Sequence record: OP172784 | Direction: 5' to 3' (one strand) | Length of the DNA stretch: 64,000 nucleotides | Source of the DNA: Escherichia phage ECO07P1 | Shown: positions 1 to 64,000 of the stretch, in pieces | Position numbering within the stretch: the stretch's first letter is position 1 | Layout of the letters: every line of letters starts with the position of its first letter | Program-made: the position numbers and the translations under genes | Notes under the pieces: generated by a model | What the model was told of the DNA's origin: nothing | The model's input: the letters and a program-made list of their open reading frames with translations, nothing else | Databases searched by the model: none

Positions 1-1
1 T

Positions 2-1144
2 TCTATTGCAGGTGGTGTAGCTGACCTTGGATATCATCATGGTGAAAACTCTGCGCAAGACGCGGGGGCTTTGATGGCTAATACTTGGAATAATAACTTT
101 CCTTTGTTAGATGGTCAAGGAAACTTTGGTTCTCGTACTGTTCAAAAAGCAGCGGCAAGTCGTTATATTTTTGCTCGTGTAAGTAAAAATTTCTATAACG
201 TATATAAAGATACTGAATATGCTCCGGTACATCAAGATAAAGAACACATTCCGCCTGCTTTTTATTTGCCTATTATTCCTACCGTTCTTCTTAATGGTGT
301 TTCCGGTATTGCAACTGGTTATGCAACTTACATTCTTCCTCATAGCGTTTCTTCTGTCAAGAAAGCTGTATTACAAGCTCTTCAAGGAAAGAAAGTAACT
401 AAACCGAAGGTAGAATTCCCAGAATTTCGTGGTGAAGTCGTTGAAATTGACGGTCAATATGAAATTCGTGGAACGTACAAGTTTACTTCACGAACTCAAA
501 TGAATATCACTGAGATTCCGTATAAGTATGATCGTGAAACTTATGTGAGTAAAATCTTAGACCCGCTTGAAGATAAAGGCTTCATTACGTGGGATGATGC
601 TTGTGGTGAGCATGGTTTTGGATTTAAAATTAAATTCCGCAAAGAATACTCTTTGAGCGATAACGAAGAAGAACGCCATGCAAAAATCATGAAAGACTTC
701 GGGTTGATTGAGCGTCGTTCCCAGAATATTACCGTTATTAATGAGAAAGGAAAACTACAAGTTTACGATAACGTAGTTGATTTAATTAAAGACTTCGTTG
801 AAGTTCGTAAAACTTATGTCCAAAAACGAATTGATAACAAAATCAAAGAAACTGAATCAGCATTTCGTTTAGCCTTTGCCAAGGCGCATTTCATTAAGAA
901 AGTAATTTCAGGTGAAATTGTTGTACAAGATAAAACTCGCAAAGAACTGACCGAAGAACTTTCTAAAATTGATATGTATTCTTCTTATGTTGATAAACTA
1001 GTTGGAATGAACATTTTTCATATGACTTCCGACGAAGCAAAGAAACTTGCTGAAGAAGCTAAAGCCAAAAAAGAAGAAAACGAATATTGGAAAACTACTG
1101 ATGTAGTTACAGAATACACCAAAGATTTAGAGGAAATCAAATGA
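2..1144 (+). CDS. 52: DNA topoisomerase II medium subunit gp52, 5'-partial (runs off window edge)
   Basis: Reading frame open from pos 2, in frame with track ORF 71..1144; product recognised as T4 gp52; followed by motA as in T4. Confidence 0.85.
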   Translation, partial: SIAGGVADLGYHHGENSAQDAGALMANTWNNNFPLLDGQGNFGSRTVQKAAASRYIFARVSKNFYNVYKDTEYAPVHQDKEHIPPAFYLPIIPTVLLNGVSGIATGYATYILPHSVSSVKKAVLQALQGKKVTKPKVEFPEFRGEVVEIDGQYEIRGTYKFTSRTQMNITEIPYKYDRETYVSKILDPLEDKGFITWDDACGEHGFGFKIKFRKEYSLSDNEEERHAKIMKDFGLIERRSQNITVINEKGKLQVYDNVVDLIKDFVEVRKTYVQKRIDNKIKETESAFRLAFAKAHFIKKVISGEIVVQDKTRKELTEELSKIDMYSSYVDKLVGMNIFHMTSDEAKKLAEEAKAKKEENEYWKTTDVVTEYTKDLEEIK

Positions 1145-1290
1145 GTCCATTCATAGGTATTACAAGCGCTGCATTAGTATCCGGTGGCATTTTACTGGCG
1201 GGTTTAGGTGTTGTTCCTGCCGTAGCAGGAGGTCTTCTTGCGTTCGGAATTCAACGTGTTATCATGACAGTTATCACAGTCATGCAGTAA
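1141..1290 (+). CDS. 49-aa hydrophobic Gly/Ala-rich membrane peptide (motA.1-like position)
   Basis: ATG at 1141 overlaps gene 52 stop (ATGA); stop TAA 1288-1290; sequence MSPFIGITSAALVSGGILLAGLGVVPAVAGGLLAFGIQRVIMTVITVMQ; not in ORF track (<60 aa). Confidence 0.4.
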   Translation: MSPFIGITSAALVSGGILLAGLGVVPAVAGGLLAFGIQRVIMTVITVMQ

Positions 1291-1295
1291 TTTTA

Positions 1296-1322
1296 GGGAG
1301 AGCCGAGGCTCTCCCTTTTTTA
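1296..1322 (+). terminator. intrinsic terminator after gene 52 / small peptide ORF
   Basis: GC stem gggagagcc...ggctctccc followed by T-run. Confidence 0.7.
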
Positions 1323-1346
1323 TTTCAAAAATTTTTTCACAAAATG

Positions 1347-1376
1347 GTTTACAACCAAAGCATACTGTGGTACTAT
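1347..1376 (+). promoter_or_regulatory. early promoter for motA with AT-rich UP element upstream
   Basis: GTTTAC (1347-1352), 18-nt spacer, TG-extended -10 gtggTACTAT; upstream tttatttcaaaaattttttcacaaaa. Confidence 0.65.
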
Positions 1377-1417
1377 ACAACTATCAACTGCTGATACAGA
1401 ATTACGGAGATTAGAAA

Positions 1418-2053
1418 ATGTCTAAAGTAACTTACATCATCAAAGCTTCTAACGATGTTCTGAATGAAAAAACTGCTGCGATTTTAATTACCATTGCTAA
1501 GAAAGATTTCATTACAGCTGCAGAAGTTCGTGAGGTGCATCCAGATTTAGGTAACGCAGTAGTTAACAGTAATATTGGGGTATTGATTAAAAAAGGCCTG
1601 GTGGAGAAATCTGGCGATGGATTAATCATTACAGGTGAAGCTCAGGATATTATTTCAAATGCAGCAACTTTATATGCACAGGAAAACGCTCCTGAACTGC
1701 TGAAAAAACGAGCAACTCGTAAAGCTCGTGAGATTACTTCCGATATGGAAGAAGATAAAGACTTCATGTTAAAACTTTTAGATGAAAATGGATTTGTTCT
1801 TAAAAAGGTTGAAACTTACCGCAGTAACTATCTTGCTATTTTAGAAAAACGCACTCACGGAATTCGTAATTTTGAAATTAACAACAATGGAAATATGCGA
1901 ATTTTTGGATACAAAATGATGGAACATCATATTCAGAAATTTACTGATATCGGAATGTCATGCAAAATCGCTAAAAATGGTAATGTGTATCTTGACATTA
2001 AACGCTCGGCAGAAAACATTGAAGCAGTAATCACCGTAGCATCTGAACTGTGA
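1418..2053 (+). CDS. motA: MotA middle-transcription activator
   Basis: 211-aa ORF recognised as T4 MotA; SD ggaga upstream; early promoter upstream. Confidence 0.9.
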   Translation: MSKVTYIIKASNDVLNEKTAAILITIAKKDFITAAEVREVHPDLGNAVVNSNIGVLIKKGLVEKSGDGLIITGEAQDIISNAATLYAQENAPELLKKRATRKAREITSDMEEDKDFMLKLLDENGFVLKKVETYRSNYLAILEKRTHGIRNFEINNNGNMRIFGYKMMEHHIQKFTDIGMSCKIAKNGNVYLDIKRSAENIEAVITVASEL

Positions 2054-2063
2054 GGAATAAATA

Positions 2064-2393
2064 ATGAACAAGTTAGAAATTGTTAATGAACTTCGTCGTT
2101 GTGCAGAACCCACTCAAGAGGGGTGGGATATCTGGTACCATGGAGCTTATCTTGGAACTATTGTAAAGATTAAGACTGGTAAATACATGATTATTCGTGA
2201 AAGTAAAGATGCTCCAGTAGGTATTCGCAATAATTTCATGGCAGCTATAAGTTCCTTTACGGATGCAGCTTACGAAATTTACCTTGATGATTATAAAGAA
2301 TTCCAGGAATCTCAACCAGTTATTCGCTCAATTGGTGTTAACAAAGCTCAACAGAAAACTTTGTGGCAACGTATTAAAGGATGGTTTAAATGA
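2064..2393 (+). CDS. hypothetical early protein (T4 arn.4 position)
   Basis: Track ORF, ATG start with SD gagga; tightly packed after motA. Confidence 0.5.
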
Positions 2394-2851
2394 AAACTTT
2401 TAAAGAACGTTTAGCTCTGTTAGATAAAGCTTTGTCACGTGAGACTCCAGAAAGTCTGGCTGCTAAATTAGCTTCTTACAGCGGTGAATATACAGAAGAA
2501 GATATTTTAAAAGAAGTTCCTGAAATCTGTTGGCAGACCGCGTATTGGGACGAAAATCAAAAATATCAACGAAGAATTGTTTGCGCAGCCAACCGTTTTA
2601 AATTAAAAGATGGACGAACTCTTATTATTCCGGGTGCTCGTCATTATTCTAAAGATATGGCAGAAGTTTTAGATGTAGTTAAATCTCAATTAGTTACTCA
2701 GCAAGTTTGTGATGATGACCAAGGGTTTATTGACCAATATAGTAATTATTGGACACGTGAAGAAGCAATGATTATTGCAACTTACGCTGGACAAGTACGT
2801 ATTGAACGTGGTGGTAGTGAAAAAGAACTTTACTCTGAGGACCTTTACTAA
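2390..2851 (+). CDS. hypothetical early protein (T4 arn.3 position)
   Basis: Track ORF; ATGA overlap with upstream ORF. Confidence 0.5.
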
Positions 2852-3147
2852 TGAATATTAAAAAGTTTCAAATTGATGGAATTATGAATCAAATCCAGGC
2901 ATTGGAATATGCCAATAAAATGATGTCAACCAAATGGGGAATTTATGCCAATGAACCGGCATTTCAGTTCTGTAATATGGAATTCGCTAAAAAGCTCGTA
3001 GGAAAAGATTATGTATGTCCATTTAGTTCTCCAGTAAATGGAATGTTAAAACCTGCTTTACGCGATCTTTATATTGTGATGAACGAAGAGATGATAAAAG
3101 AGCTAAAACGTCAACTGAAGGTGATTCAATTTGGCCAGGGAAATTAA
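2851..3147 (+). CDS. hypothetical early protein (T4 arn.2 position)
   Basis: Track ORF; start overlaps upstream stop. Confidence 0.5.
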   Translation: MNIKKFQIDGIMNQIQALEYANKMMSTKWGIYANEPAFQFCNMEFAKKLVGKDYVCPFSSPVNGMLKPALRDLYIVMNEEMIKELKRQLKVIQFGQGN

Positions 3148-3349
3148 TTCAAAATCCGATTATTTTAATTCTCTCAATGATAAAGATAAAAATCTAATAC
3201 GGCATTTTATCGTTGAGATGGGATATACTGACACACGTGATTTAAGAGAACATATATTTGAATGTGGTGTAGCTAAAAAGTTTTCATTCACATGCAAATG
3301 TTTAAGAGAGGTAATTCAACACTATGAACAATTTAGTCGCAAAACATAA
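3131..3349 (+). CDS. hypothetical small protein, start uncertain (track start is TTG; first in-frame ATG at 3218)
   Basis: Track ORF 3131..3349; TTG at 3131, in-frame ATG at 3218. Confidence 0.3.
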   Translation: MAREINSKSDYFNSLNDKDKNLIRHFIVEMGYTDTRDLREHIFECGVAKKFSFTCKCLREVIQHYEQFSRKT

Positions 3350-3432
3350 TTTTAATAAAGCTTCTGTCCATAAGGATAAGAAGAAAGCGTTTAAAGAATC
3401 TAATCGCAAACAGAAACATAAGGGGAAGGTCT

Positions 3433-3711
3433 ATGATTATTGATTCTCAATCTGTGGTTCAATATACAATCAAAATTGATATTCTAGAAAAGCTATATAA
3501 GTTTCTACCAAATTTATACCACTCAATTGTTAATGAATTAGTTGAAGAACTACATCTTGAGAATAATGATTTCTTGGTTGGAACTTATAAAGATAACTTA
3601 AAGGCGGGATATTTTTACGTAATTCCAGCTCCAGGAAAAAGTATTGATGATGTATTAAAAACTATAATGTTTTATGTCCATGATTACGAAATTGAAGATT
3701 ATTTCGAATGA
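3433..3711 (+). CDS. arn: Arn anti-restriction protein
   Basis: 92-aa ORF, size and position match T4 arn immediately upstream of asiA; SD aagggg. Confidence 0.75.
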   Translation: MIIDSQSVVQYTIKIDILEKLYKFLPNLYHSIVNELVEELHLENNDFLVGTYKDNLKAGYFYVIPAPGKSIDDVLKTIMFYVHDYEIEDYFE

Positions 3712-3860
3712 GTCATAATCTTGAAAAGGTAATCGAGCATAATGTAGCTCAGGAACGTGAGTCGTTCAAGGAATTCGTAGAAAAAATTTTTGAAGAAAAT
3801 AACACAGACCAGTTTACAAATAAAGCGTCTGATGATATTATAATAAAGTCAACTAATTGA
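3708..3860 (+). CDS. possible 50-aa ORF translationally coupled to arn
   Basis: ATG 3708 overlaps arn stop (ATGA); stop TGA 3858-3860; contains the asiA early promoter; not in track. Confidence 0.3.
   Translation: MSHNLEKVIEHNVAQERESFKEFVEKIFEENNTDQFTNKASDDIIIKSTN
3812..3841 (+). promoter_or_regulatory. early promoter for asiA
   Basis: GTTTAC (3812-3817), spacer, TGaTATTAT -10. Confidence 0.6.
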
Positions 3861-3872
3861 GTGGTATAGTTA

Positions 3873-4145
3873 ATGAATAAAAACATTGATACAGTTCGTG
3901 AAATTATTACTGTTGCGTCTATTTTGATTAAATTTTCCAGAGAAGATATTGTTGAGAATCGTGCTAATTTTATTGCATTTCTGAATGAGATTGGAGTAAC
4001 GCATGAAGGTAGAAAGTTAAATCAGAATTCATTCCGTAAAATTGTTTCTGAATTAACCCAAGAAGATAAGAAAACCCTCATCGACGAATTCAACGAGGGT
4101 TTTGAGAGTGTATATCGATATCTAGAGATGTATACGAACAAATAA
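3873..4145 (+). CDS. asiA: AsiA anti-sigma-70 factor
   Basis: 90-aa ORF beginning MNKNIDTVREII, recognised as T4 AsiA. Confidence 0.9.
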   Translation: MNKNIDTVREIITVASILIKFSREDIVENRANFIAFLNEIGVTHEGRKLNQNSFRKIVSELTQEDKKTLIDEFNEGFESVYRYLEMYTNK

Positions 4146-4802
4146 TTATTTAGCCCTTCCTAATATTCTGGCCGCCTGAGAACATATTGATTCAAGGCGG
4201 TCATTACTTATATGATCATTTCTATACCAGTACATGGTTATTGTTCCAGCATAGATGTTATCCAAATTAAAATATGGACAACTGTACATGTAATTTATTT
4301 CGGGAGTAGGCTTTTTAGTTGGTAAAAAAGCAAATTTTGAGTTGGAATAATAATGACGTCCATTTAAATGAACTGTATATTCATCCATAGTTTTATCAAC
4401 AGGATATCCTCCAAGTGATTTTTCACTTATTGTTGAAGGTAATTTTCCTTCATATGCTATAATATCAACAAAATAGTTTAAGTTTTTAGGGCGGAAAGAA
4501 TACACCGCACTAAAGTCTGCCTCAGATGATATGTGAACTATCTGGAGTTGTTCCAGGGCGACAGATTCAAAGCGTGCGTTTCTTTCCTTTTCAATAATTT
4601 CACGGTATGTTTCATACTTTGATTGCTTATAGTACTCAAAGAAACTATCTCCCCTATACCAAACAATCGCCATCATAAATAAAAGAATTACGACAGCTAC
4701 TCGGGAAGCAAGAACCTTCCCGGTAGCATTATCTTTGAACAAGCGATCTAGAACACCCAACAGAATATCAGAGGGCGAAAATGATATTCTAGGTGCTGCC
4801 AT
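4146..4802 (-). CDS. t: holin T
   Basis: 218-aa ORF with N-terminal TM segment and large periplasmic domain, recognised as T4 T; late promoter and SD upstream. Confidence 0.9.
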   Translation of the reverse strand: MAAPRISFSPSDILLGVLDRLFKDNATGKVLASRVAVVILLFMMAIVWYRGDSFFEYYKQSKYETYREIIEKERNARFESVALEQLQIVHISSEADFSAVYSFRPKNLNYFVDIIAYEGKLPSTISEKSLGGYPVDKTMDEYTVHLNGRHYYSNSKFAFLPTKKPTPEINYMYSCPYFNLDNIYAGTITMYWYRNDHISNDRLESICSQAARILGRAK

Positions 4803-4820
4803 AGACCCTCCTTTTAAGGA

Positions 4821-4828
4821 TATTTATA
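4821..4828 (-). promoter_or_regulatory. late promoter for t (TATAAATA on - strand)
   Basis: + strand tatttata overlapping gene 38 stop, about 20 nt upstream of t start. Confidence 0.7.
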
Positions 4829-5375
4829 CGTAATTCCTGAATAAACGCTTATACCAAGGCTTCCATTCTTTTTCAGGCCATTTAGGAAATTCACCACCTA
4901 AATGCTCATGCTTTTCTAAAAGAGCAAAGAACCGTTTAAGGTTTTGATAATAGAATTTTTCCTTTTTATTTGCAACTGAAGCTTCGATCATATTATTCAA
5001 TACTTGGAATTCTTTATATAATTCTTCAATTTTTCTATTACGAATTAAAACGCGTTTATATGTTTCGTCTTCTTTCCAACCATCATCAGTCCATATATCA
5101 AATTCGCCGGGTTCATCAAAAGTTATACCAACCGGGCTTCCTATGTCAGTTATTAAGATTTCTTCTTTATTAAAAGTCCAAGCCCGTTTACCGCGATGGT
5201 CTTCTTCATAAATCCAATCCTGAATACGTTCATCAAATACAACTGCGTATCCTTCTTTAGGTTCTAAAGGTTTTTTAATTGTTGAATGAGCAGGAAGACC
5301 GAGGCCTTTAACCGGTTTGTAATTTTCTTCTTTGTAAAATTCTTTAGTGTCAAAATAATAATGATATATTTTCAT
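4824..5375 (-). CDS. 38: gp38 tail fibre assembly chaperone (T4 type, 183 aa)
   Basis: 183-aa ORF immediately downstream of gene 37; recognised as T4-type gp38. Confidence 0.85.
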   Translation of the reverse strand: MKIYHYYFDTKEFYKEENYKPVKGLGLPAHSTIKKPLEPKEGYAVVFDERIQDWIYEEDHRGKRAWTFNKEEILITDIGSPVGITFDEPGEFDIWTDDGWKEDETYKRVLIRNRKIEELYKEFQVLNNMIEASVANKKEKFYYQNLKRFFALLEKHEHLGGEFPKWPEKEWKPWYKRLFRNYV

Positions 5376-5382
5376 ATTTAGA

Positions 5383-5398
5383 AGGGGCCGAAGCCCCT
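5383..5398 (-). other. UUCG-tetraloop hairpin between genes 37 and 38
   Basis: + strand aggggc-cgaa-gcccct; on - strand RNA a GGGGC-UUCG-GCCCC stem-loop just upstream of gene 38 SD. Confidence 0.6.
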
Positions 5399-5402
5399 CT
5401 CC

Positions 5403-8400
5403 TTATGCTAAACGAACGATATAGTTAAAAGCAATGTTTTTAACCGTGTTTTCTGTATTACCTGTACTATTTACAGTGATAGTATGACCATGCGAGCCAA
5501 TTGCTACCGTGTGGGTATGAGCACCGATACCTACAGTATGGGTATGAGCACCAATACCTACTGTGTGAGCATGGTTACCCGTAGCGCTAGTAGTTCCTGA
5601 CCAACTATGGGTGTGGGCACCGTCTGAAGAAGTTTTGGCCATATTCGACGCTGCAGTAGCACCGCTCACGGTTCCAGTGATTTTAGCGTTGCCGTTTGGA
5701 CCTGCACTATTGTATCCATCATAGAATATGCTAGTGGGTATGCCGCCTTGCATCTGAGGGCCTGAACGAGCGTGTTGGTGCGCACCAGCGGAACTAGTAT
5801 TACCACTCACTGTATGGCTATGGTTGCCGGTGGTATTACTGGTCTTAGTACCATAATCAAAGCTTGAAGTCGTTTTGCTACCGTAATCAAAACTTGATGT
5901 GGTTTTAGTACCTAAGTCAGTACTTGAAGCCGATGCACTATGGCTATGAGCCTTAACACCATCTTCTTCTGCGCTCAAAACATCACGACCACTTGGTTTA
6001 CCCTTGATAGTTTGCCCGCGCATATCAGGCAGAGAGCCGGAAGGATACACCGCAGCTAACTTAGGATACAAGCCAACATCAAATGTTTGACCTTCCATTA
6101 TGGCATAACCTTCAGGAGGTGTATCAGTAGGCCAAGGAATCGGAGCTCCAATAGGATAACTTGAAACAATATCAGTTTTAAGTGATTCAATCGTACTGTT
6201 TAAGTTAGCAAAATTACCAGAACCACCAGTAATATTACCATCAGTACCAAGAGTAGCAGCACCGGCAATAATTTTACCAGGTGTGCGGAAGTCACCGGTA
6301 CGACGGAATTCCCAACTTATATCGGTTCCGGTAGTACTAGTACCTTGGTGATAATGGACACGGAAGTCTCCTTGGGCAATTAAGGTACCAATAGAATAAG
6401 TACTATCACCCTTTACATACCGTTGTTTAACAATAGGAATGTATTCAGAAGTAGCAGTACGCTCTATATTCATATAAATTGGAGCTCTTACGTTTACATC
6501 GTTCTGAGATGCAAAGGAACCACAACCCGTTGGGCGAACTCCATCAGAAGCCTCAATATCTATATAAGCATTTTGTCCTAATTGCATTCTAAAGTTGGCA
6601 TTAATGCGAGAGTTACTATTTATAGTAGTTAAAGCATTATTTTGATCTACTATAAAAGAATCTCTTCCTAACCCAACCATGCCATCGTTTAATCCTATTC
6701 TCACAGGTCTCAAAGAGCTGTGAATGTCTCCGCTTTCGCCTTCATTTTGATTGGTTGGAATAATATAGAAGTTGGCTTCTGAACGACGGAAAATAGCGCC
6801 ATATTCGGAATTCCAAATTCTTAATGCATTAGCAGTTCCACCAATTTTTACTTGGCCGGTAATAGAAGAACCACCTTGGACAAACAAACCGTTAGACATA
6901 GTAACATTGCCACCGAAAGAACCTGTACCGGAGGCACTTATATTTCCAAGGCCTATGATATGACCTGTTTCGACAGTTCCGTTAAATTTAAAGTTAACCG
7001 GACCTACCGTTTGACCTGATGCAGGATTAGTACGTTGAGCGTAAAAATAATAACCTTGCCCATCAGCTACTTCAAAAACGGTTTCACGACTACGATCACC
7101 AGATGCGTTAAATGAATTACCCCACACTTTAACTGTAACAGGGCTTTTGTTTTGACCTGAGCGTGTGCCACTATTCCAGTATATGCTTCTAGTACCATCT
7201 ACAGCCGTCGGAGCATTAAATTGGAATCCCTGATTATCAGGTCCATCAATAATTATACCTTTATTAAGACGAAAAGCTAATGTAGAATCAATATTACCTG
7301 TTGCAGCGTTAAAGCTAATACTGTTAGCACCGGTTACTAGTTTAAGAATACCCGGGTTAACTTCCATGCCTTCTTGAGTATTAATATTAGTTTTGCCTTT
7401 ACCACGGAAATAGTGGTTCATTTTACCGCCTGAGTTATAGCCAATATGTGTCTGGCCGTCTCCACCAGTGTTTCCATCAGCTTGTGTTTGAACCGATAAA
7501 AAGGCAACGTTGGTTCCAGGCATAATCCATGTTGTGCCTTGATCTTCTGAGCGTCCAAATAATGCTTTACGTGTACTACGGAAACTGTCAGGAGTAATAG
7601 AAGCAACAGAATATCCACCGCCAACTAGATCAAATACACCGGTTTTTTTGTATGACAAGCCAGTTACAGTGTCACCGAGAACAAGATACTTATCGCCCAT
7701 TACACCGACGTTACCATAATCACTAGACGGGAAATCTGCAGTGAATGTACCTAATGCAAGGCTATTACGCCCAGCCATTCGGCCGTCGTTACGAATACCA
7801 TATTGTTTAGATGATGGAGTATTACCCGTCCACCAAGACATTTCATCTGCTTGGCCAGTCTGAGCTGTACAGATTTCATGCCACATGGTTCCGGCAGCTT
7901 TAGCGCGAACTTTACGAAGATAGTTTATACCGTTTGTTTCACCGGTTCCAGGATAAACATAGTTAACCAAAGATTGAGAATCATATTGCCCAAAGGCTTT
8001 GGCATCGTGAATAACAGTATCAACCGCAATGCGTTTAGTTACTAACGAATCTGATGCTAAAATACGGTTAGCTTGAAATTCACCGCCGTTTATAGAACGG
8101 AAATAGAATTCGCTATTAATAATGCTTCCGGTTCCTTGTCTAACTCTAAGACGTATTTCACCGTCAGTTGTAGTTTGAGGACGAGCATATATAACGCCTC
8201 GTTCAATGCCATCGGCATTTTCAAACCAAAGATGGGCATTGGAAGTATCATTTGAGGCTCTTGTATAAAATGAACCTTGTGTAGATCTGAAAACTTTTGC
8301 AGTTATGCCTTCAGTAGAACCAATAGGTCCATTTACGGTCATTCCACCAGTTTGTACATAATCGCCGTTTAATTTCAAAAGACCATTGATAGTCACATTT

Positions 8401-8579
8401 CCATCAACTTGCCCGCCTTTAGCAAAACCCAGATCAATGATATTTCCTAAATCGTCTTTAGTAAAAATTGTTCTATCTTTTAAGTTTATAGCCAATTCAC
8501 CTTCGGCTAATACTGAAGCAGCAGGACGAGCACCTGCGGTTTTGCTTCTTTTAAATTGTATTTGTTTTAAAGTAGCCAT
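5403..8579 (-). CDS. 37: gp37 long tail fibre distal subunit (1058 aa) with His-x-His repeats near C-terminus
   Basis: Large ORF in 34-35-36-37-38 cluster; C-terminal repeated GxHxHTV motifs. Confidence 0.9.
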
Positions 8580-8587
8580 AAGTCCTC

Positions 8588-9253
8588 TTAATAATAGCCG
8601 AAATCTTGAACAGAATCCTTAATTACGATTTGGTCAAATCGTGGAACATGTGAAGGTTGAGATGCGGGATTCTGTGAGAAAAAGTTTGGCGCAGTTAAGT
8701 TACCTGTCATAGTGTCGCCAGATCGTAACACTCTAGAGTTCGCATTTGCCGTAACAGTATTTATTGCTCCATCGACGTAGTCCTTTCTAGTAAGATCACG
8801 AGCTTCTATAGGAGCAGCTGCGTTACTTTTTACTTGACCTACTGCTATCACAATGCCTTTTGTACTAATATCACCATTACGTGCATTAATTACAACAGTT
8901 CGGTCTGCTGAACCTTGTGATGATTTAAAACCAATACCATTCCACGAAACAATATCGATATTTGTTACAGCAAAAGTAGCATTATCACCATTACCTGGAT
9001 AAATACCGCATGGGTTTGTGTTGTTTACAGCATATGGGACTTGAACACCGCCGTTAAATGTTACCTTTGATGCATAAGTACCACCATTAGCTTTAGAAAC
9101 GAAATCGTTATCTGCAGCTTGTGGTTTATTATATTCTGAATATATTTTAAATGATTTATAGAGTACATCGTCACCGGCTGGATTCAATGGAAAATTTCCT
9201 TGATGCCAAATAACAGAGCCTCCAGTTGTTGAACCTACTTTTAAATCAGCCAT
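8588..9253 (-). CDS. 36: gp36 long tail fibre hinge subunit
   Basis: 221-aa ORF between 35 and 37; late promoter upstream. Confidence 0.85.
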
Positions 9254-9276
9254 TGTATGCCCCTTTATTTTAATAG

Positions 9277-9284
9277 TATTTATA
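9277..9284 (-). promoter_or_regulatory. late promoter for gene 36
   Basis: + strand tatttata 24 nt upstream of gene 36 start. Confidence 0.7.
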
Positions 9285-9310
9285 AAGAAAAGGGGAACCC
9301 GAAGGCTCCC
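9281..9310 (-). terminator. terminator after gene 35 (UUCG hairpin plus U-run)
   Basis: - strand RNA gggagcc-uucg-gguuccc followed by cuuuucuuu. Confidence 0.6.
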
Positions 9311-9315
9311 TCAGT

Positions 9316-10431
9316 TTAAACTTCTCTAAATTCTTGCCCAAACACTTTACCAGTTTTAGACGATGCTTGTGTAGGAAGTACCATTATATCCGGAGGTGAA
9401 GCAGATTCACAGATATAATTAACACGAATGCCATTGACGCCAAATTCAGCAGGTTTCGAAATACCTCCATTTCTTGACACTTCAGAAAAGCTTAAATTTC
9501 TCATGCCACCTTGACCAGCTTGTGCAGTTCTTTGTGCGTATATCGTAAATCCCACAGCGTTTTCTGGAACAACTACATAATCTTCCTTTAATTCCCAAGA
9601 CCCAGCTTGTCCGGTGAACTCAGCTTGTGTTGAAGAAATATATCCATTAGATGCATTATAAAAACGGATGGATATATTTGTGGTTCCAAGCGCAAGTAAA
9701 TCCGCATCAGCATATAACTGAGCTTTAAGATAAAGAACATCACCAGGAACTAAATTATAATCAGAGAGTTTACTTATCGCGGATGAAGTTGGAAAACGTG
9801 CAATTTCGTTATTGGTTCCACCGACCGCTGACATGAATTGCTCGACACTTTCATATGTTCTTTTAGGAAATCCCGTAGCTCCAACGTCTTCTAAACTATC
9901 AAATACAACATCTAAAATAGTTTGATAGTCATCTGTGCTTTTTCTATTACTTAATTTAACATGCTCTAATGCAATAGCTCTTTTAGAAGAAGTATAAAAA
10001 GCAGCATATGATACGTCGAATCTTGACAATATAGAGTCAGATGGAAAAGCAGACGTTCCGGCGGTTCTTAACCAAGATACTACTTCAGGAGGAAAATTAA
10101 CCTTTCCGTTAGTTAATATAGCAACAAGTCTATTATTCGTCAAAGAATTCATGAAGCTAACAAAGGCAGCTGATGTAGTGTCATTTGAAGTCGAAAAAGC
10201 ATATGACTTACTATCAACTAATGCTCCGGTGGAAGGGTCAAAAACTCTTAAATGAAGTCCTGCGCTAAATGTTTGGCTTCCAACAGGATTATCTTGAAAT
10301 TTAACATACGGTCCTGCTGTAGAAAGCGGGCAAGAACCCGCTATGCTTATTTTGTATCTTACTGAATTACTTTCCGATAAAAATGGCGTTTGGACATATC
10401 CTTGTCCAAACTCTGCCATAAATTTTTCCAT
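9316..10431 (-). CDS. 35: gp35 long tail fibre hinge connector
   Basis: 371-aa ORF, SD aggagg upstream; follows gene 34. Confidence 0.85.
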   Translation of the reverse strand: MEKFMAEFGQGYVQTPFLSESNSVRYKISIAGSCPLSTAGPYVKFQDNPVGSQTFSAGLHLRVFDPSTGALVDSKSYAFSTSNDTTSAAFVSFMNSLTNNRLVAILTNGKVNFPPEVVSWLRTAGTSAFPSDSILSRFDVSYAAFYTSSKRAIALEHVKLSNRKSTDDYQTILDVVFDSLEDVGATGFPKRTYESVEQFMSAVGGTNNEIARFPTSSAISKLSDYNLVPGDVLYLKAQLYADADLLALGTTNISIRFYNASNGYISSTQAEFTGQAGSWELKEDYVVVPENAVGFTIYAQRTAQAGQGGMRNLSFSEVSRNGGISKPAEFGVNGIRVNYICESASPPDIMVLPTQASSKTGKVFGQEFREV

Positions 10432-10439
10432 AATACCTC

Positions 10440-13400
10440 CTATTCAATCCATTCAAATTTAACAGATTTATTCACTGGGTCAGGAATAATGCGAACATTA
10501 CCAATTCGTAAGAAATCACGAATAGTAAGATTCCCCATTGTAGCATTATCAGATGGTAAAGCACCGATATCAGACGGCTGAGGAGGGTTACCTCCATCAA
10601 ATACCTGAACAAAACTCGACCAAGAGTTTTTGGTTTTCTGCCATGTACGCGTCCAGCGAGTGGTACGTGCTTCTGGAGTCGTTGGATAAGTAATCCAATC
10701 TTGGTAAAGCGAATCAAGTGTGTTACCAAACTGAGTCAATGTACCAGGAGATTTAACTTCTTCACCACGTTCTAAGTATGGAAGTCCAGTCACTTCATTA
10801 GTTTTTTCAACCATTTTAAAATAACCTGGGAACTGGTTATAAGTGGCTGAATCGTTGATGTCTATAGACCAAAAACCAACATTATCCATTGTAGGTTTTC
10901 TGCTATAGATGTCAGAAGTCTTATCTCCTGTAACCCTTGCATATTTCTGAACATCTAAGCCGTTGTTAATGGTAGCTTTGTTGCTTACCGTAAGGAAGTT
11001 GTTAATAGTAACGGCACCTTCGAATCTAGATTCGCTATTAGCAACTAGACTGGTGGTTGTAATACCTGAAGCTTTAGTAACATTAAGCCCGCCATTAATT
11101 ACAGCAGTCCCATTACCAAGAACGAAATTACCTGCCGATATTTCTAAATCACCGTTCCGTCTAAAGGACCATTTGCGCTGGGTTTTTACTGCATCTATAT
11201 AATGAAGAATAAAAGCACCTTCATCATTTGAGGTAGGTTCATTTGTCAATGTACCAAAGGTAAATGTTCCATCTTTATAACGTTGCTTAATTAAAGGAAC
11301 GTATCTAGATGCGCCAGCTAGAGTAGTTATATTTAAAAATACAGGAGCTTTAACATTGCTATCATGTTGAGAGGTCCAAGTACCCGAGCCTTGCGAAAGT
11401 GAAGTGAACTCAATGTAATTCTGAGCACCTACAGTAGAATTGCTATTGATTGCAGTAGCACCGGTTAATGTGGTATTATTTGAAGTAACAGAACCACTCA
11501 AATTAACCACACCTGTAGCGGTTAAAGTACTTTCAATTCTTGCAGGCTGTTTAAATGTCATAGTAGCATTAATATCCTGGGCTACATCACGACGAATAAA
11601 CTGTGTACTATCCAGGTTATCCAGTTTATCCGAGTCTGCTGCTTTAGCCAAACGCGGCAGGAAGTTACCAAGAGTTTTGTTTAACTCGTACGGAGAGATA
11701 GCATAGCTATTTTTCTCGTACAGGTCAAGAGCCTGGGTCGAACCTGCAGTTGCATTACCGACAAAAGTAATTGCGCCTTCAGACATTTTAACAAAACCTC
11801 TTATCGCAGTAGTAGCTGCCCAAGTAGGTTCACTCTGCACAATCCATTTTAAATTTTTTGGAGATACAGCAGTATTTGCTGACGTTCCAGCCACAGTTTC
11901 AGACTGAGTTGCAACTTTAATAACACCTTCCTGCGATTCGGTAGATTTAGTACCTAAAAGCTTTTTAGGAGTTATTAAAACATTATCCAATGTTCCTGCA
12001 GCAGCTTCAACTTGTGTAGCTACACGAAGTGTACCACGCTGTGTCTCATTTGCTTCAAGAATATTAAGTGTATAATGGTCCCAGAGAGTTCCTGATTCAA
12101 CTAATCCAGATAGAGCAACAACAGAAGTACGATCAGTACTATTAAATCTGGTTTTAATTTTTAATGGTGTAGAGATACGAGTATCGTCGACGCCTGCGTC
12201 GAATTCAACTTGTGTAGCAATTTCAGCTATACCACTTAAACTTTCAGTTGCTCTACGGTCATTTAAAGTTTTAGGAGTGACTGCACGAGTATAATCAGTT
12301 CCTGTATTAACTTCACTTTGTGTAGCAATTTCAATTAAACCAATTCTTGCATCAGTTGATGTCTTTTTATGTAACGTTTCTGGCGTTACAACAGCATTTG
12401 CCCATCCTTCTTGACTCTGTCCAGCAATTACTTCACTTTCAACTGCTAAAATTACTGCACCTTGTTGCGTTGGAGTAGCTTTATACTGATCCAAAGCTTT
12501 AGGCGAAACGACTAAATTATTAGTGTTTTTATTATAAACGTTTGTACCATTTAATTCACGACTAGAAGCTGGAGTAGCTCCTGCGGTAGATACAAAGGTT
12601 ACAATACCAGATAATGATTCAGAACCTTGACGAGCTTGAAGCTTTTTAGGAGTGATGATTGTAGTATCATCAGTACCTGCATTAGTTTCCTGTTGCGTAG
12701 CAATTTCAGCAACACCTCTACGAGTTTCTGTAGCAGTTCTTTCATTCAGCTTTTTAGGAGTGATGATAATATCATCAGCAAAAGAGAATGTAGTGTTCTG
12801 ATTCACTTGAGCAGTAGTTGCTATTCTTGCGATACCTCTGCGAGTTTCTGTAGCAGTACGATTAGCTAATGTTTCCGGAGTAATTGCTAATTCTTTTTGT
12901 GGAGAATTTTCTAAATCGACGTTAGCTTGAGCTTGTGTAGCTAAAGCAATTACGCCTAATCTTGCTCTAGTAGAATCATTTAAAGAATCAACTCTTTCTA
13001 CGGTTGGAACGTTTTGCTGTACAACCCAATATTTTCCATCAGAATCTTCTATATAAGCAAGCTCTAAAACTGGAACATAATTAGTTTCACCGTTAAAAAC
13101 TAATTCTTGAACAGTTACCCATTCAGCTTCAGGTGGATATTCTGAACGTTTTGGGAATTGCAGCAATTGAACTGAAGAAGCAATTTTATCTTCACCGGCA
13201 GCTTTGATTTTAACTGTTTGTCCTTTTCTCATGTAATTCATGGAAATTTTAACAGTATCACCAACAGAAATATTAGTTGGAAGCTTAAGCTCAATTGTCT
13301 GAGCTGTTCCGTTATTCGCACCAAATACCATAACTTCTTCATTTGGACGAATATTTGAATTAGTTGTTATAATACGTAAACGTGCTTTATTATCCCCGTC

Positions 13401-14285
13401 AAACAATCTCCACAATTTTTCATTATCATCAAACATCAAGAAACCGTCAATCGTTGTACGGCCTTCAATGGAATGAGTTCCAACTTCTTGTACTGAAGTC
13501 GTTTCATCGTATGTAGTAACAATTGTATGATAAAGCGGATTTAGTTTATCTAAATCGACGAAATTAATAATATCGCCATGATTAGCAAATCTCGGAAGTT
13601 TAATATTAATCGGTGCAGCAGAAGTAAATCTACGTACGATAAAATCGTTAGATTGTGCTTGATAAGTATTCGCTGGTGTTACAATTACAGCTTCTCTACT
13701 ATAATCAGCAACATACATTTGCCACAGACGATTACTAAAAATTAAAACTAACTGTGACTTTGGATGAGTCATTAGTACTGAACGTACTTGCTCGCCTCTA
13801 AAGTTTACAATACTTTGCACTGGAGCTACAATTAAAACTTGGTTAACTCCAGGTTTTCCTCCAATATCTTGGAGAACGATAGTATCACCATCAATTGGAG
13901 AAGATGGTAAAGTAAACGTGATGTCATTTCCAGCTGCGGTGTTAACCGAAATAGCTTCACCAGATTTTAATTGATATGAACCAGATGAGACTGTAATCCA
14001 GTTAGCATCAGTACGCAATGCTCTCCAGCGTCCACTATTAAAAGTTCCTGCCGGTTTTGGAATATCATTTATAGCAGCCCAAAAGCGGTTATCATAAATG
14101 ATTACAAAATCTTTTAAATATCCACGAGTTGGATCATATTGTTGAACTGTGTTTTCTTGAATTAGGTAATCAACGTTAACACCGTCAGTTCCTACGGTAC
14201 GATCAGCTAAAGCTACGTTGATTATTTTATCGCCACCTGCGTCCAGACCGTCTTCTGCTCTGAACTTTCTTTTAATCTCGGCCAT
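10440..14285 (-). CDS. 34: gp34 long tail fibre proximal subunit (1281 aa)
   Basis: Large ORF with internal ~25-aa repeats; late promoter upstream; adjacent to rnh as in T4. Confidence 0.9.
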   Translation of the reverse strand: MAEIKRKFRAEDGLDAGGDKIINVALADRTVGTDGVNVDYLIQENTVQQYDPTRGYLKDFVIIYDNRFWAAINDIPKPAGTFNSGRWRALRTDANWITVSSGSYQLKSGEAISVNTAAGNDITFTLPSSPIDGDTIVLQDIGGKPGVNQVLIVAPVQSIVNFRGEQVRSVLMTHPKSQLVLIFSNRLWQMYVADYSREAVIVTPANTYQAQSNDFIVRRFTSAAPINIKLPRFANHGDIINFVDLDKLNPLYHTIVTTYDETTSVQEVGTHSIEGRTTIDGFLMFDDNEKLWRLFDGDNKARLRIITTNSNIRPNEEVMVFGANNGTAQTIELKLPTNISVGDTVKISMNYMRKGQTVKIKAAGEDKIASSVQLLQFPKRSEYPPEAEWVTVQELVFNGETNYVPVLELAYIEDSDGKYWVVQQNVPTVERVDSLNDSTRARLGVIALATQAQANVDLENSPQKELAITPETLANRTATETRRGIARIATTAQVNQNTTFSFADDIIITPKKLNERTATETRRGVAEIATQQETNAGTDDTTIITPKKLQARQGSESLSGIVTFVSTAGATPASSRELNGTNVYNKNTNNLVVSPKALDQYKATPTQQGAVILAVESEVIAGQSQEGWANAVVTPETLHKKTSTDARIGLIEIATQSEVNTGTDYTRAVTPKTLNDRRATESLSGIAEIATQVEFDAGVDDTRISTPLKIKTRFNSTDRTSVVALSGLVESGTLWDHYTLNILEANETQRGTLRVATQVEAAAGTLDNVLITPKKLLGTKSTESQEGVIKVATQSETVAGTSANTAVSPKNLKWIVQSEPTWAATTAIRGFVKMSEGAITFVGNATAGSTQALDLYEKNSYAISPYELNKTLGNFLPRLAKAADSDKLDNLDSTQFIRRDVAQDINATMTFKQPARIESTLTATGVVNLSGSVTSNNTTLTGATAINSNSTVGAQNYIEFTSLSQGSGTWTSQHDSNVKAPVFLNITTLAGASRYVPLIKQRYKDGTFTFGTLTNEPTSNDEGAFILHYIDAVKTQRKWSFRRNGDLEISAGNFVLGNGTAVINGGLNVTKASGITTTSLVANSESRFEGAVTINNFLTVSNKATINNGLDVQKYARVTGDKTSDIYSRKPTMDNVGFWSIDINDSATYNQFPGYFKMVEKTNEVTGLPYLERGEEVKSPGTLTQFGNTLDSLYQDWITYPTTPEARTTRWTRTWQKTKNSWSSFVQVFDGGNPPQPSDIGALPSDNATMGNLTIRDFLRIGNVRIIPDPVNKSVKFEWIE

Positions 14286-14319
14286 TCTCCCGGGCTCCTA
14301 TTGTGTTTTCAATAATAAG

Positions 14320-14327
14320 TATTTATA
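14320..14327 (-). promoter_or_regulatory. late promoter for gene 34
   Basis: + strand tatttata 35-42 nt upstream of gene 34 start. Confidence 0.7.
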
Positions 14328-14330
14328 CTT

Positions 14331-14360
14331 GTTTACTTTAAGATTCGGATGGTATATAAT
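14331..14360 (+). promoter_or_regulatory. early promoter for rnh (divergent from gene 34 late promoter)
   Basis: GTTTAC (14331-14336), spacer, ggTATATAAT. Confidence 0.6.
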
Positions 14361-14389
14361 AGAAATCTCACTAATTGAACGAGGTTCAT

Positions 14390-15307
14390 ATGGATTTAGA
14401 AATGATGCTGGATGAAGATTACAAAGAAGGAATCTGCTTAATTGACTTTAGTCAAATTGCGCTTTCAACTGCTCTAGTAAACTTCCCAGATAAAGAAAAA
14501 ATTAATTTATCAATGGTTCGTCATTTGATATTGAACTCAATTAAGTTTAATGTCAAAAAAGCAAAAACTCTTGGATACACTAAAATTGTACTGTGTATCG
14601 ATAACGCGAAATCTGGATACTGGCGTCGTGATTTCGCTTATTATTATAAGAAAAACCGTGGAAAAGCACGAGAAGAATCTACTTGGGATTGGGAAGGTTA
14701 TTTTGAATCCAGTCATAAAGTTATAGATGAATTGAAAGCTTATATGCCATACATTGTTATGGATATTGATAAGTATGAAGCAGATGACCACATTGCTGTT
14801 CTTGTTAAAAAGTTCTCTTTAGAAGGACACAAGATTTTAATCATTTCATCGGATGGTGACTTTACTCAACTTCACAAATACCCAAATGTTAAGCAATGGT
14901 CACCGATGCACAAGAAATGGGTTAAAATTAAAAGCGGTTCTGCTGAAATTGACTGTATGACTAAAATCCTTAAAGGTGACAAAAAGGATAACGTTGCTTC
15001 AGTTAAAGTACGATCTGACTTTTGGTTTACCAGAGTTGAAGGTGAACGAACTCCTTCAATGAAAACATCTATTGTTGAAGCTATTGCTAATGACCGTGAG
15101 CAAGCTAAGGTGCTTCTCACCGAATCTGAATATAATCGATACAAAGAAAATTTAGTTCTAATTGATTTTGATTATATTCCTGATAATATTGCTTCAAACA
15201 TCGTGAATTACTATAATTCATATAAATTACCACCGCGTGGCAAAATTTATTCATATTTTGTAAAAGCGGGTCTTTCTAAATTAACTAATAACATTAATGA
15301 ATTTTGA
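14390..15307 (+). CDS. rnh: RNase H (5'-3' exonuclease / flap endonuclease)
   Basis: 305 aa from ATG 14390 (MDLEMMLDEDYKEGICLIDF...), recognised as T4 RNase H; track start 14375 is TTG. Confidence 0.9.
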   Translation: MDLEMMLDEDYKEGICLIDFSQIALSTALVNFPDKEKINLSMVRHLILNSIKFNVKKAKTLGYTKIVLCIDNAKSGYWRRDFAYYYKKNRGKAREESTWDWEGYFESSHKVIDELKAYMPYIVMDIDKYEADDHIAVLVKKFSLEGHKILIISSDGDFTQLHKYPNVKQWSPMHKKWVKIKSGSAEIDCMTKILKGDKKDNVASVKVRSDFWFTRVEGERTPSMKTSIVEAIANDREQAKVLLTESEYNRYKENLVLIDFDYIPDNIASNIVNYYNSYKLPPRGKIYSYFVKAGLSKLTNNINEF

Positions 15308-15315
15308 GGTGAATA

Positions 15316-15585
15316 ATGGCTAAAAAAGAAATGGTTGAATTTGATGAAGCTATCCATGGCGAAGACTTGGCCAAATTTATCAAAGAAGCATCTGATCATA
15401 AACTGAAAATTTCCGGTTATAATGAATTGATTAAAGATATTCGAATTCGTGCCAAAGATGAACTTGGCGTTGATGGTAAGATGTTTAATCGTCTATTAGC
15501 TTTGTATCATAAAGATAACCGTGATGTGTTTGAAGCTGAAACCGAAGAGGTAGTTGAACTTTATGACACAGTTTTCTCTAAATGA
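15316..15585 (+). CDS. dsbA: DsbA dsDNA-binding protein
   Basis: 89-aa ORF between rnh and gene 33 as in T4. Confidence 0.75.
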   Translation: MAKKEMVEFDEAIHGEDLAKFIKEASDHKLKISGYNELIKDIRIRAKDELGVDGKMFNRLLALYHKDNRDVFEAETEEVVELYDTVFSK

Positions 15586-15901
15586 TATTCGTCCGGTCGA
15601 TGAGACCGGTCTTTCAGAAAAAGAACTTTCAATTAAGAAAGAAAAGGATGAAATAGCAAAGCTTCTTGACCGCCAAGAAAATGGATTTATTATTGAAAAA
15701 ATGGTAGAAGAGTTTGGAATGAGTTATCTTGAAGCTACAACAGCATTCTTGGAAGAAAATTCTATTCCTGAAACTCAGTTTGCTAAATTTATTCCTTCGG
15801 GTATAATTGAAAAAATTCAGTCAGAAGCTATTGACGAAAATCTTTTACGTCCTTCTGTTGTTCGTTGTGAAAAAACTAATACATTAGATTTTCTACTATG
15901 A
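15563..15901 (+). CDS. 33: gp33 late transcription co-activator
   Basis: 112 aa from ATG 15563 (MTQFSLNDIRPVD...); track start 15554 is TTG; SD gaagagg. Confidence 0.8.
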   Translation: MTQFSLNDIRPVDETGLSEKELSIKKEKDEIAKLLDRQENGFIIEKMVEEFGMSYLEATTAFLEENSIPETQFAKFIPSGIIEKIQSEAIDENLLRPSVVRCEKTNTLDFLL

Positions 15902-16551
15902 TTAAACTCCGCATGCCTGCTGGTGGTGAAAGATACATTGATGGTAAATCAGTTTATAAATTATACTTAATGATAAAACAACATATGAATGGAAAGTATG
16001 ATGTAATTAAGTATAATTGGTGCATGCGGGTGTCTGATGCCGCTTATCAAAAGCGAAGGGATAAGTATTTTTTCCAGAAGTTATCAGAAAAATATAAATT
16101 AAAGGAACTTGCTTTAATATTTATAAGCAATCTTGTTGCTAACCAAGATGCTTGGATTGGTGACATCTCTGACGCTGATGCACTTGTGTTTTATCGTGAA
16201 TATATCGGACGCTTAAAGCAAATTAAATTTAAGTTTGAAGAAGATATTCGCAACATTTATTATTTTAGTAAAAAAGTTGAAGTTTCTGCTTTTAAAGAAA
16301 TTTTTGAATATAATCCAAAAGTTCAATCAAGTTATATTTTTAAACTACTTCAATCGAATATAATTTCGTTTGAGACGTTTATCTTGCTTGATTCGTTTTT
16401 AAATATAATTGATAAACATGATGAACAGACTGATAATTTAGTCTGGAATAATTATTCTATAAAGTTAAAAGCTTATAGAAAAATTTTAAATATTGATTCA
16501 CAGAAAGCCAAAAGTGTTTTCATTGAAACTGTGAAATCTTGTAAGTATTAA
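15898..16551 (+). CDS. 59: gp59 helicase loader
   Basis: 217-aa ORF immediately upstream of gene 32. Confidence 0.85.
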   Translation: MIKLRMPAGGERYIDGKSVYKLYLMIKQHMNGKYDVIKYNWCMRVSDAAYQKRRDKYFFQKLSEKYKLKELALIFISNLVANQDAWIGDISDADALVFYREYIGRLKQIKFKFEEDIRNIYYFSKKVEVSAFKEIFEYNPKVQSSYIFKLLQSNIISFETFILLDSFLNIIDKHDEQTDNLVWNNYSIKLKAYRKILNIDSQKAKSVFIETVKSCKY

Positions 16552-16552
16552 T

Positions 16553-16576
16553 TGCTTATTATAAATAGATTATAAT
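16553..16576 (+). promoter_or_regulatory. composite promoter region upstream of gene 32 (MotA-box-like TGCTT, TATAAATA, TATAAT)
   Basis: tgctt 16553-16557; tataaata 16560-16567; tataat 16571-16576. Confidence 0.5.
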
Positions 16577-16579
16577 TAT

Positions 16580-16650
16580 CTCACTGACCAGCTATGAGGT
16601 CATACATCGTCATAGCACCAACTGTTAATTAAATTAAAAAGGAAATAAAA
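16580..16650 (+). promoter_or_regulatory. gene 32 translational operator (pseudoknot plus unstructured A/U-rich gp32 binding region)
   Basis: tgacc...ggtca and ctatga...tcatag interleaved stems, then ttaaattaaaaaggaaataaaaATG. Confidence 0.75.
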
Positions 16651-17559
16651 ATGTTTAAACGTAAATCTACTGCTGAACTCGCTGCACAAATGGCTAAACT
16701 GGCTGGAAATAAAGGTGGTTTTTCTTCTGAAGATAAAGGCGAGTGGAAACTGAAACTCGACAATGCGGGTAACGGTCAAGCAGTAATTCGTTTTCTTCCG
16801 TCTAAAAATGATGAACAAGCACCATTCGCAATTCTTGTAAATCACGGTTTCAAGAAAAATGGTAAATGGTATATTGAAAACTGTTCATCTACCCACGGTG
16901 ATTACGATTCTTGTCCAGTATGTCAGTACATCAGTAAAAATGATTTGTATAACACTGACAATAAAGAGTACGGTCTTGTTAAACGTAAAACTTCTTACTG
17001 GGCTAACATTCTTGTAGTAAAAGACCCAGCTGCTCCAGAAAATGAAGGTAAAGTATTTAAATACCGTTTCGGTAAGAAAATCTGGGATAAAATCAATGCA
17101 ATGATTGCAGTTGATGTTGAAATGGGTGAAACTCCGGTTGATGTAACTTGTCCGTGGGAAGGTGCTAACTTTGTACTGAAAGTTAAACAAGTTTCTGGTT
17201 TTAGTAACTACGACGAATCTAAATTCCTGAATCAATCTGCGATTCCAAACATTGATGATGAATCTTTCCAGAAAGAACTGTTCGAACAAATGGTTGACCT
17301 TTCTGAAATGACTTCTAAAGATAAATTCAAATCGTTTGAAGAACTGAGCACTAAGTTCAGCCAAGTTATGGGAACTGCTGCTATGGGTGGTGCCGCTGCA
17401 ACTGCCGCTAAGAAAGCTGATAAAGTTGCTGATGATTTGGATGCATTCAATGTTGATGACTTCAAAACAAAAACTGAAGATGATTTTATGAGCTCAAGCT
17501 CTGGCAGTTCATCTAGTGCTGATGACACGGACCTGGATGACCTTTTGAATGATCTTTAA
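16651..17559 (+). CDS. 32: gp32 single-stranded DNA-binding protein
   Basis: ORF with acidic C-terminal tail and zinc-binding Cys/His cluster, recognised as T4 gp32; translational operator upstream. Confidence 0.95.
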
Positions 17560-17581
17560 TAGATTATATTACTAATTAATT

Positions 17582-17606
17582 GGGGACCCTAGAGGTCCCC
17601 TTTTTA
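17582..17606 (+). terminator. intrinsic terminator after gene 32
   Basis: ggggacc-ctaga-ggtcccc followed by ttttt. Confidence 0.8.
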
Positions 17607-17630
17607 TTTCAAAAATTTTTTCACAAAACT

Positions 17631-17660
17631 GTTTACAAGCATAAAGCTTTGTGGTACTAT
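17631..17660 (+). promoter_or_regulatory. early promoter (near-duplicate of the motA promoter cassette)
   Basis: GTTTAC 17631-17636, 18-nt spacer, gtggTACTAT; same UP element as at 1321-1346. Confidence 0.65.
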
Positions 17661-17703
17661 ACAACTATCGGCAATACTGCTGATAATTAAAGAGGAAAAT
17701 AAC

Positions 17704-17931
17704 ATGGCTAAAATTGATATTGATGTTGTTGATTTTGAATATATTGAAGAAATTATTCGTAATCGTTATCCTGAACTCCGTATTACAAGCGCACTAAATG
17801 ACCCCAATTGCAATGTTTCAGTTGTTATTGAAGGTCCTTTAAATCGTCTTAAACAATTTATGATTAATGAATATTGTGACGGTATGGATGCTGAAGATGT
17901 AGAATTTTACACAGGATTTATTGAGCAGTAA
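17704..17931 (+). CDS. hypothetical early protein
   Basis: Track ORF; ATG start with SD agagga; early promoter upstream. Confidence 0.5.
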
Positions 17932-17937
17932 TTATCA

Positions 17938-17955
17938 AGGGGCTATCAAGCCCCT
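17938..17955 (+). other. intercistronic stem-loop
   Basis: aggggc-tatcaa-gcccct between ORFs 17704..17931 and 17976..18338. Confidence 0.5.
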
Positions 17956-17975
17956 ATTAAAATGAGGAAAAGAAA

Positions 17976-18338
17976 ATGTATATCGGTAAAAAGTATGAAC
18001 TTGTTCCAAGACTTATTGATACATTTATTAATTATCGTCCACGTTCTAATTCAGCAATAGTTAAAATTATTCAAGAAAATGGCGGATGGTTTGAAGTTAA
18101 AGAAGCTTTCTTTGCTGATGGATTTAGAGTAATAAAACACATTGAATGCGCAAATGGAAAGCATTTTTACTTCAACGTCTGTGAAGACGAATTTCATTGT
18201 TTTCGCGAGTATAAAGAACCGACTTTTGAAGATGAAGTCGAAGACAAGGTTTCTGGCGTAACAAAAATTCACTGCATTGTAGACGAAAACAATGTAGATG
18301 AAATCATTGAACTTTTGCGAAAAACTTTCAAAAAGTAG
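17976..18338 (+). CDS. hypothetical early protein
   Basis: Track ORF; ATG with SD gagga. Confidence 0.5.
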   Translation: MYIGKKYELVPRLIDTFINYRPRSNSAIVKIIQENGGWFEVKEAFFADGFRVIKHIECANGKHFYFNVCEDEFHCFREYKEPTFEDEVEDKVSGVTKIHCIVDENNVDEIIELLRKTFKK

Positions 18339-18372
18339 TTTACATCAGGGTAGTAGTGTGATACTATTACCC
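18338..18372 (+). promoter_or_regulatory. early promoter with -10 region inside a 9-bp inverted repeat
   Basis: GTTTAC 18338-18343; arms gggtagtag (18348-18356) / ctattaccc (18364-18372). Confidence 0.55.
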
Positions 18373-18392
18373 TAACAACTGAGGAGAATAAA

Positions 18393-18635
18393 ATGAGATT
18401 ACAACGCCAGAGCATCAAAGATTCAGAAGTTAGAGGTAAATGGTATTTTAATATCATCGGTAAAGATTCTGAACTTGTTGAAAAAGCTGAACATCTTTTA
18501 CGTGATATGGGATGGGAAGATGAATGCGATGGATGCCCTCTTTATGAGGATGGAGAAAGCGCAGGGTTTTGGATTTACCATTCTGATGTTGAACAGTTTA
18601 AAGCTGATTGGAAAATTGTGAAAAAGTCTGTTTGA
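18393..18635 (+). CDS. hypothetical early protein
   Basis: Track ORF; SD gaggag; promoter upstream. Confidence 0.5.
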   Translation: MRLQRQSIKDSEVRGKWYFNIIGKDSELVEKAEHLLRDMGWEDECDGCPLYEDGESAGFWIYHSDVEQFKADWKIVKKSV

Positions 18636-18644
18636 GGAAATATA

Positions 18645-18883
18645 GTGAAAACACTAAATTTGCTTAAGGTTGGGGAAGACATAGATATTGTTGATATCTA
18701 CAAAAATCTAACTTATTATGATAATTTATTTGTCGTTCAAACTTTAAATGGTGATTACTATACGGTTTCTTTAGTGCGAAATAAATTTAAAAACAAATTT
18801 TACTTTTGCATTTATAATTATCATGGCCAACGCTCTAGCAATTATATTGAACCGTCTGACATATTTTATATTGAGGAATTAAA

Positions 18884-18887
<4 letters not shown>
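18645..18887 (+). CDS. hypothetical protein (GTG start)
   Basis: Track ORF beginning at GTG 18645; SD gaggaa 5 nt upstream. Confidence 0.4.
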
Positions 18888-20255
<1,368 letters not shown>

Positions 20256-20356
20256 TAATTGAGGCCTGAGTATAAGGTGACTTATACTTGTAATCTATCT
20301 AAACGGGGAACCTCTCTAGTAGACAATCCCGTGCTAAATTGTAGGACTACCCTTTA

Positions 20357-20388
20357 ATAAATACTTCTATATTTAAAGAGGTATTTAT
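20357..20388 (+). promoter_or_regulatory. stem-loop covering the I-TevI ribosome-binding site and start codon
   Basis: 8-bp stem ataaatac (20357-20364) / gtatttat (20381-20388); SD aaagagg in loop, ATG begins in 3' arm. Confidence 0.55.
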
Positions 20389-21124
20389 GAAAAGTGGAAT
20401 TTATCAGATTAAAAATACTTTAAACAATAAAGTATATGTAGGAAGTGCTAAAGATTTTGAAAAGAGATGGAAGAGGCATTTTAAAGACTTAGAAAAAGGA
20501 TGTCATTCTTCTATAAAACTTCAGAGGTCTTTTAACAAACATGGTAATGTGTTTGAATGTTCTATTTTGGAAGAAATTCCATATGAGAAAGATTTGATTA
20601 TTGAACGAGAAAATTTTTGGATTAAAGAGCTTAATTCTAAAATTAATGGATACAATATTGCTGATGCAACGTTTGGTGATACATGTTCTACGCATCCATT
20701 AAAAGAAGAAATTATTAAGAAACGTTCTGAAACTGTTAAAGCTAAGATGCTTAAACTTGGACCTGATGGTCGGAAAGCTCTTTACAGTAAACCCGGAAGT
20801 AAAAACGGGCGTTGGAATCCAGAAACCCATAAGTTTTGTAAGTGCGGTGTTCGCATACAAACTTCTGCTTATACTTGTAGTAAATGCAGAAATCGTTCAG
20901 GTGAAAATAATTCATTCTTTAATCATAAGCATTCGGACAAAACTAAATCTAAAATATCAGAAAAGATGAAAGGCAAAAAGCCTAGTAATATTAAAAAGAT
21001 TTCATGTGATGGGGCTATTTTTGAATGTGCAGTAGATGCAGCTAGACATTTTAAAATTTCGTCTGGATTAGTTACTTATCGTGTAAAATCTGATAAATGG
21101 AATTGGTTCTACATAAATGCCTAA
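20387..21124 (+). CDS. I-TevI: I-TevI GIY-YIG homing endonuclease
   Basis: 245-aa ORF inside td intron; N-terminal GIY..YVG motif, C-terminal zinc finger and DNA-binding region. Confidence 0.9.
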   Translation: MKSGIYQIKNTLNNKVYVGSAKDFEKRWKRHFKDLEKGCHSSIKLQRSFNKHGNVFECSILEEIPYEKDLIIERENFWIKELNSKINGYNIADATFGDTCSTHPLKEEIIKKRSETVKAKMLKLGPDGRKALYSKPGSKNGRWNPETHKFCKCGVRIQTSAYTCSKCRNRSGENNSFFNHKHSDKTKSKISEKMKGKKPSNIKKISCDGAIFECAVDAARHFKISSGLVTYRVKSDKWNWFYINA

Positions 21125-21271
21125 CGACTATCCCTTTGGGGAGTAGGGTCAAGTGACTCGAAACGATAGACAACTTGCTTTAACAAGTTGGAGATATAGT
21201 CTGCTCTGCATGGTGACATGCAGCTGGATATAATTCCGGGGTAAGATTAACGACCTTATCTGAACATAATG

Positions 21272-21583
21272 CTTCCATTTAATATTGCATCATATGCTGC
21301 GTTAGTTCATATTGTAGCTAAGATGTGTAATCTTATTCCTGGAGATTTGATATTTTCTGGCGGTAATACTCATATCTATATGAATCACGTAGAACAATGT
21401 AAAGAAATTTTGCGTCGTGAACCTAAAGAGCTTTGTGAACTGGTAATAGGCGGATTGCCTTATAAATTCCGTTATCTTTCTACTAAAGAACAATTGGAAT
21501 ACATTCTTAAACTCAGGCCTAAAGATTTCGTTCTCAAAGATTATCAGTCCCACGGTGTCTTGAAAGGAAAAATGGCGGTGTAA
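21272..21583 (+). CDS. td: thymidylate synthase, exon 2
   Basis: Frame continues from exon 1 (LPFNIASYAALVHI...). Confidence 0.85.
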   Translation, partial: LPFNIASYAALVHIVAKMCNLIPGDLIFSGGNTHIYMNHVEQCKEILRREPKELCELVIGGLPYKFRYLSTKEQLEYILKLRPKDFVLKDYQSHGVLKGKMAV

Positions 21584-21606
21584 TTTTAATTTAATTGAGA
21601 GGATAT

Positions 21607-21870
21607 ATGATTTTACGATTTAAGGATACTTCTGGTGTCGTTCTTTTTACACTTCCTAATCCAAGCGAGTTAGAAGTTCCAGGACCAGAACAACCTATTA
21701 TCATTTATGGTAAAAAGTATTATACTCATAAAATGACTCGTGAGTATTTTGATAATAAAATTTCCACAGTTAAAACTTCTTCTGATTGCTACTATGATAT
21801 TACTGTTTTAACGGAACAACAATATGACGAATTATTACCGCGCGGGCCGTCTATGCCAGGTAGTGAATAA
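21607..21870 (+). CDS. hypothetical protein (nrdA.2 position)
   Basis: Track ORF 21595 (TTG); first ATG at 21607 with SD gagagg. Confidence 0.45.
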
Positions 21871-22150
21871 ATATAAATCCGACTTTGATGTTAATATTCA
21901 CCGTGGTACATTTTGGGGAAATTACGTCGGTAAAGATGCTGGCAGCCGGGAGGCTGCCATTGAATTATTCAAAAAAGATTTTATACGTCGAATTAAATCC
22001 GGAGAAATAACTAAAGCACATTTAGAGCCTTTACGTGGAATGAGGCTAGGATGCACATGTAAACCAAAGCCGTGTCATGGTGATATAATAGCTCATATAG
22101 TTAACCGATTGTTTAAAGACGATTTTCAAGTTGAGGACTTATGCAATTAA
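21824..22150 (+). CDS. hypothetical Cys/His-motif protein (nrdA.1 position)
   Basis: Track ORF; motif [12 protein letters not shown]; 5' end overlaps upstream ORF by 47 nt (alternative GTG start at 21863). Confidence 0.45.
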
Positions 22151-24405
22151 TTAATGTTATCAAAAGTAGTGGTGTTTCTCAGAGCTTTGACCCGCAAAAA
22201 ATTATTAAAGTTTTATCTTGGGCAGCTGAAGGAACATCTGTAGATCCTTATGAATTATATGAAAATATTAAATCATATCTCCGTGATGGAATGACCACTG
22301 ATGACATTCAAACCATTGTAATTAAGGCTGCTGCGAATTCTATTTCAGTTGAAGAGCCTGATTATCAATACGTAGCCGCTCGTTGTTTAATGTTTGCTCT
22401 TCGTAAGCATGTTTACGGGCAGTATGAGCCCCGTTCATTTATTGACCATATTTCTTACTGTGTAAATGAAGGTAAATACGACCCTGAATTGTTGTCAAAA
22501 TATTCTGCAGAAGAAATTACATTTTTAGAATCAAAAATTAAGCACGAGCGGGATATGGAATTTACTTATTCCGGGGCGATGCAATTAAAAGAAAAATATC
22601 TAGTTAAAGATAAAACCACTGGTCAAATTTATGAAACTCCACAGTTTGCATTTATGACTATTGGAATGGCATTGCATCAAGATGAACCTGTTGATAGATT
22701 AAAACACGTTATCCGTTTTTATGAAGCAGTATCTACTCGACAGATTTCATTGCCAACTCCTATTATGGCTGGATGTCGTACTCCAACTCGGCAGTTTAGT
22801 TCATGTGTTGTTATTGAGGCAGGTGATTCGCTGAAGTCTATCAATAAAGCTTCTGCTTCAATTGTTGAGTATATTTCTAAACGAGCCGGAATCGGTATTA
22901 ACGTTGGTATGATTCGTGCCGAAGGTTCTAAGATTGGCACAGGTGAAGTACGCCATACTGGTGTTATTCCTTTTTGGAAACATTTTCAGACTGCTGTTAA
23001 ATCATGTTCACAGGGCGGAATTCGTGGCGGCGCTGCTACTGCTTATTATCCTATTTGGCATTTGGAAGTTGAAAATCTTCTCGTTTTGAAAAATAACAAA
23101 GGTGTAGAAGAAAACCGTATCCGTCATATGGATTATGGCGTCCAGCTGAATGATTTGATGATGGAACGTTTTGGAAAGAACGACTACATTACTTTGTTCA
23201 GTCCGCATGAAATGGGTGGCGAGCTTTATTATTCTTATTTTAAAGACCAAGACCGTTTCCGCGAATTATACGAAGCAGCAGAAAAAGACCCTAATATTCG
23301 CAAAAAGCGTATTAAAGCACGTGAACTGTTTGAATTGCTCATGACTGAACGATCAGGAACAGCAAGGATTTATGTGCAGTTCATTGATAATACGAATAAC
23401 TATACTCCATTTATTCGTGAAAAGGCACCTATTCGTCAGAGTAACTTGTGTTGTGAAATTGCTATTCCAACAAATGATGTGAATAGTCCTGATGCTGAAA
23501 TTGGATTGTGCACGTTATCTGCATTTGTGTTGGATAACTTCGATTGGCAAGACCAAGATAAAATTAATGAATTAGCAGAAGTTCAAGTTCGTGCTCTTGA
23601 TAATCTTTTGGATTACCAAGGATATCCAGTTCCTGAAGCAGAAAAAGCTAAAAAGCGTCGAAATCTTGGTGTAGGTGTTACTAACTATGCAGCTTGGCTG
23701 GCAAGTAACTTTGCTTCTTATGAAGATGCTAACGATTTAACACATGAACTATTTGAGAGATTACAGTATGGGCTCATTAAAGCATCCATTAAGCTCGCCA
23801 AAGAAAAAGGACCTTGCGAATATTATTCAGACACTCGTTGGTCTCGAGGCGAATTACCTATCGACTGGTACAATAAAAAGATTGACCAAATCGCAGCTCC
23901 AAAATACGTTTGTGACTGGTCGTCGCTGCGGGAAGACCTTAAGCTCTTTGGCATCCGTAATAGCACATTATCAGCACTTATGCCATGTGAGTCATCTTCC
24001 CAAGTTTCTAACAGTACAAACGGTATCGAGCCTCCACGTGGACCAGTCTCTGTTAAAGAATCAAAAGAGGGTTCCTTTAATCAAGTCGTGCCCAATATTG
24101 AACATAACATAGACCTGTATGATTATACGTGGAAATTAGCTAAGAAAGGTAATAAACCTTATCTTACACAGGTAGCTATTATGCTGAAATGGGTATGTCA
24201 ATCAGCTTCAGCGAATACATATTATGACCCGCAGATTTTTCCAAAAGGAAAGGTTCCAATGTCAATAATGATTGATGACCTTTTGTATTTTTGGTATTTT
24301 GGCGGAAAAAATTTCTATTATCATAATACCCGCGATGGTTCTGGTACTGATGATTATGAAATAGAAACTCCAAAAGCTGAAGATTGTTCATCCTGTAAAT
24401 TATGA
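22141..24405 (+). CDS. nrdA: aerobic ribonucleotide reductase large subunit
   Basis: 754-aa ORF with ATP-cone N-terminus and C-terminal Cys pair; followed by nrdB. Confidence 0.95.
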   Translation: MQLINVIKSSGVSQSFDPQKIIKVLSWAAEGTSVDPYELYENIKSYLRDGMTTDDIQTIVIKAAANSISVEEPDYQYVAARCLMFALRKHVYGQYEPRSFIDHISYCVNEGKYDPELLSKYSAEEITFLESKIKHERDMEFTYSGAMQLKEKYLVKDKTTGQIYETPQFAFMTIGMALHQDEPVDRLKHVIRFYEAVSTRQISLPTPIMAGCRTPTRQFSSCVVIEAGDSLKSINKASASIVEYISKRAGIGINVGMIRAEGSKIGTGEVRHTGVIPFWKHFQTAVKSCSQGGIRGGAATAYYPIWHLEVENLLVLKNNKGVEENRIRHMDYGVQLNDLMMERFGKNDYITLFSPHEMGGELYYSYFKDQDRFRELYEAAEKDPNIRKKRIKARELFELLMTERSGTARIYVQFIDNTNNYTPFIREKAPIRQSNLCCEIAIPTNDVNSPDAEIGLCTLSAFVLDNFDWQDQDKINELAEVQVRALDNLLDYQGYPVPEAEKAKKRRNLGVGVTNYAAWLASNFASYEDANDLTHELFERLQYGLIKASIKLAKEKGPCEYYSDTRWSRGELPIDWYNKKIDQIAAPKYVCDWSSLREDLKLFGIRNSTLSALMPCESSSQVSNSTNGIEPPRGPVSVKESKEGSFNQVVPNIEHNIDLYDYTWKLAKKGNKPYLTQVAIMLKWVCQSASANTYYDPQIFPKGKVPMSIMIDDLLYFWYFGGKNFYYHNTRDGSGTDDYEIETPKAEDCSSCKL

Positions 24406-24456
24406 TATAATTTGACTCACGGACGAGTCACTATCTATTAACTAAGCGGAAAATTT

Positions 24457-25132
24457 ATGAGCACAGTTTTTAATACAAATCCAGTTGATGTTTTAAAAGA
24501 ACCTATGTTCTTCGGTTCAGGTCTTGGTATTGCGCGTTATGATATTCAACGCCATAAAGTTTTTGAAGATTTAACCGAAAAGCAATTATCATTTTTCTGG
24601 CGTCCTGAAGAAGTAAACTTAATGATGGATGCTGCACAATTTAACAAGCTTCCTCAATATCAGCAAGATATTTTTACTAATAACCTGAAGTATCAATCAC
24701 TTCTAGATAGCATTCAGGGTCGTGCACCGTCTGCTGTACTTATGTCGTTAATTTCAGACCCAAGTCTTGATACATGGGTTGCTACATGGACTTTTAGTGA
24801 AACTATTCACAGTCGTTCATATACTCATATCATGCGAAATCTTTATACTGATCCATCGAAGGTATTTGATGAGATTGTACTAGATGAAGCTATCATGAAA
24901 CGTGCTGAATCTATCGGTCGCTATTATGATGATGTTCTGACTAAAACCCGTGAATGGGAAAATGCTAAAGAATTTACAGAACTAGCTAAAGAATCTCCTG
25001 ATGCTGTTTTTCGTTTAAATCGAGCTATTAAACAAGAAGCCGAAGCTAAACGAGCACTAATGAAATCTCTTTACCTCTGTTTGCACGTTATTAATGCCTT
25101 AGAAGCTATTCGTTTTTATGTATCTTTTGCGT
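24457..25132 (+). CDS. nrdB: ribonucleotide reductase small subunit, exon 1
   Basis: ORF ends ...EAIRFYVSFA then stop; splice after U 25132 restores the conserved VSFAC motif. Confidence 0.85.
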
Positions 25133-26223
25133 AAAATGCGCCTTTAAACGGTAACGTTTATCGAAAACTCCTTTAATTGCTGGAAAGTCCTTTATAGGAA
25201 AACTAGCAGCCAAGGTTTTGCTTGCACCTTTAATTAGTATAATATAAATATGATTATACTTTTAAGAGGATGCACAATTGAACTATAGAAAAATTTGGAT
25301 AGATGCGAACGGACCTATACCTAAAGATTCTGATGGAAGAACATACGAAATCCATCATAAAGACGGTAACCGTGAAAATAATGATTTAGATAATTTGATG
25401 TGCCTTTCTATACAGGAACATTATGATATACATTTAGCTCAAAAAGATTACCAGGCTTGTCATGCTATAAAGCTTAGAATGAAATATTCTCCTGAAGAAA
25501 TTTCTGAATTAGCTTCTAAAGCCGCAAAATCTAGAGAAATCCAGATTTTTAATATTCCTGAAGTACGAGCTAAAAATATTGCCTCTATTAAATCTAAGAT
25601 AGAAAATGGTACATTTCATCTTTTAGACGGTGAAATACAGCGTAAATCTAATTTAAATAGAGTTGCATTAGGTATACATAATTTTCAACAAGCTGAGCAT
25701 ATTGCAAAAGTTAAAGAACGCAATATTGCAGCTATAAAAGAAGGTACTCATGTATTTTGCGGTGGTAAAATGCAGTCAGAAACTCAATCAAAACGGGTAA
25801 ATGACGGTTCACATCATTTCTTGTCAGAAGACCATAAGAAAAGAACATCAGCAAAAACATTAGAAATGGTTAAGAACGGGACCCATCCTGCACAAAAAGA
25901 AATCACATGTGATTTCTGCGGTCACATTGGTAAAGGTCCTGGATTTTATCTAAAACATAATGACAGATGTAAATTAAATCCAAATAGAATTCAATTGAAT
26001 TGTCCATATTGTGATAAGAAAGATTTATCACCATCAACATATAAACGATGGCACGGCGACAATTGCAAAGCAAGGTTCAACGACTAGTCTTCGGACGTAG
26101 GGTCAAGCGACTCGAAATGGGGAGAATCCCTCTGGGATTGTGATATAGTCTGGTCTGCATAGTAATATGTAGCAGTTCATAAGAGAACGGGTTGAGAATT
26201 AGCGAGCTCAATCGAACATAACG
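25133..26223 (+). mobile_element. group I intron in nrdB (1091 nt) carrying an intact HNH endonuclease ORF
   Basis: 3' end ...atcgaacataacg (terminal G) parallels the td intron 3' end; junction codon t+gt = Cys. Confidence 0.8.
25278..26087 (+). CDS. I-TevIII: HNH homing endonuclease (I-TevIII-like, 269 aa)
   Basis: Intron ORF with HNH motif (EIHHKDGNRENNDLDNLMCLSIQEHYDIH) and C-terminal CxxC pairs; track start is TTG. Confidence 0.7.
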   Translation: MNYRKIWIDANGPIPKDSDGRTYEIHHKDGNRENNDLDNLMCLSIQEHYDIHLAQKDYQACHAIKLRMKYSPEEISELASKAAKSREIQIFNIPEVRAKNIASIKSKIENGTFHLLDGEIQRKSNLNRVALGIHNFQQAEHIAKVKERNIAAIKEGTHVFCGGKMQSETQSKRVNDGSHHFLSEDHKKRTSAKTLEMVKNGTHPAQKEITCDFCGHIGKGPGFYLKHNDRCKLNPNRIQLNCPYCDKKDLSPSTYKRWHGDNCKARFND

Positions 26224-26726
26224 GTACCTTTAACTTCCATAAGAACATGGAAATCATGGAAGGTAATGCCAAGATTATGAAGTTCATTGCACGTGATGAG
26301 CAGCTTCACCTTAAAGGCACTCAATATATTATTCGTCAACTTCAATCCGGTACTGATGGTGATGAATGGGTTAAAATTGCTCAAGAGTGTGAACAAGAAG
26401 CAGTTGATATTTTCATGGAAGTTAACCGCCAAGAAAAAGATTGGGCAGTTCATTTATTTAAAGATGGCGATGTTCCTGGATTAAATACAAATAGCATGTG
26501 GAGCTTTATTGATTACTTAACTGTATCTCGTATGAAACAGTGCGGTCTTCCATGCCCAATTACCGATGCTCCGGTTAAACATCCATATCCTTGGATTCGT
26601 GAATATCTTAATTCTGATAATGTTCAATCCGCGCCACAAGAAGTAGAACTGTCATCTTACCTTGTTGCACAGATTGATAATGATGTTGATGATAAAGTTA
26701 TGATGAGTTTTAAAAAATACTTTTAA
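26224..26726 (+). CDS. nrdB: ribonucleotide reductase small subunit, exon 2
   Basis: Frame gives C-TFNFHKNMEIMEGNAKI..., matching the conserved RNR small-subunit region. Confidence 0.85.
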
Positions 26727-26730
26727 GGAG

Positions 26731-26753
26731 TGGGCCGCAAGGCCCATTTTATT
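26731..26753 (+). terminator. hairpin plus T-run between nrdB stop and denA start
   Basis: tgggcc-gcaa-ggccca then ttttatt. Confidence 0.55.
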
Positions 26754-28341
<1,588 letters not shown>

Positions 28342-28344
28342 GCT

Positions 28345-28398
28345 GTTTACAAGTCCCTCGTGTTGTGTTATAGTAGACTTACTGACATAACATGAGGA
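28345..28398 (+). promoter_or_regulatory. early promoter inside a long inverted repeat upstream of alc (cassette copy 1)
   Basis: GTTTAC 28345-28350, -10 tatagt 28369-28374; arms 28356-28370 / 28383-28397 with SD gagga in the 3' arm. Confidence 0.6.
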
Positions 28399-28402
28399 CT
28401 TT

Positions 28403-28909
28403 ATGATGGATTTACAGCTTATTACTACTGAGATGGTCGTTGAAGCATACGGTGATACTACAGATGGGATTTCTGTATTTAAAGGAAATCGTCGAGTTGG
28501 ATATATCACCGATCTTAAGAAAGATTTAGCTAAGCAAGTCAAGCGGAAAACGACCATTAAAGAATATCGAAATCGTCGTCTTGAGCAAGCCCGTGATATG
28601 CTTCCCGATGCGGTTGAGGAGATGAAAGTCTTTTTAGAAAATCAGCTTGCGAAATATGATTGTGATGTGTTCATTAATCAGACTCAACCTAATGTTCATA
28701 TTAATAACTGTAAATGCTATATCATCGTTAATCCTTTGACGGGAAAACATCGTCTTGGAATTAGTAATCCAAATCGTAGCGCATCGGATATGGCAGAAGA
28801 TGTTGAGGCATGCTTTAAAATTTCTAAATCTCCTGCTGAACATCATATTTTAATTAACGGTCTTTCTCAAGACGATATTATAGAGGTTATTAAAACTTTA
28901 TGCAATTAA
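28403..28909 (+). CDS. alc: Alc (host transcription shutoff) candidate
   Basis: 168-aa ORF directly after rnlA as in T4. Confidence 0.7.
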   Translation: MMDLQLITTEMVVEAYGDTTDGISVFKGNRRVGYITDLKKDLAKQVKRKTTIKEYRNRRLEQARDMLPDAVEEMKVFLENQLAKYDCDVFINQTQPNVHINNCKCYIIVNPLTGKHRLGISNPNRSASDMAEDVEACFKISKSPAEHHILINGLSQDDIIEVIKTLCN

Positions 28910-29253
28910 GTAATACGACAGCAGGCTTGTTATTAATTGTAATTGCATTGGGCGGAACTTCTTTAATTTTAAAAAGTAAAATTGAAAGATTAGAAACGTC
29001 TGTTGTAGAAATTACAAAAACGGCCAATGAAAACGCTTTAGCATTAGATAATTTGCGAATTCAGTATAATTATATTGATGCGATGAATAATAAAAATCGT
29101 GAGGCAATTGCTGCTATTGAGCGTGAAAATGAAAAACTGCGCAAAGACGCAAAGAAGGCGGATGTGGTGGCTCATAAGCCAGGATTGGTTGAAAAACAAA
29201 TCAACAACTCCTTCAACAAGTTCGCAGAAGACATCCAGGACCTTTCTAAATGA
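28900..29253 (+). CDS. i-spanin-like protein (N-terminal TM plus coiled coil; T4 pseT.3 position)
   Basis: N-terminal hydrophobic segment AGLLLIVIALGGTSLIL followed by charged helical region. Confidence 0.6.
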   Translation: MQLSNTTAGLLLIVIALGGTSLILKSKIERLETSVVEITKTANENALALDNLRIQYNYIDAMNNKNREAIAAIERENEKLRKDAKKADVVAHKPGLVEKQINNSFNKFAEDIQDLSK

Positions 29254-29549
29254 TTAAACTATCAGCAGTAATATTATCTATTGGTCTTCTAGTTGGTTGT
29301 TCGACAAAGCCTCTAGAAGTAAAGAAAGAAACAGTTCATCCTAATTGGCCTGTGCAAATAAAGTCATATGACGAAGCTAAACTATCTTGGCAAGTTAAAG
29401 TTATTGATGGTAAAGCTTGGGTCGGTATGCCATTTGAAGATTCCCAGGAATTTCGTATTTGGCTTAATGATGTAAAACGATATGTACATGACCAAAAAAC
29501 TATGATATGTTATTATCGTCAAGAGCTAAAAGAGGATAAATGTAAATGA
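29250..29549 (+). CDS. o-spanin-like lipoprotein (T4 pseT.2 position)
   Basis: Signal peptide with lipobox LLVGC; ATGA-coupled to upstream TM protein. Confidence 0.6.
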   Translation: MIKLSAVILSIGLLVGCSTKPLEVKKETVHPNWPVQIKSYDEAKLSWQVKVIDGKAWVGMPFEDSQEFRIWLNDVKRYVHDQKTMICYYRQELKEDKCK

Positions 29550-29772
29550 TTTCATGGCATCAATTTGAACATCTCAAAGGATTGATTTATGAATCCGAGA
29601 TGGCTGCAATGATTTATGGACGCCAGATTCAACGATTAGAATCTTTGCCTCCAACTAATGATGTTTTATTAGCTCAATCACGTGCTAATCTTAAAAATGA
29701 ATACCAAAATAAGTGGGGTAAAGCATCTAAAGACCTGCATGATTATATTCAATCATTGGTTGAGAAAAATAA

Positions 29773-29776
<4 letters not shown>
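29546..29776 (+). CDS. hypothetical protein
   Basis: Track ORF; overlapping start/stop with neighbours. Confidence 0.5.
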
Positions 29777-30980
<1,204 letters not shown>

Positions 30981-31044
30981 TTGCTTGTCACCATGAAACT
31001 TGGACTATTATTAATTGGCTCGAAGAAAATTATGTGAGGTAAAT

Positions 31045-31320
31045 ATGTTTCCGACTTATTCTAAAATCGTAGAAGTAGTGTTTAGTCAAATTATAGCTAA
31101 TAATATGTTTGAAAAGCTTGATAACGCAGCTGAGCTTCGAATTCATGCTCAAGTGACTCATGTATTGAACACTTTGCTTCCAGACCAGGTTGATTCTATC
31201 GCCATTACGCTGTATCCAGGTTCCGCGCATATCATTGTCGTATTCGGTCTTGATGCTGAGCTAGTCATCAAAGGCGATATTCGTTTTGAATCGCAGACAT
31301 CAGAATTCAAAGCAATTTAA
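31045..31320 (+). CDS. hypothetical protein
   Basis: Track ORF 31015 (TTG); first ATG at 31045 with SD gaggt. Confidence 0.4.
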   Translation: MFPTYSKIVEVVFSQIIANNMFEKLDNAAELRIHAQVTHVLNTLLPDQVDSIAITLYPGSAHIIVVFGLDAELVIKGDIRFESQTSEFKAI

Positions 31321-31322
31321 TA

Positions 31323-31361
31323 GTTTACTTTACGGTAGAGTTGTGATATTATAGCTCTACC
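31323..31361 (+). promoter_or_regulatory. early promoter with -10 inside a 7-bp inverted repeat
   Basis: GTTTAC 31323-31328; arms ggtagag (31334-31340) / ctctacc (31355-31361); -10 TGaTATTAT in loop. Confidence 0.55.
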
Positions 31362-31382
31362 AAAATAAATGAGGAAATTGAA

Positions 31383-31619
31383 ATGCTAAGTGAAAAACCA
31401 ATTACTGTTAAAGAATTTCAAGAAAAAGTTAAACTATTTGCTCAGGAATTGGTAAATAAGGTTTCTGAACGATTTCCTGAAACATCGGTTCGTGTTATTA
31501 CCGAAACTCCTCGTTCAGTATTAGTAATTGTGAATCCAGGTGATGGTGACCAAATAACACATCTCAAATTGGATTTTGATGGATTAGTTGAAGCACAAAG
31601 GGTGTATGGCGTACTATGA
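31383..31619 (+). CDS. hypothetical protein
   Basis: Track ORF; SD gagga; promoter upstream. Confidence 0.5.
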   Translation: MLSEKPITVKEFQEKVKLFAQELVNKVSERFPETSVRVITETPRSVLVIVNPGDGDQITHLKLDFDGLVEAQRVYGVL

Positions 31620-31954
31620 TGAATTTAACTGATATAATTGATAATTGTCTTGAAAATGATACTGGCGATCATAGAGCGCTTGATTCTGAAACAGCACAGT
31701 TCATTAGAATAACTTTAATGAACGATACTCTAGTGAATAGTATTCATCCTTCTGTGTATGATGCTATTATTGTGACGAAGTATCCAGTTGAGCTTCACAA
31801 AAAGATGGCTGGTGCAATTTTCATTGATAAGAAAAACCGCTTTAAAGATGGGCAGAATATAATTAGTTCTGTTATTAAAAGTATAACTAAACTTCGTCAT
31901 GAAATTTATCGTGTTGAAACTGCTAAATCTGCTTATCTGGTGATTATGAAATGA
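31616..31954 (+). CDS. hypothetical protein
   Basis: Track ORF; coupled to neighbours. Confidence 0.5.
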   Translation: MMNLTDIIDNCLENDTGDHRALDSETAQFIRITLMNDTLVNSIHPSVYDAIIVTKYPVELHKKMAGAIFIDKKNRFKDGQNIISSVIKSITKLRHEIYRVETAKSAYLVIMK

Positions 31955-32532
31955 AAGCGAGTACAGTACTTCAAATTGCATATTTAGTATCACAAGAATC
32001 CAAATGTTGCTCCTGGAAGGTAGGAGCAGTAATTGAAAAGAATGGACGTATTATTTCTACTGGGTATAATGGTTCGCCCGCAGGCGGTGTGAACTGTTGT
32101 GATTATGCTGCTGAGCAAGGTTGGTTGCTGAATAAGCCTAAACATACTATCATTCAAGGTCATAAGCCCGAATGTGTATCGTTTGGTTCAACTGATCGTT
32201 TTGTCTTAGCGAAAGAACACCGTAGTGCTCACTCTGAATGGTCGTCTAAAAATGAAATTCATGCTGAACTAAATGCAATTTTGTTTGCTGCACGAAATGG
32301 TTCTTCAATTGAAGGTGCTACTATGTATGTAACACTTTCTCCTTGCCCAGATTGTGCAAAAGCGATAGCTCAATCTGGAATTAAAAAGCTGGTTTATTGC
32401 GAAACATACGATAAGAATAAACCTGGCTGGGATGATATTCTGCGAAATGCAGGTATTGAAGTGTTCAATGTTCCTAAGAAAAACTTGAATAAGTTAAATT
32501 GGGAAAATATCAACGAATTCTGTGGTGAATAA
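31951..32532 (+). CDS. cd: dCMP deaminase
   Basis: 193-aa ORF with cytidine/deoxycytidylate deaminase zinc motifs (HAE...PCxxC). Confidence 0.9.
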   Translation: MKASTVLQIAYLVSQESKCCSWKVGAVIEKNGRIISTGYNGSPAGGVNCCDYAAEQGWLLNKPKHTIIQGHKPECVSFGSTDRFVLAKEHRSAHSEWSSKNEIHAELNAILFAARNGSSIEGATMYVTLSPCPDCAKAIAQSGIKKLVYCETYDKNKPGWDDILRNAGIEVFNVPKKNLNKLNWENINEFCGE

Positions 32533-32768
32533 TGAAATTTCGTTTGGTACAACTCACAGCAATTAGTTCTTATTCTAATGAGAATATTTCATTTGCTGTA
32601 GAGTATAAGAAATATTTTTTCTCTAAATGGAAACAGTATTATAAGTCAGAATGGGTTTGTATTGATAGGCCGTATAGTTGGAAATCTGATTTAGAAAAAT
32701 GCCAAAAATTGCTTTCCACTCTTAAAGAACGTGGAACAACCCATATTAAAACTGTAATAGGTAAATAA
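32532..32768 (+). CDS. hypothetical protein (31.2 position)
   Basis: Track ORF. Confidence 0.5.
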   Translation: MKFRLVQLTAISSYSNENISFAVEYKKYFFSKWKQYYKSEWVCIDRPYSWKSDLEKCQKLLSTLKERGTTHIKTVIGK

Positions 32769-33077
32769 ATGAAACTGACGACTGAACAAAAAGTAGCAAT
32801 TCGTGAAATTTTGAAAACTAAATTGTCCATGGGTATTTCAAACGTGGTTTTTGAAAAGTCTGATGGTACTATTCGTACTATGAAAGGCACTCGTGATGCT
32901 GACTTTATGCCAACTATGCAAACCGGTAAATTGACTGAATCTACTCGGAAAGAATCTATTGATATGATTCCAGTATTTGATGTTGAGCTTGGTGCATGGC
33001 GAGGTTTTTCTATTGACAAATTGATTTCCGTTAATGGTATGAAAGTTGAGCATTTGCTTCAATTTATTGGTAAATAA
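32769..33077 (+). CDS. hypothetical protein (31.1 position)
   Basis: Track ORF. Confidence 0.5.
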   Translation: MKLTTEQKVAIREILKTKLSMGISNVVFEKSDGTIRTMKGTRDADFMPTMQTGKLTESTRKESIDMIPVFDVELGAWRGFSIDKLISVNGMKVEHLLQFIGK

Positions 33078-33133
33078 ATGCTTTAAGAATTATTTGTTAT
33101 TATTAATTCATCTGTTAACAAAAAGGAAAAACG

Positions 33134-33469
33134 ATGTCTGAAGTACAACAGCTACCAATTCGTGCTGTCGGTGAATATGTTATTTTAGTTTCTGAACCTG
33201 CACAAGCCGGTGATGAAGAAGTTACAGAATCAGGACTTATTATCGGTAAACGTGTTCAAGGTGAAGTTCCTGAACTGTGTGTAATTCACTCTGTTGGTCC
33301 TGATGTTCCTGAAGGTTTCTGTGAAGTTGGTGATTTGACTTCTCTTCCAGTTGGTCAAATTCGAAACGTTCCGCATCCTTTTGTAGCTCTGGGTCTTAAG
33401 CAGCCAAAAGAAATTAAACAAAAATTCGTTACCTGTCACTATAAAGCTATTCCGTGTCTTTATAAGTGA
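33134..33469 (+). CDS. 31: gp31 co-chaperonin (GroES analogue)
   Basis: 111-aa ORF beginning [19 protein letters not shown], recognised as T4 gp31. Confidence 0.9.
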
Positions 33470-33477
33470 TATAAATA
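33470..33477 (+). promoter_or_regulatory. possible late promoter motif between gene 31 and rIII
   Basis: tataaata immediately after gene 31 stop, about 140 nt upstream of rIII. Confidence 0.3.
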
Positions 33478-33616
33478 ATAATATGAATTGGATGTCGGAA
33501 TAATAAGTTAACCGAACAATTCTATGTGGTAGTCTACAACTGAGAGATCTGTCGAAAGAAGATGAAATTCAGAAGAACGTGACTACCGAGTTTTAATCTC
33601 TAACGAGAATTTTTAA

Positions 33617-33865
33617 ATGATTAAACAATTACAACACGCTCTTGAACTGCAACGAAACGCATGGAATAATGGTCACGAAAACTATGGTGCATCTATTGAT
33701 GTTGAAGCCGAAGCTCTTGAAATCCTGCGTTATTTCAAACATCTGAATCCTGCTCAAACTGCATTAGCTGCTGAGCTTCAGGAAAAAGATGAACTTAAGT
33801 ATGCTAAGCCTCTGGCTTCTGCTGCACGAAAAGCAGTTCGTCACTTTGTGGTAACACTGAAGTAA
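33617..33865 (+). CDS. rIII: rIII lysis inhibition accessory protein
   Basis: 82-aa ORF downstream of gene 31 as in T4. Confidence 0.75.
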   Translation: MIKQLQHALELQRNAWNNGHENYGASIDVEAEALEILRYFKHLNPAQTALAAELQEKDELKYAKPLASAARKAVRHFVVTLK

Positions 33866-34016
33866 TTTATTGGAGAGTCACTGCCTTAGTGTGAAGTTAA
33901 AACGAGGAGCCGTCGAACTTTGTTTTACGGTGTACCTCTTGAATGATGACGGGTTTATGGTTATCCTGTCGTTAAATATCCAAAACCTATGTTCCCCTTG
34001 AGGGCTTGCGCAGGCA

Positions 34017-34235
34017 ATGCCAATAAGTCCTGCATTTTCATTTAAAAGAGAATTTATAATGGCAAAACAAGTTAAAGCAAAGAAAGCAGTTGAAAAGAAA
34101 GTTGGTGATTCTAAACGCGCTGGCTACAAGCGTGGGTCGAACTCTCGTATCAATCAAACTGTTGAGAAGATCATGCGTCGAGCACGTGCGGTTCTTCGAG
34201 ATGATGCTTCTCGTTTTGGTAAGCAGAAAGCATAA
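34017..34235 (+). CDS. hypothetical basic protein (alternative start ATG 34059)
   Basis: Track ORF; Lys/Arg-rich; terminator hairpin downstream. Confidence 0.4.
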   Translation: MPISPAFSFKREFIMAKQVKAKKAVEKKVGDSKRAGYKRGSNSRINQTVEKIMRRARAVLRDDASRFGKQKA

Positions 34236-34240
34236 GTTGA

Positions 34241-34266
34241 GGACTCCTTCGGGAGTCCTTTTTTAT
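34241..34266 (+). terminator. intrinsic terminator (UUCG hairpin plus T-run)
   Basis: ggactcc-ttcg-ggagtcc followed by tttttt. Confidence 0.8.
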
Positions 34267-34287
34267 TTTCCAAAGATTGCACAAAGT

Positions 34288-34318
34288 TGTTTACAGTATA
34301 GTTCCTTTGTGATAGTAT
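34288..34318 (+). promoter_or_regulatory. early promoter for ORF 34346
   Basis: GTTTAC 34288-34293, TG-extended -10 near 34311-34318; upstream A/T-rich region like the motA cassette. Confidence 0.55.
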
Positions 34319-34345
34319 TATCTTACACAAACAAAGGAGAATAAA

Positions 34346-34678
34346 ATGAAAACGATTAATCTGAACGCTACAGTTAAAACTAAATGCTTCAATGGTAAAT
34401 ATGATGAAACTATGTGGTTCTTAATGGCAGTTGAAGGTGATATTATTGAAGTAGAAACAACAGAAGGTATGGGAACAGATTTCACCTTTACAATTCAAGT
34501 TCATAATTTCTTTACTGGTTGGATTTATGAATTGAATACAGTAATCGTTGGAAAAATTGAACAAAATGAATTGGGTGAATGGTATTATGTTACAGCTCGT
34601 CAACGTGCCGAACGCTTAATTGAGAAGATGAAAAAAGTTGGTAAACTTGACATGCAGCACTGGAAAGTAGTAAAATAA
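34346..34678 (+). CDS. hypothetical early protein
   Basis: Track ORF; SD aaggaga; early promoter upstream. Confidence 0.5.
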   Translation: MKTINLNATVKTKCFNGKYDETMWFLMAVEGDIIEVETTEGMGTDFTFTIQVHNFFTGWIYELNTVIVGKIEQNELGEWYYVTARQRAERLIEKMKKVGKLDMQHWKVVK

Positions 34679-34680
34679 TT

Positions 34681-34720
34681 GTTTACTTTGGTACAGGATA
34701 TGATATTATATACCTGTACC
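34681..34720 (+). promoter_or_regulatory. early promoter with -10 inside an 8-bp perfect inverted repeat
   Basis: GTTTAC 34681-34686, 17-nt spacer, TGaTATTAT; arms ggtacagg (34690-34697) / cctgtacc (34713-34720). Confidence 0.6.
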
Positions 34721-34746
34721 GCAATTAAACATCTCGGAGAATAAAA

Positions 34747-35112
34747 ATGAATTACATCAACTTTGAACGTAAATATGTTTCTAACGGTATTGCAGGTTCT
34801 ATTGATACTATCTGCCTTTGGAAACATCAAAATGGATCAGTATGCGAAATTGAACAGTATATGACTCCTAACTACGTTTATATGCGATTTGAAAATGGCA
34901 TTACGGTTTCAATCACGAAAGAAGGTTCTTCTTTTAAAATCGCTTTGGATGATGATTTTCGTCAACGTGATTTAGGGACTCATCCTTGCTGGAATGGCGT
35001 TAATCGTAAGCTTCTGGTTAAAACTTGGATTCGTCATATTCTGAGTAATAGAGCTAAACCTGAGCATCTTGAAGCAATCTTTGATGTAGTTCTTAACGAA
35101 TTTGATATTTAA
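34747..35112 (+). CDS. hypothetical early protein
   Basis: Track ORF; SD ggaga; promoter-palindrome upstream. Confidence 0.5.
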   Translation: MNYINFERKYVSNGIAGSIDTICLWKHQNGSVCEIEQYMTPNYVYMRFENGITVSITKEGSSFKIALDDDFRQRDLGTHPCWNGVNRKLLVKTWIRHILSNRAKPEHLEAIFDVVLNEFDI

Positions 35113-35120
35113 AATAAAAT

Positions 35121-35138
35121 AAGGGGCTTCGGCCCCTT
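35121..35138 (+). other. UUCG-tetraloop hairpin (no following T-run)
   Basis: aagggg-c-ttcg-g-cccctt after ORF 34747..35112. Confidence 0.5.
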
Positions 35139-35153
35139 ACTGAGGAAAATACT

Positions 35154-35441
35154 ATGTTTATGACTACTTATTTTGATACTCGTAAAAACTTCTGCGAAGT
35201 AGTTTTCTCTAAGGCGCCTAAAGACCTTCCTGCTCATTTGCAGCCTACCAGTGAATCGATTAAAAACTATGTTAATGTAGTATGTCCTTTAGAGTTCCGT
35301 ACTGTAAATGGGCGTGATACTCTAGCTATCACTAAACTCAACCGTGAAATTGACATTGACCCTTCAATCGCGCGCGAAATTAACATTTCTGATATCGGCG
35401 GCGGTAATGTTAAATCGCATGGTTTTCAGATGAGGTTCTAA
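35154..35441 (+). CDS. hypothetical protein
   Basis: Track ORF; SD gagga. Confidence 0.5.
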   Translation: MFMTTYFDTRKNFCEVVFSKAPKDLPAHLQPTSESIKNYVNVVCPLEFRTVNGRDTLAITKLNREIDIDPSIAREINISDIGGGNVKSHGFQMRF

Positions 35442-35638
35442 TGAAATTCTTTTTAGGTCAAACTGTTGAATTAAAGGGAGTTGGTATACCTGGATTAATT
35501 TCTAAGGTTCTACCTCCATTTAAATGGAGTGGTATTCAAATAAAAGAGGCTTATATTGTTTCCTGGGTAGATGGAAATGAAGACCTTCGTATGGGTGATG
35601 AATTATCTCCTATCTACGGATTAAAGGAATTAATATGA
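35441..35638 (+). CDS. hypothetical protein
   Basis: Track ORF; overlapping stop/start. Confidence 0.45.
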   Translation: MKFFLGQTVELKGVGIPGLISKVLPPFKWSGIQIKEAYIVSWVDGNEDLRMGDELSPIYGLKELI

Positions 35639-35841
35639 ATATAATTAATAAGATTTTTGGAATTCAGTACATTAAGGTTACATATAAAGTAACGTATAAA
35701 GGTCCGTATACCGATGAACATGAAGAGCCACAAGTTCAGTCTATTATATTAGAAAAGGACCCTAACTGGCCAGTTGAATTTCGTCTTCCTTGCTATGGTC
35801 ATTGGGCTGATGTTGAAATTATAAGTATTGAAAATGTCTGA
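35635..35841 (+). CDS. hypothetical protein
   Basis: Track ORF. Confidence 0.45.
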   Translation: MNIINKIFGIQYIKVTYKVTYKGPYTDEHEEPQVQSIILEKDPNWPVEFRLPCYGHWADVEIISIENV

Positions 35842-36292
35842 GTTAGAGATAAGAAGCAATTTTAGATGGCCATCATGCGCATTAAGTAATTTCGCCCAAT
35901 GGCCTTTTGTTATGGACGGTATTCAATTTGGAGGTCTCGAAGGATTCCTCCAAGGATGTAAGGTGAAAAATGTTGAACAACAACGTCGCATATTTGGGTT
36001 ATCCGGGCTTGCCGCCCAACAAGCTGGACGAGCTTATGCTAGAGCTCAGGACCGTGGGACCCTCTTCTGGCTTGGAGTTCCGTTTTCAAGATACTCTCCA
36101 GCGTGGAAAGAATTATACACAAATGCATATTTTGAAGCAGCGATCCAAAACAAGGGATTTCGTGATGCATTACAAGCCTCGAAAGGAAAAGTTTTGAAGC
36201 ACAGCATGGCTAGTGGTCTAACAAAAGATGATACAATACTAACCGAAGCTGAATTTATTGATGTGTTAAACCTATTAAGAGACTCTCTATGA
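35834..36292 (+). CDS. NADAR / YbiA-like (DUF1768) domain protein (T4 30.3 position)
   Basis: Motifs SNFAQWPFVMDG...EGFLQGCK resemble the YbiA/NADAR fold; ATG 35834 overlaps upstream stop; track start 35828 is TTG. Confidence 0.55.
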   Translation: MSELEIRSNFRWPSCALSNFAQWPFVMDGIQFGGLEGFLQGCKVKNVEQQRRIFGLSGLAAQQAGRAYARAQDRGTLFWLGVPFSRYSPAWKELYTNAYFEAAIQNKGFRDALQASKGKVLKHSMASGLTKDDTILTEAEFIDVLNLLRDSL

Positions 36293-37128
36293 AGCCTACT
36301 ATTTTAACTGATATTGATGGAGTATGTTTAAGCTGGCAATCAGGTCTTCCTTATTTTGCTCAGAAATATAATCTTCCGTTAGAACATATTTTAAAAATGA
36401 TCCAAGATGAGAAATTTATTTCTCCAGGTAAACTCTTTAATTGTGATGAAGAACTTGGCGTCAAGTTAATTGAAAAATACAATCGTTCAGATTTTATTCG
36501 TTATTTGTCTCCGTATAAAGATGCCCTGTGTGTAATTAACAAATTAAAAGAAGATTATAATTTTGTAGCTGTTACAGCATTGGGTGATTCTATTGACGCT
36601 CTGTTGAATCGTCAATTTAATTTGAATGCTCTTTTTCCTGGTGCCTTCTCAGAAGTAATGATGTGTGGTCATGATTCTTCAAAAGAAGAGTTATTTAAAA
36701 AGGCAAAAGAGAAATATAACGTAATTTGTTATATTGACGATCTCGCTCACCACTGCGACCATGCGAGTGAAATATTAAATGTTCCTGTTTATTGGATGGC
36801 GCGAGGAGAGCGTGACAATATTCCAAAAACCGCTCAGCGAGTTTATACATGGAATGATGTAGAAAATAAGCTTTTTTCACCAAAGGAAAATAAAGAAAGT
36901 TTTGATAGCGAAAAAGCTATAAAAAATATAATTGAAAAGATGATTAAAAATGATTCTTTTCGTTGGAACACTACCTGGAGAACTCCTGGATTTAATCCTT
37001 ATAATCATCTATATCATCCATATCAGACACATCCGTTTCAGACATGGAACTATATTAAACCTGGTGGAATAGAGTATTTGTATAATAGACCAACTTGTGG
37101 TGATAATATTTTCCAAGGAGCATTCTAA
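36289..37128 (+). CDS. HAD-superfamily hydrolase-like protein
   Basis: N-terminal motif ILTDIDGV (HAD motif I, DxDG) and downstream Asp-rich motif. Confidence 0.5.
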   Translation: MKPTILTDIDGVCLSWQSGLPYFAQKYNLPLEHILKMIQDEKFISPGKLFNCDEELGVKLIEKYNRSDFIRYLSPYKDALCVINKLKEDYNFVAVTALGDSIDALLNRQFNLNALFPGAFSEVMMCGHDSSKEELFKKAKEKYNVICYIDDLAHHCDHASEILNVPVYWMARGERDNIPKTAQRVYTWNDVENKLFSPKENKESFDSEKAIKNIIEKMIKNDSFRWNTTWRTPGFNPYNHLYHPYQTHPFQTWNYIKPGGIEYLYNRPTCGDNIFQGAF

Positions 37129-37397
37129 TGTTTGTCGTTCACACTATTTATGAAAATGAAGGTAATACTACGCGTGATTACGGTCACGTAAATCAATTTT
37201 TTAGATGCAATCCAGAATTCCGAGCTCAAAAAGACGAACGAATTTTTAAAAAATGTGTAGAGCAAGGTTTCATTTACGTCAAGCACTGGATGCAAGGAAA
37301 TAAAGTTAGAACTACATATCATAAGTCTTTGACTGAGCTTAATGATGAATTGATTTATAATAGAGCTGTAAACCAAACTTTGAAGGATGAGCAATGA
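37128..37397 (+). CDS. hypothetical protein (30.1 position)
   Basis: Track ORF; stop overlaps gene 30 start. Confidence 0.5.
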   Translation: MFVVHTIYENEGNTTRDYGHVNQFFRCNPEFRAQKDERIFKKCVEQGFIYVKHWMQGNKVRTTYHKSLTELNDELIYNRAVNQTLKDEQ

Positions 37398-38854
37398 TTC
37401 TTAAAATTCTGAACGAAATAGCATCTATTGGTTCAACTAAGCAGAAGCAAGCAATTCTTGAAAAGAATAAAGATAATGAATTGCTTAAACGAGTATATCG
37501 TCTAACTTATTCTCGTGGGTTACAGTATTATATCAAGAAATGGCCTAAACCTGGTATTGCTACCCAGAGTTTTGGAATGCTGACTCTTACAGATATGCTC
37601 GACTTCATTGAATTCACGTTAGCTACTCGGAAATTGACTGGAAATGCTGCAATTGAGGAATTAACTGGATATATCACTGATGGTAAAAAGGATGATGTTG
37701 AAGTTTTGCGTCGAGTTATGATGCGAGACCTTGAATGCGGTGCTTCAGTATCTATTGCAAACAAAGTTTGGCCAGGTTTAATTCCTGAACAACCTCAAAT
37801 GCTGGCAAGTTCTTATGATGAAAAGGGCATTAATAAGAATATCAAATTTCCAGCCTTTGCCCAGTTAAAAGCAGATGGAGCTCGGTGTTTTGCTGAAGTT
37901 AGAGGTGATGAATTAGATGATGTTCGTCTTTTATCACGAGCTGGCAATGAATATCTAGGATTAGATCTTCTTAAGGAAGAGTTAATCAAAATGACTGCTG
38001 AAGCCCGCCAGATTCATCCAGAAGGTGTGTTAATTGATGGCGAATTGGTATACCATGAGCAAGTTAAAAAGGAACCAGAAGGCCTAGATTTTCTTTTTGA
38101 TGCTCCTGAAATTAGTAAAGCTAAAGAATTCGCCGAAGTAGCTGAATCACGTACTGCATCTAATGGCATCGCCAATAAATCTTTAAAGGGAACCATTTCT
38201 GAAAAAGAAGCCAAATGCATGAAGTTTCAGGTCTGGGATTATGTCCCGTTGGTAGAAATATACGGTCTTCCTGCATTTCGTTTGAAATATGATGTACGTT
38301 TTTCTAAACTAGAACAAATGACATCAGGTTATGATAAAGTAATTTTAATTGAAAACCAGGTAGTAAATAACCTAGATGAAGCTAAGGTAATTTACAAAAA
38401 GTATATTGACCAAGGTCTTGAGGGTATTATTCTCAAAAATACCGATGGATTGTGGGAAAATGCTCGTTCAAAAAATCTTTATAAATTTAAAGAAGTAATT
38501 GATGTTGATTTAAAAATTGTAGGAATTTATCCTCACCGTAAAGACCCTACTAAAGCGGGCGGATTTATTCTTGAATCAGAGTGTGGAAAAATTAAGGTAA
38601 ATGCTGGTTCAGGCTTAAAAGATAAAGCTGGCGTAAAATCACATGAACTTGACCGTACTCGCATTATGGAAAACCAAAATTATTATATTGGAAAAATTCT
38701 AGAATGTGAATGCAATGGTTGGTTAAAATCTGACGGCCGCACTGATTACGTTAAATTATTTCTTCCGATTGCGATTCGTTTACGTGAAGATAAAACTAAA
38801 GCTAATACATTCGAGGATGTATTTGGTGATTTTCATGAGGTAACTGGTCTATGA
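37394..38854 (+). CDS. 30: ATP-dependent DNA ligase
   Basis: 486-aa ORF with adenylation motif KADGAR, recognised as T4 DNA ligase. Confidence 0.95.
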   Translation: MILKILNEIASIGSTKQKQAILEKNKDNELLKRVYRLTYSRGLQYYIKKWPKPGIATQSFGMLTLTDMLDFIEFTLATRKLTGNAAIEELTGYITDGKKDDVEVLRRVMMRDLECGASVSIANKVWPGLIPEQPQMLASSYDEKGINKNIKFPAFAQLKADGARCFAEVRGDELDDVRLLSRAGNEYLGLDLLKEELIKMTAEARQIHPEGVLIDGELVYHEQVKKEPEGLDFLFDAPEISKAKEFAEVAESRTASNGIANKSLKGTISEKEAKCMKFQVWDYVPLVEIYGLPAFRLKYDVRFSKLEQMTSGYDKVILIENQVVNNLDEAKVIYKKYIDQGLEGIILKNTDGLWENARSKNLYKFKEVIDVDLKIVGIYPHRKDPTKAGGFILESECGKIKVNAGSGLKDKAGVKSHELDRTRIMENQNYYIGKILECECNGWLKSDGRTDYVKLFLPIAIRLREDKTKANTFEDVFGDFHEVTGL

Positions 38855-39039
38855 AAGCTTACTTAGAAACAATTGTCATTGCTCAAAAAGAAGGTGGAGA
38901 TGTTTCTACTTCTGTATCACAAGTCATTCTCGAATTTGTAGATGCATATGCTTATAATAAATTTACAGAAACATTTGATGCCTATGAAAAAGGACCAAAG
39001 TTTGAAATATATCGTACTCTCTTACCACTAGATTACTAA
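38851..39039 (+). CDS. hypothetical protein
   Basis: Track ORF; ATGA overlap with gene 30; hairpin downstream. Confidence 0.45.
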   Translation: MKAYLETIVIAQKEGGDVSTSVSQVILEFVDAYAYNKFTETFDAYEKGPKFEIYRTLLPLDY

Positions 39040-39054
39040 AGGCCTTCGGGCCTT
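39039..39054 (+). terminator. UUCG hairpin after ORF 38851..39039, immediately before the alt late promoter
   Basis: aaggcc-ttcg-ggcctt followed by taatttt. Confidence 0.55.
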
Positions 39055-39060
39055 TAATTT

Positions 39061-39068
39061 TATAAATA
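39061..39068 (+). promoter_or_regulatory. late promoter for alt copy 1
   Basis: tataaata 24 nt upstream of alt ATG; SD gagagg follows. Confidence 0.7.
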
Positions 39069-39091
39069 GAATAAACACTAGAGAGGCTATG

Positions 39092-41185
39092 ATGGAACTT
39101 ATTACAGAATTATTTGACGAAGATACTACTCTTCCGATTACAAACTTAAATCCAAAGAAGAAAATACCGCAAATTTTTTCAGTTCATGTTGATGACGCAA
39201 TTGAACAACCAGGCTTTCGTTTATGTACCTATACATCTGGAGGTGATACTAATCGCGATTTAAAAATGGGCGATAAAATGATGCATATTGTTCCTTTTAC
39301 ATTAACTGCTAAAGGTTCAATTGCTAAATTAAAAGGTCTCGGTCCAAGCCCAATTAATTATATCAATTCAGTTTTTACTGTTGCAATGCAGACGATGCGT
39401 CAGTATAAAATTGATGCCTGTATGCTCCGTATTCTTAAGTCTAAAACTGCTGGTCAAGCTCGACAAATTCAAGTTATTGCTGATAGACTTATCCGTAGTC
39501 GTTCGGGTGGCAGATACGTCCTTCTTAAGGAACTCTGGGATTACGATAAAAAGTATGCATATATTCTTATACATCGCAAAAATGTATCACTAGAAGACAT
39601 TCCAGGAGTTCCGGAAATTAGCACCGAGCTCTTTACTAAAGTTGAATCGAAGGTCGGTGATGTTTATATCAATAAAGATACTGGAGCTCAAGTAACTAAA
39701 AATGAGGCAATTGCTGCATCTATTGCGCAAGAAAATGATAAACGTTCTGACCAAGCTGTAATCGTTAAAGTTAAAATTTCCCGTAGAGCAATTGCACAAA
39801 GTCAATCATTAGAATCTTCTAGATTTGAAAGCGAATTATTCCAGAAGTATGAATCTACCGCAGCTAATTTCAATAAACCTGCTACCGCTCCTTTAATTCC
39901 CGAAGCAGAAGAAATGAAACTTGGAATTAATTCATTGGCTTCTAAAACTAAGGCAGCAAAAATTATTGCTGAAGGAACTGCAGATGAACTTCACTATGAT
40001 TATAAATTCTTTTCAAAAAGTGAGGTTAATGAAGTTTCTGAAAAAATTAAAGATGTAATTTTTAACGCGATCAAAAATGAACCGACTACTTCAATAAAAT
40101 GTTTAGAGAAGTATGCAGCAGCTATTAATAAATTCTTTGAAGAATATAAAGATACTTGGCTTGATAAACATAATAAAACCCGTAAAGGACAGCCAGATGA
40201 AGTCTGGGAAGAAATAACTAAAAATTCCTGGAACGCAGCAAAAACTAAATTCCTCAAACGAATGATTTATAGCTTTTCTGGAATTGGTGCAGGTCCAATG
40301 ATTGATATTACTATTGCCCGTGATGGTTCTAAATATACTCCATCACAAAAGCGCGGCATTAGAGAGTATTGTGGTTCAGGATATACTGACATCAATAATC
40401 TTCTTTTAGGACGCTACAATCCAGAACGATATGATGTAATGAGTGAAAAAGAAATTGAATCTGCTATAAATAACTTAGATTCAGCTTTTGAAAATGGTGA
40501 CCGTATACCGGAAGGCATTACAGTTTATCGTGCACAAAGTATGACTGCTCCTATATACGAAGCACTAGTTAAAAATAAAGTGTTCTATTTCAGAAATTTT
40601 GTATCTACTTCTTTAACTCCTATCATTTTTGGGCGTTTTGGAATTACACATGCTGGTATTGGTCTTTTAGAACCAGAAGCTCGTAATGAATTAACAGTTG
40701 ATAAAAATGAAGAAGGAATAACTATTAATCCAAACGAAATAAGAGCGTATAAAGAAAATCCTGAATACGTTAAAGTTCAAATAGGATGGGCAATTGATGG
40801 AGCTCATAAAGTTAATGTTGTATATCCAGGAAGTCTCGGAATAGCAACAGAAGCTGAAGTTATTCTACCACGCGGATTGATGGTCAAAGTTAATAAAATA
40901 ACTGATGCTTCTAATAACGACGGAACAACATCTAATAATACAAAACTCATTCAAGCTGAAGTTATGACTACGGAAGAACTCACCGAATCAGTCATTTATG
41001 ACGGTGACCGTCTAATGGAAACTGGTGAAGTAGTTGCAATGACAGGTGATATTGAAATAGAAGACAGAGTTGACTTTGCATCATTTGTTTCATCAAATGT
41101 TAAACAAAAAGTAGAATCATCTCTTGGAATTATTGCGTCTTGCATAGATATTACAAACATGCCTTACAAGTTCGTTCAAGGATAA
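39092..41185 (+). CDS. alt: Alt ADP-ribosyltransferase (packaged head protein), copy 1
   Basis: ~697 aa; N-terminal MELITE (L/I-x-E protease-site-like); R...STS...E signature (VYRAQ, FVSTSL, EAEVILPRG); late promoter directly upstream. Confidence 0.8.
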   Translation: MELITELFDEDTTLPITNLNPKKKIPQIFSVHVDDAIEQPGFRLCTYTSGGDTNRDLKMGDKMMHIVPFTLTAKGSIAKLKGLGPSPINYINSVFTVAMQTMRQYKIDACMLRILKSKTAGQARQIQVIADRLIRSRSGGRYVLLKELWDYDKKYAYILIHRKNVSLEDIPGVPEISTELFTKVESKVGDVYINKDTGAQVTKNEAIAASIAQENDKRSDQAVIVKVKISRRAIAQSQSLESSRFESELFQKYESTAANFNKPATAPLIPEAEEMKLGINSLASKTKAAKIIAEGTADELHYDYKFFSKSEVNEVSEKIKDVIFNAIKNEPTTSIKCLEKYAAAINKFFEEYKDTWLDKHNKTRKGQPDEVWEEITKNSWNAAKTKFLKRMIYSFSGIGAGPMIDITIARDGSKYTPSQKRGIREYCGSGYTDINNLLLGRYNPERYDVMSEKEIESAINNLDSAFENGDRIPEGITVYRAQSMTAPIYEALVKNKVFYFRNFVSTSLTPIIFGRFGITHAGIGLLEPEARNELTVDKNEEGITINPNEIRAYKENPEYVKVQIGWAIDGAHKVNVVYPGSLGIATEAEVILPRGLMVKVNKITDASNNDGTTSNNTKLIQAEVMTTEELTESVIYDGDRLMETGEVVAMTGDIEIEDRVDFASFVSSNVKQKVESSLGIIASCIDITNMPYKFVQG

Positions 41186-41188
41186 ATC

Positions 41189-43246
41189 ATGGAACTTATT
41201 ACAGAATTATTTGACGGCGCTTCGGCGCCGGTTGTTAACTTAAATCCTAAGCATAAAATACCTCAAATTTTCGCTATTCAAGCCGGTGAAGAAAGTGTGC
41301 TTCCTGGATTTAGATTTTGTACATACACCTCTGGCGGTGATACAAATAAAAACGTTAAGCCAGGCGATAAAATGATGCATATCGTAATGATAGGTGTTAA
41401 TGAGAAATTATCATTAGTTAAACTTAAAAACTTGGGTGGAAATCCAATTGGTGTTATTAATGCGGTTTTTGATACTGCTCTTCAAACAATGAAACAGTAT
41501 AAAATTGACGCATGCCTATTCCGCGTACTAAAAAGTAAAACAAATGGCGCAGCTCGTCAAATGCAAGTTATTGCTGACCGTTTAGTACGTACTAAAGGAG
41601 CAGGTCGATATGTTCTTTTAAAGGAAATCTGGGATTATGATAAAAAGTATGCATATATTATGGTTTACCGTAAAAATGCCAATTTAGAAGACATTCCAGG
41701 TGTACCTCCTATTTCAACTGAGTTATTCACAAAAGTTGAATCAAAGGTTGGTGATGTTTATGTAGATGTTAAAACAGGTAATGCTGTTCCTAAAGCTGTT
41801 GCTGTTGCTGCTTCTATTGCTTTAGAAAATGATAAGCGCACGGATCAAGCTGTTATTCAGAAAACTAAAATTAGTCGTCGATTAGCAGCGCAAGCTCAAT
41901 ATTCTACTGTAGATGCTTCGCTTCAGGGTGATAGCTTCGCTGCCAAGAAATATCAAGAGTTTGAATCTAAAGTTCCGGTATATAAAGCAGAAGGACCAAT
42001 GAACTCTGGCGTTATTCAGATTGGTTCAAACTTCAGCAAAGGAGCTATCGGTGGTATGAGAAGTGCTTCTCGTTTTAAATCTAGCGATTATGAACTAGAA
42101 AACTTCCGAAATCATATTGCATTGGCTCATGCGCGTTTACGTGATCCATCTATCAAGTTACAGAGCGATATAACATATCAAGGTTCTCAGGAATATTTAA
42201 AGAATAAAGAATTTTTTGATTATAAAACTGATAAAATTTTAAGCGATCTTGCTGACATTAATATTTCTAATAGCTTTGATGTTATTAAGAAAATCGTCAA
42301 TGATTTAGTTAAAGGTTCTAAAGCCACGCCAGACGAAAAGATAGCTATTGTTCAATTTGTCATGAATGGCATTTATAAATTGATTAATGAGTCTGCTTCT
42401 CAAGCGTATGAATATGCAAGTACCGAAGTACCCCCAAAAGGATTAACTCAGGCTGAGTCTGATGTAATTGAAGATTATTGTGCAGATTCATATGTTGAAA
42501 TGAACTCGTTCCTCTTGGGTAAACCAGATTCTACCCGTGAAGAATACATGGAACGAGCTATTAAACACATCGAGACGCTGGATTCTGCATTCGCCAAAGG
42601 ATCAGTTCTTCCTCCAGGAACTACGCTTTATCGTGGACAAGAAGTTACTTTTAAAACTTTACGCCATAATATTGAAAATAAAATGTTCTATTTCAAGAAC
42701 TTCGTATCAACATCGCTTAAACCAAATATCTTCGGTGAGTATGGTAAAAACTATATGGCCCTAGATGATTCTGGTGCAGTATTTTCTGGTGAAGGAGAAG
42801 GTTCAGTTGATGCTGAAGATTTAATGCATATGGGCAGTCACTCTGCTTACGCGAATGAAGATGCTGAAACTAGCGTGGGTATGGTAATTAAAGGGGCTGA
42901 GCGAATCAAAGTTATCGTTCCAGGTCATTTATCAGGATTTCCATCAGAAGCTGAAGTTATTCTACCGCGCGGAATTTTACTGAAGATTAATAAAGTAAGT
43001 ACGTACTTTATGAAAGAAACTGCTTATAACAAGTATCTAATAGAAGGTACAATCGTTCCTCCTTCTGAACAATTAGAGGAATCGGTATATGATGGCGACC
43101 ATCTAATGGAAACTGGCGAAGTTCGTCCAATGGCTGGATTTAATCAATTCCTTGTAGAAGAATCAAAAGAAGAGGAAAACGAAGTTTCTCAAATCTTAGC
43201 TTCTTTGGTTAACATTAACGGAATGTCTAAAAAGTTCAAAATGTAG
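41189..43246 (+). CDS. Alt-like ADP-ribosyltransferase paralog, copy 2
   Basis: 685 aa; same N-terminal MELITELFD, same signature (LYRGQ, FVSTSL, EAEVILPRG), conserved C-terminal ESVYDGDHLMETGEV; central ~200 aa divergent. Confidence 0.75.
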   Translation: MELITELFDGASAPVVNLNPKHKIPQIFAIQAGEESVLPGFRFCTYTSGGDTNKNVKPGDKMMHIVMIGVNEKLSLVKLKNLGGNPIGVINAVFDTALQTMKQYKIDACLFRVLKSKTNGAARQMQVIADRLVRTKGAGRYVLLKEIWDYDKKYAYIMVYRKNANLEDIPGVPPISTELFTKVESKVGDVYVDVKTGNAVPKAVAVAASIALENDKRTDQAVIQKTKISRRLAAQAQYSTVDASLQGDSFAAKKYQEFESKVPVYKAEGPMNSGVIQIGSNFSKGAIGGMRSASRFKSSDYELENFRNHIALAHARLRDPSIKLQSDITYQGSQEYLKNKEFFDYKTDKILSDLADINISNSFDVIKKIVNDLVKGSKATPDEKIAIVQFVMNGIYKLINESASQAYEYASTEVPPKGLTQAESDVIEDYCADSYVEMNSFLLGKPDSTREEYMERAIKHIETLDSAFAKGSVLPPGTTLYRGQEVTFKTLRHNIENKMFYFKNFVSTSLKPNIFGEYGKNYMALDDSGAVFSGEGEGSVDAEDLMHMGSHSAYANEDAETSVGMVIKGAERIKVIVPGHLSGFPSEAEVILPRGILLKINKVSTYFMKETAYNKYLIEGTIVPPSEQLEESVYDGDHLMETGEVRPMAGFNQFLVEESKEEENEVSQILASLVNINGMSKKFKM

Positions 43247-43300
43247 TTTACAAGTTCCTCATGTTGTGTTATAGTAGTCTTACTGACATAACATGAGGAA
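43246..43300 (+). promoter_or_regulatory. early promoter inside a long inverted repeat (cassette copy 2, near-identical to 28345..28398)
   Basis: GTTTAC 43246-43251, -10 tatagt; perfect 11-bp arms ttcctcatgtt (43255-43265) / aacatgaggaa (43290-43300); SD gagga in 3' arm. Confidence 0.6.
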
Positions 43301-43306
43301 CACAAA

Positions 43307-43597
43307 ATGAAATCTTCTTTGCGCTTTTTAGGTCAAGAACTTGTAGTTGAAGGCGTTATTCCTGCTGATAACGCTTTTAATGAAGCAGTTTACGATGAAT
43401 TTATCAAAATTTTTGGAACAGATAAAAAGTTCGGAATTTTTCCTTCTGAAAATTTTTCAAAGCCAGAACAGACTGAAAGTATTTTTCAGGGTGTGGTAAC
43501 AGGTAAATTTGAGTCAGAAGCTCCGGTAAAAATTGAAGTTTATATTGAAGACAGTTTAGTTGCTTCAGTTGCTGCTTTCATTTCATTCCGTAAATAA
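43307..43597 (+). CDS. hypothetical 96-aa protein with its own early promoter
   Basis: Track ORF; SD gagga within promoter-palindrome cassette. Confidence 0.5.
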   Translation: MKSSLRFLGQELVVEGVIPADNAFNEAVYDEFIKIFGTDKKFGIFPSENFSKPEQTESIFQGVVTGKFESEAPVKIEVYIEDSLVASVAAFISFRK

Positions 43598-43603
43598 AAA
43601 CAT

Positions 43604-43621
43604 GGGGACCGAAAGGTCCCC
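43604..43621. terminator. bidirectional terminator between convergent ORF 43307..43597 and gene 54
   Basis: ggggacc-gaaa-ggtcccc flanked by A/T runs on both sides. Confidence 0.65.
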
Positions 43622-43625
43622 ATTG

Positions 43626-44591
43626 TTATATTGCTCCTAATATTTTACTCTGCGAATTGACAATCCCTGTCATAGTATTAATGTTTGAAATGCTTCCTGC
43701 AGTTCCACCTAATCTACTAAGTCGTGAAAGCGAACTAGATAGTTCAGTAACACCTCCATTATTTCCAGAAGAGCTTTGAATACCATTTATAGCAGCAGAT
43801 TCAAGCCATTCAAGCGCAGCTTGTCTATCAACTGCTCCAGCCTGCATGACTCTATACGCAAAAGTAACATCAAATGTAGTTATTTGGTTATCTCCATCAT
43901 ATGATAACTCAGGAGCGCTCACTGACACTGGAATGCATCCGGTGAACATCACCGCAGTATGAGGCAATCCATTGCGAGAATGAAGATTAACTTGGATATC
44001 CGCCTCGACATCTTGCGGCAGAGCACGTAATCCAGTTACTGGGTCTTGAACAGCATTGACCCAGTCTTGCATTGCACGATAATTACACGACTCTGAATCC
44101 ATTCTAAATGAAATAACCAAAGGGTCTAATTCTCTCCCGGTTATGCGAATATTAGGAGAATTATAGTTCCAGTCAGTTTCATAAGATAATCTATTCTCTG
44201 GCATTTTTACAGAGTATATCATCAATCCAGATGAGTTATATGCCATGTTAAAGAAGTCAATTAAATATGTACCAACTGTAAATGAGCCTAATAAACTTTG
44301 AACTGTACGTTGACTCATTGCACCAATTAGATATTTACTGACTCCTGATTTTCTTGTCAGTTTTTGTGTTCCAGCAGTAATTAACGTTGTAATTCCCTGA
44401 TTAATATCGCCTTGGGTTAATCCTAACCAATCTGAATTTAGACCCAAGTTATTATAAGAAAAGTTGCTAATTGAACTTATCAACGAAGAGCTTTTAGTTG
44501 ATGGAGTTGTCGCAAAAACGCAGCTAAACATATTATTACGTTGAAAATCTGCGTTTATTGCTTGATTATTAAATTCCTCTAAAGAATACAT
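43626..44591 (-). CDS. 54: gp54 baseplate tail-tube initiator
   Basis: 321-aa ORF; gene order 54-48-29 as in T4. Confidence 0.8.
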   Translation of the reverse strand: MYSLEEFNNQAINADFQRNNMFSCVFATTPSTKSSSLISSISNFSYNNLGLNSDWLGLTQGDINQGITTLITAGTQKLTRKSGVSKYLIGAMSQRTVQSLLGSFTVGTYLIDFFNMAYNSSGLMIYSVKMPENRLSYETDWNYNSPNIRITGRELDPLVISFRMDSESCNYRAMQDWVNAVQDPVTGLRALPQDVEADIQVNLHSRNGLPHTAVMFTGCIPVSVSAPELSYDGDNQITTFDVTFAYRVMQAGAVDRQAALEWLESAAINGIQSSSGNNGGVTELSSSLSRLSRLGGTAGSISNINTMTGIVNSQSKILGAI

Positions 44592-45685
44592 TAAAAAGTC
44601 CCCGCATATAAAGAAGCACGGTTTAACGTAATAATTTCTCTCATAGTAATCTCGAGAGTAAATGTACTAGGGAGATTTGGTGCAATAGCTAATCCGTTAA
44701 AGTTACCGTTAGGTGTTTTATCAAATCTGATGCTCTGTATTTGGCATGGACCAAATATTTCCGTTTTTCCATCAAACTTAGATGTTGCACCAAAGTTTTT
44801 CACCATCCAAATCGTCGGGTTTGAAACTACTAGAACGTTAGTTAAACTCGATGTCATTTTCTCAAATAGTGTTTTATTTTTAGCCGCGTCTTCCGGAGAT
44901 AAAGGTTCAATTAACGTAGAACGATACCAATCATCTAAATACCCCTTTATTTCAGCGGCATATTGAGATTTACCCGTTTCACCATAAGAAAAATAGTTAA
45001 AATATTGATAGATATTAATAATAGCCATTAAATCTTCTGTTGAACGTGGCGTCAAATCCCATGTAAACACTTTAGTTCTATTCTCAGCACCGCCATACAT
45101 ACTTCTGGCTGTAGTATAAATCTGTTCATTATTATCAGCCATTATACCCTGTGTTATACTTTCCAGTGCCCCAAATACTGCAGTTGAAGCAATATTACTT
45201 AACACACCAGTAGCAGTACCTCCGCCTCTGCTGATAAGACTTTCTTGAACATCATTAAATCTATGTGATGATGTATCAACATCGGATTTAGATCTTGGTA
45301 AAAGAATATTTGCAACAGGGGCTTTACTTATTGTTCCTGAATTATTATCTGATATTAATCCATTTGACAGTTTTGATACTGTATTACTGATAGTGTTTCT
45401 GGCTGTACGTAAAATACTCGAAGATGAAGAAGAGTAGTTAGATCTCATCGATCTAAGACTTCCAGAATCCCTAGATGACATATTGTATGCAGTAAATAAT
45501 AATCCATTCTTATATAGATCTGTTACCTGGAAGTCCCCTGTAGTGTCATTACCACTAGCACGCCCAGTTGGAAACTGGGCTGTGTATGTTTTAATTCCTA
45601 CTTCTGATTTAGTGCTTTGTCCGGCTGAAATTGTCTCACCGGATTTTTTAATTAAATCAGCAGTTATTTCTTTAACAATTGCCAT
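44591..45685 (-). CDS. 48: gp48 baseplate tail-tube cap
   Basis: 364-aa ORF; position. Confidence 0.8.
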   Translation of the reverse strand: MAIVKEITADLIKKSGETISAGQSTKSEVGIKTYTAQFPTGRASGNDTTGDFQVTDLYKNGLLFTAYNMSSRDSGSLRSMRSNYSSSSSSILRTARNTISNTVSKLSNGLISDNNSGTISKAPVANILLPRSKSDVDTSSHRFNDVQESLISRGGGTATGVLSNIASTAVFGALESITQGIMADNNEQIYTTARSMYGGAENRTKVFTWDLTPRSTEDLMAIINIYQYFNYFSYGETGKSQYAAEIKGYLDDWYRSTLIEPLSPEDAAKNKTLFEKMTSSLTNVLVVSNPTIWMVKNFGATSKFDGKTEIFGPCQIQSIRFDKTPNGNFNGLAIAPNLPSTFTLEITMREIITLNRASLYAGTF

Positions 45686-45693
45686 ATTATTCC

Positions 45694-47466
45694 TTAATTA
45701 ACTCCAGTCGCATCAAATACACCAGGAGCAGTCGTACTCGTTACGGGTGTCATATTATGAACGACAGTATTTTTCTTAATAACATTATTAGTATTATTGA
45801 TTGAAGGAGATGCTTGTTGAACAGGAGCTTGCTGTGCTTTGTTCTTTTCAATCACCTGAACCTGTTTCGCTTCCGGTGATTTAGCAGAAGTTTCAGGTTT
45901 GGCATTAGGCTGATTTTTCTTGAGCTCTTGATAAGTAGCATCAATTTTAGAAAATCTAGCAGCAAGTTCTTTTTTAACTGCCGGTGAATTATTTAAATCC
46001 GGGTCATCCATCCGTTTTTTAAGGTCTTCATAGGCAGCTTCAACTGATTTAACAGTTGAGTCTTTACTCATATCAGCTGAATCAGCATATTTTTCAAAAC
46101 GAATCATCGCGGCACGAGCTTCATTGGCCTTCATTAAAGCATTTTTTCTTTCTTCAGGTGAAAGCTGCTTTAATTTTTCTTCTTCTGCTGCACGTTCTTC
46201 GTCAGTAGTCAGTGCTTCTTTATTATCTACACCACGAATCCAGTTAGATGCACGAGTTTTCCAGTTAGAGATTTTGTCTAGTCCTTCTGCTATTGGGCCA
46301 ATGTCTCCATTCATTCGTTTATCTTGATAATTTGCTACTTTTTCTTGGTCTTCTTTATTGAGAGACGCTCCAGTAGAATTTTGGAAATTTTCTAGTGCTC
46401 TTCCTTCTACTTCATCTGCAGTGTCTTTCATACCAGGAATGACTCGAAGGATTGCTGCAGATAATTTAGCCATTCCAAGCTGAATAAGTTCTCCTAAATT
46501 ATAAAGAACCTTTCCAAGCCCTTCTACAATAGCTACCGTCAAACCGCCCCAATCTCCCTCTTCCCAGAATTTTTTAATTTCATCAATAGAACTAAAGATG
46601 CTCTGTAATAAAGGACCCCATGTTCCTGTTTCACTAGAGAATTTAGTAAAGTCTGTACTAAATAAATCCCATGCCTGCGAAAATTTATCTGACCAATATT
46701 TGAAATGAACCATCAACAGGTCTATTCCGACAACAACAGCCAATATCATTGCTGTCATTTTAGCAGCTTCAATAGCAGCACTGACGGTATACTTAAATAG
46801 CATGCTTGATATTTTATCAGTAATTGAAATAGATTTCTTAAATCCGAAATCAACAGTCTTTGTTAATTTATCTAAAGCTTGAGATAATTTTAAGTTAAAT
46901 GTGTCTTTTTTCTGTTTTTCTTCTGGCGATTCTTGTTTAGGTTCAACTGGCTGAGGGGTAGGGAAAAAATCAGCATCAGGATCATTATTAACTGCTTCAG
47001 GAGCTGGTAATAAAGGACCCACAGATTCAGCTGTATCGTCCTCAACAACTTTAACAGGAATAGCGCTTTCAACCGTGGCTAAACTAGTTCCTGTTTGTTG
47101 AATTCCAGCTGTCTGAATTTTTTGCTCCAGTAAACTTGTTAATTTATCTAATTTGCTCCCGAGCGATTCACCGATTTCTTTATTAATATTATTGCCAATT
47201 TCGACAGTTTCAGCAATTAACTCAGAACCAGCAGTAGTATCACTCACTGCGCTTTCTACGTTGTCAATTGCTCCAATTATTTCATTCGATTTTTCTTCGA
47301 CAGTTTGAGCAATTAATTCAGACGCAGCTTGAGCATCATCCAATTTCGTAGATATATCGTTAAGTCCAGATAAAGTGTTAGAAGCGGATTTAGCCGCTTC
47401 CTGTGTTGGTTTATTATCTGAAATAACTTTTCTACGCATCGTTTGCATTTCTTGTGGCTTTTTCAT
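45694..47466 (-). CDS. 29: gp29 tail length tape-measure / baseplate hub protein
   Basis: 590-aa ORF with extended low-complexity helical regions. Confidence 0.8.
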   Translation of the reverse strand: MKKPQEMQTMRRKVISDNKPTQEAAKSASNTLSGLNDISTKLDDAQAASELIAQTVEEKSNEIIGAIDNVESAVSDTTAGSELIAETVEIGNNINKEIGESLGSKLDKLTSLLEQKIQTAGIQQTGTSLATVESAIPVKVVEDDTAESVGPLLPAPEAVNNDPDADFFPTPQPVEPKQESPEEKQKKDTFNLKLSQALDKLTKTVDFGFKKSISITDKISSMLFKYTVSAAIEAAKMTAMILAVVVGIDLLMVHFKYWSDKFSQAWDLFSTDFTKFSSETGTWGPLLQSIFSSIDEIKKFWEEGDWGGLTVAIVEGLGKVLYNLGELIQLGMAKLSAAILRVIPGMKDTADEVEGRALENFQNSTGASLNKEDQEKVANYQDKRMNGDIGPIAEGLDKISNWKTRASNWIRGVDNKEALTTDEERAAEEEKLKQLSPEERKNALMKANEARAAMIRFEKYADSADMSKDSTVKSVEAAYEDLKKRMDDPDLNNSPAVKKELAARFSKIDATYQELKKNQPNAKPETSAKSPEAKQVQVIEKNKAQQAPVQQASPSINNTNNVIKKNTVVHNMTPVTSTTAPGVFDATGVN

Positions 47467-47996
47467 TCAAATAATCCAATAATATTGCCAATTCCGGTTA
47501 TTGGACCATTAGGGCCAGGAATTGCTAAAGTTGTAAAAATATCATTTGCCCATTTTAAAACGAATGCTGGCATCTCAAGAAAATTAATTTCTTTAACTTC
47601 ATCATTGACCTTAAGCAAGCATTTGGATAACATATCGCTCACAGTTAAAAATTGTTCAAATTTTCCAGGCGGTCTAAAATAAAATGTATTTCCTTGGTAT
47701 TGAAATTCTAATCTTTGGCATACATAAACATCATTAATGTCATAAGTATAACCATCTATTTCTTTACGAGATTTAATCTTTCCATTAAATTCCAATAAAT
47801 GAATAGAAACGAAATCAACTTCTGCCGGTGATAAATTCGGACAAATAGAATCAATAAGAAGTTTTAAATTTTCATCAGGACCTTTAACATCTTTTAAAAT
47901 GTTATAATGTTTAAGACCCATTTTAGGAATAGAAACTTCTTTATTGCTTATTGGAAGAACTACTTTCTTCAGTGGTAGTATCAGATTTAAATTCAT
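47463..47996 (-). CDS. 28: gp28 baseplate hub distal subunit
   Basis: 177-aa ORF; 5' end overlaps gene 27 3' end by 56 nt. Confidence 0.7.
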
Positions 47997-49116
47997 TTTT
48001 AACCTTAACTGGGTCTATTGTTTCCAGTTTCGTTGCATTAGTGAACATATATAAATGAGTTACTGAATTATTATTTGATAATTCATGGATAACTTCATCA
48101 ACGTAAAATTCTGTTTTAAATTGGTTTTTACTATCATTAAAAATAATTTTAACTCCAGGTGTCAAGTTAAAATTACCGACAGTAGAACATTTAGCATAAC
48201 CATCGTATTGTGCCATAGTTTGAAGACGAATAGCTTCTTCATATCCATTCCTATAAGTCATTTCAGAATAAGCGCCTGACCTTGACACCACAATAGAGTT
48301 TTCACCCTTTCCTGTAGTAATCATTGGTATTGAAGAATCTAAAAATGAATGCGCATAGATAGTAGCGTTTTTCATTGGGTCACGTTTGTGAGGATTCGAT
48401 TTAGTCAACCAAACAAAATCATATGCTAATGGATATTTTAATTCTTGGATGAATTGACCTATTAAAGATGGTTCACCGACAATCATTGGATATGGTTCTT
48501 GATTTATCATCATATCATAGTCCATCATGTTAACTCCCATGATGTCTTGCCACACAAATACAAATTTGTCGCTTCCTACAGCTAGACCAACTTCTCTTAC
48601 ATAGGACAAATAATTTTCAAATGTACTAGTCCATGGAATATCAGGAACATAAGCATTTATAGCATTTATTGCTGGAGTTAATAATGTGCGGTCTTGATAA
48701 ATGACGCCAAGCATTTCCTTTATAGATTCACCTGCATCAGGGAAAAACGGTCTGCCAAATTTAAGATTTTCTATAGAATGAATAGTTCCCAATTCAATAG
48801 CAATGATGTTATCACCCTTTGAATCTACTGACACGGAAAAATGCTTACATCCATAAATTCGTGTTTTAACATTATTAATATCGTTTGCATTAGCTACAGA
48901 AATCTGAATTATTTCATTTCCATCCATTTTTGTATGGATATTTTTAGAATCATAAAACTGCAGCATTCCTTCATTTCGGCCATAAAGAGAATCCCGCATA
49001 GTTAATGTGGTAATAGTAGCAGCTAATTCAACAAATCTATTATTACTCCAAGCGTCGTAACTATCAAACAATTTAACGCTGAGATTTGGATATCCTGGGC
49101 GTTGCAGCATACTCAT
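47941..49116 (-). CDS. 27: gp27 baseplate hub subunit
   Basis: 391-aa ORF; position between 51 and 28. Confidence 0.85.
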
Positions 49117-49865
49117 TATTGTTTATCCTTCTCAATCAGTTTTAATACGAATCCGCGCTCGGCAGGAATCATTTTCATTATTGAATTTAAGCTATAATTA
49201 CTTTTTACGAGCGTGTGATTAATTTGATAAAAAGTAAATATTTCATCTGGGTTAACTAATAGCTTAAACACATCTACTATATCAGTGTATTTTTTTACAT
49301 ACTTATTACAACACGACATATGCAATGTTAAATTAATAGGATTCATTGCATCGAGAATTTTTTCTAGTGTTTCTATCTCGATGGCGTCAACTAGTTCTAT
49401 TTGACTGGACTCGCTAATTTCCTTCCAATCATACCATGTTTCATCTACTTGAACAGAATGAATATTTTCAGTAATCATCTTTGCTTTATTTTCATAAAAC
49501 TCAGAAGGAAACTTTAATTTAATTTTAACATTAGCTACATCAAAAACAGGTTCCTTTAATTCTTTTTGATATATTTCAAATGGAACTGTCTTTTCTTTTT
49601 TACATTTTGGACACACAAATGTGACTGGTACTTTAGTTTTACCTATTGACCCTACAAATACCTGCAAAAATATAAATGGTTGCCAAGTCTTCGGATAGTC
49701 TCCAAAATAATCAGCAATTAAATCAGCAATTATTTCTTTTTGTTCTTGTGGTGATCGATGTTCTATATCGTTTCGAACTAACAAAAAATCTCGATAATCT
49801 TCTACCGTAAATGGTTTAAAACGATGAACACCATCTGGTAATTTACAACGAATAATGTTTGCCAT
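49116..49865 (-). CDS. 51: gp51 baseplate hub assembly catalyst
   Basis: 249-aa ORF with CxxC pairs; late promoter upstream; divergent from gene 26. Confidence 0.8.
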
Positions 49866-49882
49866 AGATGCTCCTTTTATTC

Positions 49883-49890
49883 TATTTATA
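49883..49890 (-). promoter_or_regulatory. late promoter for gene 51
   Basis: + strand tatttata 18 nt upstream of gene 51 start. Confidence 0.65.
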
Positions 49891-49894
49891 AATA
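49887..49894 (+). promoter_or_regulatory. late promoter for gene 26 (overlaps the divergent gene 51 promoter)
   Basis: tataaata 22 nt upstream of gene 26 ATG. Confidence 0.65.
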
Positions 49895-49915
49895 TGATAA
49901 ATAAAGGAGCTAAAT

Positions 49916-50542
49916 ATGTATGAATACAAATTTGACGTGAGAGTTGGTTCTAAAATAATCAACTGTCGTGCATTTACTCTTAAAGAATATCTAGAACTTA
50001 TTACTGCTAAAAAGAACGGTTCAGTAGAAGAGATCGTTAAAAAGCTAATTAAAGACTGTACAAATGCAAAAGATTTAAACCGTCAAGAATCAGAGCTACT
50101 GTTGATTCATTTATGGGCGCATTCTCTTGGAGAAGTTAATCACGAAAACTCCTGGAAGTGCACCTGTGGAACTGAAATACCAACCCATATAAATCTATTA
50201 CATACGCAAATAGATGCACCAGAAGACCTCTGGTATACACTGGGTGACATTAAAATTAAGTTCCATTACCCTAAAATTTTTGATGATAAAAATATAGCCC
50301 ACATGATAGTATCATGTATAGAAACGATTCATGCTAACGGTGAAAGCATTCCAATTGAAGACTTGAATGAAAAAGAGTTGGAAGATTTATATTCTATCAT
50401 CACAGAGTCAGATATTGTAGCTATAAAAGATATGCTTTTAAAGCCTACTGTTTATTTGGCTGTTCCGATTAAATGTCCAGAGTGTGGAAAATCTCACGCT
50501 CATGTAATAAGAGGACTCAAAGAATTCTTTGAGCTATTGTAA
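49916..50542 (+). CDS. 26: gp26 baseplate hub subunit
   Basis: 208-aa ORF; late promoter upstream. Confidence 0.8.
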
Positions 50543-50940
50543 TGGCAAATATTAATAAGCTTTATTCTGACATTGACCCAGAAATGAAAATGGATTGGGA
50601 CAAAGATGTTTCTAGATCTCTTGGATTAAGGTCAATTAAAAATAGCCTTTTAGGAATTATTACAACCAGAAAAGGGTCGAGACCATTTGACCCGGAATTT
50701 GGATGTGATTTATCTGATCAGCTTTTTGAGAATATGACTCCTCTTACTGCTGATACTGTTGAGCGTAACATTGAAAGCGCAGTAAGAAACTACGAGCCAC
50801 GTATTGATAAATTAGCAGTTAATGTAATACCGGTTTATGATGATTATACTCTGATAGTAGAAATACGCTTTTCGGTCATCGATAACCCTGATGATATTGA
50901 GCAGATAAAATTGCAACTGGCTTCCAGTAACAGAGTATAA
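50542..50940 (+). CDS. 25: gp25 baseplate wedge protein
   Basis: 132-aa ORF; ATGA-coupled to gene 26. Confidence 0.85.
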   Translation: MANINKLYSDIDPEMKMDWDKDVSRSLGLRSIKNSLLGIITTRKGSRPFDPEFGCDLSDQLFENMTPLTADTVERNIESAVRNYEPRIDKLAVNVIPVYDDYTLIVEIRFSVIDNPDDIEQIKLQLASSNRV

Positions 50941-50966
50941 TGCTTCACGTATAAACGTGGTATAAT
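50941..50966 (+). promoter_or_regulatory. MotA-dependent middle promoter upstream of uvsY
   Basis: MotA box aaTGCTTcA (50939-50947) about 18 nt upstream of TG-extended -10 gtggTATAAT (50961-50966). Confidence 0.65.
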
Positions 50967-51006
50967 GAATCTAAGTCCATCCAATAACAATTGAATAGAG
51001 AACAAT

Positions 51007-51420
51007 ATGAAATTAGAAGATCTTCAAGAAGAATTGAAGAAAGATGTGTTTATAGATTCGACTAAATTACAGTATGAAGCAGCTAATAATGTGATGTTAT
51101 ATAGTAAATGGCTTAATAAGCATTCAAGTATTAAAAAGGAAATGCTTAGAATTGACGCACAGAAAAAAGTTGCTCTTAAAGCTAAATTAGACTACTACTC
51201 GGGACGAGGAGATGGTGATGAATTTAGTATGGATCGTTATGAGAAATCAGAAATGAAGACAGTTCTATCAGCTGATAAGGATGTTTTAAAAGTTGATACT
51301 TCATTACAATATTGGGGAATTTTATTGGATTTTTGTAGCGGAGCTCTTGATGCTATTAAATCACGTGGATTTGCTATTAAGCATATTCAAGACATGCGAG
51401 CATTTGAGGCTGGAAAATAA
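51007..51420 (+). CDS. uvsY: UvsY recombination mediator
   Basis: 137-aa ORF with MotA-dependent middle promoter upstream. Confidence 0.9.
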   Translation: MKLEDLQEELKKDVFIDSTKLQYEAANNVMLYSKWLNKHSSIKKEMLRIDAQKKVALKAKLDYYSGRGDGDEFSMDRYEKSEMKTVLSADKDVLKVDTSLQYWGILLDFCSGALDAIKSRGFAIKHIQDMRAFEAGK

Positions 51421-51647
51421 TGAAATATAGCATTGATGATGCTTTTAATTATGAAGAAGAAGAATTCGAAACGGAAATTCAATTCTTAATGAAAAAGTAT
51501 AATCTCAAGCGTCAGGATATTCGTATCCTGGCCGACCATCCATGCGGTGAAGATGTACTTTATGTTAAAGGAAAATTTGCCGGATATCTTGATGAATATT
51601 TTTATTCTAAAGATATGGGCATTGATATGCATATGAGAGTTATATAA
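51420..51647 (+). CDS. hypothetical protein (uvsY.-1 position)
   Basis: Track ORF; ATGA overlap with uvsY. Confidence 0.5.
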   Translation: MKYSIDDAFNYEEEEFETEIQFLMKKYNLKRQDIRILADHPCGEDVLYVKGKFAGYLDEYFYSKDMGIDMHMRVI

Positions 51648-51650
51648 ATA
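51643..51650 (+). promoter_or_regulatory. late promoter motif upstream of small ORF 51676..51843
   Basis: tataaata overlapping stop of ORF 51420..51647. Confidence 0.5.
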
Positions 51651-51675
51651 GATATATAATTTAGAGGAGACAATC

Positions 51676-51843
51676 ATGTCAGATAAGATTTGTGTTGTCT
51701 GTAAAACTCCAATCGATTCTGCATTGGTTGTTGAAACAGACAAAGGTCCTGTACATCCTGGGCCTTGTTATAATTACATTAAAGAACTACCAGTTTCAGA
51801 AAGTTCGGAAGAACAATTAAATGAAACACAACTTTTGCTATAG
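51676..51843 (+). CDS. small CxxC-containing protein (55 aa)
   Basis: ATG 51676 with SD ggagac; MSDKICVVCKTPID...HPGPCYNY; late promoter upstream; not in track. Confidence 0.4.
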   Translation: MSDKICVVCKTPIDSALVVETDKGPVHPGPCYNYIKELPVSESSEEQLNETQLLL

Positions 51844-51866
51844 TGTGACCTTTAGTCTATAGTTTT

Positions 51867-51896
51867 GGCCCTTCCTTTTTGGTTGGGCCTTTTTTA
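51867..51896 (+). terminator. probable terminator after small ORF 51676..51843
   Basis: ggccc ... gggcc stem followed by tttttt. Confidence 0.45.
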
Positions 51897-51898
51897 AT

Positions 51899-52129
51899 TT
51901 AAAAGCTTTCTTCTACTTCATCGTCTGAATCTTCTAATTCAGCTCTTTTTCCTGCCAAAGCATCTCTCACAGAGATGTCATCAGTATCTTTTAATTCAGT
52001 TTCTTTAACTCTTTTCTTGTAATAAGCTTCAAGTTCTTCTAAACCTTCTAATGTTTGACAAGAGGCAATTTTACCCATAAATTCATCAATAGAAGCTTCA
52101 TAAAGAAATTGTTTAAATTCTAGTAACAT
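51899..52129 (-). CDS. UvsW.1 small protein (76 aa from ATG)
   Basis: Track ORF 51899..52141 begins at TTG; first ATG at 52129 with SD ggag. Confidence 0.6.
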   Translation of the reverse strand: MLLEFKQFLYEASIDEFMGKIASCQTLEGLEELEAYYKKRVKETELKDTDDISVRDALAGKRAELEDSDDEVEESF

Positions 52130-52140
52130 CTTTTTCTCCA

Positions 52141-52156
52141 AAGGGCCGAAGCCCTT
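52141..52156 (-). other. UUCG-tetraloop hairpin between uvsW and uvsW.1
   Basis: + strand aagggc-cgaa-gccctt; on - strand a UUCG hairpin overlapping the uvsW stop. Confidence 0.55.
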
Positions 52157-53666
52157 ATAAATTAACTGTTTTCATTACGTAATTAAATTTTTCATCTGCG
52201 TAGCGCTGAATACGATCAATGCCATGTTTTAAAAGATAGTTCAAATGAACGTATTTCTTTTTCGTATTAGCAGATTTTGGCTTAACACCGCAATCATCTA
52301 TGAGGTCCCAGACTGTTGCGATTGTTTTAGAACCATGCTTACGTAATACGCGACCTATTGTTTGCAATACAATAATTTTAGATTTAACACCGTGCGCTAA
52401 AACAACGTGATGCAGATTTTTAACTGAAATACCAGTAGAAAATACACCATAACTAGCTACTATAATTATTCCTTTACCGTTTTCAGCTAGGGTTTTCATT
52501 ACGTTGCGTGTTTCGGTATCAACTTCCCCTGATACGTAATAAACTTTATCGTATTCATTTTTAATTAAATCGAAAATAGCTTTACCGTGCGATACGTGTT
52601 TAAACATGACAAAAGCGTTTTCATCTTTTTGTGCAAGTTTAATAGCTAATTTAGCGATCCATTTATTTCTTTTACTGAGCCCAGTAATAATTTTTATTTC
52701 TTCTTGGTAAGTTTTTCCCTTTAATTTAGTAGTGAACTCATCAGGATAGCGAAGAAAAATACTATTAATTTTTAACTCAGTTACTTGTCCATCTTCCATT
52801 AATTTAGAAGTCGTTACTGGCTTAAATATTTCACCAAACATTCCAACATACTGCATGATATTAGCTTTGCCATCGCGCAATGAACCGGACAAACCAAATT
52901 TAAACATACAGTTATTTAAACCTGATATGATAGATGAAATACTTTTTCCTGTAGCAAGATGGCATTCATCATTCATCATCATTCCAAACTGTGAGAACCA
53001 TTCTTTCGGTTGTTTTACTACAGTTTGCCATGTACCAACAACGACTGGTGCATCATTTTTATATTTATCATCTTTTGATGCTCCACCACCGATTTTCTTT
53101 ATCATTGCATGACTGAATAAACGATAGTCAACAAAGTCATCAGCCATCTGAGTTGTCAGAGCAGTTGTTGGAACAATGATAAGAATTTTACCTTCATAAT
53201 TTTCCAAATAATAACGTGCAAGCAAAGCTTGAATTAAAGATTTACCTGCGGATGTTGGAAGATTAAGAATTCTACGACGATTAACTAATCCTTCGAACAC
53301 TGCATCTTTTTGATACCAGTGCGGTTCAATTCTTTTATTTCCTGAATAGATTTCTAATTTAGAAAGCCATTCATCAAAATCTTTTCTTGATAATTCTTCT
53401 TTTTCGTTAATCTGCGGGTCAATCCAGGCTTTATAGCCAAAGTTATCACAGAACTTTTTAATTTGCCCGACTAAGCCGAATGGAAGAAGTCGATTATAAT
53501 CTAAAAGACGGATTCGCCCATCCCAATGACCATATTTGTACTTCGGATTAAAACGATACCCATCAGCTTCAAAGCTAAAGAAATCACGGAGTTCATGAAA
53601 TGCACTTTCTTCACAATCAATTCTCACGTGACTAAAATCATAAAAATGTACTTTAATGTCAGTCAT
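52155..53666 (-). CDS. uvsW: UvsW DNA/RNA helicase (SF2)
   Basis: 503-aa ORF with Walker A PTSAGKS and DECH box; late promoter upstream. Confidence 0.9.
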   Translation of the reverse strand: MTDIKVHFYDFSHVRIDCEESAFHELRDFFSFEADGYRFNPKYKYGHWDGRIRLLDYNRLLPFGLVGQIKKFCDNFGYKAWIDPQINEKEELSRKDFDEWLSKLEIYSGNKRIEPHWYQKDAVFEGLVNRRRILNLPTSAGKSLIQALLARYYLENYEGKILIIVPTTALTTQMADDFVDYRLFSHAMIKKIGGGASKDDKYKNDAPVVVGTWQTVVKQPKEWFSQFGMMMNDECHLATGKSISSIISGLNNCMFKFGLSGSLRDGKANIMQYVGMFGEIFKPVTTSKLMEDGQVTELKINSIFLRYPDEFTTKLKGKTYQEEIKIITGLSKRNKWIAKLAIKLAQKDENAFVMFKHVSHGKAIFDLIKNEYDKVYYVSGEVDTETRNVMKTLAENGKGIIIVASYGVFSTGISVKNLHHVVLAHGVKSKIIVLQTIGRVLRKHGSKTIATVWDLIDDCGVKPKSANTKKKYVHLNYLLKHGIDRIQRYADEKFNYVMKTVNL

Positions 53667-53695
53667 GTCTAAATACCATGTAATAAATATATCTA

Positions 53696-53703
53696 TATTT
53701 ATA
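53696..53703 (-). promoter_or_regulatory. late promoter for uvsW
   Basis: + strand tatttata 30 nt upstream of uvsW start. Confidence 0.65.
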
Positions 53704-53716
53704 CTGAGGAAATATT

Positions 53717-54397
53717 ATGATAGATAAAGATTATATTGCAGAGCTGAAGGCTCTTGATGATAATAAAGAAGCTAAGGCTAAATTAGCTGAATATGCTGAA
53801 CAGTTTGGTATAAAGGTCAAAAAGAATAAATCTTTTGATAATATCGTTGTTGATATTGAAGAAGCCCTCCAGAAGCTCGCTAGCGAACCTATGCCAGAGA
53901 CTGATGGGTTATCTATTAAAGACTTAATCAATGCTGCTGATGCTGCAGAAGGATTAAAATATGACGATGAAGAAGTCAATCCAGAAGCAGCACTTCTGAT
54001 TGATTCTCCGGTTAAATCTGACATTAAAATTGAAGTAGTAGAAAAGGATAAAATTCCTGAAAATACTGATGTTTTGATTGAAGATACTCCTTTTGTTGAA
54101 GAAAAATTCGAGCAGGCCGTAGCTGAGATTATTGAATCTGAAAAGCCGTCTGTATTTACTCTTCCGGAAAACTTTAGTCCGAATCTTCAGCTGATTGGAA
54201 AAAATCCAGGATTCTGTACTGTTCCTTGGTGGATTTATCAATGGATTGCTGAAACTCCGGATTGGAAATCTCACCCAACTAGTTTTGAACACGCGTCAGC
54301 ACACCAAACTTTATTTAGCTTAATTTATTACATTAACCGTGACGGATCAGTTTTAATTCGTGAAACACGCAACTCTTCTTTCGTGACATTAAAATAA
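53717..54397 (+). CDS. inh: Inh-like protein (inhibitor of prohead protease), assigned by position
   Basis: 226-aa ORF directly upstream of hoc as in T4. Confidence 0.55.
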   Translation: MIDKDYIAELKALDDNKEAKAKLAEYAEQFGIKVKKNKSFDNIVVDIEEALQKLASEPMPETDGLSIKDLINAADAAEGLKYDDEEVNPEAALLIDSPVKSDIKIEVVEKDKIPENTDVLIEDTPFVEEKFEQAVAEIIESEKPSVFTLPENFSPNLQLIGKNPGFCTVPWWIYQWIAETPDWKSHPTSFEHASAHQTLFSLIYYINRDGSVLIRETRNSSFVTLK

Positions 54398-54406
54398 GGA
54401 TAACTT

Positions 54407-55537
54407 ATGGCTTTTACAGTTGATATAACTCCTAAAACACCTACTGGAGTTATAGATCAGACTCAGCAGTTTACTGCTACACCCAGTGGTGAAACTGGAG
54501 GCGGAACTATTACCTATGCTTGGACTGTAGATGATGTTCCACAAGATGGAGCTGAAGCAACTTTTAGTTATGTACTAAAAGGACCTGCCGGTCAAAAGAC
54601 TATTAAAGTAGTTGCAACAAATACAGTTCCAGAAGCTGAAGCTGAAACAGCAGAAGCTACTACAACTATCACAGTTCAAAATAAGACACAAACGACTACC
54701 TTAGCTGTAACTCCTGATAGTCCTGCTGCTGGAGTGATTGGAACTCCTGTTGAATTTACTGCTGCTTTAGCTTCTCAACCAGTTGGAGCGTCTGCTACGT
54801 ATCAGTGGTATGTAGATGATTCTCCTGTTAGTGAAGCAACTTCCGCTACATTTAGCTATACTCCAACTACAAGTGGAGTAAAAAGAATTAAATGCGTAGC
54901 TCAAGTAACAGCGACAGATTATGATGCAAAGGAAGTTACTTCTAATGAAGTATCACTGACTGTTAATAAGAAGACAATGAATCCACAGGTTACATTGACT
55001 CCTCCTTCTATTAATGTTCAGCAAGATGCTTCGGCTACATTTACTGCTAATGTCACTGATGCTCCTGAAGAAGCGCAAATCGAATATTCATGGAAGAAAG
55101 ATTCTTCTCCTGTAGAAGGGTCAACTAACGTATACACCGTTGATACATCATCTATTGGAAGTCAAACTATTGAAGTTACTGCAACTGTTACCGCTACTGA
55201 TTATGATAGCAAAACTATTACAGCAGAAGGTCAAGTTCAAGTGACTGATAAAGTTGCTCCGGAACCAGAAGGTGAATTACCTTATGTTCATCCTCTTCCA
55301 CATCGCACTTCAGCTTACATCTGGTGTGGTTGGTGGGTTATGGATGAAATCCAAAAAATGACTGAAGAAGGTAAAGATTGGAAAACTGACGACCCAGATA
55401 GTAAGTACTACTTGCATCGTTACACTCTTCAGAAGATGATGAAAGACTATCCAGAAGTTGATGTTCAAGAATCACGTAATGGATACATCATTCATAAAAC
55501 TGCTTTAGAAACTGGTATCATCTATACCTATCCATAA
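54407..55537 (+). CDS. hoc: Hoc highly immunogenic outer capsid protein
   Basis: 376-aa ORF with repeated Ig-like segments. Confidence 0.85.
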   Translation: MAFTVDITPKTPTGVIDQTQQFTATPSGETGGGTITYAWTVDDVPQDGAEATFSYVLKGPAGQKTIKVVATNTVPEAEAETAEATTTITVQNKTQTTTLAVTPDSPAAGVIGTPVEFTAALASQPVGASATYQWYVDDSPVSEATSATFSYTPTTSGVKRIKCVAQVTATDYDAKEVTSNEVSLTVNKKTMNPQVTLTPPSINVQQDASATFTANVTDAPEEAQIEYSWKKDSSPVEGSTNVYTVDTSSIGSQTIEVTATVTATDYDSKTITAEGQVQVTDKVAPEPEGELPYVHPLPHRTSAYIWCGWWVMDEIQKMTEEGKDWKTDDPDSKYYLHRYTLQKMMKDYPEVDVQESRNGYIIHKTALETGIIYTYP

Positions 55538-55542
55538 TCATA

Positions 55543-55570
55543 AGGGGCTTCGGCCCCTTTCTTCATTTTG
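55543..55570 (+). terminator. intrinsic terminator after hoc
   Basis: aggggc-ttcg-gcccct followed by ttcttcatttt. Confidence 0.7.
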
Positions 55571-55626
55571 AAAGCACGCAAAACACAATCAGAAAACGTT
55601 GTATATAATGGCATCAACTCGATAAC

Positions 55627-55842
55627 ATGAGATTGATTATGAGAACTGAGGTTGTGGTGTTTACTCTTCATGAGTCTGGAAAGTCATTCATTGAAATTGC
55701 TCGTGAATTGAACTTGCAGGCGAAAGAAGTGGCTGTATTGTGGGCTCGAGCTATGACTGCTAAGAATAAATTTGAGACTCGAGAAAAAGTTGTCTATAGA
55801 AAAAGACATATTAATAAAAAGGTGAAAAATGGAACAGTATGA
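55627..55842 (+). CDS. hypothetical protein (24.3 position)
   Basis: Track ORF. Confidence 0.45.
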   Translation: MRLIMRTEVVVFTLHESGKSFIEIARELNLQAKEVAVLWARAMTAKNKFETREKVVYRKRHINKKVKNGTV

Positions 55843-56107
55843 TCTTTATGAAAATGAATCTTTTGCTAATCAATTACGCGAAAAAGCACTTAAAAGTAAA
55901 CAGTTTAAACTAGAGTGTTTTATTAAAGATTTTTCGGAACTTGCTAATAAAGCAGCTGAACAAGGTAAAACATATTTTAGTTATTATTGTACTGCTCGCG
56001 ATAAATTGATTACTGAAGAAATTGGTGATTGGCTGAGAAAAGAAGGATTTAGCTTTAAAGTCAATAGTGATCAGCGTGATGGTGATTGGTTAGAAATTAC
56101 ATTTTGA
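55829..56107 (+). CDS. hypothetical protein (24.2 position)
   Basis: Track ORF. Confidence 0.5.
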   Translation: MEQYDLYENESFANQLREKALKSKQFKLECFIKDFSELANKAAEQGKTYFSYYCTARDKLITEEIGDWLRKEGFSFKVNSDQRDGDWLEITF

Positions 56108-56116
56108 GGATTAATT

Positions 56117-57121
56117 ATGTTTAAAAAGTATAGCAGTCTTGAAAATCATTACAATTCTAAATTCATTGAAAAACTCTACAGTTTAGGATTGACTGGCGGC
56201 GAATGGGTAGCTCGTGAAAAGATTCATGGTACAAACTTTTCATTGATTATTGAGCGTGATAAAGTAACTTGTGCTAAACGTACTGGTCCTATTCTTCCTG
56301 CTGAAGATTTCTTTGGGTATGAAATTATTCTAAAGAATTACGCTGATTCCATTAAAGCTGTACAAGATATTATGGAAACTTCGGCAGTTGTATCTTATCA
56401 AGTCTTCGGCGAATTCGCTGGACCTGGCATTCAGAAGAATGTTGATTATGGTGATAAAGATTTTTATGTATTTGACATTATTGTTACTACAGAAAGTGGT
56501 GATGTAACTTATGTCGATGATTATATGATGGAATCATTCTGCAATACATTTAAATTTAAAATGGCTCCACTTTTAGGTCGCGGTAAATTTGAAGAGCTTA
56601 TTAAATTGCCAAACGATTTAGATTCTGTTGTCCAGGATTATAATTTTACAGTAGACCATGCTGGATTAGTTGATGCAAATAAATGCGTTTGGAATGCAGA
56701 AGCAAAAGGCGAAGTATTTACTGCTGAAGGATATGTATTGAAACCTTGTTATCCTTCTTGGATGCCTAATGGCAATCGCGTAGCCATCAAATGCAAGAAC
56801 TCTAAATTTAGCGAAAAGAAAAAGTCTGATAAGCCTATTAAAGCTAAAGTTGAGCTGTCAGAAGCTGATAATAAATTGCTGGGAATTTTAGCTTGCTACG
56901 TTACACTGAACCGAGTAAATAACGTTATTTCTAAAATTGGCGAAATTGGTCCAAAAGATTTTGGAAAGGTGATGGGGCTAACTGTTCAAGATATTTTGGA
57001 AGAAACTTCTCGTGAAGGTATTACTCTAACTCAAGCAGATAATCCTTCTTTGATTAAAAAGGAATTAGTTAAAATGGTACAAGATGTGCTTCGTCCGGCT
57101 TGGATTGAATTGGTAAGTTAA
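56117..57121 (+). CDS. rnlB: RNA ligase 2
   Basis: 334-aa ORF with nucleotidyltransferase motif KIHGTNF. Confidence 0.85.
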
Positions 57122-57127
57122 ATAAAA

Positions 57128-57145
57128 AGGGACCTTTCGGTCCCT
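57128..57145. terminator. bidirectional terminator between convergent rnlB and gene 24
   Basis: agggacc-tttc-ggtccct with T-rich tracts on both strands. Confidence 0.7.
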
Positions 57146-57150
57146 TTGTT

Positions 57151-58434
57151 TTATTCATCAACGATAATTTTTGGCAGTTTAACACCTAATAAAACAGACA
57201 AATCTGAACGACCCGCCATTTTATCCATGTCTCCACCATCAATTATTCTTGCTTCTTTTTCATCTTTTGCTACAGTGTAAGGATTTGCAGATAAAGCATA
57301 TCTAACTAATAAACCGATAGATGGCTGCAAACTTTCTGGATCGACTACAACTTTAAATGCACCTACATGTTCAGGGTCATCTAAGTCAAGACCTTCTGTA
57401 TACGGAGCATAGAAAATTGATCCGACGATTTCTTTTTCACCGATATTTTCTACTACACCAACGATTACATAATCTAATGGGCTGTTAGTATCGCAATAAA
57501 GCGGTAAACCATTAGCTAAGAACCCGTAGGCATTTTGTGAAAGATATTTGTCATCTTCTGGTTTATGTTTTAACCAACCTGATGCAGCAAGAATCGCAGC
57601 GGCACGAGCTGAAGCAACACAGAACGTTGCAGTATAAGTTGATTCTTTTTGGATATGCGAAACCATTTCACACACCATTCGGTATAATGAACGACCAGCT
57701 TCAGGTGCAGATGCATAACTCAAATCAATGAATCCAGTATCAGTAATTCCTGTAACTTTATAGCGTTTTGACACTGTAATCAAAGACTGTAGAATATCTT
57801 TATTAATTTCATCTGCCATTTCAGTTGCAAGCAAATCTTCCAAGAAATTAGGAGCATCGAATCCATTTGCTTCTAAATCTTGTGCTAATTCAACCGTGAT
57901 GCCAGTTTTAAGTTTACGAGATTTAACTGCGGTTTGCCATTTATTAATCTGGAATCTAGCATCAGCAATTTCGCTATCAGAGCTTTCAAATTTGCTTGTT
58001 ACTGCAGCATCAGAAAATAGACGAACCTTTAAAAGAACGATTGCAATCTGAAGAGCTAATTCTAAATCGCTTTCTTCAATATCAGCAAATGGTGTATCTT
58101 CTAATACTTTATAAACGATGTTATTATATTTGAATAAATCGCCTTTATTGAGAGTTAATTTAGACTCTTCTGTTAATTCTGTGATTTGTTCTCGGTCTAC
58201 ATATCCAGCTTCTCCAGCGTAAGTAGCACCAGTTTTAAACGTAAATTCGTTATCTGGGTTAAGGTATTTGATACCATAAAAAGCAGCAACAGGTTGATTA
58301 GTTCTTTGCGTTGCTACAATGTCAGAATATATTAATTTAGTGGTAGCGCGAGTCAAAGCAACGAGATTTGGGCGACCGATTGAGTTGCTATTCGTTGTGG
58401 TTGATTCGCGCAGAAGTTCGTTGATTTTAGCCAT
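57151..58434 (-). CDS. 24: gp24 head vertex protein
   Basis: 427-aa ORF paralogous in pattern to gp23; late promoter upstream. Confidence 0.9.
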   Translation of the reverse strand: MAKINELLRESTTTNSNSIGRPNLVALTRATTKLIYSDIVATQRTNQPVAAFYGIKYLNPDNEFTFKTGATYAGEAGYVDREQITELTEESKLTLNKGDLFKYNNIVYKVLEDTPFADIEESDLELALQIAIVLLKVRLFSDAAVTSKFESSDSEIADARFQINKWQTAVKSRKLKTGITVELAQDLEANGFDAPNFLEDLLATEMADEINKDILQSLITVSKRYKVTGITDTGFIDLSYASAPEAGRSLYRMVCEMVSHIQKESTYTATFCVASARAAAILAASGWLKHKPEDDKYLSQNAYGFLANGLPLYCDTNSPLDYVIVGVVENIGEKEIVGSIFYAPYTEGLDLDDPEHVGAFKVVVDPESLQPSIGLLVRYALSANPYTVAKDEKEARIIDGGDMDKMAGRSDLSVLLGVKLPKIIVDE

Positions 58435-58461
58435 TGCGCTTTCCTTTTGGTTTATATGATT

Positions 58462-58469
58462 TATTTATA
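58462..58469 (-). promoter_or_regulatory. late promoter for gene 24
   Basis: + strand tatttata 28 nt upstream of gene 24 start. Confidence 0.7.
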
Positions 58470-58485
58470 CCATAAAAACAACTAA

Positions 58486-58503
58486 AGGGACCCGAAGGTC
58501 CCT
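58486..58503 (-). terminator. terminator hairpin after gene 23
   Basis: + strand agggacc-cgaa-ggtccct; on - strand a UUCG hairpin followed by a U-rich tract. Confidence 0.65.
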
Positions 58504-58517
58504 TAAATCGTCAAAGA

Positions 58518-60083
58518 TTAGATACCTTTAACATATACACGGCGGAAGTAAGCGTTTTTACCAAGGCTATTCAGAATAGAAGGCATACCGCTCTGGATGC
58601 GAGAAGCCGGAGCCTGAGCAGCGGATTCTGCAAATGGGTTGATACCGATACCGTAACGAGTTTTGAATCCCATTACTGGTTGGAAGTTCTTCGGATCGGA
58701 ACCACGCAGCGGAGTCAGAGCTACATATGGAGCATAGTAAATACCAGCATCCATTTCGTTCGGACCTTTATAACCTACAGTGAAATAATCCTGTTTAGCA
58801 TACTGGTCGATATATACACGGTATTTACCACCCAGAACACCAGCAAATACTGACTTGGTAGTATCAGTGTTAAAGCCGGTAGCCAGACCCTGTGCAGCAT
58901 AAGAAATGCCAGTATCAACTGAAGCCAGAACGTTAACTACGTTACGGGAAGCGATAATGAAGTTACCTTCACCACGACCGGTCTGACGAGCAATTTCAAC
59001 TGCTTCTTTGTCAATCTGGAACAACAGAGCTTTAAAGGATTCACCTGCCCAGCGAGCACCACGAATATCGATTGGGTCCTGGAAGTCAAATACACCAGCT
59101 TTAGAACCCGGAGTCAGGGTCATACCAGATTTACCAACCTGTGCGGAGTAGTTAATCCAATCAACAATTTCACGGTTGATTTCCAGCATGATTTCGGTAG
59201 CCAGAATACCAGACAGTTCAGCATCAGCATCCATACCGTGAACAGCGCGGAGGTCTTGTGCTAATTCGATAGAGTAAGCAGCTTTCAGCTGGCGAGATTT
59301 AGCTTCGATAACTTGCTTATCGATACGGAAGCCCATTTCATTCCATGGGTTATCGGTAGAACCGTTGAAACCTTCCTGGAGTTCAGCGATAGAAGTAGCC
59401 ATACCTTCAGCGATTTCTACCAGTACACCAGCTTCCATTTGTTTCTTAATTTCAGCATCTAATTTAGCAGCATCAGTCGCACCAGCATCGATTGTTACTA
59501 CAGCGGAAGCTTGTAGATACACAGTACCAGTTTCCTGGAAGAAGTGAGTATAGATATCACCTACAACGGTTTGTGTGCTAGCAGCCAGAGCTGGGAATTT
59601 CTTAGCAGCACCCTGACCAGAGAACATTGCGTCTGGACCATACATTGGGTGGAATGCTTCTTTAGCATCGGCAGCGATCGGATCTTTACCATATACTGCG
59701 CGCAGTGCGAATACCTGACCGGTTGGGCTGCTCATTGGTTGAACACCGCAAATATCGAAAGCAATCAGGTTAGGAATAGCACGACGTACCATACCCATAA
59801 CAGCCGGGCCAATCTGAGTTACTGCGCCAGAAGTCTGACCTGCAGCGATGTTAGTAGCATTGTAACCGTGGTCACCACCGATTTCAGCTTCTGTTAAGAA
59901 AGAACCAAATGCCTGAGCAATTTTTTCGTCTTTATATTCCGGAGCTGTCTGGAAATCTTTTTCCTGGTTTTCAAAGATTTTAGCGATAATCGCTTGTTTG
60001 CTATTAGCAATTTCCGGTAAACCTTCACCTTCCAGTAATGGCTTCCATTTGTTCAAAAGTTCAGCTTTAGTTTTGATAGTCAT
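58518..60083 (-). CDS. 23: gp23 major capsid protein
   Basis: 521-aa ORF recognised as T4 gp23 (MTIKTKAELLNKWKPLLEGEG...). Confidence 0.95.
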   Translation of the reverse strand: MTIKTKAELLNKWKPLLEGEGLPEIANSKQAIIAKIFENQEKDFQTAPEYKDEKIAQAFGSFLTEAEIGGDHGYNATNIAAGQTSGAVTQIGPAVMGMVRRAIPNLIAFDICGVQPMSSPTGQVFALRAVYGKDPIAADAKEAFHPMYGPDAMFSGQGAAKKFPALAASTQTVVGDIYTHFFQETGTVYLQASAVVTIDAGATDAAKLDAEIKKQMEAGVLVEIAEGMATSIAELQEGFNGSTDNPWNEMGFRIDKQVIEAKSRQLKAAYSIELAQDLRAVHGMDADAELSGILATEIMLEINREIVDWINYSAQVGKSGMTLTPGSKAGVFDFQDPIDIRGARWAGESFKALLFQIDKEAVEIARQTGRGEGNFIIASRNVVNVLASVDTGISYAAQGLATGFNTDTTKSVFAGVLGGKYRVYIDQYAKQDYFTVGYKGPNEMDAGIYYAPYVALTPLRGSDPKNFQPVMGFKTRYGIGINPFAESAAQAPASRIQSGMPSILNSLGKNAYFRRVYVKGI

Positions 60084-60101
60084 TTGTGTTAACCTTTAAA
60101 A

Positions 60102-60911
60102 TTAGAAACGAGATGCGACTTTCGCATATACACTTACAATATCTTCTGCACCAGGTGCAGCTTTATCTTCTACAGCTTCAGTGACGAAATTCAGTCCGGC
60201 TGCTTCAGTATCAGGAGTATTTATACCCTCAGTAATAGTGCTTTCATCTTTATTAGACTTCTTCACCATTTCTACGATGGCACTCAATTTACTTGAGAAT
60301 TCATCTGAATAATCCATACCTTCGACCAGAGCAGAGACTTTTTCTTTTTGAGACTCAGTCAGATCTTTAGTACTTTCGCTCAATGCCACTTCACGCTGCA
60401 CATAATTGATATATGCGTCACGCTTATTGAGTTCTTCGAACAGACGAGCTGATTCTTCTTTATGTTCTTGCAGCTCTTCTTCCATTTCAGCTACAACATC
60501 AACTGATTCTTCTGGAACAACAACGTTGTGTTCAACAAAGAGCTCTTTTAATCCACCAAGCATGGATTCAAACAGTTCGGCTTTGATGCCTTTATCAACT
60601 GCTAATTTATTTTCAGCGAGCCATTCTTTCGCAAGATGGTCGATGAATTTAGAAGCTTGCTCAGCGATTTTCTTCTCAGCTTTTTCTTCGGCTTCTTCTT
60701 TATTTTTTTCTACTTCTTCTTCTGCTTTTTCAGCAATTTTAGCGATATGAGATTCAGCTAATTTAACGGCGTGCTGCTTGACGGTAGCTTCGAATACAGT
60801 GCCGAAAGTTTCTTTTGCTTCCGGAGAAATATTAACTGATTCGAAAATACTATCAAGAGCAACGGAAGCATCAATTTTCTGCGCTTCGGCAATCAGTTGT
60901 TCTTTAAGCAT
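60102..60911 (-). CDS. 22: gp22 prohead core scaffold protein
   Basis: 269-aa highly charged helical ORF; late promoter upstream. Confidence 0.85.
   Translation of the reverse strand: MLKEQLIAEAQKIDASVALDSIFESVNISPEAKETFGTVFEATVKQHAVKLAESHIAKIAEKAEEEVEKNKEEAEEKAEKKIAEQASKFIDHLAKEWLAENKLAVDKGIKAELFESMLGGLKELFVEHNVVVPEESVDVVAEMEEELQEHKEESARLFEELNKRDAYINYVQREVALSESTKDLTESQKEKVSALVEGMDYSDEFSSKLSAIVEMVKKSNKDESTITEGINTPDTEAAGLNFVTEAVEDKAAPGAEDIVSVYAKVASRF
60218..60225 (-). promoter_or_regulatory. candidate late promoter for gene 23, inside the 3' end of gene 22
   Basis: + strand tatttata (- strand TATAAATACTCCTGA) 135 nt upstream of gene 23 start. Confidence 0.45.
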
Positions 60912-60938
60912 TTTGTAGTCCTGTTGTTTAGATAATAA

Positions 60939-60946
60939 TATTTATA
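60939..60946 (-). promoter_or_regulatory. late promoter for gene 22
   Basis: + strand tatttata 28 nt upstream of gene 22 start, overlapping gene 21 stop. Confidence 0.65.
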
Positions 60947-61580
60947 ACGCTTTTTTCATGGCCTCTGCGAGAGCCATATAGGCGTCATCGGCACTTGTAT
61001 CGGCTTCCGCCGTCTGTGATTCGGTAATTTCCTTAGGAGTTACCCATGCATCTGGAGCACTTGGACCCCATACTGCATCAACACCTACAGTTAATTTGAA
61101 TCCTTCGTTTACGATACGATAACCTTTATTTGTGTCAGTCAATGAACCTAATCCACGAGAAGAAACTCCTGGAATCCATCCGGCACGAATATTAGCTGCT
61201 AATTTATCTCCAGGACCATGGTCACCTTCAATAACACGAGCTCGTCCGTATACGTCATTTCCTTTCCACCACATATCTTCTATAATGATAGCGGCTTGCA
61301 TCGGGTCAACATTAGCGCGTGGAGGATGATTTAATTCTCCGAGAGCTTGTTTAGTTAAAACTTGCTCATTGATATAGTCTTTTACCGCTTTTTCTAATAT
61401 GCGTTTTGGATAAAGACGTTTATTTCTATTGACGACTTCCGCTTGCATGAATATTCCTTCAATGTATAAACCCGGTTTTAAACCTAGGTCTTTTCCATCG
61501 TGGGATTCAAGCATTGGCACACCATCAATAATTTCGCCAGGTTGACCCCAAGTTTCAATTAATAATTGGGGTTCATTCAT
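60942..61580 (-). CDS. 21: gp21 prohead core protease
   Basis: 212-aa ORF; gene order 20-67-68-21-22-23. Confidence 0.9.
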   Translation of the reverse strand: MNEPQLLIETWGQPGEIIDGVPMLESHDGKDLGLKPGLYIEGIFMQAEVVNRNKRLYPKRILEKAVKDYINEQVLTKQALGELNHPPRANVDPMQAAIIIEDMWWKGNDVYGRARVIEGDHGPGDKLAANIRAGWIPGVSSRGLGSLTDTNKGYRIVNEGFKLTVGVDAVWGPSAPDAWVTPKEITESQTAEADTSADDAYMALAEAMKKAL

Positions 61581-62005
61581 TAGCTTAATCCTAATGCTTT
61601 ACGGCGTTTAAGAGCTTTTTTACGCTTACGCTGAGCACGAGATTGACCTGCTGGATTGGCAATCTTCGTTTTGGTAGCTTTGCGAGCAATTTGTCTACGT
61701 TTTGCTTTAGACAGCCCAGTGGTTTGAAATGCATTACGTTCGCGTGTTTTGCGGTCTTTAGTACGTGTAATTTCACCACGAGCTGAAACGTGCTTAACAA
61801 TGAATTCATTTAACGGCATATTTTCATTAATAGAAGCTAATGCAACTGCTAAATCAGTTTCATCATCAAGCATATTCTCGACAATTGTATTTATATCGTC
61901 TTTATTTAAAGCAGAAGACAATTCGTCAAAGCGACCCTGTGCTTCAGGAATAAGTGCTTCGACATTCTCGAGAACTAATTCATGAGTTTCAGGGATCAGA
62001 AGCAT
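61580..62005 (-). CDS. 68: gp68 prohead core protein
   Basis: 141-aa ORF between 67 and 21. Confidence 0.7.
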
Positions 62006-62246
62006 TATTCATCATCCTCGTCTTCGTCATCTTCGTCAGAGTCTTTGTCTTTTTTGTCGTCTTTATCATCACTGTCTTCGTCATCATCCTCGTCTTCAGG
62101 TTCTTCACCTTCGATTAAGAAATTACGAGCGATAGCGATTTTTTCTTCTTTAATTAAATCAATCGTTCTTGCAGCCATGGCTTCAGCAAATAATTTACGA
62201 GCGGCTACGAGGTCGTTTGATTTAATAGCTTCAATTAAACCTTCCA

Positions 62247-62247
<1 letters not shown>
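62005..62247 (-). CDS. 67: gp67 prohead core protein with poly-acidic tail
   Basis: 80-aa ORF ending [30 protein letters not shown]. Confidence 0.75.
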
Positions 62248-63872
<1,625 letters not shown>

Positions 63873-63888
63873 TTAAGCAGGATGGGGA
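63873..63888 (-). other. hairpin between gene 19 3' end and the gene 20 late promoter
   Basis: ggggatttctcccc stem-loop plus adjacent ctgctttaagcag palindrome. Confidence 0.4.
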
Positions 63889-63904
63889 TTTCTCCCCATT
63901 CATT

Positions 63905-64000
63905 TTATTCCCAATAATCGAGAGCGAGAGTTACTTCAAAGGTTTGGATTTCATTGTTTGAATCCCAATCTAATTGAAGTTCACCCACGTTAGTAGGCCA
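63905..64000 (-). CDS. 19: 3' end of upstream late gene (probably gp19 tail tube), 5'-partial at window edge
   Basis: Open frame ending ...IQTFEVTLALDYWE then stop (tta 63905-63907 on + strand); T4 gene order places 19 here. Confidence 0.45.
   Translation of the reverse strand, partial: WPTNVGELQLDWDSNNEIQTFEVTLALDYWE

Follow-up and report, generated by a model that had tools for sequence, protein, structure and literature searches.

The closest described structure is the needle of the T4 tail fibre protein gp37 (PDB 2XGF; Bartual et al. 2010), which shares with the protein studied here a common domain order of collar, ascending stem, tip, descending stem and C-terminus. The T4 stem comprises residues 882-931 and 960-1009 according to one report (PMC9603124), and another describes seven irons in the needle and gives inter-chain contacts between G921 and F970 and between H929 and G964 (PMC6957217). 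A variable number of His-x-His motifs has been reported explicitly for this protein: Korf et al. 2019 (PMC6563267) give 7-9 of them in tequatrovirus gp37, and phage MM02 (PMC6563267) carries the same 8-site module that we describe below. Magaziner and Salmond 2022 (PMC9659904) describe a T4/TuIa/TuIb/Ur-lambda Stf family in which conserved flanks surround a receptor-specific insert of 30-70 aa and a chaperone of the gp38/Tfa type is encoded downstream.

For phage TuIb, gene 37 (X55191; receptor-recognizing protein 37; Montag, Hashemolhosseini and Henning 1990) encodes a protein that is 90.9% identical in amino acids to ours over the last 265 residues. The layout of its His-x-His motifs is identical, with spacings of 42,14,55,14,9,9,9 residues, and the three repeat units that we call nonapeptide units 1-3 are identical in nucleotides. 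The two proteins differ at 10 of 46 tip residues (counted by eye) and in the first FDYG unit, which has GTK in TuIb and GSK in ours. The repeats are already known, in that earlier publications cover the His-x-His boxes, their binding of iron, gp38 as a chaperone and the range of 7-9 boxes, and the exact layout is already in GenBank through the TuIb record, which is attributed to the 1990 paper.

Gene 37 and the anatomy of its needle

We analysed a window of 64,000 nucleotides from Escherichia phage ECO07P1 (OP172784). Gene 37 (5403..8579) encodes the long tail fibre distal subunit of 1058 aa, identified from the ORF list, translation and homology; like every feature described below, it lies on the minus strand. 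The protein is 100% identical to 'long-tail fiber protein p37' of ECO07P3 and 77.5% identical to T4 gp37, and it has Pfam matches to Collar and Gp34_trimer. When the last 265 aa were compared with the PDB by phmmer, they matched 2xgf_A (T4 gp37) with E=1.2e-82 (query 1-265 to chain 15-242). This match confirms the original prediction that we are looking at the gene 37 3' end of a T4-type phage, with His-x-His motifs as in the iron-coordinating T4 needle.

Gene 38 (4824..5375) encodes a 183-aa tail-fibre assembly chaperone like that of T4, and unlike the adhesin-type gp38 of T2/S16. In a direct alignment 175 of 183 residues (96%) are identical to T4 gp38, and tail fiber assembly is the gp38 annotation in both the T4 and the ECO07P3 records; the protein had no match to any Pfam model. 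The gene order 36-37-38-t is that of T4, gp36 and the holin t have Pfam matches, and the T4 and ECO07P3 annotations concur. Because gp38 is a T4-type chaperone, gp37 is the adhesin, and on this point too the prediction was right. With conserved flanks, a receptor-specific insert and a gp38/Tfa-type chaperone downstream, the locus resembles the T4/TuIa/TuIb/Ur-lambda Stf family. A promoter and terminator scan of 5250-5700 gave nothing beyond shuffles, and opposite-strand ORFs in the repeat region were all 39 aa or shorter, with no sign of an overlapping gene.

Directly before the needle is a phage tail collar domain (6006..6149, aa 811-858; PF07484, E=1.1e-10), the knob that gives rise to it. 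The ascending stem arm (5772..5951, aa 877-936, 60 aa), placed by alignment to T4 882-931, has His-x-His motifs at 5940-5948, 5814-5822 and 5772-5780. We delimited the tip, or head, domain (5634..5771, aa 937-982) by its low identity to T4 932-959 and its 18 extra residues; it is 46 aa long versus 28 aa in T4, the two sequences are largely unrelated, and this hypervariable part is presumably the one that binds the receptor. The descending stem arm (5457..5633, aa 983-1041, 59 aa), placed by alignment to T4 960-1009, has His-x-His motifs at 5607-5615, 5565-5573, 5538-5546, 5511-5519 and 5484-5492. It is followed by a conserved 17-residue C-terminal segment (5406..5456), identical to T4 1010-1026, which returns to the collar and is kept in all T4/lambda-type relatives. 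The His-x-His total is 8, with 3 in the ascending and 5 in the descending arm, at the spacing given above for TuIb. By homology to the T4 needle, these motifs would bind iron in a trimer, with each ion held octahedrally by six histidines.

The two repeat arrays and their register in T4

The descending array (5481..5561), found with TRF, a repeat search and translation, consists of three in-frame 27-bp units where T4 has two. Unit 1 (5535-5561, aa 1007-1015) and unit 2 (5508-5534, aa 1016-1024) both encode VGIGAHTHT, and unit 3 (5481-5507, aa 1025-1033) encodes VAIGSHGHT. TRF reports a period of 27 over 5497-5567, with 2.6 copies, 81% matches and a score of 100, in agreement with the translation, and the predicted tandem nonapeptide units at the gene 37 3' end are real. 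So are the GNHAHT, GAHTHS and GNHSHT motifs said to precede them, to which AHQHA and AHSHS have to be added to reach the eight His-x-His. Other parts of the original prediction need correction. Unit bounds of 5505-5531 and 5532-5558 are 3 nt off the codon register of this minus-strand gene. Nor are the DNA repeats perfect: between units 1 and 2, 24 of 27 nt agree, with three third-position differences, all synonymous, and no identical stretch longer than 14 nt, and unit 3 agrees with unit 1 at 19 of 27 nt and with unit 2 at 16 of 27 nt. The array had also been placed at the receptor-binding tip, while homology to T4 indicates that it would form the collar-proximal base of the descending arm; the tip proper is at 5634-5771. 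Each nonapeptide spans one His-x-His to the next and ends in GxHxH-T, and the duplicated segment in our protein is bounded by GxHxH motifs. In the GenBank record of phage mogra, the nonapeptide array is annotated as a repeat_region.

The ascending arm has an array of its own (5844..5933; TRF, repeat search and alignment gap), which was absent from the original prediction. It consists of three 30-bp decapeptide-type units, with one fewer in T4: a degenerate unit at 5904-5933 and two units of the FDYG type at 5874-5903 and 5844-5873. TRF reports a period of 30 over 5849-5929 with 2.7 copies, and the two FDYG units (TTSSFDYG[ST]K, 5844-5903) are identical at 23 of 30 nt.

T4 gp37 and our gp37 have the same His-x-His motifs and their last 44 residues are identical. 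Besides the bigger tip, the stem differs from that of T4 by exactly two indels, +10 aa in the ascending arm and +9 aa in the descending arm. Our protein has 8 His-x-His motifs versus 7 in T4, with one more decapeptide and one more nonapeptide, so that decapeptide-type units and nine-residue spacings number 3 and 3 here versus 2 and 2 in T4. We set the two arms against each other in a linear register that we derived from the published domain limits and the two contacts given above, rather than from coordinates. Both contacts give i+j of ~1891-1893, and in this register the T4 decapeptide 898-907 faces VGIGAHTHT at 984-992. These are exactly the two units that are duplicated in our gp37, and the extra decapeptide and the extra nonapeptide would probably face each other in the needle.

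The anatomy, the homology to T4, the covariation of the arms and the constant copy number among close relatives are direct observations, and alongside them we consider it quite likely that the repeats are paired structural rungs of the needle, with tips swapped on a fixed scaffold. The 27-bp repeats would then be rungs of a trimeric, iron-stapled gp37 needle. Each descending nonapeptide (V-G/A-I-G-x-H-x-H-T) would supply one His-x-His and, with the other two chains, one octahedral metal site, and would pair across the needle with one ascending decapeptide (xxSSFDYGxK). An extra pair would make 8 metal sites instead of 7, the eighth presumably binding metal like the others, and a stem longer by ~9-10 residues per arm, or roughly 3 nm by our estimate. 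The repeats would be old, diverged duplications that arrived as matched pairs. Recombination within the conserved His-box flanks would graft variable tips (here a TuIb/JS09-like one of 46 aa) onto this repeat scaffold of fixed length, and receptor specificity would reside in the tip, not in repeat number.

Covariation between the arms

For the comparison we had 182 distinct needles, taken from proteins, IMG/VR, metagenomes and GenBank phages. The IMG/VR search with the gp37 shaft gave one locus, and T4-like loci were sampled from GenBank phages. We scored the arms by their full His-x-His spacing vectors, setting the length of the first ascending gap against the number of 9-spacings; gap length was used because a loose decapeptide motif also picks up the degenerate TDLG unit.

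Of these needles, which are phylogenetically non-independent, 180 have matching decapeptide and nonapeptide numbers. A first ascending gap of 31 or 32 goes with two 9-spacings (n=53), one of 42 with three (n=115) and one of 52 with four (n=1). In fibres of the FelixO1 type, a gap of 34 goes with two (n=8), a gap of 54 with four (n=2), and three decapeptides with three (n=1). The 14-residue modules are always paired across the arms, with none, one or two on each. The only exceptions among the 182 are two clean in-array deletions, L083 (IMG metagenome 3300030021) and L262 (isolate, IMG genome 2851003417), which are 2 of the 117 needles with a 42-residue ascending gap. Either the coupling is not absolute, or these genes are defective or mis-assembled.

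Since unit numbers change together in nearly all needles, slippage in one arm would leave the arms out of register, and we infer that there is selection against one-arm changes. Part of the covariation could instead reflect descent from a few ancient scaffolds and not selection that is still at work. The existence of rare one-arm deletions and of perfect re-duplications (both discussed below) suggests that the arrays are still recombinationally active. We lean slightly towards the view that needle length in T4, lambda, P2 and FelixO1 fibres is quantised in matched rungs, with arrays that go on recombining and one-arm variants that are purged as out of register. The available parts of Magaziner and Salmond 2022 (PMC9659904) and Korf et al. 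2019 (PMC6563267) do not state a paired-number rule; the rule comes from our own counts.

Copy number, tip exchange and alternative explanations

In GenBank, the query is covered to 80% or more by 116 records. We saw no net indel in the single-piece full-length matches listed, which come from Tequatrovirus, Mosigvirus, Dhakavirus and Gaprivervirus and reach down to ~84% nucleotide identity. What looked like a +117-nt variant in O157 typing phage 13 is a stretch of N within an incomplete genome sequence. Copy number is identical in every cultured close relative inspected, so the expectation that unit number varies between relatives holds for T4 (2 units) against our phage (3 units) and does not hold within that closer circle. 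The three synonymous differences between units 1 and 2 are also found in TuIb and two of them in S1P5QW, and because they are shared, the duplication is older than the divergence of these sequences from ours.

Tips behave differently from scaffolds. Our tip is identical to that of TuIb at 36 of 46 residues and to that of JS09 at 45 of 46 (counted by eye). One scaffold bears many different tips, which form 29 clusters among the relatives, and near-identical tips are found on 7- and 8-site scaffolds (SHBML-50-1 and sutha; L075/L078 and L089). Because the same tip can sit on both, needle length does not set tip identity.

It had been proposed that the 27-bp array is a contingency locus prone to slippage, in which a change of length shifts receptor specificity. 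In-array deletions with repeat-flanked junctions do exist: L083 lacks precisely one unit, and the unit left is a hybrid of units 1 and 2. Compared with L255, to which it is otherwise nearly identical, L262 is exactly two units (54 bp) short, and its junction falls within a repeated GCNCATGCNCAYTCTGT. T4's single VGIG unit also reads as a hybrid of units 1 and 2. In phage 04086, two units are identical at 27 of 27 nt and form a perfect 54-bp repeat, and the decapeptide units of VR25 are identical at 29 of 30 nt, which suggests recent conversion or re-duplication. The deletions and the 04086 repeat lend the proposal some weak support, but the units in our phage are imperfect rather than near-perfect, and the single-piece full-length matches listed from the 116 GenBank records show no copy-number polymorphism. 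Just 2 of the 117 distinct needles with a 42-residue ascending gap deviate, and the 180 of 182 coupling also speaks against the proposal, as a change in one arm would shift it by 9-10 residues against the other. The array belongs to the collar end of the needle, remote from the receptor-binding tip, and the occurrence of one tip on both scaffold lengths is not what retargeting by repeat number would give. A concerted-evolution test was marginal for units 1 and 2 (7.19 differences within genomes versus 7.61 between genomes, permutation p ~0.05) and showed no effect for units 2 and 3, and we drew no evidence from it. T4 host-range mutants studied by Tetart and colleagues reportedly carry duplications in the gp37 adhesin; these are said to involve its variable region, which GxHxH boxes enclose, rather than the VGIG array next to the collar. 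By its title, Tetart et al. 1996 (J Mol Biol 258:726) is a precedent for the general idea that duplication of His-box-bounded gp37 segments alters host range; the papers citing it, as far as their available text goes, mostly give point mutations (G938V, R954S/A955T; PMC9603124). Taken together, we regard slippage that retargets the phage as unlikely.

A role of the His-box DNA in recombination deserves more weight, although we hold it only tentatively: the boxes, repeats included, may mainly be homology for tip-cassette swaps between phages and prophages, with repeat number incidental. L083 is a mosaic: its 5' part best resembles 04086, the stretch immediately ahead of the array TuIb, and what follows the array MM02 (60/60, 38/38). 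The same needle module occurs in four Tevenvirinae genera, in lambda Stf and in P2-like and FelixO1-like fibres, and tips are shuffled among scaffolds. However, homology for recombination leaves the match between decapeptide and nonapeptide numbers in 180 of 182 needles unexplained, and metal binding accounts for the amino acid conservation of His-x-His, so the DNA homology may be a by-product. This reading is compatible with the structural explanation. We give practically no credence to the idea that the periodicity arose by chance or from low complexity and has no structural meaning. The array is short (2.6 copies), and nothing else speaks for chance; the motif is conserved in protein sequence across the fibres of T4-like phages, lambda, P2-like and FelixO1-like phages and falls on the metal-binding sites of the solved structure, and homology to 2XGF already refutes it.

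If repeats are indeed paired rungs, the rule may be useful, as a needle can apparently be made longer or shorter only by altering both arms together. Rung number would then be a ruler of fibre-tip length that can be read from sequence, and paired insertion or deletion would be a design rule for engineering fibres, of relevance to those who engineer the tips of T4-like or lambda Stf-like fibres to reprogram host range. The two natural one-arm deletion variants, L083 and L262, are ready test cases for the rule. With 8 x 6 = 48 ions, the predicted iron load per virion would exceed the 42 of T4.

The gene 37 locus and its repeat arrays

Over the region, the window is a 100% match to Escherichia phage ECO07P3 (OP172786.1, a Tequatrovirus of E. 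fergusonii), and we use that name for the phage and its gp37. On the minus strand we found gp36 (8588-9253), a 1058-aa gene 37 ORF with a 27-bp array at its 3' end (5403-8579), a 183-aa ORF for gp38 (4824-5375) and the holin t (4146-4802), in the 36-37-38-t order of the T4 record. The 1058-aa ORF aligns to T4 gp37 with 77.5% identity overall. The original prediction was right that gp38 is of the chaperone type: 175 of 183 residues are identical to T4 gp38, which the T4 record annotates as a tail fibre assembly protein.

The 27-nt spacer from the gp37 stop to the gp38 start holds a GC-rich hairpin with a UUCG tetraloop (AGGGGC-UUCG-GCCCCU, 5383-5398, minus strand), with an MFE of -15.6 kcal/mol and z = -2.4 against shuffles. 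The equivalent site in phage MM02 is annotated as a putative terminator; a simple terminator scan did not call the hairpin because it has no T run. Near the 5' end of gp38 there is a 15-bp tandem repeat at 5316-5344 (1.9 copies, 85% matches), which encodes KEFYKEENYK and is probably trivial.

Tandem Repeats Finder (TRF) reported the 27-bp period at 5497-5567 (2.6 copies, 81% matches). Translated in frame on the minus strand, the nonapeptide units are VGIGAHTHT (5535-5561), VGIGAHTHT (5508-5534) and VAIGSHGHT (5481-5507), exactly the peptides predicted; GNHAHT, GAHTHS and GNHSHT also occur, as had been noted. The tandem array is therefore confirmed, while the boundaries proposed for it were one codon out of register and came with no strand. 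The repeats had also been called perfect, and they are not: units 1 and 2 agree at 24 of 27 nt, with three differences, all at synonymous third positions, and a longest identical run of 14 nt, and unit 3 agrees with units 1 and 2 at 19 and 16 of 27 nt. A second array, with a period of 30 at 5849-5929 (TRF), had been left unmentioned; its in-frame decapeptide-type units lie at 5904-5933, 5874-5903 and 5844-5873 (minus strand). The observation is real and was described imprecisely.

Position in the needle and comparison with T4

The last 265 residues match the T4 gp37 needle structure (2xgf_A) over their whole length (E=1.2e-82). In T4 the collar is 811-881 plus 1010-1026, the stem 882-931 plus 960-1009, and the tip 932-959 (PMC9603124). 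With these boundaries carried over by alignment, the ascending stem of ECO07P3 spans aa 877-936 (60 aa), its tip 937-982 (46 aa versus 28 in T4) and its descending stem 983-1041 (59 aa), and the 17 C-terminal residues that follow are identical to T4. The nonapeptide array is the final part of the descending arm and so adjoins the collar; the receptor-binding tip, where it had been placed, is at the opposite end of the needle.

Both alignments to T4 have exactly two stem indels: +10 aa in the ascending arm, which is one more xxSSFDYGxK decapeptide (FDYG), and +9 aa in the descending arm, which is one more VGIGAHTHT. The ECO07P3 tip is larger than its T4 counterpart, to which its sequence is largely unrelated. 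Against seven His-x-His motifs in T4 (first His at 883, 915, 929, 966, 980, 989 and 998), ECO07P3 has eight. The T4 inter-chain contacts G921-F970 and H929-G964 (PMC6957217), taken with the stem ends 882/1009 and 931/960, give an antiparallel register of i+j ~1891-1893, under which the T4 decapeptide 898-907 faces VGIGAHTHT 984-992. On this register, the units of which ECO07P3 has an extra copy would be each other's partners across the needle. From this linear register, rather than from coordinates, we infer that the extra decapeptide and nonapeptide would form one added rung with one added predicted metal site.

Both the fold and this structural repeat within it are already known. GenBank X55191 is described as bacteriophage TuIb gene 37, and citing papers credit the TuIb gene 37 sequence to Montag et al. 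1990 (e.g. PMC9659904). It is 90.9% identical to ECO07P3 over these 265 residues, with an identical layout and nucleotide-identical nonapeptide units. Two papers describe tequatrovirus gp37 C-termini that have seven to nine His-x-His repeats and resemble 2XGF (Korf et al. 2019, PMC6563267), and a T4/TuIa/TuIb/Ur-lambda family in which conserved flanks enclose a specificity insert of 30-70 aa (Magaziner and Salmond 2022, PMC9659904). MM02, a phage of Korf et al. 2019, carries the ECO07P3-type needle module, and the phage mogra record annotates the 27-bp array as a repeat_region. Only one point, that decapeptides and nonapeptides match in number, did we not find already stated in the gp37 literature we examined.

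Matching of the two arms across relatives

We collected needles from a protein search, IMG/VR, metagenomes, GenBank phages and the window itself; once duplicates were removed, 182 distinct sequences remained in which the C-terminal end could be recognised. In the T4/lambda type, a first ascending His-to-His gap of 31-32 goes with two 9-residue His-x-His steps (9-spacings; 53 sequences), a gap of 42 with three (115) and a gap of 52 with four (1). In the FelixO1 type, a gap of 34 goes with two (8 sequences), a gap of 54 with four (2) and three decapeptides with three (1). Nearer the tip, 14-residue His-box modules number zero, one or two, on both arms together.

The relatives form 29 tip clusters, at least two of which mix both scaffold lengths (7- or 8-site stems) with the pairing kept: SHBML-50-1/sutha, and L075/L078 with L089. 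The 45-aa tips of Shigella phage SHBML-50-1 (L087) and Escherichia phage sutha (L088) differ at two residues, while one phage has an 8-site and the other a 7-site scaffold, with both arms altered together. We regard the matching as strong descriptive evidence; it carries no formal probability because the sequences are not phylogenetically independent.

Felixounavirus-type fibres (L094, L188, L217, L218, L224, L226, L249 and others) have a different C-terminal end, ..QAFxxEQPSFVxYVWQRTA. Their stems are built from the same units, FDYG decapeptides with His-x-His nonapeptides, matching 2/2, 3/3 and 4/4. Four E. coli database proteins with a needle-domain C-terminus (P0034, P0036, P0075, P0104) go under the names terminase large subunit or tape measure protein, with the corresponding Pfam domains at the N-terminus; their probable origin is in fused or mis-called ORFs of draft assemblies.

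Copy number, rare deletions and slippage

The original prediction held that slippage in the repeats could shift receptor specificity. Tetart et al. 1996 is a precedent, its title linking altered host range to duplications in this region of gp37. Two natural needles also speak for it, L083 and L262, which are the one-arm exceptions to the pairing and amount to 2 of the 117 distinct needles with a 42-residue gap. L083 (IMGVR_UViG_3300030021_000020, a metagenome contig) has intact gp36, gp37 (842-4072), gp38 and t ORFs and an ascending gap of 42 (two FDYG decapeptides), yet only two 9-spacings. Its lone VGIG unit is a unit 1/unit 2 hybrid, and the sequence is a mosaic, best matched by 04086-like sequence, then TuIb-like before the array and MM02-like after it; it could be the product expected of an out-of-register crossover, or an assembly artefact. 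L262 (IMG/VR), whose identifier suggests an isolate genome, differs from the near-identical L255 by a clean in-frame 54-bp deletion of two nonapeptide units, with its junction within a repeated GCNCATGCNCAYTCTGT and a repeated AHAHSV-coding sequence at its flanks. From these two, array-mediated deletions do occur.

Against slippage as a route to new specificity stand the imperfect repeats, the distance of the array from the tip, the near-universal matching of the arms and a constant copy number in cultured relatives. Megablast with a 798-nt query returned 209 GenBank phage records, 116 covering at least 80% of it. Among the 40 best rows and a 60-row spread over the lower ranks, all single-piece full-length matches had equal record and query spans, down to ~84% identity, in Tequatrovirus, Mosigvirus, Dhakavirus and Gaprivervirus. 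Two-piece matches differed in length through the tip (-54, -21, +3 nt) or a T4-type scaffold (-111 nt = -30 -27 -54). An apparent +117-nt insertion in E. coli O157 typing phage 13 (L182, KP869111.1) was a run of N; this partial genome has 206 N in the stretch examined, interrupting gp37, which is unannotated there because the N runs break the gene.

TuIb has all three of the synonymous differences that separate unit 1 from unit 2, and S1P5QW has two of them, so the duplication predates divergence from both. In Escherichia phage 04086 (L098, OR842557.1) two units are 27/27 identical, a perfect 54-bp tandem repeat, and in VR25 (L100) two decapeptide units are identical at 29/30 nt. These repeats suggest that units inside the arrays are occasionally converted or duplicated anew, in these phages recently; a general test of concerted evolution was marginal only. 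The sibling phage ECO07P2 (OP172785.1; H143) shares its E. fergusonii isolation strain with this phage, yet the 3' end of its gp37 measures 744 nt against 798 nt, the 54-nt difference lying in the tip region, so two phages of one host bear different tips.

Follow-up and report, generated by a model that had tools for sequence, protein, structure and literature searches.

The window analysed here is the whole 64,000-nt stretch of DNA from Escherichia phage ECO07P1 (sequence record OP172784). [quoted passage not shown] Exon 1 (24457-25132) holds codons 1-225 and the first base of Cys226, and its reading frame, from 24457, runs into a TAA stop codon at 25132-25134. Exon 2 (26224-26726) holds the last two bases of Cys226 and continues to the stop codon of the gene; the open reading frame (ORF) ending at 26726 matches the C-terminal part of NrdB. 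Joining U25132, the 5' splice site, to G26224-U26225 makes the codon TGT (Cys226), and splicing in silico at these positions yields a 1179-nt open frame for a protein of 392 amino acids, whose junction reads ...RFYVSFACTFNFHKNMEIMEGNAK.... This product aligns end to end with the E. coli R2 protein (1piy_A, E 3e-127), and the alignment is ungapped at the junction (RFYVSFACTFNF versus RFYVSFACSFAF). An earlier sequence-only reading of this DNA had placed the split after 25132 and the resumption at 26224, which the reading frame and the colinearity with E. coli R2 confirm; its further claim, that a junction codon t+gt restores the motif VSFAC, is upheld by the return of FYVSFAC in the spliced 392-residue product. 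The ligated exon junction in RNA is predicted to read ...UUUGCGU followed directly by GUACCUUU.... Exon 2 is identical to that of phage T4 at 496 of 503 nucleotides.

The insert between the exons (25133-26223) is exactly 1091 nt long; it starts AAAATGCGCC and ends GAACATAACG, with G26223 as the terminal (omega) G of a group I intron. Its 3' end had been likened to that of the intron in the td gene, and rightly, as the td intron ends GAACATAATG at 21262-21271. The helices of the insert were written out in window coordinates and their pairing was checked position by position, giving fifteen helices with standard pairs throughout (among them P1-P6, P6a, P7, P7.1, P7.2, P8, P9, P9.1 and P9.2). In P1 (25129-25141) the exon bases GCGU (25129-25132) pair with the internal guide GCGC (25138-25141) at 4 of 4 positions, and the wobble U25132•G25138 at the 5' splice site falls inside this 4-bp helix. 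The 5' half of the ribozyme (25146-25226) comprises the P2 hairpin, the 5' strand of P3, the P4/P5 hairpin domain, and the 5' strands of P6 and P6a. The 3' half (26064-26223) comprises the 3' strands of P6a and P6, J6/7, P7, P7.1, P7.2 and the 3' strand of P3, and in its remaining part P8, the 3' strand of P7, P9, P9.1, P9.2 and the terminal G. An endonuclease ORF on the same strand as nrdB (25278-26087) occupies the P6a loop between the two halves and runs into the 3' half, its final 8 codons sharing their sequence with P6a and P6 (3' strands), J6/7 and P7 (5' strand).

Substitutions among relatives tend to respect these pairings. Two P9 pairs that are G-C in T4 read A-U and G-U here. In P2, Salmonella phage SEA1 has a compensatory G-C in place of A25148-U25157, next to a pair changed from C-G to U-G. 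Such pairing-preserving substitutions back the helices in a supportive way only, being few events in few sequences. The features of a group I intron that can be examined in a sequence are all present, namely the core helices, the U•G pair and terminal G, the restoration of the host reading frame, and compensatory changes. On these features the insert is a group I intron, of IA type with P7.1 and P7.2. A lower-stringency DNA search showed the 3' core (26066-26223) to resemble group I introns of Staphylococcus, Yersinia, Bacillus, Vibrio and many other phages, and the T4 nrdB intron has been described as self-splicing (PMC2790892).

Covariance-model searches detect this intron poorly, despite its complete core. 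A scan of the whole window at the Rfam gathering thresholds gave no match, for either the nrdB or the td intron, while an E-value scan found the model RF00028 (Intron_gpI) with a score of 33.9 bits, short of the cut-off of 50 (E 3.5e-6). In that alignment the 3' core is placed with high posterior probability and the 5' half is forced into the ORF. The 800-nt ORF interrupting the core accounts for the low score and for the empty gathering-threshold scan, and the td intron was missed likewise because an inserted ORF splits its core. Phage vB_vPM_PD112 supplies a natural ORF-less nrdB intron of 304 nt, which scores 68.6 bits against RF00028 (E 3e-16; cut-off 50), with a match extending from P1 in exon 1 through P9. 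Outside the deleted ORF, this copy differs from the window at 2 nt, both of them in the L6a hairpin loop.

The empty gathering-threshold scan could also be taken as a sign that there is no intron here at all, and that a free-standing HNH gene has been inserted into nrdB, leaving it split or pseudogenised. Existing annotation reads that way. Escherichia phage ECO07P3 (OP172786), a Tequatrovirus from human faeces, shares a 6.4-kb stretch around the intron with the window at 100% identity, and its record (OP172786.1 140659-143549) has no intron feature and lists each of exon 1, the ORF and exon 2 as a separate "hypothetical protein" CDS. We consider this explanation extremely improbable, given a complete group I core with correct splice-site features, a reading frame restored exactly at the junction, and a match between the insert and an intron with published self-splicing and homing.

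That published intron is the nrdB intron of phage RB3 (KM606994), which occupies the same insertion site, has the same length of 1091 nt, and is identical to the window at 1088 of 1091 positions (99.7%). The three substitutions comprise one at 25307 (synonymous), one at 25344 (Asp23 in RB3, Tyr here) and one at 25556 (synonymous). All three fall inside the ORF, so that the ribozyme outside it is identical to that of RB3. The RB3-type intron and its endonuclease, I-TevIII, were first described by Eddy and Gold in 1991, as cited in PMC2988022 and PMC2790892, and the biochemistry of I-TevIII was described by Robbins et al. in 2007 (PMC1865063). Near matches to the nrdB intron were found in 128 phage records, of which 84 retain at least 80% of its full length, and the exact window protein occurs on 164 public contigs in a large protein collection. 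With identities of 99.7-100% to dozens of database copies, chance resemblance is not an issue.

Laboratory T4 (NC_000866) shares the insertion site, the promoter, the RNA hairpin and the ends of the ORF, and its ribozyme carries a few structure-preserving substitutions. Its nrdB intron, however, is 598 nt long: it lacks window positions 25342-25832 and the single bases 25196 and 26220, and it has eight substitutions. The missing 491-nt segment is flanked by an imperfect repeat (GAAGAACATA / GAAGACCATA). Its loss removes the H-N-H motif and shifts the frame, leaving a 97-aa remnant that begins at another ATG and is annotated as a "defective" I-TevIII. By itself the T4 intron does not move; mobE carries it along (PMC2790892). 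The view that T4 has a deletion derivative, with an intact version in a wild relative, is thus borne out by the 491-nt loss and by the RB3 match; it does not hold insofar as it makes the intact form a rarity of one relative.

Other copies show further stages of decay, including an intron of 589 nt in LH2, beside the 598 nt of T4, and annotated remnants of 73, 87 and 229 aa. Direct repeats of ACAATTG flank the I-TevIII ORF in the window, at 25274-25280 (which includes the TTG start codon) and at 26059-26065. The ORF deletion in PD112 (locus L004, 1201-1504) joins exactly these two repeats and leaves the ribozyme intact.

The ORF at 25278-26087 runs from a TTG start to a TAG stop and encodes 269 amino acids. 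Its Pfam HNH_3 match covers residues 4-48 (48.7 bits, cut-off 24.8, E 6e-13), and phrog_12324, "intron-like DNA endonuclease," covers residues 1-269 (E 1.9e-193). The H-N-H catalytic motif HHKDGNRENNDLDNLMCLSIQEHYDIH (25353-25433, residues 26-52) includes H26, H27, N39 and H48. Two zinc fingers follow toward the C-terminus, the first of the form CX2CX12HX3C (25908-25970, residues 211-231) and the second CX2CX13HX3C (26001-26066, residues 242-263). The HNH_3 match and the two fingers confirm an expectation drawn from the letters alone, that of a 269-aa ORF with an HNH motif and C-terminal cysteine pairs. Alignment to RB3 I-TevIII, which had been proposed as a check, is full length with 268 of 269 residues identical, D23Y being the sole difference, and clustering at 90% identity groups the window protein with TEV3_BPR03. 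In the RB3 enzyme, the alanine mutants H26A, H27A, N39A and H48A do not cleave but still bind; two CX2CX12-13HX3C zinc fingers (C211/C214 and C242/C245) are required for binding; and the protein is a dimer whose interface lies in the C-terminal ~75 residues (PMC1865063). All 8 of the residues H26, H27, N39, H48, C211, C214, C242 and C245 are present in the window protein. Judged by this comparison, the ORF is an intact I-TevIII, a homing endonuclease of the H-N-H (ββα-Me) type. The intron-encoded H-N-H enzyme I-HmuI, from the DNA polymerase intron of SPO1, likewise has an extended modular DNA-binding region; unlike I-HmuI, I-TevIII makes a double-strand break as a dimer (PMC1865063).

The more diverged copy in SEA1, a Salmonella phage of the genus Gelderlandvirus, keeps the ORF at full length. 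Its intron is 89.5% identical to that of the window, and 704 of 807 ORF nucleotides agree. With dS at 0.57 and dN at 0.065, dN/dS for the ORF is 0.11, indicating that purifying selection acts on the whole protein. A search of PDB sequences with the window protein returned only a chance hit (1j5x, E 0.29) and no sequence-detectable solved relative. Pfam also reports a marginal match to FlgM (anti-sigma-28) at residues 74-114 (25497-25619; 26.2 bits, cut-off 25, E 9e-6), which we set aside. This stretch links the catalytic region to the DNA-binding one, and the match is probably an accidental likeness of a helical segment.

The TTG start deserves separate treatment. An in-frame TAA stands upstream of the ORF at 25263, and the first in-frame codon of start type after it is TTG 25278; the first in-frame ATG is codon 41 (25398), downstream of H26, H27 and N39. 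A protein begun at that ATG would have 229 residues, would lack those three catalytic positions, and might bind DNA without cutting it, for example as a repressor. There is no in-frame ATG farther upstream, and at least one database record (P0010) annotates the 229-aa version. A Shine-Dalgarno sequence, AAGAGG (25264-25269), nevertheless precedes the TTG at a spacing of 8 nt, and the sequence from there to the TTG is unchanged in SEA1. Codons 2-40 carry the HNH_3 match (residues 4-48) and are conserved at the protein level in SEA1, and the accepted GenBank CDS of RB3 I-TevIII (X59078 191-1000; KM606994) begins at the same TTG. A start at codon 41 seems very unlikely to us. On annotation, Shine-Dalgarno spacing and conservation, given also the in-frame stop and the position of the ATG, TTG is the accepted and best-supported start. 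The earlier proposal of a TTG start with no usable ATG finds support in the TAA at 25263, the placement of the first ATG at codon 41 and the RB3 annotation.

The one residue that separates the window protein from RB3 I-TevIII is encoded by codon 23 (25344-25346), TAC (Tyr) here and GAC (Asp) in RB3. It lies three positions before the catalytic H26, and activity is low and labile even for the RB3 enzyme (PMC1865063). One may ask, then, whether the intron of the window splices but carries an endonuclease inactivated or attenuated by D23Y, or by a weak TTG, and is resident and non-mobile as in T4. The distribution of the two alleles speaks otherwise. The window 65-mer at codon 23 (Tyr) has an exact match in at least 60 phage records, one of them phage U5, while the RB3 65-mer (Asp) is found identically in only 9 records, all of them from RB3, RB5, RB6, RB7, RB9 and RB10. 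The diverged SEA1 copy has Tyr23 as well, and its dN/dS of 0.11 over the whole ORF would be unexpected for a dead gene. The residues defined by mutation are all intact, and the RB3 gene, with the same TTG, supports homing. We hold a non-mobile intron with a failed endonuclease to be unlikely, with only a small chance of being right. The counts of records and the SEA1 residue make Tyr23 the common I-TevIII allele and probably the ancestral one, with Asp23 apparently private to the RB3 group, and we infer that the Y23 allele is active and the intron mobile in this phage. A more speculative extension, which we rate as doubtful, would make Asp23 partly responsible for the weakness and lability of RB3 I-TevIII and for low homing, with Y23 the better homing endonuclease; if that were true, the RB3 laboratory reference allele would be sub-optimal.

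Candidate expression signals precede the ORF. At 25243-25250 the sequence matches the T4 late-promoter box, TATAAATA, exactly. For all three intron ORFs of T4, late and middle promoters have been mapped by primer extension (PMC2988022). A predicted RNA hairpin (25223-25274; -14.9 kcal/mol, z = -4.2) would sequester the Shine-Dalgarno sequence, with AGAGG (25265-25269) paired to CCUUU (25227-25231), and the geometry of T4 late promoters implies that transcripts begun at the late promoter should lack its 5' arm. This layout of hairpin and late promoter has been described for I-TevI and is said to be common to I-TevII and I-TevIII (PMC2988022, PMC3014915). Abutting the late promoter is a sequence resembling the homing site (25216-25242), whose best ungapped 24-nt comparisons with the intronless exon junction, beginning at intron positions 25216-25219, agree at 18 of 24 positions. 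An autorepression operator of this kind has been proposed, as putative, for I-TevIII (PMC2988022), and the 25216-25242 sequence may fit that role. A scan for sigma-70 promoters and terminators found 12 against 11 expected from shuffles, with no enrichment; it is uninformative here because the relevant promoter is the T4 late promoter.

Taken together, we regard it as nearly certain that the locus holds the full-length RB3-type nrdB group I intron of T-even phages with an intact I-TevIII gene. No sequence feature opposing this reading was seen. The mechanism proposed for it draws on the present analysis for the split, the splice product, the pairings, the identity to RB3, the catalytic and zinc-binding residues, the promoter box, the hairpin and the purifying selection, and on the RB3 and T4 literature for splicing, cleavage positions, dimerisation, homing and late expression. 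The intron RNA would fold into a ribozyme of subgroup IA type (P1-P9.2, with P7.1 and P7.2 included) and be excised from the nrdB pre-mRNA by two guanosine-initiated transesterifications, which would ligate U25132 to G26224 and allow synthesis of a normal NrdB of 392 residues. The late promoter TATAAATA would give the I-TevIII ORF a transcript of its own. In the longer nrdB transcripts of the early and middle periods the hairpin would hide the Shine-Dalgarno sequence, and for that reason the protein, initiated at TTG, is proposed to be made only late. With an N-terminal H-N-H nuclease and a C-terminal double zinc-finger domain for DNA binding and dimerisation, I-TevIII would bind the intronless nrdB allele across the insertion site and cut both strands 14 and 16 bp upstream, at ~25116-25119 in window coordinates. 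The cut allele would then be repaired from an intron-bearing genome and acquire both the intron and the exon sequence beside it. Cleavage by the RB3 enzyme, and homing of the RB3 intron driven by it, have been demonstrated (PMC1865063).

NrdB residues ~172-199 (window 24970-25060) are strongly unlike T4 and 4 aa longer (KEFTELAKESPDAVFRLNRAIKQEAEAKRA versus KDMVEYYKDQGLILADKDVEQRAKRD in T4); by contrast, the last 50 nt of exon 1 are identical to T4, as are 496 of the 503 nt of exon 2. Such a pattern would fit the co-conversion of exon sequence near the homing site.

The window holds a second intron of similar design. The td (thymidylate synthase) gene (19707-21583) is also split by a group I intron (about 20256-21271), its exon 1 extending to about 20255, and the intron ORF (20387-21124) encodes a 245-aa GIY-YIG protein beginning MKSGIYQIKN..., evidently I-TevI. 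The T4 td intron with I-TevI shares with the nrdB intron a looped-out ORF, late expression, the 3' end GAACATAAYG, and cutting upstream of the insertion site (PMC2988022). The two enzymes differ in that I-TevI is a monomeric GIY-YIG endonuclease cutting 23 and 25 nt upstream (PMC2988022), whereas I-TevIII is a dimeric H-N-H endonuclease cutting 14 and 16 bp upstream (PMC1865063).

The nrdA-nrdB gap of the window (24405-24457) is a 51-nt spacer without mobE. The same interval holds mobE, a free-standing HNH gene, in both T4 and RB3, and in T4 also nrdB.1. In T4 the endonuclease from this neighbouring gene mobilises the dead intron in trans; the window would therefore present an intron that is self-mobile but has no such neighbour.

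The element itself is already known, a textbook model of intron homing present in dozens of sequenced phages, and its description here has little significance beyond annotation. Its use lies in correcting the record of ECO07P3, in which three CDSs should become one spliced nrdB CDS and an intron-encoded homing endonuclease. For the nrdB intron as a family, records with the intact form (84) are now more numerous than those with the T4-type deletion, and the natural copies span all stages of decay, from the full ORF through internal deletions to precise loss of the ORF between the ACAATTG repeats.

Follow-up and report, generated by a model that had tools for sequence, protein, structure and literature searches.

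We analyzed a 64,000-nucleotide stretch of the genome of Escherichia phage ECO07P1 (OP172784), hereafter the window, whose + strand corresponds to the one transcribed early (counter-clockwise) on the T4 map. Unless stated otherwise, the features described below lie on this strand. The gene for RNA ligase 1, rnlA (gp63; 27217-28341), was identified from the ORF list, the T4 annotation, and a 100% match to "RNA ligase 1" of phage ECO07P3, and is followed by alc, encoding the inhibitor of host transcription (28406-28909; start as in the T4 annotation, with an alternative ATG at 28403). Between them lies the first copy of a 54-nt cassette (28345-28398), which contains an inverted repeat whose 5′ arm begins 10 nt after the rnlA stop codon (28339-28341). 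Upstream of rnlA is a site resembling a middle promoter (MotA-box-like; TGCTTC-14 nt-TACTAT, 27165-27190), recognized by motif only. It is preceded by an ORF with a GIY-YIG domain (26730-27164), for which we considered and rejected an inserted homing endonuclease; the ORF is denA (endonuclease II), which is found at this place in T4 as well. At the other end of alc, the start of the spanin homologue pseT.3 overlaps the last codons (28900-28909), and if translation of pseT.3 is coupled to that of alc, the gate proposed below would reach pseT.3 too on read-through RNA.

The second copy of the cassette (43246-43299) follows two tandem paralogues of alt (ADP-ribosyltransferase), at 39092-41185 and 41189-43246, which are 71 to 80% identical in long stretches at a spacing of 2,094 nt. 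A late promoter motif, TATAAATA (39061-39068), is located upstream of the first paralogue, directly after a terminator (39037-39056). The second paralogue is intact, its T4 equivalent being the remnants alt.-1 and alt.-2, and its TAG stop codon overlaps copy 2 by one base, the G with which the cassette opens. We also asked if the T4 deletion that gave rise to alt.-1/alt.-2 ends at the cassette, and rejected this, as the deletion lies wholly within the second alt gene. Downstream of copy 2 are the alt.-3 homologue (DUF5498; 43307-43597), a bidirectional terminator (43602-43623), and, on the opposite strand, gene 54. Copy 2 adjoins the alt-paralogue polymorphism and a DUF gene, and copy 1 sits within an rnlA-alc synteny conserved across genera. 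The 1-kb stretches around both copies match Escherichia phage ECO07P3 (OP172786.1) at 100% and ∼500 other Tequatrovirus genomes at 95 to 99%. A terminator scan found no terminator-like site from rnlA to copy 1 or from the alt genes to copy 2, and no TATAAATA late motif is present in or near either cassette.

The two copies are identical at 51 of 54 positions, with 3 mismatches, which confirms the repeat described in an earlier note on this DNA; none of 100 dinucleotide-preserving shuffles contained a second copy at ≤3 mismatches. Identity extends exactly from the G of GTTTAC to the Shine-Dalgarno sequence (SD) GAGGA, and the flanking sequences are unrelated. In a promoter scan, both sites read as TTTACA, a 17-nt spacer, and TATAGT, with a TGn extension. 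The promoter that the note had proposed is thus present at both sites, with a spacer of 17 rather than 18 nt, the earlier count having started at GTTTAC. The early promoter of copy 1 occupies 28346-28374 (−35 TTTACA, 28346-28351; TG, 28366-28367; −10 TATAGT, 28369-28374), and its predicted transcription start, set by T4 early-promoter geometry, is the A at 28381, seven nt after the −10. The corresponding parts of copy 2 are the −35 at 43247-43252, the −10 at 43270-43275, and the predicted +1 at 43282. Thirty nucleotides identical to the copy 1 promoter were annotated by another group as "predicted early promoter" in phage fPS-90.

In both copies the 5′ arm of the inverted repeat fills the promoter spacer and the 3′ arm holds the SD. 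In the minimum-free-energy structure of copy 1, the 5′ arm, an anti-SD sequence (28351-28369), pairs with the 3′ arm (28384-28401), which was placed from the opening energies as well and includes GAGGA at 28394-28398; the predicted +1 falls in the 3′ half of a small apical stem (28372-28375/28380-28383). The arms of copy 2, delimited by the repeat, the promoter scan, and folding, are at 43254-43270 and 43285-43301, with the SD at 43295-43299. The SD accordingly lies in the 3′ arm at both sites, as had been claimed. The further claim that the promoter lies inside the inverted repeat stands for the −10 and the predicted start, both of which are in the loop, and fails for the −35 hexamer, which is outside and 5′ of the hairpin.

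We compared the folding of read-through and promoter-proximal RNA. The full elements had predicted minimum free energies of −27.3 (copy 1) and −27.9 kcal/mol (copy 2), with z scores of −5.7 and −5.1, and 0 of 200 shuffles folded as stably, whereas RNA from the predicted +1 of either copy was no more structured than shuffles. The cost of opening the start region was taken as the free energy required to hold the RNA single-stranded from −14 to +2 relative to the start codon, with read-through RNA modeled with 150 nt of upstream sequence. The predicted opening cost on read-through RNA was 16.9 kcal/mol for alc and 19.0 kcal/mol for alt.-3, versus 3.8 and 2.4 kcal/mol on RNA from the predicted +1, which lies 3′ of the 5′ arm in both copies. 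Both halves of the earlier proposal, that the SD would be sequestered on read-through RNA and free on RNA from the cassette's own promoter, are thereby supported in the model. By the same calculation, read-through RNA of the established T4 gates gave 15.5 (e), 15.1 (I-TevI), 16.3 (segB), 15.6 (49), and 8.9 kcal/mol (soc); lysozyme synthesis reportedly drops 100-fold because of the e hairpin (PMC3014915). On this modeled measure the cassette gate matches the proven T4 gates in strength, and the likeness to the lysozyme (e) and I-TevI genes that the note had drawn holds up in silico, as does one to segB and 49, the promoter here being of the early type. Against Rfam 15, nothing in the window reached the gathering score; the hits below it were chance matches to miRNA hairpins (E values of 0.2 to 0.5).

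We propose that the cassette is a compact, self-insulating early expression unit. As DNA it is a strong promoter of the T4 sigma-70 early type, and the promoter spacer is at the same time the reverse complement of the downstream SD region. RNA polymerase would start ∼7 nt after the −10 and produce an RNA with the 3′ arm only and a single-stranded SD, from which alc (or alt.-3) would be translated in the first minutes of infection. Read-through RNA, from middle or delayed-early transcription through rnlA or late transcription through the alt genes, would carry both arms and could form a hairpin of ∼20 bp once the 3′ arm emerges, burying the SD. The downstream gene would then be silent on this RNA, and transcription could continue. 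We infer the start site, the folding in vivo, and the translational effect from the sequence and the models; on this basis alc and alt.-3 are probably translated only from their own early transcripts, and we regard translational insulation as the fairly probable main role of the cassette.

Possible origins of the read-through RNA can be named at both loci. The motif at 27165-27190 is a possible source for copy 1, and the late promoter motif at 39061-39068 is a likely source of late RNA entering copy 2. A ribosome terminating on the upstream gene could melt only the first few pairs of the hairpin, since the upstream stop codons, as located in the sequence, lie 8 to 10 nt 5′ of it. In time-resolved omics of T4 (PMC9697503), alt is late (RNA at 7 min, protein at 8 min), alc and alt.-3 both appear as early RNA and early protein, rnlA has early RNA and late protein, and alt.-1 and alt.-2 have middle RNA. 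The timing of alc, alt.-3, alt, and rnlA is consistent with the gate prediction, short of proof.

We further examined the rnlA-alc junction, which is ∼60 nt long and syntenic across many Straboviridae. In Tequatro-, Gelderland-, Karam-, Jiaoda-, Braga-, Roskilde-, Dhaka-, and Winklervirus, a 5′ arm directly follows the −35 and a 3′ arm lies over the SD. The −35 region before the 5′ arm is GTTTACA in seven of these genera and GTGTACA in Roskildevirus, and the arm pairs (5′/3′) differ among genera: TCTCCGTTTAGTT/AACTAAACGGAGA, TCTCCATTTG/CAAATGGAGA, TCCTCGTCAG/CTGATGAGGA, ACCTCTCATTTT/AAAATGAGAGGT, TCTCCTCAT/ATGAGGAGA, and TCCTCATTTCGT/ACGAAATGAGGA. Loop length and register vary, with the arms sliding 1 to 3 nt relative to the fixed promoter in a MAFFT alignment of the alc leaders, and in all eight conforming genera the 3′ arm covers the SD and ends 2 to 6 nt before the start codon. 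Because this alignment is not structure-aware, we used per-lineage duplex energies and permutation controls. Arms of the same lineage paired with a mean energy of −19.5 kcal/mol, compared to −11.9 kcal/mol (sd 1.5) when arms were permuted among lineages, and among 20,000 lineage permutations only the identity permutation reached the observed value. RNAalifold, run on the unrefined alignment, recovered the helix, in which four pairs had substitutions in both arms, at a weak consensus energy. Opening costs at alc in these genera were 9.7 to 17.4 kcal/mol for read-through RNA and 1.0 to 4.7 kcal/mol for own-promoter RNA.

Taken together, these comparisons argue that the SD-sequestering arrangement at alc is selected in many lineages. 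It is also dispensable, since Mosigvirus AV112 and NHEP11 and Providencia phage PSTCR6 share the rnlA-alc synteny without SD sequestration: the two Mosigvirus junctions have only a small hairpin inside the spacer, and that of PSTCR6 has a hairpin straddling the −10 with the SD free. No comparable arrangement was seen at the alc junctions of Ac42 and phiAS4, and Gaprivervirus ECML-359, another exception, carries a partial duplication of alc upstream.

The pair of copies has a narrower distribution. A 70-nt query matched 997 places, two in each genome, across 499 phage records; all of these come from T4-type coliphages and their relatives (Tequatrovirus), with T4, T2, and T6 among them. The T4 copies, one preceding alc and the other separating alt.-2 from alt.-3, have a single mismatch in 54 positions; in some Tequatrovirus genomes the two are identical at all 54. 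Gene conversion between the copies is a possibility; their divergence (0 to 3 of 54) is not below the level usual in the genus. The 3′ arm is invariant in Tequatrovirus, and most variants of the 5′ arm keep pairing (G·U to A-U, C-G to U·G, and C·A to U-A); one copy has a 5′-arm variant with extra mismatches. IMG/VR scans with Alc and Alt.-3 returned 6 and 5 loci, respectively, all of Tequatrovirus, which were used for within-genus variants only.

Outside Tequatrovirus, we checked the alt.-3 homologues of Gaprivervirus, Mosigvirus, Marfavirus, Karamvirus, and Kanagawavirus. Each is preceded by an early promoter in the equivalent position, but the hairpin there is short and confined to the spacer (for example, GCAC-AAGGAA-GTGC), and the SD is free. 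From these comparisons, the SD-sequestering unit at alt.-3 is specific to Tequatrovirus. Since the other genera carry a different early promoter there, the alt.-3 copy is best read as an alc-type unit that replaced this promoter in an ancestor of Tequatrovirus; the shared −35 and SD motifs would supply the homology for such an exchange from alc to alt.-3, for which we saw no recombinant junction. The two promoters, at alc and at alt.-3, are similar to one another in Mosigvirus AV112 as well, both being of the small spacer-hairpin type, and these may be either old paralogues or promoters homogenized independently in each genus.

The arrangement recurs among early promoters of other sequence. 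A scan of the T4 early strand (∼149 kb, in three loci) yielded 36 promoter units of the GTTTAC type that are followed by an SD and a start codon, and a unit was counted as qualifying when its read-through opening cost was ≥10 kcal/mol and its own-promoter cost at least 7 kcal/mol lower. Nine of the 36 units qualified (modB, nrdC.8, regB, denV, e.8, alt.-3, 30.8, alc, and ndd.4), with motB.2 as a partial case. Six T4 units had a spacer:SD duplex of −18 kcal/mol or stronger, compared to 0.2 expected from cross-pairing and 0.035 per genome after shuffling of the spacers; none of 20,000 permutations reached six. Three of 10 such units in the window qualified: alc, alt.-3, and a third, weaker unit of unrelated sequence upstream of the gp30.8 homologue (34289-34348). 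In this last unit a 5′ arm in the spacer (34302-34310) pairs with a 3′ arm over the SD (34331-34339), with an opening cost of 10.8 kcal/mol on read-through RNA versus 0.4 kcal/mol on own-promoter RNA. Gating was unexpected at this site; a strong terminator (34239-34260) directly precedes the unit, and little read-through is therefore expected. Judged by these scans, the alc/alt.-3 cassette exemplifies a design that recurs among T4 early promoters.

A second class of early promoters has spacers that pair with sequence over or just 3′ of the −10 and leave the SD free. Its members include units at 18338-18395, 31323-31385, and 34681-34749 in the window, with hairpins of 7 to 12 bp, as well as T4 dmd and mobD.2. 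Since these hairpins leave the SD free, promoter-associated hairpins must have at least one other role, possibly also at alc and alt.-3, and it is mainly the existence of this class that keeps a non-translational role in play.

Hairpin gating of this kind is already known from T4 late genes, and the cassette joins the same logic to an early promoter. Two reviews from 2010 name e, soc, 49, I-TevI/II/III, and segB, together with mobE of Aeh1, as hairpin-gated genes of T4-type phages; according to them, every gene known to be gated in this way is late, and alc and alt.-3 are not listed (PMC2988022, PMC3014915). These gates have a helix that buries the SD or AUG on upstream transcripts and a promoter whose own transcripts lack the 5′ strand and are translated, and the cassette is predicted to have both. 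They are of comparable strength, at 8.9 to 16.3 kcal/mol for those computed here versus 16.9 and 19.0 kcal/mol for the cassette. The late-gene gates, however, use a gp55 late promoter (TATAAATA), whereas the cassette uses a sigma-70 early promoter upstream of genes that are early in T4, and its 5′ strand is the promoter's own spacer. Because the internal promoter is an early one, the cassette gate would confine translation to the earliest transcripts, whereas the late-gene gates postpone it to late times.

A second likeness is to the promoter early stem-loops (PeSLs), described as composites of early promoter, stem-loop, and SD, whose stems often lie between the −35 and −10 or overlap the −10 and were interpreted as terminators or attenuators and as sites of recombination (Arbiol 2010, PMC2839356; Comeau 2014, PMC4122927). 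Like the cassette, PeSLs are intergenic composites of an early promoter, a stem-loop, an SD, and a start codon that occur as related copies within a genome; they also seem to be exchanged between loci, as may have happened from alc to alt.-3. Pairing with the SD does not figure in this literature, and the words "sequester" and "translation" occur 0 times in the main text of PMC2839356. Furthermore, the PeSL stems of PST and T4 are described as just upstream of the promoter, unlike the 5′ arm in the spacer here, and PeSLs lie preferentially in hyperplastic regions, next to ORFans and indels, whereas copy 1 is part of the conserved rnlA-alc synteny. A further precedent is a T4 record from 1986 (X04567.1), in which inverted repeats C/C′ (denV) and D/D′ (regB) are annotated at 1335-1377 and 3943-4001. 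Their anatomy is that of the cassette: the 5′ repeat occupies the spacer, the two repeats flank the −10, and the 3′ repeat includes the ribosome-binding site. Their sequence is unrelated to it, and the record labels them "put. stem-loop structure; pot. transcription terminator." Since that record annotated the same anatomy at regB and denV, the anatomy of the cassette is not new. In the literature accessible to us we did not find SD occlusion at an early promoter put forward as a mechanism, the covariation, or the genome-wide recurrence, and an earlier statement of SD occlusion at early promoters is possible; a paper on DksA does not mention the alc and alt.-3 genes.

We weighed translational insulation against four other explanations. 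The hairpin could instead serve the upstream rnlA or alt RNA, as a terminator, attenuator, pause site, or 3′-end stabilizer, with the overlap with the SD incidental to the short intergenic space. The terminator labels in X04567.1 point this way, as do the several early promoters whose −10-straddling hairpins do not contact the SD and the lowered expression seen when an RB49 PeSL stem-loop was placed between a promoter and lacZ (PMC2839356), although translational occlusion predicts the same drop. The element does resemble Rho-independent terminators in being a stable, G+C-containing stem-loop located where a gene ends. Unlike them, it includes the SD of the next gene in its stem and is called at neither site by the terminator scan, and no U tract follows it here (copy 1 has CUUUAUGAUG after the stem, and copy 2 has ACACAAAAUG) or in the other genera. 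A structure acting at the upstream 3′ end would not need to cover the SD, as the 3′ arm does in all eight conforming genera, and we consider this explanation, the chief rival, unlikely. A further explanation is a role of the duplex in processing or protection, as an RNase III site separating the cistrons or as a shield of the SD from the RegB endoribonuclease. The Tequatrovirus stem of ∼20 bp is long enough for RNase III, and RegB cleaves GGAG in early SDs (PMC3014915), but the stems of 8 to 15 bp in other genera are too short for RNase III, and the Tequatrovirus SD, GAGGA, contains no GGAG, which makes this role very improbable.

Alternatively, the repeat could matter mainly as DNA, as a portable, PeSL-like promoter cassette that provides homology for recombination or gene conversion. 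The copies would then resemble each other solely through duplication of one from the other, and the RNA hairpin would have no regulatory role. Several points favor this: the identity ends exactly at the promoter and the SD with unrelated flanks, the copies differ at one position in T4 and at none in some genomes, the Tequatrovirus alt.-3 copy looks like a replacement of the different promoter of other genera, the T4 pairs nrdC.8/ndd.4 and dmd/mobD.2 look paralogous, and PeSLs are documented recombination sites (PMC2839356, PMC4122927). Such transfer accounts for the two copies but not for the covariation of the arms across genera at alc, and it leaves the ∼30-fold enrichment of anti-SD spacers in T4 unaccounted for. 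The T4 alt.-1/alt.-2 deletion, moreover, does not end at the cassette. Among the genes in the 15 kb separating the copies are 30 (DNA ligase) and 31, both known to be essential in T4, so that a deletion between the repeats should be lethal, a further point against this explanation. We hold it to be quite unlikely as a full account; transfer of the cassette as the origin of copy 2 is compatible with translational insulation or with a role in the upstream transcript. Finally, GTTTACA, TGTG-TAnnnT, CTTAC, and GAGGA are generic to T4 early promoters, and in AT-rich sequence this shared consensus could produce similarity and a hairpin by chance. The shuffle controls (no second copy in 100 shuffles, no fold as stable in 200, and 0.035 versus six strong spacer:SD duplexes) refute a chance origin, to which we give practically no credence.

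During the first minutes of an infection, Alc silences host transcription. If translational insulation is the role of the cassette, then Alc, and also Alt.-3, RegB, ModB, DenV, and others, would be limited to a short pulse despite the later transcripts that cross their genes, an early-only translation that would be the mirror image of the late-only logic of lysozyme and I-TevI. The promoter spacer, normally unconstrained, would carry a second code at the RNA level, and the PeSL stem-loops and the "potential terminators" of 1986 could be read anew as providing translational rather than transcriptional insulation. If general, this would add a previously unformulated layer to T4 early gene control and would explain in mechanistic terms how modules of genes can be shuffled in the absence of terminators. 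For phage engineering, it would offer a compact promoter and leader (54 nt from the −35 to the SD) that should ignore upstream read-through.

More tentatively, it is possible, though we lean somewhat against it, that about a quarter of T4-type early promoters are self-insulating units of this kind, each with a spacer that is anti-SD and translation from its own immediate-early transcript only, regardless of the amount of read-through RNA, and that they are swapped between loci by recombination through their shared −35 and SD motifs, the transfer from alc to alt.-3 in Tequatrovirus being one example. Two further pairs of T4 cassettes are alike (AF158101, minus strand): nrdC.8/ndd.4, at 53943 and 166807, and dmd/mobD.2, at 20612 and 57990. 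The differences within each pair appear to keep the arms paired, which suggests families of exchanged cassettes beyond alc/alt.-3. The window also contains a 74-nt direct repeat of 85% identity (1312-1385 and 17596-17669), in which a T run is followed by a GTTTACA...TACTAT early promoter; it forms a second pair of related early-promoter regions, in this case without SD pairing.

Follow-up and report, generated by a model that had tools for sequence, protein, structure and literature searches.

The window, meaning here the whole stretch of 64,000 nucleotides that was analysed, is assigned to a Tequatrovirus on sequence identity. Its positions 30000-36000 match the reverse complement of Escherichia phage ECO07P3 (OP172786.1, Tequatrovirus) with 100% identity, and the rest of the window also aligns with this phage except for a stretch spanning the record ends. 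Window positions 1 to about 1216 cross the ends of the linear OP172786.1 record (circular permutation); an ungapped comparison of the window with ECO07P3 gave 967 mismatches in 64 kb, which we ascribe as a whole, rather than position by position, to this record-end stretch. Because the match is to the reverse complement, the + strand of the window is the direction of early transcription. The pattern GTTTAC-N16-19-TAnnnT matched 11 times in the window, always on the + strand, against 3.4 matches expected. Three early promoters of the form GTTTAC-N17/18-TGnTAnnAT are considered here, S1 (18338), S2 (31323) and S3 (34681), and the sequence upstream of each is A-rich. Comparison with the annotated T4T record places S1 between the frd.2 and frd.1 homologues, S2 at the cd.3-to-cd.2 junction and S3 at the 30.8-to-30.7 junction. 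All three are intergenic, the stop codon upstream being -1 to +2 nt away from the -35, while SD and ATG come within the next 20-40 nt; each has an upstream promoter with no intervening terminator. Their elements are the following.

18338..18343, + strand: S1 -35 GTTTAC, promoter of the frd.1 homologue; the stop codon TAG of the upstream ORF (18336-18338) overlaps it
18347..18358, + strand: S1 5' arm AGGGTAGTAGTG, within the promoter spacer; 12 bp, two G.U pairs, -15.2 kcal/mol
18359-18361, + strand: S1 loop TGA, containing the extended -10 TG
18362..18373, + strand: S1 3' arm TACTATTACCCT, made up of the -10 TACTAT (18362-18367) and 6 nt
31323..31328, + strand: S2 -35 GTTTAC at the cd.3-to-cd.2 junction; upstream stop codon TAA at 31318-31320
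31334..31345, + strand: S2 5' arm GGTAGAGTTGTG, with Watson-Crick core 31334-31340 and the extended -10 TG at 31344-31345
31350..31361, + strand: S2 3' arm TATAGCTCTACC, with Watson-Crick core 31355-31361; -10 TATTAT at 31347-31352
34681..34686, + strand: S3 -35 GTTTAC at the 30.8-to-30.7 junction; upstream stop codon TAA at 34676-34678
34689..34697, + strand: S3 5' arm TGGTACAGG, its core invariant in 7/8 genomes from 4 genera
34698-34712, + strand: S3 loop (15 nt), containing TG (34701-34702) and the -10 TATTAT (34704-34709)
34713..34721, + strand: S3 3' arm CCTGTACCG, as in the RNA fold

A preliminary description had placed an inverted repeat around the -10 of each promoter, and a script-based check found all three promoter/repeat combinations where it had put them. 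The S2 repeat ggtagag (31334-31340)/ctctacc (31355-31361) is perfect and flanks the TATTAT, and the S3 repeat ggtacagg (34690-34697)/cctgtacc (34713-34720) is also perfect, with the -10 in the 15-nt loop. At S1 the repeat gggtagtag (18348-18356)/ctattaccc (18364-18372) is present but includes one G.T and so is imperfect; the final four bases of the -10 belong to its 3' arm as well, so that the -10 is not fully in the loop. The accompanying statement that the -10 occupies the loop is a DNA-centred one: in RNA the hexamer stays in the loop at S3 but is partly paired at S2 and wholly paired at S1.

When folded as RNA, S1 forms 12 bp around a 3-nt loop (-15.2 kcal/mol, z = -2.7) and S2 forms 12 bp (31334-31345 with 31350-31361), three of them G.U, around a 4-nt loop (-16.3 kcal/mol, z = -3.9), while the full fold of S3 reaches -19.4 kcal/mol (z = -5.2). 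These RNA stems are longer than the DNA repeats, as G.U pairs also tie the 3' half of the -10 to the TG-extended region. In the S3 fold the GUUUA of the -35 also pairs with UAAAC (34726-34730), and the promoter from the -35 to about +20 lies wholly within a single long hairpin, about 21 bp at -19.4 kcal/mol (window 34681-34730). The SD is outside the stem at all three sites (S1 GAGGAG, 18381-18386; S2 GAGGA, 31371-31375; S3 GGAG, 34736-34739), and in the predicted folds of S1-S3 both SD and start codon are unpaired, the 3' arm making no SD pairing of the e/soc/49 type. It had been argued from the position of the SD that the function would be other than SD sequestration, and for S1-S3 this is correct. 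Rfam 15, searched at the gathering threshold, gave 0 matches across the window.

Elements of this kind have been described before. Arbiol et al. 2010 (PMC2839356) reported PeSLs (promoter-early stem-loops), cassettes that combine an early promoter with a stem-loop, in RB49/phi1, with the stem-loops most commonly between the -35 and -10 or overlapping the -10, and favoured roles in termination and recombination. We could reproduce the RB49 geometry directly, for example in ...atgcggttatcaTATAATgaccgcat.... S1-S3 resemble the RB49/phi1 elements in the order strong early promoter of the host sigma-70 type with AT-rich upstream sequence, stem-loop, then SD and start of a small gene; their stable stem-loop likewise lies within or overlaps the promoter, and their position is intergenic, the RB49/phi1 PeSLs being intergenic and next to variable ORFs. 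The two sets differ in that RB49 has TTGACA/TATAAT promoters and G/C-run stems (GGGG...CCCC), whereas GTTTAC-TGnTAnnAT is found here with AT-richer, G.U-bearing stems that differ per site; moreover, reporter and mini-circle data exist for RB49/phi1, whereas S1-S3 are known from sequence alone. Comeau et al. 2014 (PMC4122927) extended PeSLs to PST/T4 and nt-1/KVP40. The PST/T4 elements come from the same phage group as S1-S3 and share with them TTTACW...TAYWAT promoters, weak AT-rich variable stem-loops and possibly an association with indels, but their stem-loops were described just upstream of the promoter whereas S1-S3 embed the -10. T-even promoter/stem-loop elements with weak AT-rich stems are also attributed to internal-protein loci in the account that PMC2839356 gives of Repoila 1994. 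Judged by its layout, the architecture of S1-S3 is of the published PeSL type. The -10-embedded T4 geometry is not stated in PMC4122927, and the two PeSL papers (PMC2839356, PMC4122927) are silent on a chimeric-control test, a strand-specific G.U signature, cross-genus compensatory changes and a junction-length rule. Our literature search found no usable T4 5'- or 3'-end maps, and two Virology Journal reviews of T4 do not mention hairpins around the -10.

The whole ECO07P3 genome was rebuilt and its early promoters listed for genome-wide tests. The longest perfect complement between a spacer and the 50 nt downstream reached at least 7 bp in 14 of 36 promoters; among cross-paired controls, in which spacers were matched to the downstream sequences of other promoters, the share was 4.8%. 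An energy test that allowed G.U pairs used spacer/downstream chimeras in which spacer and -10 stayed those of the promoter itself. Hairpins with an energy of -12 kcal/mol or lower were found within 16 nt of the -10 in 8 of 32 promoters (chimeras, 0.6%) and within 40 nt in 16 of 32 (chimeras, 1.7%), with a permutation p < 5e-5. The comparison of flanking inverted repeats with controls over the genome, suggested in the preliminary description, thus gave an excess well above chance by both measures (14/36 and 16/32). The same excess recurs in seven further genomes from four genera (T4T, three Mosigviruses, two Dhakaviruses and a Gaprivervirus). The pattern is clearly non-random and under selection. 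One could regard the hairpins as a functionless by-product of the promoter consensus, arising by chance or from composition, since the inner stem comes partly free with the consensus (TG pairs with TAnTAT through G.U) and single stems are short, 7-9 bp. The chimeras, however, retain the consensus-derived part and yet fold far worse.

The selected pairing carries a strand signature. At the position adjoining the Watson-Crick seed, 12 of 19 cases have G.U, where composition predicts about 14.5%, and 2 of 19 have A.C, which on the sense strand equals G.U on the opposite strand. The G.U excess lies partly at consensus-fixed bases (TG, TAnTAT), but positions free of the promoter consensus show it too, with 22 G.U and 9 A.C where equal numbers are expected. 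Sense hairpins have a mean energy of -11.6 kcal/mol and antisense hairpins -7.0 kcal/mol, the sense fold being the stabler one at 26 promoters and the antisense fold at 6 (Wilcoxon 2e-5); at S1, S2 and S3 alike the sense fold is the stabler. In DNA a G.T apposition is a mismatch, so it is in the sense RNA that pairing is selected, and what surrounds these promoters is a sense-RNA hairpin. This bears on the roles proposed in the preliminary description: its two RNA-level options, processing or stability of read-through RNA and attenuation of upstream transcription, stand as a class on the G.U excess and the greater stability of the sense strand, while the DNA-level protein site does not. A DNA-level element could take the form of a cruciform, a palindromic binding site (for early-promoter shut-off, for instance) or a recombination target driving PeSL shuffling, and a DNA-binding protein was among the speculations of Arbiol et al. 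(PMC2839356). With G.U enriched, A.C not, and sense hairpins stabler than antisense, neither a DNA cruciform nor a palindromic site for a protein is likely. At S1-S3 no DNA palindrome or operator was recognised: the stems depend on G.T appositions that are mismatched in DNA, strand asymmetry is marked, and the stem sequences are unrelated between sites. We rejected a DNA cruciform or operator on G.T content and strand asymmetry.

Roughly 750 INPHARED records contain the S2 junction. Orthologous junctions were compared in 10 genomes taken from a phage collection; IMG/VR searches by protein and by pattern yielded just 5-6 loci that are almost identical, plus a single Mosigvirus variant of use. 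As read from the alignments, orthologous promoters in four genera retain a hairpin through compensatory or wobble changes or through unrelated stems, which argues both against a chance origin and, by pointing to selection for pairing itself, against a DNA element. The S2 stem is ggtagagtt/agctctacc in T4, ECO07P3 and G8 and ggtaggact/agtcctacc in JS10, with two double compensatory changes and one U.G-to-C-G change; in the Mosigviruses it varies via wobble pairs, and fPS-65 tolerates one A.C mismatch. In the S2 alignment, a small sample of 7 sequences whose numbers are modest, 93.7% of cells are paired against 25-49% with a slid partner. At three pairs both partners have changed, in every case in the one JS10 sequence, and the observed score was attained by 6 of 500 shuffles. 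The covariation anticipated in the preliminary description is thus seen at S2, where compensatory and wobble changes keep the stem, on a small sample and with modest figures. At the S1 position four unrelated stem families occur among five lineages: agggtagtag/ctattaccct; (ta)aggctat/atagcct(ta), which G8 and JS10 have in common; gatagggct/agtcctatc in three Mosigviruses, with steps from G.U to G-C to U.G; and atggggc/gtcccat. S1 (the frd.1 promoter) was treated qualitatively and its covariation count dropped because the lineages differ in stem register. At S3, 7 of 8 genomes, drawn from four genera, share identical 8-bp arms, and loop and flanks vary. In VR20 and IME341 the S2 hairpin is replaced by a different, spacer-internal hairpin, and AV109 has lost the S3 hairpin, its promoter being a chimera without the 5' arm. 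Given the mismatch in fPS-65, the replacement in VR20 and IME341 and the loss in AV109, single hairpins are dispensable.

As a raw count, an indel or cassette swap is present at every one of the three junctions in the set of 10 genomes. At S2 an extra ORF of about 175 aa lies between the promoter/SD cassette and cd.2 in fPS-65 (20284-20811), JS10, IME341, VR20, RB32-like phages and many Tequatroviruses, and its breakpoint is exactly at the ATG (window cd.2 start, 31383); the cassette is therefore reused for a different first gene. The 30.7 promoter of AV109 (upstream of 19742) resembles ATK47 promoter 23807 in its 5' half and P30.7 (ATK47 24251) in its 3' half, and ATK47 promoter 23807 is the next early promoter upstream of P30.7; the chimera looks as if two early promoters had recombined and so produced a deletion. 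Near S1, an unannotated hydrophobic ORF of 22 codons (MFAPYIMAAVMLVCLYLLIKAC) with a GGAG SD lies at about 7479-7547 in T4T, between the S1-type early promoter and frd.1. It is also found in fPS-65, downstream of promoter 7934, and is missing from the window; there frd.1 is driven directly by the corresponding promoter. Such variability appears to fit the PeSL shuffling idea, and the indels and swaps at all three junctions, together with the apparent AV109 promoter-promoter recombinant, are what a recombination target would predict; the breakpoints, though, fall at the ATG/SD or in the promoter core, outside the stems. DNA-level roles are disfavoured, and taking both sides together we consider them very unlikely.

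As the 5' arm is found upstream of the -10, the promoter's own transcript lacks it, and only read-through RNA can fold. With canonical spacing the own transcript would start about 7 nt past the -10, at a point within the 3' arm or further on; for S2 this puts the start site at about 31359, within the 3' arm. Geometry thus restricts the hairpin to read-through RNA, that is, presumably to transcripts coming from upstream early or middle promoters. T4 genes e, soc, 49 and I-TevI have a promoter inside an SD-sequestering hairpin, in their case a late or middle promoter with the 3' arm over the SD. S1-S3 share with that design the promoter in a hairpin, a proximal transcript without the 5' arm (given their probable start sites) and the folding of read-through RNA; they differ in that their SD is free whereas there it is covered by the 3' arm.

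Whether an early promoter carries an embedded hairpin is tied to the length of its junction. With the upstream stop codon 16 nt or less from the -35, a hairpin of -8 kcal/mol or lower was embedded in 18 of 20 promoters, against 2 of 11 with longer junctions (Fisher p = 1.3e-4). Most long junctions have instead, at 55-75 nt upstream of the -10, a textbook terminator including a T-run, and in compact junctions the embedded hairpin substitutes for it. The window holds two such terminators for contrast.

17582..17600, + strand: canonical terminator, GC stem and T-run, in a long junction before the hairpin-less early promoter 17631
34239..34260, + strand: canonical terminator upstream of promoter 34289

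This association, too, is at odds with a chance by-product, a reading that was already largely refuted by the control, covariation and junction-length tests and that we regard as scarcely credible. Intrinsic terminators and REP-type 3' protectors are the familiar intercistronic stabiliser hairpins. Like them, S1-S3 place a stable stem-loop directly past the stop codon, where the genome otherwise puts terminators; unlike intrinsic terminators, they lack a U-tract and the hairpin overlaps a functional promoter.

The substitution would also be expected if the hairpin were an attenuator or terminator that stops or pauses the upstream polymerase, leaving each gene mainly on its own promoter, as the PeSL authors proposed. 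Stable RNA stems of -12 to -19 kcal/mol fit such a role, and the stem-loop of PeSL211/210 from RB49/phi1 cut downstream lacZ expression in vivo about as much as rrnB T1 (PMC2839356), although a lacZ assay does not separate termination from RNA decay or translation effects. Against it, class A stems (those with the 3' arm on or just past the -10, as at S1-S3) have no U-run and their 3' flanks are A-rich, not T-rich (aacaactg, aaaataaa and gcaattaa at the three sites), which counts against a classical terminator without being decisive. A terminator scan of the window did not call S1-S3, whereas it called 17582 and 34239, and the same genome has textbook terminators where space allows. We rejected an intrinsic (Rho-independent) terminator identity for S1-S3 for want of a U-run; attenuation in the wider sense, the chief competitor of the reading we prefer, seems to us a real but minor possibility.

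Over the genome the hairpins fall into three geometries, each with the 5' arm in the spacer. Class A comprises S1-S3 and about six more promoters at other places in the genome. In class B the 3' arm is the SD; the window has this arrangement at 28345, 34289 and 43246, which are the two long cassettes of the preliminary description and one more.

28356..28397, + strand: class B cassette of alc promoter 28345; 28356-28370 pairs with 28383-28397 including the SD, 15 bp, -19.9 kcal/mol
34302..34339, + strand: class B cassette of 30.8 promoter 34289; TTCCTTTGT pairs with ACAAAGGAG, the SD, in a 9-bp stem
43254..43301, + strand: class B cassette of alt.-3 promoter 43246; 18-bp stem with the 3' arm over the SD, -25.8 kcal/mol

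The spacer-SD pairing regions extend over 28345-28400, 34289-34345 and 43246-43305 in the window, and at least five further promoters elsewhere in the genome show such pairing. The three cassettes are early-promoter counterparts of the SD-sequestering design of T4 e/soc/49, and on the modelled folds read-through RNA should be translationally silent and the promoter's own RNA open. Class C consists of spacer-internal hairpins that pair with the TG-extended -10. In one example, TACCACA-agga-TGTGGTA, the hairpin is perfect and the TG-extended -10 itself serves as the 3' arm; the class was seen at ECO07P3 reverse-complement positions 114170, 158498 and 162778, beyond the window, and in VR20 and IME341 at the S2 position.

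Sequestration of the SD by a spacer 5' arm at 28345, 34289, 43246 and the at least five other promoters raises the question of whether class A is a milder relative of the SD-sequestering cassettes, tuning translation by altering ribosome loading in read-through RNA compared with the unstructured own leader. Class A stems stop just 3-14 nt short of the SD. A structure that ends a few nucleotides before an SD nevertheless usually has a small effect, SD and start codon are unpaired in the folds predicted for S1-S3, and tuning would leave the terminators in long junctions unexplained. Translation tuning is thus possible but weak as an explanation, and we think it unlikely.

To the reading that S1-S3 are T4-type early promoters set inside an intercistronic RNA hairpin of the PeSL type, which acts in read-through RNA only as a 3'-boundary element for the upstream message, we give roughly even credence. 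In a polycistronic read-through RNA the hairpin would be the first structure after the upstream stop codon and would take the role that a separate terminator hairpin has in roomier junctions. It could define or protect the 3' boundary of the upstream message by blocking 3' exonucleases once RNase E or RegB has cut immediately downstream, in the A/U-rich leader or the SD, so that its part would be in 3'-end protection or processing. Some pausing or attenuation may occur as well, and the free SD would keep the downstream gene translatable. That the -10 sits in the loop or inner stem is probably due to shortage of space: a junction of 55-65 nt has its -35, TG, -10 and SD fixed, which would leave just the spacer and the region of +1 to evolve complementarity.

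A wider and rather unlikely extension is a genome-wide code in which every early gene at a compact junction would have two mRNA isoforms with different fates, its own unfolded and a read-through folded one. SD-sequestering hairpins would then confine translation to the immediate-early burst, while -10-embracing hairpins would cut the delayed-early/middle polycistron into separately stabilised cistrons. Such a code would bear on two long-standing questions in T4, the distinction between immediate-early and delayed-early expression and the way early gene expression is shut off. T4-type phages have dozens of strong early promoters in junctions of about 60 nt. If the hairpins of the preferred boundary-element reading set the boundaries or stability of read-through messages, this would explain the regulatory autonomy of compact modules, which is a precondition for modular gene shuffling in T4-type genomes. 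They would also offer a sequence-level handle on immediate-early versus delayed-early expression, and the engineering of T4-like therapeutic phages would be affected, as edits in the spacer or at +1 could break an RNA element. The PeSL concept gains from this two simple points that can be tested, the G.U strand signature and the rule on junction length.

Two of the early promoters in the window, 1347 and 17631, are hairpin-less. Their flanks are near-identical (aaaaattttttcacaaaa...GTTTAC...TACTATacaactatc) and each is preceded by a strong bidirectional-type terminator; the two look like copies of a duplicated terminator-promoter module.

Follow-up and report, generated by a model that had tools for sequence, protein, structure and literature searches.

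NADAR proteins in phages and bacteria

The closest described counterpart of the locus analyzed here is gene 30.3 of phage T4, whose product was named as a phage NADAR by Cihlova et al. (Toxins 2024, PMC11125620). In vitro, T4 gp30.3 hydrolyzed guanosine-linked but not thymidine-linked ADP-ribose, and it was unable to rescue E. coli from DarT1 (PMC11125620). Johannesman et al. (Nat Commun 2025, PMC11825919) traced T-even phages' ability to resist DarTG1 to gene 30.3, renamed it adfN, and reported it to be both necessary and sufficient for this resistance. Deletion of adfN in T4 and T2 abolished plaquing on DarTG1, the exchanges E36A and K43A weakened AdfN, and the purified protein stripped ADP-ribose from DarT1-modified DNA. 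AdfN did not counter DarTG2, and full function of T4 AdfN was displayed only during T-even phage infection. The DarTG1-sensitive phage RB69 carries an allele of its own that lacks the last 15 residues, leaving the C-terminal helix truncated, and was fully rescued by plasmid-borne adfN alone (PMC11825919). In an independent transposon screen of T4 (HIDEN-SEQ preprint), insertions in 30.3 were lost on DarTG1 (log2FC −7.25).

The mechanism of NADAR proteins was described by Schuller et al. (Mol Cell 2023), according to whom phage NADARs have a His for the second catalytic Glu of YbiA-type proteins. As third active-site residue, proteins of the YbiA subfamily have Glu, those of the BC4488 subfamily and DarT1-associated NADARs have Asp, and phage NADARs have His (Schuller et al.). 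For the NADAR part of the present locus, gene, fold, activity, and phenotype have already been published, and nothing new is added here; the enzyme assays and plating experiments proposed in a first-pass annotation of this DNA had likewise been carried out in the published work.

Genomic setting of the locus

The window is a stretch of 64,000 nucleotides from Escherichia phage ECO07P1 (OP172784). Its region 35600-37400 displayed 100% identity to Escherichia phage ECO07P3 (OP172786.1; host E. fergusonii) and an identity above 95% to over 300 further T4-like phages. Gene order corresponded one-to-one to that of T4 (31, rIII, 30.9 ... 30.4, 30.3, 30.2, 30.1, 30 (ligase), alt.1, alt), and the window is a segment of a Tequatrovirus genome. 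The two open reading frames singled out in the first-pass annotation, i.e. genes 30.3 and 30.2 (Table 1), were both present and had the same bounds as deposited CDSs of ECO07P3. Since 685 DNA matches were found in phage records (495 of them with a coverage of at least 80% of the length) and the two proteins matched Pfam PF08010 and phrog_420, respectively, these frames represent real genes and not chance ORFs.

Table 1. Coordinates of genes, catalytic codons, and the 3′ hairpin in the 30.x region of the window
Feature	Position	Strand	Remarks
Gene 30.4	35635..35841	+	68 aa; phrog_2042 (E = 8e-34); no Pfam family
Gene 30.3 = adfN (anti-DarT factor NADAR)	35834..36292	+	152 aa; ATG start; PF08010
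adfN codon E36	35939-35941	+	
adfN codon K43	35960-35962	+	
adfN codon H123	36200-36202	+	phage-type residue
ORF 30.3′, +1 frame within adfN	35970..36197	+	75 aa; from the ORF list; internal translation product in T4 annotation
Gene 30.2, predicted HAD phosphatase	36289..37128	+	279 aa
Gene 30.2 codon D8	36310-36312	+	
Gene 30.2 codon D10	36316-36318	+	
Gene 30.1, DUF3045	37128..37397	+	89 aa; Pfam PF11243 (E = 1.1e-63)
Gene 30, ATP-dependent DNA ligase	37394..38854	+	486 aa; Pfam PF01068 (E = 8.4e-33); 99% identity to T4 ligase
Terminator-like GC hairpin, then T-rich stretch	39037..39056	+	terminator scan; 3′ of alt.1

Genes across 35154-39039 abut or overlap. The 3′ end of 30.4 overlaps the start of adfN by 8 nt, and in the sequence ATGA at 36289-36292 the start codon of 30.2 overlaps the stop codon of 30.3. 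The terminator-like hairpin 3′ of alt.1 would close this tightly packed, co-directional cluster, which extends from 30.6 to alt.1. A promoter scan was uninformative (34 sites compared with 32 expected). Two further strong GC-rich hairpins with a T run were noted, (i) at 35118-35141, between 30.7 and 30.6, called terminator-like on the minus strand; and (ii) at 34239-34260 on the plus strand, 3′ of 30.9. Possibly, these hairpins mark transcription boundaries of the 30.x cluster.

Two details of the neighborhood given in the first-pass annotation have to be corrected. The HAD gene does not lie immediately upstream of the ligase gene, as the small gene 30.1 intervenes, and pseT, which had been placed next to the other genes, is located ~4.9 kb upstream (~30072-30980), separated by 14 annotated genes. 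On the other side of the cluster, two tandem full-length genes of the Alt family of ADP-ribosyltransferases were found on the plus strand. The first (39089-41185) resembles T4 Alt in a mosaic fashion, with 70% identity overall, nearly identical ends, and a diverged middle; the second (41189-43246) displays 41% identity to T4 Alt and occupies the site of the T4 remnants alt.-1 and alt.-2.

Gene 30.3 encodes AdfN

The 30.3 protein was identical to T4 gp30.3 in 150 of 152 residues and equal in length; the two substitutions (A67 for S and M125 for I) are conservative, and neither affects a catalytic residue. It contains the motif residues S18-N-F-A-Q-W-P24, D28-G29, E36, Q40, and K43, i.e. exactly the pattern SNFAxWP...DG...E..Q..K from which the first-pass annotation had recognized a member of the NADAR/YbiA family. 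Profile searches bore out this assignment. PF08010 (Phage_30_3) was matched with E = 4.4e-70 (234.3 bits; gathering score, 36), and the sole match of the gp30.3 family profile in the PDB was E. coli YbiA (E = 0.007), aligned over the SNFA...E..Q..K segment. Family profiles were needed for this search, as the single sequences of gp30.3 or gp30.2 retrieved only noise from the PDB. Both PF08010 and PF08719 were detected on one of the gp30.3 homologs. NCBIfam held no model for gp30.3, gp30.2, or gp30.1.

The catalytic Glu and Lys are represented by E36 and K43 (cf. E43/K50 of PnNADAR). Across an alignment of 48 homologs, with identities to the window protein down to 35%, E36 and H123 were invariant and K43 was at least 90% conserved. 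With the equivalence taken from Schuller et al., the invariant H123 would correspond to the position of E125 in PnNADAR. The structural model contains the NADAR alpha+beta fold, and the C-terminal helix (residues 138-151) of the full-length protein is intact in it. Because of the Pfam match, the conserved catalytic residues, and the profile match to YbiA, NADAR membership of gp30.3 is established independently of the literature. The protein is full length, nearly identical to T4 gp30.3 in sequence, and shares its fold and catalytic residues; it is AdfN. Its gene is an orphan with no DarT toxin gene adjoining; its neighbors are gp30.4, the HAD gene, the DUF3045 gene, and the ligase gene.

In 12 of 13 relatives, among them the ones with ~86%-identical gp30.3, the +1 frame corresponding to ORF 30.3′ ran through 76 codons without a stop; its ATG start was replaced in several relatives. 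We also noted that many database entries of T-even-like gp30.3 are shortened or split, with 86-126 aa at 80-97% identity, and some were fused to unrelated Pfam families. These entries suggest that natural disruption of adfN may be frequent, as in RB69.

Gene 30.2 encodes a predicted HAD phosphatase

The product of gene 30.2 was identical to T4 gp30.2 in 271 of 279 residues and matched phrog_420 with E = 3.5e-92. It starts with MKPTILTDIDGV, which carries D8 and D10 and includes the HAD motif I (ILTDIDGV) that had been read correctly in the first-pass annotation; all four HAD motifs turned out to be conserved. In an alignment of 39 homologs, D8/D10 of motif I, K132 of motif III, and D150-D151 of motif IV were invariant, and T96 of motif II was at least 90% conserved. 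After addition of relatives with as little as 23% identity, D8, D10, and K132 were still invariant and D151 was at least 90% conserved. The structural model displayed a Rossmann-like HAD core and a helical C1 cap inserted after strand 1 (~residues 16-72) with pLDDT > 90. In this model, core and cap occupy residues 1 to ~197; a helix (207-220) comes next, and the tail (~223-279) is disordered.

The tail (36955-37128) is rich in Pro, Trp, Tyr, and Asn and ends with GGIEYLYNRPT...; the last ~80 residues were lineage-variable or absent. A conserved docking motif in the tail was considered and rejected, as the pattern G-[IL]-E-Y-[LWY]..-Q/R-P-T occurred in only 16 of 57 long homologs. Other lineages had tails with LRAYY, LLNK..AND, or LPIITG, or none at all, and no single family-wide motif was found.

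Conserved motifs and modeled fold together indicate that gp30.2 is a genuine HAD phosphatase. In the HAD superfamily, an Asp at position +2 from the nucleophile is the signature of phosphatases and phosphomutases, as opposed to dehalogenases or ATPases. Because this Asp is present as the invariant D10, gp30.2 is predicted to be a phosphatase rather than a dehalogenase. C1 caps close over small substrates, and HAD enzymes acting on macromolecules are usually capless; the modeled cap thus argues for a small substrate of gp30.2. The protein would then be a Mg-dependent HAD phosphomonoesterase that most likely dephosphorylates a small nucleotide-like substrate.

With respect to the kind of substrate, gp30.2 alone had no Pfam match, remaining below every Pfam threshold. 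The Pfam family NT5C (PF06941) was matched by 7 of the 39 close relatives (best E = 1.2e-4) and by 19 of 46 distant relatives (best E = 4.2e-10). The gp30.2 family profile retrieved human mdN (2jao, E = 0.018), aligned via DxDGVL..F/W.SGL. The nearest characterized group thus appears to be the NT5C 5′(3′)-deoxyribonucleotidases, but the substrate assignment is only moderately supported, because other HAD subfamilies and the capless core of the T4 PNK phosphatase scored almost as well. An exhaustive profile search yielded 1,445 relatives (50% clustering). All 46 proteins tested (gp30.2 of the window and 45 relatives) fell into phrog_420, which is annotated as 'unknown function'. A Foldseek search of BFVD with gp30.2 returned HAD and 'nucleotidase' annotations together with uncharacterized phage proteins and nothing else, and a literature search on gp30.2 found no biochemical data.

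In a second reading, gp30.2 would be a polynucleotide 3′-phosphatase which readies ends for the adjacent DNA ligase, as a second PNK-like end-healing activity. The PNK match spans only the catalytic core of 125-129 residues, however, and the large helical cap speaks against this reading, as do the sequence resemblance near motif I and the top Pfam matches of the relatives, both of which favor NT5C. Moreover, the phage already has pseT. We therefore consider a role of gp30.2 in end healing unlikely and prefer an NT5C-like phosphatase.

Proposed action of AdfN

Our best explanation for the locus, which we hold with high confidence, is that the 30.3 frame is an ortholog of adfN and that gp30.2 is a separate NT5C-like HAD phosphatase outside the anti-DarTG1 mechanism. 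In the host, DarT1 would ADP-ribosylate guanine in phage DNA and thereby block replication. AdfN would cut the N-glycosidic bond between the N2 amino group of guanine and ADP-ribose and so restore the base, which would permit phage growth on DarTG1 hosts. Thymidine-linked ADP-ribose would not be a substrate, so DarTG2 would not be countered. Enzymology and phenotype were demonstrated for T4 gp30.3, which is 99% identical, and are extended to the phage of the window by inference. Because its adfN allele is intact, this phage is predicted to be resistant to DarTG1 hosts.

It is very unlikely that gp30.3 acts mainly on small soluble molecules instead of DNA, be it immune signals derived from ADP-ribose or, as for E. 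coli YbiA, reactive riboflavin intermediates. Two independent studies found that purified T4 gp30.3 frees guanine in DNA of ADP-ribose, deletion of the gene causes a specific and complete loss of plaquing on DarTG1, and a second, soluble substrate, although it may exist, is superfluous for explaining the data.

Conservation of the gene neighborhood

The first-pass annotation had regarded the NADAR gene, the HAD gene, and the DNA-repair genes ligase and pseT as a possible counter-defense or repair module. Its idea of a NADAR counter-defense was right, although already known, as the near-identical T4 gp30.3 has been published as the anti-DarTG1 protein AdfN; the joint NADAR-HAD-ligase module was not supported in view of synteny, chemistry, and T4 genetics. 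Such a module would imply that the adduct is first removed by the NADAR protein and that repair is then finished by HAD phosphatase and ligase (with pseT). The genes are indeed co-directional and tightly packed, with a stop/start overlap between 30.3 and 30.2, and Tequatrovirus, the group with ~86%-identical gp30.3, and several T4-like phages further removed share the order 30.3-30.2-(30.1)-ligase. An NT5C-like HAD gene was also found near a gp30.3 homolog in a few unrelated phages (L031, L082, L063/L064).

To set against this, we sampled 80 loci around gp30.2 homologs and 80 around gp30.3 homologs. A ligase gene was located within ~2 kb in 75 of the 80 gp30.2 loci, compared with a nearby gp30.3 homolog in 37, and gp30.2 was nearby in only about 20 of the 80 gp30.3 loci. 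At least nine T4-like contigs even have 55-70 kb between their gp30.3 homolog and the 30.2-ligase pair. The chemistry does not call for a partner either. As guanine emerges intact from the NADAR reaction, neither a phosphatase nor a ligase has to follow, and no nick or phosphate end is left for processing. In the T4 transposon data (HIDEN-SEQ preprint), insertions in 30.2 and 30.1 were fully tolerated; on DarTG1, where 30.3 insertions are lost, they were neutral (log2FC −0.12 for 30.2 and −0.01 for 30.1), and the same was true on RnlAB and in minimal medium. Finally, the complete rescue of RB69 required no phage gene on the plasmid other than adfN.

In evolution, gp30.2 is thus linked to the DNA ligase gene, not to adfN, and it has no part in the anti-DarTG1 mechanism. 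Adjacency of NADAR and HAD genes is a feature of particular lineages, and the conserved pairing is that of HAD and ligase. A NADAR-HAD-ligase module is very improbable and, for DarTG1, already largely refuted.

A functional link deduced from NT5C-like HAD genes near distant gp30.3 homologs was rejected as well: among roughly 60 gp30.3 loci without the 30.3-30.2-ligase arrangement, only four (L031, L082, L063, and L064) had such a gene within 5 kb. In two of them (L082, 4506-4994; L031, 3736-4308), the HAD gene lies just upstream of the gp30.3 homolog. In addition, the HAD core of gp30.2 was found fused in frame to DUF3045 (gp30.1) in a metagenomic protein, which represents one cluster of three sequences and stems from a 1.4-kb contig. 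This fusion may hint at a functional link between gp30.2 and gp30.1, or it may be an artefact of assembly or a frameshift.

Dependence of AdfN on the T-even context

In Data S6 of the HIDEN-SEQ preprint, 30.4 is the only gene besides 30.3 that was significantly depleted on DarTG1 (log2FC −1.79, adjusted p = 0.014), a depletion absent from the main text. Upstream of gp30.3, homologs of 30.4 turned up in no loci other than the Tequatrovirus-like ones and those of the group with ~86%-identical gp30.3. Gene 30.4 could be the missing T-even factor for AdfN, a reading that fits because 30.4 overlaps the start of adfN, lies upstream of gp30.3 in T-even-like loci only, and is depleted on DarTG1; we nevertheless regard it as rather doubtful. 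More simply, insertions close to the 3′ end of 30.4 may damage the ribosome-binding site of adfN or lower its expression, although the HIDEN-SEQ authors consider widespread polar effects unlikely. In view of translational coupling, gp30.2 was also considered as the T-even cofactor and was excluded by the neutral HIDEN-SEQ result and by synteny. Possibly, the ligase-linked gp30.2 counters a defense that is absent from E. coli K-12.

Taken at the level of annotation, two 'hypothetical protein' entries can be renamed, one as AdfN, anti-DarTG1 DNA ADP-ribosylglycohydrolase, and the other as HAD-family NT5C-like phosphatase. An intact adfN allele predicts resistance to DarTG1, which is useful for the choice of therapeutic phages. 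The residual value of the locus lies in an uncharacterized phosphatase with more than 1,400 detectable relatives, which T4-like phages keep beside the DNA ligase gene, and in the reliance of AdfN on infection by T-even phages.

Comparison with known systems

The putative phosphatase gp30.2 shares with the NT5C family (human mdN, 2jao, and cdN, 6g2n; Staphylococcus 3bwv) a HAD core with a helical cap, the DxD motif with Asp at +2, and the extended motif DxDGVL..[FW].SGL. Identity in structural alignments is just 16-21%, however, and gp30.2 has an extra tail of ~80 residues which the NT5C enzymes lack. The T4 PNK 3′-phosphatase domain (1ltq, 5uj0), in contrast, is capless and acts on nucleic-acid ends, whereas gp30.2 carries a C1 cap and lacks a kinase domain.

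Among NADAR proteins, T4 AdfN agrees with the window protein in length, in the neighbors 30.4 and 30.2, in E36 and K43, and in the C-terminal helix. Antitoxins of the DarG1 type (E. coli C7 NADAR; Geobacter lovleyi NADAR, 8bat) differ in several respects: the phage gene has no adjoining DarT toxin gene, its product comprises 152 residues compared with 219 for the Geobacter lovleyi protein, and H123 takes the place of the Asp of DarT1-associated NADARs (D171 in E. coli C7). In the E. coli C7 NADAR, K115 is needed for antitoxin function, and T4 gp30.3 is no substitute for DarG1 in uninfected cells. More distant are E. coli YbiA (2b3w) and the Phytophthora NADAR (8bau), which have ~20% identity to gp30.3 and belong to the YbiA subfamily with Glu at the third catalytic position; E. 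coli YbiA serves a housekeeping function in riboflavin metabolism and is encoded in a LexA-controlled operon.
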